Assembly: GCA_003345555.1 (NCBI GenBank)
Contig: PRDJ01000034.1
Coordinates: 1-20,896 of the forward strand
Direction of reading: 5' to 3'
Source of the DNA: Candidatus Thorarchaeota archaeon
Lineage (GTDB): Archaea; Asgardarchaeota; Thorarchaeia; Thorarchaeales; Thorarchaeaceae
Length of the DNA: 20,896 nucleotides
Within the stretch, counting starts at the first letter, position 1; each line of letters starts with the position of its first letter. The notes under the pieces were generated by a model. The model was not told where the DNA came from and did not search any database. It worked only from the letters and a program-made list of their open reading frames with translations. Made by a program: the position numbers and the translations under genes. Below are positions 1-20,896 of the stretch, in pieces.

Positions 1-1
1 T

Positions 2-2602
2 CTGGAATCAGCTGCCAATGGTGCGGTCCTGGCTTCCACGCTGAATGTGCCTCTTCTCTTCGTCACAACGAGCTCGGTACCCGATGCGACGAGATGGGCG
101 GCAGAGGAGCTCGGTGTAAGCACCGGATTCTTTGTAGATCCAAGCAATATCCACGTTCAAGATGTACTGGATGACCTTCAGGAATTTGCGAATGTCACTA
201 GTCTTGATAGTCCTCAATTAGTTTCGAGTGCTATCCGACAGTATTCAGGACGGAACGATGTTGTCATAACAACGCCAACTGGGTTTGGTGAAGAGGCGTT
301 CGCGCCGGCAGCTCTTTCTGCTGCGGTTCATGGTTGCCCTGTTTTCTCCCTATGTGGTGATGACAACAGTCTCACAACAAGGGCCGAGGAGACGTGGGCT
401 CCTTACCTCATTGGTCCTGATATTGAGATATACATCACAAGCCGGTACACAACGAGAGCTGAGAACGGATGGTATGATGAGAGGATACCGAACATTTACT
501 CTATGAGAGCTTCTGCCCTTGGCTTCAAATCGTTTCTCGAGGACATGGGTGCCTACAACAGTACAGAATCACAGCAAGTAGTCATAATCTCTTCACTCGA
601 TAACATCAAGCCCAGCTTCGATAGGTCACTGCAATCTAATTTCTCCGTTGGGCGTATCCCGACCGATAATCCTGCCCTTGCCTCTGTCATGATATCGAAA
701 GCAGCACTCCATCGCTTTCTGTTCAGTGTAGCAGACTCCGTGGATCAAGCCCTTGTCTCGATGTATGCCTATACGGACGGCGCTGTATATGTCGACAATT
801 TCTACAATGTATACACGATAAAGCAGGTTGAGAACTCTACAGATGCACTTGAGTCCGGGGGGTTCGGAATCGAGAGTCACGTGGGCTACTCCGAGGTTTT
901 TGCTTCACTCGCTGGCCAACCCTCGTTCTGGTCATTGAGCACTCACGGCACTCTCACAAGTTACCCGACGGATCCTCCCCAGAGACCAGATGGGTTGGGC
1001 CTCTTTTCTATGAGGAATCAAGATGCTCCGTATGGTTTCGAAGTCAGCCTTACTGAACGAGACGCAAATCACGATCAGATTGTGAACCCGGTCGCTTTCC
1101 AGCAAGAGATGCTGCATCATGTTGCCAAATCGGCGCTTGACCTTGAAGCCGCTATAACCAACATAGGTTCCCCGATTGTGATCCTCACTGCGTGCCTACT
1201 TGGAGGCACCGGGCTTCCTGAGATGCTGATGAAGCACGGTGCAGTAGCGGTCATGGCTTCTCCAAGAACGGTCTATTTCCAGTCCGCGGGTCTGCTGTCG
1301 GTCTTGATTACCAAGGCTCTAGTTGAAGGCAACACGACTGGTAGTTCCCTTGCCCAGGCATTGCGGGCTGTGTCGTGGGACTACACGAATCCGCTTCCTT
1401 TTGATCCCGCTGACTACGCCAATCAACAGATTCTGTTCGGTGACCCCGAGATTAGGCTATACAACACTGCGACCAATCCTCATGTTCCAGCAATCGACCC
1501 GACGAACAGTTCATTCGGCAGTCATTTGCCTGGTCGAGGCGTGCCCGCGGTGGCGGCGATCGGATCCTCTGGTTATCTGCCTGATTCACTCAACGAGCTC
1601 GGCATAGACAATAATTACTATGAGGTCCTCAACTATAGTGCATTTCTCTCGTTGCTGCCCCTGAGACGCGCTGTTCTTCTAGAACCCGGCTCGCTAGGTG
1701 TGCTCGCAAACAATATGTCTGCAAGTGTCAATCAGCTTGATGAGTATGTCCGCAGCGGCGGTACTCTTGTGCTGTTTGGTGTCTCAGGAAACACGACTTG
1801 GATGCCTTGGTCTGTGGTCGTCCAAGACGGTGCTACCGGGTCTCCCATAGCCATAACTGACACCACCCACCCGCTAGTGTCTCTGCCTAATGTCGTGGGC
1901 AGCTCCACTGGGTATCAAGGTTACTTCAGTTCCTTCTCTGCCAACCTATCCGTAATCGCCACGGATGGTGCGCATCCCGTGATAGTCGCAGGGGTGCTGG
2001 GCGACGGGAAACTGGCTCTTACAACGACGTATCCTGCAGGAGTTGACCGGAATGCAACGATCGAAAACGCTGCGTTGTGGTACGACAAGCCCTCGTTGTA
2101 CCTCGGTAGCACAACAATGAACGAATACGTGATTTGGGCTGGTGACCGCGTCATAATCACATTGCACATTACCGACCTCATCGGCAGAGATGTCGAGAAC
2201 GCGACTGTTCGGGTCTGGCTGAACTCCTCGGAAGTACAAGCACAAGACTCAGGTTATGGAACTTATGTGGTGACTCTGACTGAACAGTGGACCGGAAACA
2301 GGTCTGGCTATTATGACCTTAGGATTGAAGCTATTAAGCCGGGCCTTGATACTATGTCCCGGCTCTTGCTTCGTTACATGTATATTCGTCCTTCGCCTTG
2401 GCTTGCAATCGGTATTGTCGGGGCCATAACGGCTGCTGCCATTGGAGGATTGCTATACATTAGGCACCGACGAGGCGAAAAGCTGCTTCCCGGTAAGCAC
2501 AAGAGTCATCCAAGTCAGAATCGCGAGCAGGAAAGAAGAGAGAAGGAACAACGGAAGAAGGAAGATGAGAAGGTAAATCCCTCCGAGTTCTTTGGGGTTT
2601 AG
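2..2602 (+). CDS. 5'-truncated large membrane-anchored surface protein with a peptidase C25 (gingipain)/caspase-fold-like domain, a GATase-like/Ig-like region and a C-terminal TM helix
   Basis: The frame is open from base 2 (LESAANGAVLASTLNVPLLFV...), so the GTG at 47 is probably internal. Clan CD-like motifs are FWSLSTHG (His codon 944), VILTAC (Cys codon 1193), GAVAVMA and ILFGDP (1436-1447). The TM segment WLAIGIVGAITAAAIGGLLYI (~2399-2461) is followed by a highly charged tail. Confidence 0.75.
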   Translation: MESAANGAVLASTLNVPLLFVTTSSVPDATRWAAEELGVSTGFFVDPSNIHVQDVLDDLQEFANVTSLDSPQLVSSAIRQYSGRNDVVITTPTGFGEEAFAPAALSAAVHGCPVFSLCGDDNSLTTRAEETWAPYLIGPDIEIYITSRYTTRAENGWYDERIPNIYSMRASALGFKSFLEDMGAYNSTESQQVVIISSLDNIKPSFDRSLQSNFSVGRIPTDNPALASVMISKAALHRFLFSVADSVDQALVSMYAYTDGAVYVDNFYNVYTIKQVENSTDALESGGFGIESHVGYSEVFASLAGQPSFWSLSTHGTLTSYPTDPPQRPDGLGLFSMRNQDAPYGFEVSLTERDANHDQIVNPVAFQQEMLHHVAKSALDLEAAITNIGSPIVILTACLLGGTGLPEMLMKHGAVAVMASPRTVYFQSAGLLSVLITKALVEGNTTGSSLAQALRAVSWDYTNPLPFDPADYANQQILFGDPEIRLYNTATNPHVPAIDPTNSSFGSHLPGRGVPAVAAIGSSGYLPDSLNELGIDNNYYEVLNYSAFLSLLPLRRAVLLEPGSLGVLANNMSASVNQLDEYVRSGGTLVLFGVSGNTTWMPWSVVVQDGATGSPIAITDTTHPLVSLPNVVGSSTGYQGYFSSFSANLSVIATDGAHPVIVAGVLGDGKLALTTTYPAGVDRNATIENAALWYDKPSLYLGSTTMNEYVIWAGDRVIITLHITDLIGRDVENATVRVWLNSSEVQAQDSGYGTYVVTLTEQWTGNRSGYYDLRIEAIKPGLDTMSRLLLRYMYIRPSPWLAIGIVGAITAAAIGGLLYIRHRRGEKLLPGKHKSHPSQNREQERREKEQRKKEDEKVNPSEFFGV

Positions 2603-2700
2603 TCAGCAGATTGTGATGACCATGTGCGATTTATGTATCACTAAGGTTTTAAGACCTGTAACGAGACAGACGGGTATTCCGAGGAGCTGAAGAACTAGCG

Positions 2701-3063
2701 ATGTCCAGTCGGGTTGACAAGATTAACAAGACCATCAGGGATTTCGAGACCGTGCCCGGAGTGGAGGGAGCCGCGCTAGTTTCGCTCGATGGTCTCATGA
2801 TTTCTTCTGCGCTTCCTGAAAGCGAACAGGAAAGAGTAGCTGCCATAAGCGCAGCACTACTGTCGTTGGGGGAGAAAGCCACAGCAGAGCTTGACCGGGG
2901 GCAGCTAACCGAGATCTATGTCAAGGGAGACCGGGGCTACACTCTAATGACCTCTGTGGGTGACAGTGCCCTCCTTCTGGTGCTTGCGAAAGCTGATGCA
3001 CAGCTGGGTCTAATCTTTGTCGACATGAGACGCATGGCAGAAAAGCTGATTGAGATTCTATAG
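2701..3063 (+). CDS. Roadblock/LC7 domain protein (MglB-like)
   Basis: 120 aa with the typical pattern VEGAALVSLDGLMISSALP...RVAAISAALLSLGEKATAELDRGQL..IYVKGDRG...LGLIFVDMRR. A TTTTAAG TATA-like box lies at 2647-2653. Confidence 0.92.
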   Translation: MSSRVDKINKTIRDFETVPGVEGAALVSLDGLMISSALPESEQERVAAISAALLSLGEKATAELDRGQLTEIYVKGDRGYTLMTSVGDSALLLVLAKADAQLGLIFVDMRRMAEKLIEIL

Positions 3064-3109
3064 TAGGACAGAGAGTGTCTTTTCCGCCATAAGAGTACTG
3101 AGTTCTTCG

Positions 3110-4342
3110 CTAAATCCTGCGCACAATCTCATCGACTATCGCTCGGGCGACCTCTCTCTTGGTCGCAAGAGGTATCTTCTTGGTGAAGCCCTTCGGTCCG
3201 ACTATCAGCACCTCGTTCGTGTCTGCCCCAAACGCCGCCCCTTTTCTACGTTCGTCATTTCCAATGACTAGATTGCATATGCCGCTGTCTACTCTTGTTC
3301 TGGCCCGCGCATCGAGCTCCTCATCAGTGACTCCTGATTCGACTTTGAACCCAACGATGAAGAGGTCCTTGTGCCGTTTCCGAACCTCTTCTATTATCTT
3401 CGGGGTAGTTACCAGCTGGATAGCGTAAGGCTCTCCGGATGGTCTCTTTCTGTCTTCACGTTTGGCCGGGGCAAAATCGAGTACTGCAGCTGCCGAAATA
3501 AACGCGGTCGCTTTGTAGGCCGCCAACGCATCAAGAACTGCCTGCAGCATTTCCTCAGAGGTCTCTATGTGCTTCACCTCGGCATCATGAGGAACAGGCT
3601 GACTTGTCGGTCCAATAACAAGCGTGACGCTTCCTCCTCTGCCTGTGATTTCACGGGCTATTTCAATACCCATCTTGCCCGTGGAGGGGTTTGTCATGTA
3701 TCTAACTCTGTCAATCCAACCTCGCGTCGGCCCTGCCGTGACGACAAACCGTTTGCCACGCAAGTCGCCGGGACCGAGCATTGCAAGTACATGGTCTACA
3801 ATCTCATCAACTTCGGGTATCTTTGCCTTATCCTCTTCCAGCCTTGGAGCGACCACGCCGACTCCCATTTGCTGCAGTTTGTCGACGTTAGCCCTAACGG
3901 CGGGATGGTCATACATGGACTCATGCATTGCTGGCACGACAAGGACCGGTATATGGGCGCCTATCGCAGAAGAAACCGTAGTAGTGACTGGCGTGTCATC
4001 GATCCCGTTAGCAATCTTGCCAATAGTGTTTGCAGTCGCAGGGGCAACCAAGACCAAGTCAACATGACCTTCGTGTTTGCCGGCCAAGCCAACATGCTCT
4101 ATCTGTCCCGTCAATTCTGTCACGACGGAATTGCCAGTCGCCCATTCAAGCAGATATGGATGGAGAATCTTCTGGGCCATGGGGCTCATGATACAATAGA
4201 TGTCTGCTCCGTGCCTCATCAGGCGCCTCGCAAGAGCCACACATTCAACAGCAGCAACGCTACCGGTAACACAAAGGGCGATTCTGCGCCCTTCTAGCAG
4301 CCTACTCAGTGTGCCCCTGATGAGCTTGGATGTATGTTCCAT
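3110..4342 (-). CDS. coaBC: Bifunctional phosphopantothenoylcysteine decarboxylase/synthetase (CoaBC/Dfp), archaeal type
   Basis: Motifs IALCVTGSVAAV, VLVAPATANTIGKIANGIDD, PAMHESM, VVTAGPT...VRYMTNPSTGKMG, FISAAAVLDF and VGFKVE. Confidence 0.96.
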   Translation of the reverse strand: MEHTSKLIRGTLSRLLEGRRIALCVTGSVAAVECVALARRLMRHGADIYCIMSPMAQKILHPYLLEWATGNSVVTELTGQIEHVGLAGKHEGHVDLVLVAPATANTIGKIANGIDDTPVTTTVSSAIGAHIPVLVVPAMHESMYDHPAVRANVDKLQQMGVGVVAPRLEEDKAKIPEVDEIVDHVLAMLGPGDLRGKRFVVTAGPTRGWIDRVRYMTNPSTGKMGIEIAREITGRGGSVTLVIGPTSQPVPHDAEVKHIETSEEMLQAVLDALAAYKATAFISAAAVLDFAPAKREDRKRPSGEPYAIQLVTTPKIIEEVRKRHKDLFIVGFKVESGVTDEELDARARTRVDSGICNLVIGNDERRKGAAFGADTNEVLIVGPKGFTKKIPLATKREVARAIVDEIVRRI

Positions 4343-4373
4343 TCGACCGCTTCCTGTGAAAACTCATTCTCCA

Positions 4374-4385
4374 TTTGCTCATAAA
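4374..4385 (-). promoter_or_regulatory. Putative TATA-box core of the coaBC promoter (TTTATGAGCAAA on - strand)
   Basis: TTTATG lies about 38-43 nt upstream of the coaBC ATG. An identical 12-mer precedes EF-2 at 13368-13379. Confidence 0.45.
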
Positions 4386-4596
4386 CTGAACGTAGGCAAC
4401 GACGCCTCGAAATCACGCGTGCTAAGCACCGTTTGAGCAAAGAATATATGAGCCATTTGGGACAAAGTTGCCCGCCAACAGTGTGTCTCCCATGTGTTAG
4501 TCCAGACGCAGAGAGCACGCTTGGACCCTCGCGCAGGAACACTATAGGTTGCATTGTGGAGCTTGCATATTCCCTCTAGAACTCAATGGCGGTGCG

Positions 4597-5445
4597 ATGT
4601 ACTTGGCGGACTCCTCTCAAGACCGAGATGTGATTTACGGGAGACTGCCAGCTGAGAAGAGGGCCCGTTTTCAGGCTTATGACCGAACGGTCTCATCACT
4701 GGGGACGCTGACGCAATCAATGTTCATTCTGGACAGCGACAACGAGATCGATACTTTCCAGCGAGACTTCAACGAGTACATGAAGACGAGCGGTCGATGG
4801 GATGATGAATCGGGCAAGCTGCCCTATTACGTTGTGCACATGGGTTACGATGGCGACATGCTTGATGATATGTTCAGGCTAGTGGTTTCGGACGAGGCAA
4901 GTAATTTTGACCCTGCAAAAATGGATGCTAGCATGCTCTACTCGAAGCAGGCAATCTTTCAGCATCTCTATCATATTATAACAAAGAACAAGTTCGTCAT
5001 CTTTCACATTGCTGAATTTCCTTTGGCCTACTATTTCGAGACTGCGGTTGTCGTGGACGTTGAGGATTTGTCAGATGTTATGGATCCGGTCGTTCACGAT
5101 GACACAATAATGCGCTACCTTAACGACCTGAGGGATCAGGGAACGGAAGAGCACCGCAAGACCTACAGTTTCTTCTATAGGATCAGCACTGCACTATTAA
5201 TGGAACTATCCAATGCCTTCTTGGTCGTTCCGACCGCGGGAATGAACAGGCATCTAGTAGTTACGAGTTGGAGAACCCAAACGCTTCTGCTTGGGTTCAG
5301 TCCTCTCACATGGTCTTCGGGCTCGTTTAATGTCTACGACCTTTCAGGACGCGACATTGATGCACGCTGGGCCTATCCTGCTCGTCGGACAGGGGATCCA
5401 CGCATAAAACAGTACACGAGTCTGGTTCCTCTTGAGAGGCCCTAG
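4597..5445 (+). CDS. Hypothetical protein (282 aa), no family recognised
   Basis: Long ORF with globular-protein-like composition filling the gap between coaBC and pok. ATG 4597 is preferred over the ORF-track TTG at 4549. Confidence 0.7.
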   Translation: MYLADSSQDRDVIYGRLPAEKRARFQAYDRTVSSLGTLTQSMFILDSDNEIDTFQRDFNEYMKTSGRWDDESGKLPYYVVHMGYDGDMLDDMFRLVVSDEASNFDPAKMDASMLYSKQAIFQHLYHIITKNKFVIFHIAEFPLAYYFETAVVVDVEDLSDVMDPVVHDDTIMRYLNDLRDQGTEEHRKTYSFFYRISTALLMELSNAFLVVPTAGMNRHLVVTSWRTQTLLLGFSPLTWSSGSFNVYDLSGRDIDARWAYPARRTGDPRIKQYTSLVPLERP

Positions 5446-5488
5446 AGTGTGCTACAAGAGTCGAGTCCTCCATCGTTCCAACGATAAA

Positions 5489-5536
5489 CATATACAATAT
5501 GTATGAGTTCTTTTGTGTATAGTATACACTTATACA
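5489..5536 (+). promoter_or_regulatory. Promoter region of pok-pps-panE with a perfect palindrome GTGTATA-G-TATACAC (5515-5529) next to a TATA-like TTATAC (5530-5535)
   Basis: Read directly from the sequence; five TATACA-type half-sites fall within 5491-5536. Confidence 0.5.
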
Positions 5537-5572
5537 GAGCCTTCTCCTTCCAAACCCGTGAAGCGTGCTCCG

Positions 5573-6493
5573 ATGCCAAAGGCGACGGCCGTCAGAGCAT
5601 TTGTTCCAGGCCACATAACAGGGCTGTTCAGGATTCATGATAGCGCGCCGGACACTCTTCACTGTGGGTCTACGGGTGCGGGCTTCTCTGTGTCGCTGGG
5701 CACCACGACGAGTGTTGGGATTCAAGAAAGCGATTCATTGCGAATAGATGTTGAATACAATGGGGCGCGTATCGACGCTCCGGTAACGACCACGGTCGTG
5801 AGAACAATGGTAGAACAATATGGGGGCGCATTCTCGGTACATGTCCAGCACCAATCCAATCTTCCAATCGGTGTTGGCTTTGGTGCATCTGGCGCAGGTG
5901 CGCTAGGTGCCGCGTTCTCACTTGGAATGACACTTGACCCCGACATGACCCCCACTCAGGCTGCAGGTTTTGCTCATTCTGCCGAGGTAGTCAATCACAC
6001 GGGACTGGGTGATGTAATAGGTCAGTTTGAGGGTGGGGTTGAAATTCGAGTGCTGCCCGGTGCACCGGGCATTGGCAGGATTATCCGTGTACCTTACGAT
6101 AAGTCAATACAAGTTGTACTTGCTGGCGGTCACGGACTCAAAGCGAAAAGAGCGGCGCTAGTAGATGTCACATGGCGCGAAAGGATTAATCGCGTGGCTG
6201 GCAATCTAATTGAAGAAATGAAGGCGAGCCCATCCATTTCGAGATTCATTGATTGTTCACGTCATTTTGCGGAAGCAACCGGTCTCGCAACAGAGCGAGT
6301 CAGGTCAGCACTGAATCGCCTTGACTCGAATGGACTAAACCAGTCAGGCATGGTCATGCTGGGAGACTCGGTGTTCTGCTTCTGCGACAAGGAGAGCACA
6401 TCGGTTGCGACTGAAATTCTCATGCAGGGATGGGATGCTTACGAAATCATGGTCACCACTGTGGCCGCGAAAGGGGGTCGTCTCATCCGATGA
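5573..6493 (+). CDS. pok: Pantoate kinase (GHMP kinase family, archaeal PoK)
   Basis: N-terminal AFVPGHITGLF...GSTGAGFS, GHMP ATP loop LPIGVGFGASGAGALG, AHSAEVVNHTGLGDV and C-terminal MVMLGDSVF. ATG 5573 is chosen as start; the TGA overlaps the next ATG (ATGA). Confidence 0.93.
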   Translation: MPKATAVRAFVPGHITGLFRIHDSAPDTLHCGSTGAGFSVSLGTTTSVGIQESDSLRIDVEYNGARIDAPVTTTVVRTMVEQYGGAFSVHVQHQSNLPIGVGFGASGAGALGAAFSLGMTLDPDMTPTQAAGFAHSAEVVNHTGLGDVIGQFEGGVEIRVLPGAPGIGRIIRVPYDKSIQVVLAGGHGLKAKRAALVDVTWRERINRVAGNLIEEMKASPSISRFIDCSRHFAEATGLATERVRSALNRLDSNGLNQSGMVMLGDSVFCFCDKESTSVATEILMQGWDAYEIMVTTVAAKGGRLIR

Positions 6494-7302
6494 AGAAGAC
6501 AGCAGTTCCACTGGACCATCCACGTAGAGTCTCACTCGAAATCAGGGAACGAGTGATAGAAGGCCACGAGAAACACATCGTAGCTATGGCTGGTCTTCTT
6601 GCCCATGGTAGGGGCGAAGCATTCGATTATCTGATTGGGGAAAAGACCACTGATCAGGCACGAGAATCAGCCCGGGCGGCAGTTGCCGCTCTTCTAGCTG
6701 CAAATCATCCAGTAATCAGTGTCAATGGAAATTCGTGTGCCCTTGCCGCCAAAGAGTTGACAGTTCTTTCCGAGGTTCTTGGTGCTCCTCTCGAGATCAA
6801 TCTGTTCTATTATACTCGAGAACGAGAGGATGCCATTTCCAGGGCCCTGAAGAAGGCCGGCGCCAAGAGAATCTTGGGAACTCACGACCGCCCATCTTCA
6901 ACGATACCGGAGCTAAGCAGTAACCGGAGGAAGGTTGACTCTGAAGGAATAGCGGTGGCCGATGTAGTGCTCGTTCCCCTTGAGGATGGTGATCGAACAG
7001 AAGCCCTGAGGGCATTGGGGAAGCTCGTTGTGGCTATAGATCTCAACCCCCTGAGTCGAACTGCAAGACACGCGAGCATTACTGTTGTCGATAATATCGT
7101 ACGCATTGTGCCACTGATGATTGAGTATGCTCAGGAAATGAAGGACATATCAAAAGAAGAGCTAAAGTCAATAGCCTCCAGTTTCGACAACAGAACCAAC
7201 CTGAGCAACTGTGTTCATATGATGATGAGCCATCTTGAGTCAGAAGCTCATGATTGGGAGGCAGCACGTTCGGTGGCCCAAGAAGGAGGAATCACACGAT
7301 GA
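6490..7302 (+). CDS. pps: Phosphopantothenate synthetase (4-phosphopantoate--beta-alanine ligase)
   Basis: HPRRVSL..RE, GLLAHGRGEAFDYLIGEKT, PVISVNGN, LEINLFY, DVVLVPLEDGDRTEAL and IDLNPLSRT. ATGA overlaps with both pok and panE. Confidence 0.95.
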   Translation: MKKTAVPLDHPRRVSLEIRERVIEGHEKHIVAMAGLLAHGRGEAFDYLIGEKTTDQARESARAAVAALLAANHPVISVNGNSCALAAKELTVLSEVLGAPLEINLFYYTREREDAISRALKKAGAKRILGTHDRPSSTIPELSSNRRKVDSEGIAVADVVLVPLEDGDRTEALRALGKLVVAIDLNPLSRTARHASITVVDNIVRIVPLMIEYAQEMKDISKEELKSIASSFDNRTNLSNCVHMMMSHLESEAHDWEAARSVAQEGGITR

Positions 7303-8288
7303 AGATAGTTATAATGGGCGCAGGTGCAATTGGGAGTCTCTATGGTGGCATGCTTGGTCTTGCTGGCGGATCGGAAGTCATTCTTGTGGGACGCAGACCA
7401 CATGTTGAGGCAATACGCCGCGGCGGTCTGAAGTTCAAAGGTGTGCTAGGGGACCGCGCTGTTCGCTTGAAGGCCATTGATGATCCTCGGCAGATTACTC
7501 AGGCCGACTTTGTGTTCATAACTACCAAGACCTATGATACGCTGACCGCGGCTTCTCGAGTCCGCCATCTAGCTGACAGTGGTGCCTACATTGTCGTTCT
7601 CCAAAATGGCTTGGGCACTGAGAAGGAAGTAGAGAACGCTCTGTCTACAACTCGAGTACTAAGAGCCACGACTTGCATGGGTGCTCTTGTAACTCGTCCG
7701 GGAGAAATCACAGTCACTGGACAGGGCCTAACTGAGATTGGCTCTCATCATGTGGAGAACGTGGATGCTGTTGAGCAGGTCGCAGAACTGCTCAGGCATG
7801 CAGGCTTCGAAGTCAAGACAAGTGACAACATAGACGGAGTTGTGTGGACAAAAACGATAGTCAATTGTGGCGTGAATCCCGTTGGCGCCTTGACAGGCCT
7901 GACAAACGGTGAGGTCTACAGCAACAAGGCTCTGAGAGGGCTTGTCCTTCGTTTGGTTAAGGAGGCAGCCAAAGTCGCCGATGGATTGGGCGTGAAGCTG
8001 ACTACCGACGACCCTGTCCGCTATACACTGGGTACTGCAAAGGCCACCGGAGCAAATGTCAATTCCATGCTTCAAGATATTCGCGCAAGGAAGAAGACTG
8101 AGATTGATTCAATCACAGGAGAAGTCATTCGCCTAGCTCATGAGCTTGGCATCGAGACGCCTGCAAGCGAGGCAGTATGCGCCTTGGTGAAGGCTCTGGA
8201 GTTGCAGTATCTGAGAAGCACGGGATCCCGTGGCGCCGCAGAGAGTACAAGCTTCGATGAAGTCACTGAGGCAACAACTAGCTCCTGA
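7299..8288 (+). CDS. panE: 2-dehydropantoate 2-reductase (ketopantoate reductase)
   Basis: MKIVIMGAGAIG Rossmann motif, TTKTYD, LQNGLG, WTKTIVNCGVNP, SMLQD and TEIDSITG. SD AGGAGGA at 7284-7290; ATGA overlap with pps. Confidence 0.95.
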   Translation: MKIVIMGAGAIGSLYGGMLGLAGGSEVILVGRRPHVEAIRRGGLKFKGVLGDRAVRLKAIDDPRQITQADFVFITTKTYDTLTAASRVRHLADSGAYIVVLQNGLGTEKEVENALSTTRVLRATTCMGALVTRPGEITVTGQGLTEIGSHHVENVDAVEQVAELLRHAGFEVKTSDNIDGVVWTKTIVNCGVNPVGALTGLTNGEVYSNKALRGLVLRLVKEAAKVADGLGVKLTTDDPVRYTLGTAKATGANVNSMLQDIRARKKTEIDSITGEVIRLAHELGIETPASEAVCALVKALELQYLRSTGSRGAAESTSFDEVTEATTSS

Positions 8289-8958
8289 ACAAGGTGCGCG
8301 CCATCTCGAACGATAATCGAGCAGAGTCTTTTGCATCTTCGGTTATCGCCTGCATGTGCCCGGGCAGAGCAATGTCAAAATCAATCTCGGAAATCCTTCT
8401 GAGTGAGTGGACCAACTTGGAAGAGTCTCCCGTCGGGAGATCCACTCGCCCGAAGCTGCCCTCAGCAAACATGGTGTCGCCTGTGATTATTAGGCTAAGA
8501 TCTTCGATGTACAAACAGATACTGCCAATTGAATGACCCGGTGTGTGATACACCTGCAGGCTCACGTCTCCGAAATCCAAAATCTGTCCCTCTTCCAAGG
8601 GGTTATCGATCCTTATCGGAGGTAATTCCGCTCCGACTGAGTCGGCTAGAGTGACTTCTGTGTCTCCAGAGTTGATTCGGTCTGCTTCTTCTCTGTGCAG
8701 ATAAACTCTTGGCGAGGCTGAAGCCAGAATCGGAAACAAGCCTCCCATATGGTCGATATGGCTATGTGTAAGAACGACATCAGTGATTTTCTCCGCCTTG
8801 GTCCCCAGTCTCCTCAAGTCCTGATCTAGCCTCTGTGCGTTGAGGCCTGTTCCTGTATCGACGAGAACATTGCGCGCCCCGCCATCGATGTATATGATGT
8901 TGCTATCGAATGATGTGCTCTCAAGAAAGTGGACCGGACCCACTATTCTCTGGAACAA
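8278..8958 (-). CDS. MBL-fold metallo-hydrolase (glyoxalase II-like)
   Basis: LVDTG, THSHIDHMGG (HxHxDH), HTPGHS, TGDT and LPGH. The TTG start has SD GGTGA overlapping the upstream stop codon. Substrate unknown. Confidence 0.9.
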   Translation of the reverse strand: MFQRIVGPVHFLESTSFDSNIIYIDGGARNVLVDTGTGLNAQRLDQDLRRLGTKAEKITDVVLTHSHIDHMGGLFPILASASPRVYLHREEADRINSGDTEVTLADSVGAELPPIRIDNPLEEGQILDFGDVSLQVYHTPGHSIGSICLYIEDLSLIITGDTMFAEGSFGRVDLPTGDSSKLVHSLRRISEIDFDIALPGHMQAITEDAKDSARLSFEMARTLFRS

Positions 8959-8964
8959 ATCTGT

Positions 8965-10089
8965 TCACCTTAGGCACTTGACGAGCCTATCGATTTCCTC
9001 ATGCGTGTTGTAGAAGTGGGGTGACACTCGGAGTCTGCCGTTTCGTACAGAGCAGTGAATCTTGCTCTTCAAGAGCATTGCCTGTAGTTTGTCCACGTCT
9101 CGAGGAGCGCATGAGACGATTGCGGAGTTGTTCTTGGGTCCAAACTCATAGTAGCCTATGCCGATTTCAGAAAGTCTCTTTCGGAGATAGGCTGCGTTGT
9201 CTAATGCGGCTCTCTCCCTAGCGCTCGCAGGCAGTTTCAGTAGAACCTTCAGTGATTCATTCATTCCAACATAGGATAAGATTGCAGCTGAGCCCACTTC
9301 GAACTTGCTCGCCGTTGCCAAGGGCGCTTTCTCGGAATAGCTGAAGTCGTCCATGTTCTCGACTCCAAACCAGCCTAGGAATCTCGGTCTTATCTCATCA
9401 ATAACGCTCTTCCTGACATAGACAAATCCGGCGCCCACAGGGCCAAGCAACCATTTGGCTGCTTGAGCAGCTGCGAAGTCAACCTCCTCCTTTTCTAGGT
9501 CAATACTGATGCATCCCGCCGCTTGGATGATGTCTGCAAAGAGGTAGCCGCCTGAGTCGTGCACGACACGAGCCAGCTCTTTGAGCTGTGTTCTGAATCC
9601 AGAAGCGAACTGAACCTGACTGACGGCGACAACTCTCGTATTGTCATCGATTCTCTCCTTGAAGCTCTCAATGGGGACGGCGCCGCCTTGCGATTTCACG
9701 ACTCGAAGTTCTGCGCCGTATATTCTGGCAGCATTCTGCCAAGGAACGTAGTTTGCAGGGAATTCCAAGTCGCATATGACGATGTTCGAACCTTGAGGAT
9801 ATTGGACCCCGTGCGCAAATGCGTTGATTCCTTCCGAAGTACTTGGTACTAGGCCATACTGTGCATCAGTTCCTCCCAGCAGTTTCGACAGTGAACCTCG
9901 GGCTGTTCTGAGGATCTCCATAATCCGCTCGAAATCATCGTTGGCATGGGCTATGCCATCAAGGTATTCCTTCATTGCCCGTATCGTTATAGAAGGCGGA
10001 ATACCCGTCGAGGCATTGTTTAGATACGTCATTTCTGCGAGCGTGGGAAAGTACATGGCTACGAAAGCAGAGTCGATGTTATCGGGCAT
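8965..10089 (-). CDS. PLP-dependent class V aminotransferase / cysteine desulfurase-like protein
   Basis: YLNNASTG, STSEGIN, EFPANYVPW, VSQVQFASG, ADIIQAAG, PLP lysine AAKWLLGP and LRVSPHFYN. ATG 10089 is chosen, with TTTATC about 27-32 nt upstream (possibly leaderless). The ORF-track extension to 10374 overlaps the GTPase and looks non-coding. Confidence 0.88.
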   Translation of the reverse strand: MPDNIDSAFVAMYFPTLAEMTYLNNASTGIPPSITIRAMKEYLDGIAHANDDFERIMEILRTARGSLSKLLGGTDAQYGLVPSTSEGINAFAHGVQYPQGSNIVICDLEFPANYVPWQNAARIYGAELRVVKSQGGAVPIESFKERIDDNTRVVAVSQVQFASGFRTQLKELARVVHDSGGYLFADIIQAAGCISIDLEKEEVDFAAAQAAKWLLGPVGAGFVYVRKSVIDEIRPRFLGWFGVENMDDFSYSEKAPLATASKFEVGSAAILSYVGMNESLKVLLKLPASARERAALDNAAYLRKRLSEIGIGYYEFGPKNNSAIVSCAPRDVDKLQAMLLKSKIHCSVRNGRLRVSPHFYNTHEEIDRLVKCLR

Positions 10090-10190
10090 TGAATCGGAGT
10101 AGCGTGGCAGCTTCAGATAAAGCTCACTGGAACAAGCAATCCCCCCAAAGTTTAAGGGTTGCCTACACCGGCTAGGAATCGGAGAGCGGC

Positions 10191-11045
10191 TTGTCGGTAT
10201 TTCACAGGCTAGCGGCGCGCCTAAGGAGGCACAAGGACAAACGGCCTCCTTACGCCGGAGATGCAGCCCCAACACCATCGGTTCCTGCCAAAGAGCCTGC
10301 AGCTGGTGTGCCGAGCAAGCCTGTGAAGTCTTCATCAGCGAAGGAGCACAAGCCTCCAGCACCGATGGGCACATTGGTGGCGTCGAGCGAGGGTTTCATG
10401 TTCGATCCCACCACTACGATGAATCTGGCTAGGGCCGCGGATATCCGGCCCCAAGACCCTGCTGAGATCGTGCCCGGCAAGGTCTTGAAGCGTGATGAGA
10501 AAGGGAGAATCCACATCAAGATAGTCTTCTATGGTCCTTCTCTGTCGGGGAAGACTACGGCACTCCGTTGGCTGTTTGCGAATGTCAGATCTCTCTCAAA
10601 GGGCAAGATCATTGAAATCGGGGATGAGCTGGGGCGGACAACGTTCTTCGACTTTGTCCCCGTTTCTGCAAGCGAGAAAATCGTGTTTGATGTTTTCACT
10701 GTCGCCGGTCAGAGACGCCATGCAAGCAACCGCATCTCCGTTCTACGAGACTCGGACGGACTCATCTTCATGGCTGACAGTACACCGGAACAGATGAACG
10801 AGAATCTGGCATCTATCGGCGAGCTTCGGATGGCTTTGGGTACAGACAGAATGGCTACTCTCCCGATAGTCGTGTCACTCAACAAGAGAGATGTGGCGAA
10901 TGCTCTGCCTGTCGACTACATGATCTCAATGATGGGACTTGAAGGCTACCCCGTTTTTGGGACTGTAGCCACGGTGGGCACAAATCTGTTGAGAATGTTT
11001 CAGAGAATCCTGAGAGATGCGCTCATTTTCAAGGTTGGAATATGA
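10191..11045 (+). CDS. MglA-like small GTPase with a Pro/Ala/Lys-rich N-terminal extension
   Basis: G1 KIVFYGPSLSGKTT, GRTTFFDF, G3 TVAGQ, G4 NKRD and G5 TVATVG. The TTG start is supported by TTTAAG at 10151-10156 and GGAG at 10181-10184; an alternative ATG is at 10365. Confidence 0.88.
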   Translation: MSVFHRLAARLRRHKDKRPPYAGDAAPTPSVPAKEPAAGVPSKPVKSSSAKEHKPPAPMGTLVASSEGFMFDPTTTMNLARAADIRPQDPAEIVPGKVLKRDEKGRIHIKIVFYGPSLSGKTTALRWLFANVRSLSKGKIIEIGDELGRTTFFDFVPVSASEKIVFDVFTVAGQRRHASNRISVLRDSDGLIFMADSTPEQMNENLASIGELRMALGTDRMATLPIVVSLNKRDVANALPVDYMISMMGLEGYPVFGTVATVGTNLLRMFQRILRDALIFKVGI

Positions 11046-11062
11046 ATCTGTCAGGTCCCCAC

Positions 11063-11797
11063 CTATCCCTTCGTCAGTGGGAGTTCCCCCTTCTCAAGCT
11101 GGGCTATGAGTTCGAGCAGTTCTCTTGCGGCTTCTTCCATGAATCGGCTTCCCTTCTCGCGCGTTGCTTTCGTCGGGTCCCCGCGGACGGCCGAAGGAAA
11201 GAGCTCTCCTCGGTATCTGGCAGACACGACGGCATACTTGGTTTTCACTTCAGAACTCTTGTAGGATGACGTGTCCACCAGGTCAGGCCGCACGCACATC
11301 ATTTCCGAAGTCTCATCCTCGGCGGCGTGGCCTTCAGGAGATTCCAAGAGCTTCTGTCTGATTTCCTTCCCGAGGTCTATCCACCAGTTCACTACTATGA
11401 CAGCACGTTCACCCCCCGTTGTGGATTTCCTTGCCGCGAGTTGGAGCAGAGAAGAGTTACCGCCATGACCGTTGAGTGCAACAATGTATCTGAAACCATG
11501 CTTGAAGACCCCCTCCATTACATCACTGTAGTAGTTGAGCAGAGCGGCAGGAGTCACACAGACTGTGCCCTCGAACTCCTCAAAGGTCCAACTTTCTCCG
11601 AACGGGATTGGCGGCAGTACGAGCGCCTTCGTTCTATTAGCAACAATGTCTGCGAGATAGTTCGGAAGAATCGTGTCAGAGCCGAGAGGAAGATGATCTC
11701 CGTGCGCTTCAAGCGCACCCACAACCATGAGCGCTACCTCGGTCTCGTGGCAAGCCTTGATGAACTGCTTGTGTGTGAGTTCTAGCCAGTATGGCAT
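11063..11797 (-). CDS. Creatininase/creatinine amidohydrolase family protein
   Basis: VGALEAHGDHLPLGSD, LNGHGGN and GHAAEDETS. ATG 11797 is preferred over TTG 11824. Actual substrate unknown. Confidence 0.9.
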   Translation of the reverse strand: MPYWLELTHKQFIKACHETEVALMVVGALEAHGDHLPLGSDTILPNYLADIVANRTKALVLPPIPFGESWTFEEFEGTVCVTPAALLNYYSDVMEGVFKHGFRYIVALNGHGGNSSLLQLAARKSTTGGERAVIVVNWWIDLGKEIRQKLLESPEGHAAEDETSEMMCVRPDLVDTSSYKSSEVKTKYAVVSARYRGELFPSAVRGDPTKATREKGSRFMEEAARELLELIAQLEKGELPLTKG

Positions 11798-11903
11798 ATG
11801 TCGGTCGGGATACTCTCGTCTCAATCAGACCTAATTAACCATCTGGAAAGTGAGAGCTGCCTTAAATCCGAGGGAGCATGTTCTGATTTTCGGCGGGCAC
11901 GAC

Positions 11904-11919
11904 CGAAAAGGTAATTAAA
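11904..11919 (+). promoter_or_regulatory. BRE-TATA promoter of tRNA-Gln (CGAAAA-GG-TAATTAAA)
   Basis: Purine-rich BRE followed by a TATA box, about 60-70 nt upstream of the mature tRNA 5' end. Confidence 0.55.
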
Positions 11920-11980
11920 GCAGGTCAACGAGCCCCCGAACTGGACCCCGTAAAGGGGTGCTCGCCCCTTTTTGGAAACT

Positions 11981-12086
11981 AGCCCCGTGGTGTAGTGGTC
12001 CAGCATAGGAGCCTCTGGAGCTCTTGACCGAGGTTCGAAAAGCTGCAGGATTCGTCCGCAACTCGGACTTCCTCGCGGGGCTACCA
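11981..12086 (+). tRNA. tRNA-Gln(CUG) with a 30-nt intron at position 59/60 (12040-12069) and encoded CCA
   Basis: Acceptor stem AGCCCCG/CGGGGCT with A1-U72, D stem GTGT/GCAT, anticodon stem GGAGC/GCTCT with CTG at 12015-12017, and T stem CGAGG/CCTCG. Removing 12040-12069 restores the loop TTCGAAT and a 76-nt tRNA. A full BHB motif flanks the intron. Confidence 0.95.
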
Positions 12087-12568
12087 TCCCATTTCTTCCC
12101 AGAGAGCGTTCCTTGAATCTTCAGGTCGTCGGTTCAAGAACAACACAACCGTGATCAGACAGCAAGCAGACTCAAAACGACGCTCTTATGACCAAAACCG
12201 CAGTCATCCCAAAAAACGAAAGCGACTTTCATTTTTGGCAGAGCTGGCGCGTTTCATCTAGGAACTATACATTTATAGGCACTTATGTGATTGAATAATC
12301 GGAGATTCAGACCCGCAGCTGCATGGTTCTTCTATGCGAGCGTCCTGTTGTGTTATTCTGCGTCCCTCCCGGCGGAGATTAACAGGGGGCGGGTCCCTCC
12401 ATCTTTTTGTCGTCAAGTCTATCACGAGCTGCTGTATGAGTCATCTTTGTCTACAGAGAGTGCGGCGATTTCAGTTCACTCTGAAGGGCTTGGCGACTGA
12501 CGCCATACTGAATCCATGATAATGTTCATATCATTTCCACCTGAAGCGGTCAGCTGGTTGAGCGATTA

Positions 12569-13348
12569 ATGGAACAGATTGAGCGCGGCTGGGATGACTT
12601 CTGGGCCGAGGTACTGCGCGTAAGATACAGAAACACGCTACAGGGTATTGAGCAATACGACAAGATGGTTGCAGATTTCTGTATCGAGGTCTTGCACCTT
12701 CATTCAGGTAGCAAGCTTCTTGATATCGCCTCAGGAGCAGGCGACCAGAGCATTGAATTCGCCAAGCGCGGAATAACTGTGACCGGTTTCGATCTAGCAA
12801 GGAGCCTTGTGACGGTCGCCCAAGAACGCGCAAGACAAGAGGCAGTCGCAGTCAACTTCTATCAGGGCGACATGCGCGATATGAGCTACAATCAGCGTTT
12901 CGATGCTGCGGTTATGCTCAGCCACAGTTTTGGTTTCTTCAATCACGAGGAAAACAAGCGCGTCTTGAGGGAGTCTCACGAAGCGCTTGTCGATGGTGGC
13001 TCTCTACTGCTGGACCTCATGAATCCGTACAACCTGCCCGTGTTCCAGAGAACTTGGACAAAGATTGAAGGTGGCTATTTGCTGAGTGAGCCTCATGTCT
13101 TCGATGCACCTGCGGGCGTTCTCAGGGGTCGATCTCCAACATTCATTGATGTAGAGAGAGGGGTTGTCGTCCTCGCATCTCAGGATGCTTTGGCAAACAG
13201 CGATATCCGGATGTACACTGCACCTGAGATACGATCATTGCTCGAGCAAGTAGGCTTCACGAAGGTGGAGCTTTATGGCCAGAACAAGCTTCCTCGGATG
13301 CCATACACAGTCAAGTCGGATAGACTGGTAGCTATCGCCACCCGGTGA
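12569..13348 (+). CDS. Class I SAM-dependent methyltransferase
   Basis: Motif I LLDIASGAG, VTGFDL, QGDMR, FDAAV...SFGFF and LVDGGSLLLD. Substrate unknown. Confidence 0.9.
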   Translation: MEQIERGWDDFWAEVLRVRYRNTLQGIEQYDKMVADFCIEVLHLHSGSKLLDIASGAGDQSIEFAKRGITVTGFDLARSLVTVAQERARQEAVAVNFYQGDMRDMSYNQRFDAAVMLSHSFGFFNHEENKRVLRESHEALVDGGSLLLDLMNPYNLPVFQRTWTKIEGGYLLSEPHVFDAPAGVLRGRSPTFIDVERGVVVLASQDALANSDIRMYTAPEIRSLLEQVGFTKVELYGQNKLPRMPYTVKSDRLVAIATR

Positions 13349-13484
13349 AATCACAGGACGATAGGCTTTTATGAGCAAAATGGGGTGGGGGCCAAAGTCA
13401 GTGACGAGGGTATCGGCGACTGGGCCGAGTTCTCTTACACCGATTGTCTGATTTCGGAATTATCGTATTCAGAGAGTGAGTAGA

Positions 13485-15698
13485 ATGGTCAAAATAAAAG
13501 ACCCGGACGCAATCAGGGCACTGATAAAGTCTGACGATTACGCGCATAAGAGGATCATATCGATTAGCGCACACGTTGATCACGGCAAGACAACAACGAG
13601 CGACTACCTGCTACGCCATGCCGGTCTGATGAGTGATGCAGCTGCGGGACAGGTGCTCATGACCGACAGCGACTGGGAAGAGCAGCAACGAGGAATCACA
13701 ATCTTCACCTCAGTAGTTCTACTCGAATGCGAAGTTGACGGAGAGGAATACTTGATCCAGCTTTCTGATACGCCAGGTCACCTGTCATTCACTGGCGAAG
13801 TATCACGTGCGCTCAGGGCAAGCGACGGAGTCGTGATCCTCGTTGATGCCTTGGAAGGCGTTCGTACTCAGACTGAAACCAACATACGGCTTTCGGTCGG
13901 CGGCGAAGGATGCAAGCCCGTGCTGTTCGTGAATAAGGTTGACCGTCTTATCAATGAACTGAAGTTGCCCCCTGCCAAGGTCTACGAGCGTATTGATGCA
14001 ATCATCAAGAAGGTGAACGACCTCATTGCAAAGGTTGCTCCGCCAGAATTCCTCAAAACTTGGAAGGTCAGCTTTCAAGAAGGTAGTGTAGCAGTGGGAA
14101 GTGCGAAGACCGGTTGGGCATTCACTATGAAAACCCTAGATAAGAAGGGGATAAAGCCCATAGTGGTCTTCGAGAAGTATCAGCAAGGTCAGGCAGACTG
14201 GCTTAGGCAGAACCTGCCTCTTGATGAAGCCCTTCTTGAGATGATTGTCCATCATTTGCCTAACCCGAAGGACGCACAGAAATACAAGATTCCCCGGATT
14301 TGGAAAGGCGACCTTGACAGCGTACAGGGCAAGGCACTTCTGAGCTGCGACCCGAAGGGTCCTGTCTTGGGCATGATAACCAAGATTTACGTTGACCCGA
14401 AGAGCAAGAGGCCAACTCTGATTGGGCGTGTTTTCTCAGGCACACTCAAGGCAGGCGACGAGATTTTCTTGGTAAACAGGAGAGAGAAGGCAACTGTGAA
14501 ACGTCTTGGCGTGCAAGAGATCACGGATATGCTTGACATCGATGAGGTGCCTGCTGGGAATCTGTTCTCGGTCTTCGGTTTCATTTGCCCCGCTGGCGAA
14601 TCGTTTGTTGAGGCTGGCTCAGATATGAAGCCATTCGAGGCTATCCAGTATGCGAGCGAACCAGTTGTGAGCCGGAGTATCAAGCCTGTTGACCCTCAGG
14701 ACATAGCGAAGCTCGACGACGTCGTCTCCAAGTGGATTATGGCTGACCCAACAGCCCGGTTCCACCGCGACAAGGAATCCGGAGAGTATCGGCTGGATGG
14801 AATCGACCCACTACAGATTGAGATTCTTACGGAAAGGATTGACGAGCAGGTCAAAATCAAGATATCGGACCCAGTAATAGTCTACCGTGAGAAGATATCA
14901 AGTCGCGGCGGTGAGTTTCACACGAAGTCTCCCAACGGCCACAACAGACTGAGGGTATATGTCGAGCCTCTTGACGAGATGACCCTCGACCTCTTCCGGA
15001 AGAAGAAGATATTCTCAGACATGAAGCCTCAAGAGGTAGGCCCGATTCTGCGTGAGGAGGCACATTGGGACTCAAAGGAAGCAAAGAAGATTCTTGACAT
15101 CTATGAGTCTTGCCTGCTTGTTGACGCCATGTCTGGTGTGCAAAGGTTCGAGAGAATACTCCCTTACGTGCAAACCACTTTCAGGGACTTTGTTGATTCC
15201 GGCCCCCTCGCACACGAGCCGGTAATGGGGATCAAGGCTGTCGTGACGGATGCGACTGTTCACAATGATCCTGCTCACACTGGGTTCACTGAAATCACAA
15301 CGATGACAGCTGCTGCTCTCAACATGAGCTTCTTGACTGCCAGTCCTTCTCTGTATGAGCCGGTCCTTAATGTTGACATAAAGACTCCAACGGATACTCA
15401 GGGTGCTGTCATCAAGGTTCTGACAGGCCACAGAGGACAAATAGTGACCATAGAGTCAGAGGAGGACACAGTCACTGTGAAGGGTATGCTCCCGACTGCT
15501 GAGACAATCGGTATCGCGGACGAGTTCAGAGGAGCGACCTCGGGTAGGAGCTTCTTTGGTTACGAGTTCAAGGGGTTCGATCCGTTGCCTGCAAGCATGC
15601 AGCAAGAGAAAATCTTGGACATACGTAAGCGAAAGAAGATGCCCGCCGAGATGCCCAATACTGCCTCGTGGGCTAGGTTTGTCTACAAGAGAACATAG
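13485..15698 (+). CDS. fusA: Translation elongation factor EF-2 family protein (HTG at the diphthamide loop)
   Basis: AHVDHGKTT, RGITI, DTPGH, NKVD, KSPNGHN, HNDPAHTG (15261-15284), SPSLYEP, FRGATSGR and IRKRK. ATG 13485 is chosen. Whether it is the canonical copy or the paralog is unresolved. Confidence 0.93.
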   Translation: MVKIKDPDAIRALIKSDDYAHKRIISISAHVDHGKTTTSDYLLRHAGLMSDAAAGQVLMTDSDWEEQQRGITIFTSVVLLECEVDGEEYLIQLSDTPGHLSFTGEVSRALRASDGVVILVDALEGVRTQTETNIRLSVGGEGCKPVLFVNKVDRLINELKLPPAKVYERIDAIIKKVNDLIAKVAPPEFLKTWKVSFQEGSVAVGSAKTGWAFTMKTLDKKGIKPIVVFEKYQQGQADWLRQNLPLDEALLEMIVHHLPNPKDAQKYKIPRIWKGDLDSVQGKALLSCDPKGPVLGMITKIYVDPKSKRPTLIGRVFSGTLKAGDEIFLVNRREKATVKRLGVQEITDMLDIDEVPAGNLFSVFGFICPAGESFVEAGSDMKPFEAIQYASEPVVSRSIKPVDPQDIAKLDDVVSKWIMADPTARFHRDKESGEYRLDGIDPLQIEILTERIDEQVKIKISDPVIVYREKISSRGGEFHTKSPNGHNRLRVYVEPLDEMTLDLFRKKKIFSDMKPQEVGPILREEAHWDSKEAKKILDIYESCLLVDAMSGVQRFERILPYVQTTFRDFVDSGPLAHEPVMGIKAVVTDATVHNDPAHTGFTEITTMTAAALNMSFLTASPSLYEPVLNVDIKTPTDTQGAVIKVLTGHRGQIVTIESEEDTVTVKGMLPTAETIGIADEFRGATSGRSFFGYEFKGFDPLPASMQQEKILDIRKRKKMPAEMPNTASWARFVYKRT

Positions 15699-15709
15699 AA
15701 CGCATGGAC

Positions 15710-15737
15710 TGAGTGACGCTCGGAAGAGCGTCGCTCA
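15710..15737 (+). terminator. 12-bp stem-loop with GGAA tetraloop just after the EF-2 stop, followed by a pyrimidine-rich tract
   Basis: TGAGTGACGCTC-GGAA-GAGCGTCGCTCA. The single G.U pair and the GNRA loop work only on the + strand RNA. The terminator role is inferred. Confidence 0.5.
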
Positions 15738-15854
15738 TTGCCTCTTTCTTGACTGCCAAGAGAATGCCGTCTGCTATTTCTTTTGCTTGAAGTGCTCGAG
15801 CAATCATCGGATAGCTTTTTGACCTACATTCAGCTGGATTCAGACGGGATAGCG

Positions 15855-17213
15855 ATGGATGCATGTCCTGAGCTCGAACGCCTAGTCTCGATGGACACTG
15901 TCAGTGATGCCAAGGCCGGCAAGCAGACTTCACCGCAGTGTCCGCAATACATCAAAGAGAAGCTCGAGACCTTGGGTTTCACATCGGAGATTCTGGTCTC
16001 GAACGGAGTACTGACCACCTTCAGTCGCAGGGGATACGGCGCCTTCAAGGTACTTTTCTTAGCACACTTCGATGTCGTTCCAGTTGGCGAGGGGTGGAAA
16101 ACGAACCCCTTTGTGCTTAATGTGCAGGGCGAAAAAGCATACGGACGGGGATCGTGCGACGACAAGGGGAACATTGTGTCGTTGCTCCTCTTGGCTGAGA
16201 AGCTCAGCATGTTCGAGCCTCCTTGTACGGTGATGATTGCAGCTACTGGGGATGAGGAACTGGGAGGAGAGAACGGCGCTGGCTACCTTAGAGGATATTT
16301 GATAAAAAACGGACTGTTTCCTGACTACGTGGTTGTGGCTGATGGCAATGGGCAAAAGGTGATACATCGTCGGCGCAATGTCCTGCCAACTACCATCAAG
16401 GTCAAACAGACGCTGGCTCGAACAAGGGGGCAGATCGAGAAGGTTCGGTTTGTTACAGACACGTTCGAGACCGAGACGCGTCATTCAGCATACTTTCGAC
16501 CCGGTGTTGATCGTCATTCGATGCTGGCTGCTTCCAAGTACCTCGATCTCAACCCACAGGTCGTTGTCCGTGGCATCCGAGGAGCATTCCTGAAGACGAA
16601 CGTGATTCCCGATTGGGTGGAGCTGGAGATAGTGCGACCTGCTCCATCTGCTGATGAGGTTGAATATGATAAGGCGTTGACGGGTCTATTCAAGGCCCTG
16701 CTACCGATGTCGAATGCTCAGTTTCCTACGAGGTATTCTGATTTGGGAACCTTCGTCTCTCCAAACTTGCTCTCCCTAGAAAGCAATCTGTGGACCCTAT
16801 ACTGTGACGTGAGAGCGATGACCAATGATAAAGAATCTGTGCGGGCCGCTTTCGAGTCCTCACTGAAGGGTAAGGTCGATATCTTCGCACTTGAAGTGGC
16901 AGCTGGCAAAGGTTTCGTTGAAGCGAAGGTCGACTCAAAACTGATTCGTGCTGCCACATGGGCACTCGAAAAGGAAGGCATCAAGTACACAATCGGAGAG
17001 GGGTACGGCGCATCAGATTCCCGGTACTTCTCTGATGCGAGAGAGGGCCTCTTCGATTTCGGTCCCCGGGGTGATAATGTGCATGGGGCAAACGAGTGGG
17101 TGTCTCTCACTTCGATCGAGGAGAACGCGGCTTTCTACCAGACCTTGCTTGAGGTGCTTTCGCGCGAGAAGCCGGTCTCGGGACGGTCTGTACCGGGCTC
17201 ATCCCGACCTTGA
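15855..17213 (+). CDS. M20 family metallo-hydrolase (ArgE/DapE/dipeptidase-like)
   Basis: LAHFDVVP, GRGSCDDKG, DEELGG, VADG, GASDSRYF and HGANE. ATG 15855 is preferred over TTG 15783. Confidence 0.9.
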   Translation: MDACPELERLVSMDTVSDAKAGKQTSPQCPQYIKEKLETLGFTSEILVSNGVLTTFSRRGYGAFKVLFLAHFDVVPVGEGWKTNPFVLNVQGEKAYGRGSCDDKGNIVSLLLLAEKLSMFEPPCTVMIAATGDEELGGENGAGYLRGYLIKNGLFPDYVVVADGNGQKVIHRRRNVLPTTIKVKQTLARTRGQIEKVRFVTDTFETETRHSAYFRPGVDRHSMLAASKYLDLNPQVVVRGIRGAFLKTNVIPDWVELEIVRPAPSADEVEYDKALTGLFKALLPMSNAQFPTRYSDLGTFVSPNLLSLESNLWTLYCDVRAMTNDKESVRAAFESSLKGKVDIFALEVAAGKGFVEAKVDSKLIRAATWALEKEGIKYTIGEGYGASDSRYFSDAREGLFDFGPRGDNVHGANEWVSLTSIEENAAFYQTLLEVLSREKPVSGRSVPGSSRP

Positions 17214-20200
17214 CTCTGAGGTCTTCAATCTCCCACTCCTTTACATGCTGGAAAGACTTCCAAGCCGTCTTTGACTCGGGACCGACGAGTTGAGTCTTGC
17301 TCGCCCTGGTCTCTGCAGCCAAGTGGTCCGAGAACATCCTCGCAAGCTCCACCGATTCGCTGTCTGAGAACTGAAGCACTAGGCTTATTCTCTGTTCCAC
17401 GTTGAGGTCGAGCTCCTTTCTCATGACCTGAACACGCCTGATCACGTCTCTGACCAGCCCTTCGGCCTCCAGTTCTCTGGTTCGAGTCACGTCCACATAG
17501 ACCTTGCCCACCTTGCTCTCAGCATAGCTCAGATCGTCCGGAAGGCTTTCCTCAAACTCAATATCTTCAGGTTCGAGCACAAACTTTTCACTGCCCAAGG
17601 TGACAACTGCTTTGCCTTTCTGGAGTTCAGTTCTCAGCTTCGACGTGTCCGATTCCTCGAGGGCGGCAAGGATCTTCTTCATTCCATCTCTGTATTTCGG
17701 TCCCAAAGACTTGAAGTTCGGCTTCGCCACAAGACGGACGAAATCAGGCACTACGTCAGACTTCAGAACAAGAAACTCACGCGTATTGAGATCTTCCTCC
17801 AAGAGTGACTTGAGATTCTCGGCGCGCCTTGCTGTATCCGGTGAGGAAGGTATTAGGATTACCTTGCTTACTGGGTGCCGCAGTTTGACACTCTTCTTGT
17901 TCCTTGCATAGGATGAAGCGCTCCTCAGCTCTTCAAGGACGTGGAAGGCTTCCTCCATCTCAGGGTCGGTCAGGTCTTCGTCAGGCTCTGGCATGTCTGT
18001 CAGATTGACTGATTCGGGAAGCTTGTCAGAGAAACGCACGAAAAAGCATGTATGCAGCTTCTCAGTGAGGAAGGGGGTAAAGACATTCAGGCATCTCATT
18101 ACGGTAAAGAGGGTATAGAACATCACGTCGTATGCCATGAGCTTCTTTGGGTCTTCGCTCTCCAGCCACACTCTCTTCTTTACGAGTGGCAAGTATACTC
18201 TGCTGAAGTCCTCGGTTATGAAATCTAGGAGTACCCTTGCAGCCTGATGATAGAAGTACTGCTTCATGTTGGAATGAAATTCCTTCAACACATACTGGAG
18301 TCGCGATACTAGCCATCGATCCTCCAATCCAGAACTCTTGACCTTTCTCTCGAATCTCCCTATATCGAACCTGTACTTGTCGAGGTCCATGTAAGTCTCT
18401 GCAAAGAGAAATATGTTCCAGAGGACATCGATTTTCTTCCTTGTAAGTTCGATTTCGGTCGGACAGTAGTTGGTAGCTGACCATGGGGCAGACTTGCTTA
18501 GAACATAGAGCCTGAAGGGGTCAGCTCCTATGGCCTTCAGTACATCTTTCATCCAAACGACATTGCCCCTAGACTTGCTCATCTTGCCGCCGTCTTCATC
18601 GAGAACATGGCCTTGGCTAACACAAGCTTTGAAGGCCACATTATCGTGCATTACGACGGACGTATACAGGAGGCTATAGAACCACCCCCGAGACTGATCC
18701 ACAGCCTCCGTTATGAAATCGTACGGGAAGAGACGCTCAAACAAATCCCGGTTCTTCAGGTAGTCCACACCAGCTGTGTGGGCCATGCCTGAGTCGAGCC
18801 AGCAGTCGACTACGAACTGTTCACGATGCATCATGCCGCCACATTTGTCGCATCGAAGGACCACCCGGTCTACCCAAGGTCTATGCATCTCAAAGACATC
18901 GGGGAATTCGATTGCGCGCTGTTTCAGCTCCTGCCTAGATCCCACGACGGTCTCTGCCTTGCAGCTATCACAGACCCAAACAGGCAAAGGAGAACCCCAT
19001 ATTCTGGACCGCGAGACACACCAATCGTCAGCACTTGCCACCCAGTCGCCAAAGCGCCCAGTGCCCGCCCACTCGGGTGTCCATTCCACCCGCTTGTTTT
19101 CCTCCAACAGCCTTTCTCGAACGGTCTCCATTTTCAGGAACCATTGTGTCTTATCGGCAAGATAGACAAGAGGAGTATCACATCGCCAGCAATGGGGATA
19201 CTCATGTTCCACAGTTTCCTCATGTATGAGCAGTCCTTTCTCTTTCAGCATTGCTGGTACTATTCGATTTGTGTCGAATACTAACTGGCCGCTGAACATG
19301 GGAACTTCATCCGTGAAGAGACCTGATGACGTGACTGGACAGAACACAGGGACCCCGAATTCCCTGCCCACGTTGAAATCGTCTGGCCCGAATCCAGGCG
19401 CGGTATGCACGAGGCCGGTGCCTTCCTCGACAGTGACATGTGTACCGGTGACAACAGCATGCATGTACTTCTCGTCATGCTGTCGATGCCACTCTATTTC
19501 ATCCCGGAAAGGATGTTCATACTTCCACCCCAGCATCTCCCTGCCCAATACTGTCTCCACGACCTCGTATGAGCTGACCCCGGCTTTCTGCATGACAGTC
19601 TCAATGAGATTCTCGACCAGCCACCAGTACTCATCTCGCACTCGAACCTTTACGTACTTGTGGTCCGGATGAACAGAAACCATCTCGTTGGAGACCAGTG
19701 TGAAGGGGGTCGTTGTCCATATGATCAGGAACTCGTTGTCTTTCCCTACTAGCCTGAACTTGACGTATATTGATGGATCGACCTTCGTCTTGTAACCCTG
19801 TGATACTTCATGAGCTGAGAGTGCAGTCACACACCGAGGACACGTAGGATTTACTCTGTAACCGCGGGCCAATAGTCCCTTTTCATTCGCAGTCTTCAGG
19901 AAGTACCAGACGTGCTCTATGTAGTCATCTCGACGTGTCTCGTATGCGCTCGGATAGTCGAGCCATAGTCCCAGCCGAACGGAGTCCTTTACCCAGCTCT
20001 TCAGATAAGAATCGACCAGTTCTTTGCACTTCTTCACGAACAGGTCCATACCTATCGTCGACTCGATTTGACGCTTTTCGGCTATGCCTTCGTTCTTTTC
20101 CACCTCGAGTTCAACGGGCAGGCCTTGCATATCCCACCCCGCGCGCCTCCAGACGTTGTAGCCTTTCATGGTCATGTAACGAATCTGGACGTCCTTTATG

Positions 20201-20385
20201 GCCCGTCCTCTTCCGTGGCCAACATGCATGAACCCATTCGTGGTTGGAGGGCCCTCGAGAAAGTTCCAAGCTGGTCCTGAATGTCGATACTCGACAGTCT
20301 TCTCGTAGATGTGATTCTTCTTCCAGAAGTCTAGGACCTCAGATTCGAGTGCCTGTGGATCGTAGCGCTTCGGTAGGTAACTCAT
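17107..20385 (-). CDS. ileS: Isoleucyl-tRNA synthetase (archaeal/type 2-like)
   Basis: GPPTTNGFMHVGH (HIGH motif), GWDMQGLPVE, WTTTP, GTGLVHTAPGFG, YPHCWRC, DWCVSRSRIWG, DQSRGWF and KMSKSRGN. SD GAGGAG at 20397-20392. Confidence 0.97.
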   Translation of the reverse strand: MSYLPKRYDPQALESEVLDFWKKNHIYEKTVEYRHSGPAWNFLEGPPTTNGFMHVGHGRGRAIKDVQIRYMTMKGYNVWRRAGWDMQGLPVELEVEKNEGIAEKRQIESTIGMDLFVKKCKELVDSYLKSWVKDSVRLGLWLDYPSAYETRRDDYIEHVWYFLKTANEKGLLARGYRVNPTCPRCVTALSAHEVSQGYKTKVDPSIYVKFRLVGKDNEFLIIWTTTPFTLVSNEMVSVHPDHKYVKVRVRDEYWWLVENLIETVMQKAGVSSYEVVETVLGREMLGWKYEHPFRDEIEWHRQHDEKYMHAVVTGTHVTVEEGTGLVHTAPGFGPDDFNVGREFGVPVFCPVTSSGLFTDEVPMFSGQLVFDTNRIVPAMLKEKGLLIHEETVEHEYPHCWRCDTPLVYLADKTQWFLKMETVRERLLEENKRVEWTPEWAGTGRFGDWVASADDWCVSRSRIWGSPLPVWVCDSCKAETVVGSRQELKQRAIEFPDVFEMHRPWVDRVVLRCDKCGGMMHREQFVVDCWLDSGMAHTAGVDYLKNRDLFERLFPYDFITEAVDQSRGWFYSLLYTSVVMHDNVAFKACVSQGHVLDEDGGKMSKSRGNVVWMKDVLKAIGADPFRLYVLSKSAPWSATNYCPTEIELTRKKIDVLWNIFLFAETYMDLDKYRFDIGRFERKVKSSGLEDRWLVSRLQYVLKEFHSNMKQYFYHQAARVLLDFITEDFSRVYLPLVKKRVWLESEDPKKLMAYDVMFYTLFTVMRCLNVFTPFLTEKLHTCFFVRFSDKLPESVNLTDMPEPDEDLTDPEMEEAFHVLEELRSASSYARNKKSVKLRHPVSKVILIPSSPDTARRAENLKSLLEEDLNTREFLVLKSDVVPDFVRLVAKPNFKSLGPKYRDGMKKILAALEESDTSKLRTELQKGKAVVTLGSEKFVLEPEDIEFEESLPDDLSYAESKVGKVYVDVTRTRELEAEGLVRDVIRRVQVMRKELDLNVEQRISLVLQFSDSESVELARMFSDHLAAETRASKTQLVGPESKTAWKSFQHVKEWEIEDLRVKVGMSPVQTVPRPASRAKAPQARSGRKPRSPRSK

Positions 20386-20496
20386 TGTAGTCTCCTCTCA
20401 TTCAGTATCAACGGTGCGAAGGAACCAGAAGCTGTCTCCATGAAATCATAGGTGAGGATACTGGCTACGCCTGTCGGTGACTTGACGAAGACTCTG

Positions 20497-20517
20497 CTAG
20501 ATGATTTGGCAATCCAT
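20497..20517 (-). CDS. Putative ileS leader peptide MDCQII
   Basis: ATG GAT TGC CAA ATC ATC TAG, preceded by SD AGGTGAG (20531-20525) with 7-nt spacing. Translation is not demonstrated. Confidence 0.45.
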   Translation of the reverse strand: MDCQII

Positions 20518-20563
20518 CCTGTCGCTCACCTATCTGGGCCTGTGGTCCAAACACTCTTGCCCC

Positions 20564-20572
20564 TTTTAAAAA
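20564..20572. promoter_or_regulatory. TATA-like element TTTTAAAAA, plausibly the ileS promoter and possibly bidirectional
   Basis: It is the clearest TATA-like run in the intergenic region. On the - strand it predicts a TSS near 20541-20545, just upstream of the uORF SD. Confidence 0.45.
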
Positions 20573-20738
20573 GCTTAGGCTAGCATGAATTGTCCATCGA
20601 CTGACGGCAGTTCTGAGAGCAGCTTCCTTCAGGCGCTGTCATACGTGATATTGGCGGGACACGCGACCAACGTTTAATTGCCAAGTACGGTCGGTCCAGC
20701 GTTGATTCAATCTCGACACAGCTGCAAGGTGAAAACCG

Positions 20739-20896
20739 ATGAGCTCTCTCGAAGGCAAATCGTTGGACGCGCTCGTTGATATGGTGTTGAACGTACTAAC
20801 TCAGGACTCACTAGGCCTATGGAGCGCTGTTCGAAAGAGAATGGATGCTGAAGGACCCGCCAAAGTGAGGGCGGCCTTTGAGAAAGGTGCTTCGCG
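20739..20896 (+). CDS. 5' part of an unknown protein (MSSLEGKSLDALVDMVLNVLTQDSLGLWSAVRKRMDAEGP...), running off the window
   Basis: SD AAGGTGA at 20726-20732; open frame to the window end (52 codons). Confidence 0.5.
   Translation, partial: MSSLEGKSLDALVDMVLNVLTQDSLGLWSAVRKRMDAEGPAKVRAAFEKGAS

Follow-up and report, generated by a model that had tools for sequence, protein, structure and literature searches.

The region upstream of ileS in this archaeal contig raises the question of whether a six-codon ORF (MDCQII*) located in the mRNA leader could act as a sensor of charged tRNA-Ile, or whether it is a product of chance. In this study, we analyzed the window, by which we mean the whole stretch of 20,896 nt from contig PRDJ01000034.1 of a Candidatus Thorarchaeota archaeon, and compared its ileS leader with those of related genomes. 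The initial annotation had described a TATA-like box, a Shine-Dalgarno (SD) sequence with 7-nt spacing and a 6-codon ORF at 20517-20497 in front of ileS, all of which were reproduced exactly from the sequence. The features of the locus are as follows.

20590..20595, minus strand: GGACAA, the window version of a GGTCAA element (alignment consensus G.CAA), ~8 nt upstream of the BRE
20564..20582, minus strand: promoter, consisting of the BRE-like TAGCCTAAGC and the TATA box TTTTTAAAA; TAGCCTAA..TTTTTA is near-invariant in 19 genomes
20572-20564, minus strand: TATA box TTTTTAAAA, with TAGCCTAAGC directly before it
20538..20545, minus strand: predicted transcription start zone, ~26-30 nt 3' of the TATA box, the usual archaeal spacing
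20525..20533, minus strand: 5' strand of the closing helix P0, AUAGGUGAG, which includes the uORF SD AGGUGA
20531-20525, minus strand: AGGTGAG carrying the SD of the uORF (core AGGUGA, 20531-20526), with a 7-nt spacer to the ATG
20497..20517, minus strand: uORF ATG GAT TGC CAA ATC ATC TAG (MDCQII*), as read from the sequence; an early frame-0 stop is present across 61 leaders
20503..20505, minus strand: putative sensor codon 5, Ile (AUC); AUC or AUU throughout ileS leaders
20500..20502, minus strand: codon 6, a second Ile (AUC), which is lineage-specific (Ile in 11 of 61 leaders)
20448..20456, minus strand: 3' strand of P0, CUCACCUAU, anti-SD-like, pairing with 20533-20525
20426..20434, minus strand: small hairpin CAG-CUU-CUG with the U-rich motif yUUCUG, which recurs in type-A leaders
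20392..20399, minus strand: SD of ileS, GAGAGGAG; AGAGG is conserved here in the alignment
17107..20385, minus strand: ileS, isoleucine--tRNA ligase, 1092 aa (Pfam tRNA-synt_1 and Anticodon_1; NCBIfam TIGR00392)

The product of the gene behind this leader is a genuine IleRS, scoring 829.6 bits against NCBIfam TIGR00392 (cut-off 621) in agreement with Pfam. The window promoter fits the TATA/BRE profile and spacing of its own genome. About 33 nt lie between the TATA box and AGGTGAG, and the uORF ATG is found 55 nt past the first T of the TATA box, within the peak of TATA-to-start-codon distances observed genome-wide (40-60 nt); the end of the uORF is 111 nt from the ileS ATG at 20385. The intergenic region (20386-20738) is common to the ileS promoter and a divergent gene, which starts at 20739 on the plus strand, at a distance of 353 nt from ileS, and continues past the window end (20896); its first 52 residues (20739-20896) had no Pfam match. 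A scan of 20300-20896 on both strands against Rfam returned zero families at E<=10, the T-box included. The folding of the window leader was no better than that of shuffled sequences, either for the whole leader (z +1.2) or for the 5' domain (z -0.6). Judged on the window alone, both the uORF and its folding are indistinguishable from chance.

The comparison with relatives shows that the six-codon ORF is far from a chance occurrence. We collected ileS upstream regions from 19 family genomes (IleRS identity 67-89%). All 19 regions contained the same arrangement: the TAGCCTAA..TTTTTA promoter, ~30 nt, AGGTGA, 5-9 nt, and ATG GAT TGC CAA ATY. In the larger set of 86 Thorarchaeota genomes, the block SD-ATG-GAT-YRY-CAA-ATY was present before ileS in about three quarters of the genomes or more. 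The pattern GGATGGATNNCNAAAT was matched in 63 of the 86 (with approximately zero matches for the reversed-pattern control) and the pattern GGATGGATTGYCAAAT in 67 (control near zero), and variants of codon 3 (CAC, TAT, CGC and AGC) brought in additional genomes; those family genomes that gave no match were mostly incomplete. The block occurred once per genome, every exact site being located 125-200 nt 5' of ileS, and the motif was unique within the genome of the window. It was also kept before a second type of IleRS, which is 37-41% identical over the N-terminus and still belongs to TIGR00392 (693 bits). This second type (1124 aa) is found in several Thorarchaeota genera, and the mini-ORF there always reads MDCQIH*; its longest leaders carry an extra SD-led ORF of 12-24 codons, whose TGA lies at the ileS SD. 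The exact motifs were restricted to the Thorarchaeota family. The 16-mer matches in four genomes outside the family, among them three exact ones, were located within unrelated coding regions and were dismissed as chance occurrences.

Reading-frame statistics were obtained from 61 unique Thorarchaeota ileS leaders, with the following distribution.

Codon 1: ATG in 61/61
Codon 2: GAT in 61/61
Codon 3: TGC 44, TGT 10, CAC 3, TAT 2, AGC 1, CGC 1 (n=61)
Codon 4: CAA 59, GAA 2 (n=61)
Codon 5: ATT 41, ATC 20 (n=61), i.e., Ile without exception
Codon 6: variable; Ile in 11/61 via ATC, ATT or ATA
Stop (TAG, TAA or TGA): codon 7 in 48/61, and within 16 codons (<=16) in 61/61
Remaining two frames: median 44 and 22 codons to a stop
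Spacing from GGTGA to ATG: 5-9 nt across the 61 leaders

The SD AGGTGA was conserved in at least 90% of ileS leaders, and AGGUGA is complementary to UCACCU at the 3' end of Thorarchaeota 16S rRNA. In type-B leaders the stop codon is placed in a hairpin loop, where UAA or UAG is kept and the next loop bases vary. The early stop, the constrained spacing and the ATG are, as far as sequence comparison can tell, signatures of a translated ORF. Thus, when orthologous leaders were checked for a conserved SD and a short ORF keeping Ile, the answer was positive in all 61 unique leaders, and neither the uORF nor its Ile codon was found to be absent from any of them. Two parts of the initial annotation need to be qualified. 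It had pointed out two tandem Ile codons, and the first is universal (61/61) whereas the second is Ile in only 11 of the 61. Its proposed check was for other codons that vary while Ile stays; Ile at codon 5 is indeed kept using both ATT and ATC, but GAT and CAA are fixed.

The pattern of substitutions is informative in a further respect. Neither GAT nor CAA was ever replaced by its synonymous codon, and the codon preceding Ile was always NAA. Because these synonymous sites are fixed, an RNA-level or codon-context constraint is superimposed on the ORF. At codon 3 the nucleotide pattern Y-R-Y was kept while the amino acid was swapped non-conservatively (C, H, Y, S or R). Together, the comparison points to a constraint on M-D-x-Q-I that acts at the RNA or codon level rather than at the level of the peptide. 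Since GAT and CAA are fixed and the pre-Ile codon is always NAA, part of this conservation is left unexplained by a simple hunger-codon model.

Some observations were made on the 16S rRNA itself. In two genomes (G002 and G012) Thorarchaeota 16S rRNA ends with ...GCGGAUGGAUCACCUCCU. Just 5' of the 16S anti-SD, 8-12 nt are the same as the leader motif GGAUGGAU(UGCC/CACC), rather than its complement. In two further genomes (G007 and G003), the 16S 3' region has a ~30-nt insertion between GGAUGGA and AUCAAUCACCUC, for which an expansion segment, an intron and an assembly feature are all conceivable.

If codon 5 reports on the amino acid of the synthetase encoded behind it, a similar leader before another synthetase gene should carry another codon. 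This comparison proved decisive. The 12-mer AAGGATGGATTGC had exactly one other intergenic occurrence in the same genome, ~110 nt before leuS, whose product (973 aa) is a leucine--tRNA ligase (NCBIfam TIGR00395, 1011 bits). This sister motif lies outside the window, on the minus strand at C24:23211, and reads ATG GAT TGC GTT CTC AGG TCA TAG, i.e., MDCVLRS*. Codon 5 is Leu (CTC) at the position that holds Ile in the ileS leader. The leuS leader of this genome is arranged in the order GAGTGAGCC, AAGG, mini-ORF, TATA-like motif (conserved) and finally GGCTC, the pairing partner of GAGCC. A leuS leader of the form M-D-x-V-L, with 0-4 further codons before the stop (total length 5-9 codons), was present in each of the 20 family genomes examined. 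Its putative sensor codon, CTC or CTT, was the fifth, except in two of the 20, where an in-frame insertion moves it to the sixth. Two genomes of a single genus start with TTG and carry CTT CTT; other variants were an in-frame 3-nt insertion giving ATG AGG TAT TGY GTT CTC (MRYCVL; two genera), and CTT CTC (Leu-Leu) in the closest relative. When 46 good genomes were searched with a pattern for SD plus scaffold, ileS-type and leuS-type sites were recovered, and otherwise only a few scattered unrelated matches. The chance of a cognate codon 5 in both leaders would be ~0.05 x 0.10, or about 0.005. At the sequence level, the exchange of Ile for Leu matches the prediction of a cognate-codon sensor.

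This arrangement was not general among the synthetase genes. The valS leaders had no mini-ORF, and no comparable leader was present at eleven other aaRS loci of the same genome, which were located with four Pfam families. The valS genes have a conserved short leader of a different kind: the promoter TTGTCCATAAsCCTTTTAGGAG is followed by the hairpin CCUUG-CUGACAU-CAAGG, which overlaps the SD, and the start codon is TTG. Family-wide, the promoters of ileS, leuS and valS share a GGTCAA-like element located about 8-13 nt 5' of BRE/TATA; it showed no enrichment among upstream regions genome-wide. It is a candidate for a common transcription-factor site of the three branched-chain aaRS genes.

To cover the rest of the phylum, 60 ileS upstream regions from other families were extracted using protein anchors. 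SD-led mini-ORFs with the core GAT-YRY-(C/G/A)AA-ATY were found before ileS in at least 10 further families, and in two more the same core precedes the second ileS copies; examples of the encoded peptides are MDREIH*, MYRRQI*, MRDYQIQ..., MRDRKI..., MDKRQI* and MRDHEII.... The strict core GAT-YRY-VAA-ATY was present on the sense strand of 13 of the 60 regions, compared with 0 on the antisense strand and a mean of 0.2 in shuffled sequences. Before leuS, mini-ORFs ending in (V/I)-L(-L) were detected in five of the nine other families sampled (e.g., MRDCILY*, MWRIYVLH*, MRGSIL..., MGYCILLR* and MRVGVLL...). The distance from the start to the sensor codon differed between families by whole codons, and the 12-mer was lost in other Asgard families while the mini-ORF and the sensor codon were kept. 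The largest family sampled, together with several others, had short ileS leaders without such an ORF. In two genomes the second ileS copies are preceded by tandem mini-ORFs, MRDHEIIPPN* and MRNHEIRN*, which are ~100 nt apart before one ileS gene and both carry the ...H-E-I core.

With regard to RNA structure, most leaders have a 5' segment, comprising the 5' flank, SD, AUG and first codons, that is complementary to a stretch 45-80 nt downstream. The mini-ORF is thus predicted to be enclosed in a long irregular hairpin domain, which would be ~90 nt long in the window. The window helix P0 has 9 bp, pairing AUAGGUGAG (20533-20525) with CUCACCUAU (20456-20448), and appeared in the MFE structure as well as in the centroid. 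Across the leaders, the 5' strand paired more strongly with the downstream region of the same leader than with dinucleotide shuffles (mean z -2.0, with 57% of leaders at p<=0.05; p 0.10 for the window leader alone in the same duplex-energy test). The own partner strand was also better than the partners taken from other leaders, by 2.1 kcal/mol (permutation p 2e-4). When all 61 leaders were simply aligned with MAFFT, RNAalifold recovered only a trivial 3-bp stem, because variable loops misalign the 3' strands; a subgroup alignment was therefore needed. In a subgroup of 14 sequences, a three-helix model had 85% of its cells paired, compared with 31-38% when it was slid by 1-3 columns. Every change in the SD-helix core of this subgroup (columns 15-17) was wobble-compatible (GC/GU or UA/UG), and the inner helix containing the stop codon showed a few double changes. 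Compensatory pairs were identified by eye, including GGAGAG/CUCUC in ileS and GAACC/GGUUC in leuS.

Other pairings were considered as well. A local hairpin of GGUGA with the codon-3 region (U-YRY-C) fits the Y-R-Y pattern but was ranked below the long-range P0 helix, because it is uncompensated in four leaders with a GGAGA SD. The distal strand of P0 is also able to form local hairpins. The closing helix is shared by the leuS leaders (GAGCC/GGCUC), which in addition have an inner hairpin, GAGUCC-[UUUAUAGM]-GGACUC, whose conserved loop is TATA-like and lies 62 nt before leuS. This loop could be either an RNA element or a second promoter, and the latter would complicate a purely cis-acting RNA model. 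In type-B ileS leaders the closing helix is directly followed by U4-6, and a hairpin with U5-6 immediately behind it was observed only in these leaders; the U4-6 behind the closing helix has the geometry of a terminator. The window leader has no oligo-U terminator, and the window and the other type-A leaders have only a yUUCUG/yUUUCUG motif, 44-50 nt before the ileS ATG. When the footprint of a stalled ribosome was forced to be single-stranded in 49 leaders, the mean difference in accessibility of the ileS ribosome-binding site was -0.01 (5 up, 7 down), and there was no consistent change at the U-rich motif. Simple SD sequestration is therefore unlikely, because this constrained folding gave no consistent change at the ileS ribosome-binding site.

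These observations are best accounted for by a translated uORF that senses the supply of charged tRNA (Ile before ileS, Leu before leuS) via one sensor codon, a reading to which we assign a probability of roughly 0.75. From the pattern of conservation and complementarity we infer how translation, stalling, an output step and its direction might be connected. The ileS mRNA would begin ~25 nt before the MDCQII* frame, and a ribosome loaded on the nascent leader would either read the six codons and depart or, if Ile-tRNA is scarce, pause at codon 5 (AUC or AUU), the presumed sensor of charged tRNA-Ile. A paused ribosome would cover the strand containing SD and AUG, so that the domain stays open. 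After a ribosome has terminated behind the six codons, the same strand could pair with the anti-SD-like strand 70-80 nt downstream, and the domain would close. The open or closed state would then set the amount of full-length, translatable ileS mRNA, most likely because transcription ends prematurely, or the RNA is processed, at the U-rich tract that follows the domain; in type-B leaders, the stalled ribosome itself may act as the antiterminator. The leuS gene would be under the same device with a Leu sensor codon. By analogy with bacterial aaRS attenuators, starvation probably results in more synthetase. Several features speak against the model. A single cognate codon is conserved, rather than a run of several as in classical attenuators (Leu-Leu occurs in a few leuS leaders); the fixed GAT and CAA and the pre-Ile NAA go beyond a simple hunger-codon model; the window leader has no oligo-U terminator and folds no better than shuffled sequences; and constrained folding gave no consistent effect on the ileS ribosome-binding site.

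Several alternatives have to be weighed against this reading. That the six-codon ORF is functionless, a possibility the initial annotation had left open, would agree with the window statistics, in which the ORF and the folding look like chance, but conservation throughout the family and at the level of the phylum, together with the leuS counterpart, contradicts it and leaves it a negligible probability. A DNA operator for a transcription factor just 3' of the transcription start is hardly more credible. The motif does occupy ~+20 to +40 from the predicted start, a frequent binding zone of archaeal repressors, it contains a short TTGnCAA palindrome, and ileS, leuS and valS share the separate GGTCAA element in their promoters. 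However, the G-U wobble changes in the partner strand preserve pairing only at the level of RNA, the ORF features are strand-specific, and valS has the GGTCAA element without the motif. An operator RNA, in which IleRS/LeuRS or a common RNA-binding protein recognises the AGGAUGGAUUGC hairpin domain and the cognate codons are either coincidental or identity elements of the synthetase, deserves somewhat more attention, although we regard it as unlikely. It would account for an almost invariant 12-mer common to two aaRS leaders, for the 8-nt identity of this 12-mer with the 16S rRNA 3' region GGAUGGAU, and for the structured domain. It leaves the signatures of start, stop and SD unexplained, as well as the extra cognate codons (Ile at codon 6 in 11/61 and Leu-Leu in several leuS leaders), and the coincidence of cognate codons at position 5 in both leaders (~0.005); moreover, other Asgard families drop the 12-mer yet keep the mini-ORF and the sensor codon.

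The remaining alternative is a T-box-like riboswitch that functions without translation, in which a specifier codon (AUY in ileS, CUY in leuS) pairs with the anticodon of uncharged tRNA, and SD, AUG and stop are incidental parts of helices. Such a device would explain why a single codon at a fixed place, on a common scaffold behind AGGAUGGAUUGC, is swapped between two aaRS genes, why its third position is C or U only, as a G34 anticodon predicts, why SD and AUG lie within conserved helices, and why nucleotides are conserved at synonymous sites. Against this, no Rfam family, T-box included, was matched at E<=10, and inspection by eye revealed neither a conserved UGGN nor an antiterminator element. 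In addition, in-frame stops of varied type and position are present in 61/61 ileS and 20/20 leuS leaders, while the other frames stay open far longer, the SD spacing is held to 5-9 nt, variants with TTG or GTG starts and an in-frame 3-nt insertion exist, and in other families the distance between start and sensor shifts by whole codons. We therefore consider direct tRNA binding improbable, slightly more so than protein binding. No tRNA-Ile gene was among the 15 tRNAs found by aragorn in the genome of the window, which is incomplete.

Among known systems, the translated charged-tRNA sensor proposed here is functionally closest to bacterial aaRS attenuators and, in its modular logic, closest to the T-box. 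Attenuators have been predicted for leuS and trpS of Streptomyces, and Actinobacteria have translational T-boxes before ileS (PMC1262725). Like E. coli pheM-pheST and the Streptomyces leuS/trpS attenuators, the Asgard leader has an SD-led ORF with codons cognate to the downstream synthetase, and the proposed sensing of charged tRNA by a ribosome would likewise be cis-acting. The bacterial attenuators have runs of cognate codons, an explicit antiterminator and a Rho-independent terminator, whereas the Asgard leader has a single fixed sensor codon. It also differs from them in its archaeal host, in the use of one scaffold for two aaRS genes, in the lack of a clear terminator in the window, and in that the SD and AUG of the mini-ORF are themselves one strand of the putative regulatory helix. 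T-box riboswitches are similar in logic only: a common scaffold serves different aaRS genes, and its single specifier codon corresponds to the amino acid of each gene. They bind tRNA directly and are untranslated, whereas the Asgard leader shows strong ORF signatures, lacks Stem I and the T-box sequence, and has no T-box match in Rfam.

A ribosome stalled on a short ORF that occupies an RNA strand or the entry site of a factor is also known from ermC-type translational attenuation and from tnaC/Rho. In ermC and tnaC the signal is an antibiotic or free tryptophan, acting via a specific nascent peptide, whereas in the Asgard leader it would presumably be the supply of charged tRNA. Archaeal transcription termination uses oligo-U. 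Where tnaC uses Rho, the Asgard leader would use FttA, which binds U-rich nascent RNA (PMC11616081), or the oligo-U route. Similarity to the uORFs of eukaryotes is found in another respect. Conserved-peptide uORFs occur in eukaryotes, e.g., the MAGDIS hexapeptide uORF of AdoMetDC, which is likewise a conserved uORF of about six codons near the mRNA 5' end of a regulated gene. In contrast, the Asgard uORF is SD-led, its codon 3 varies freely among C, H, Y, R and S, and it is the cognate codon rather than the peptide that is conserved.

In our literature search, no leader peptide or attenuator was described for an aminoacyl-tRNA synthetase of any archaeon, and archaeal gene regulation is described as acting almost entirely at promoter recruitment (PMC8448881). 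As judged from comparative sequence evidence, the leader very probably represents the first leader peptide in archaea that senses the supply of charged tRNA. On balance, we also favor, with less confidence than for the sensor itself, the broader view that ribosome-read 'specifier-codon' leaders form an ancient and modular class in Asgard archaea, with one conserved scaffold that consists of SD, start, (R)-D-x, a context codon and one sensor codon. Such a class would be a translation-based counterpart of the T-box, as well as the first cis-regulator sensing charged tRNA or amino acids and the first leader-peptide attenuation in Archaea. A simple sequence signature is available for annotating these leaders in Asgard genomes. 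If the proposed reading is true, archaea couple the translation of a leader to the expression of the gene behind it, and the locus would provide a mutable test object for transcription-translation coupling and FttA/oligo-U termination in archaea. It would also mean that the lineage closest to eukaryotes has control of the uORF type.
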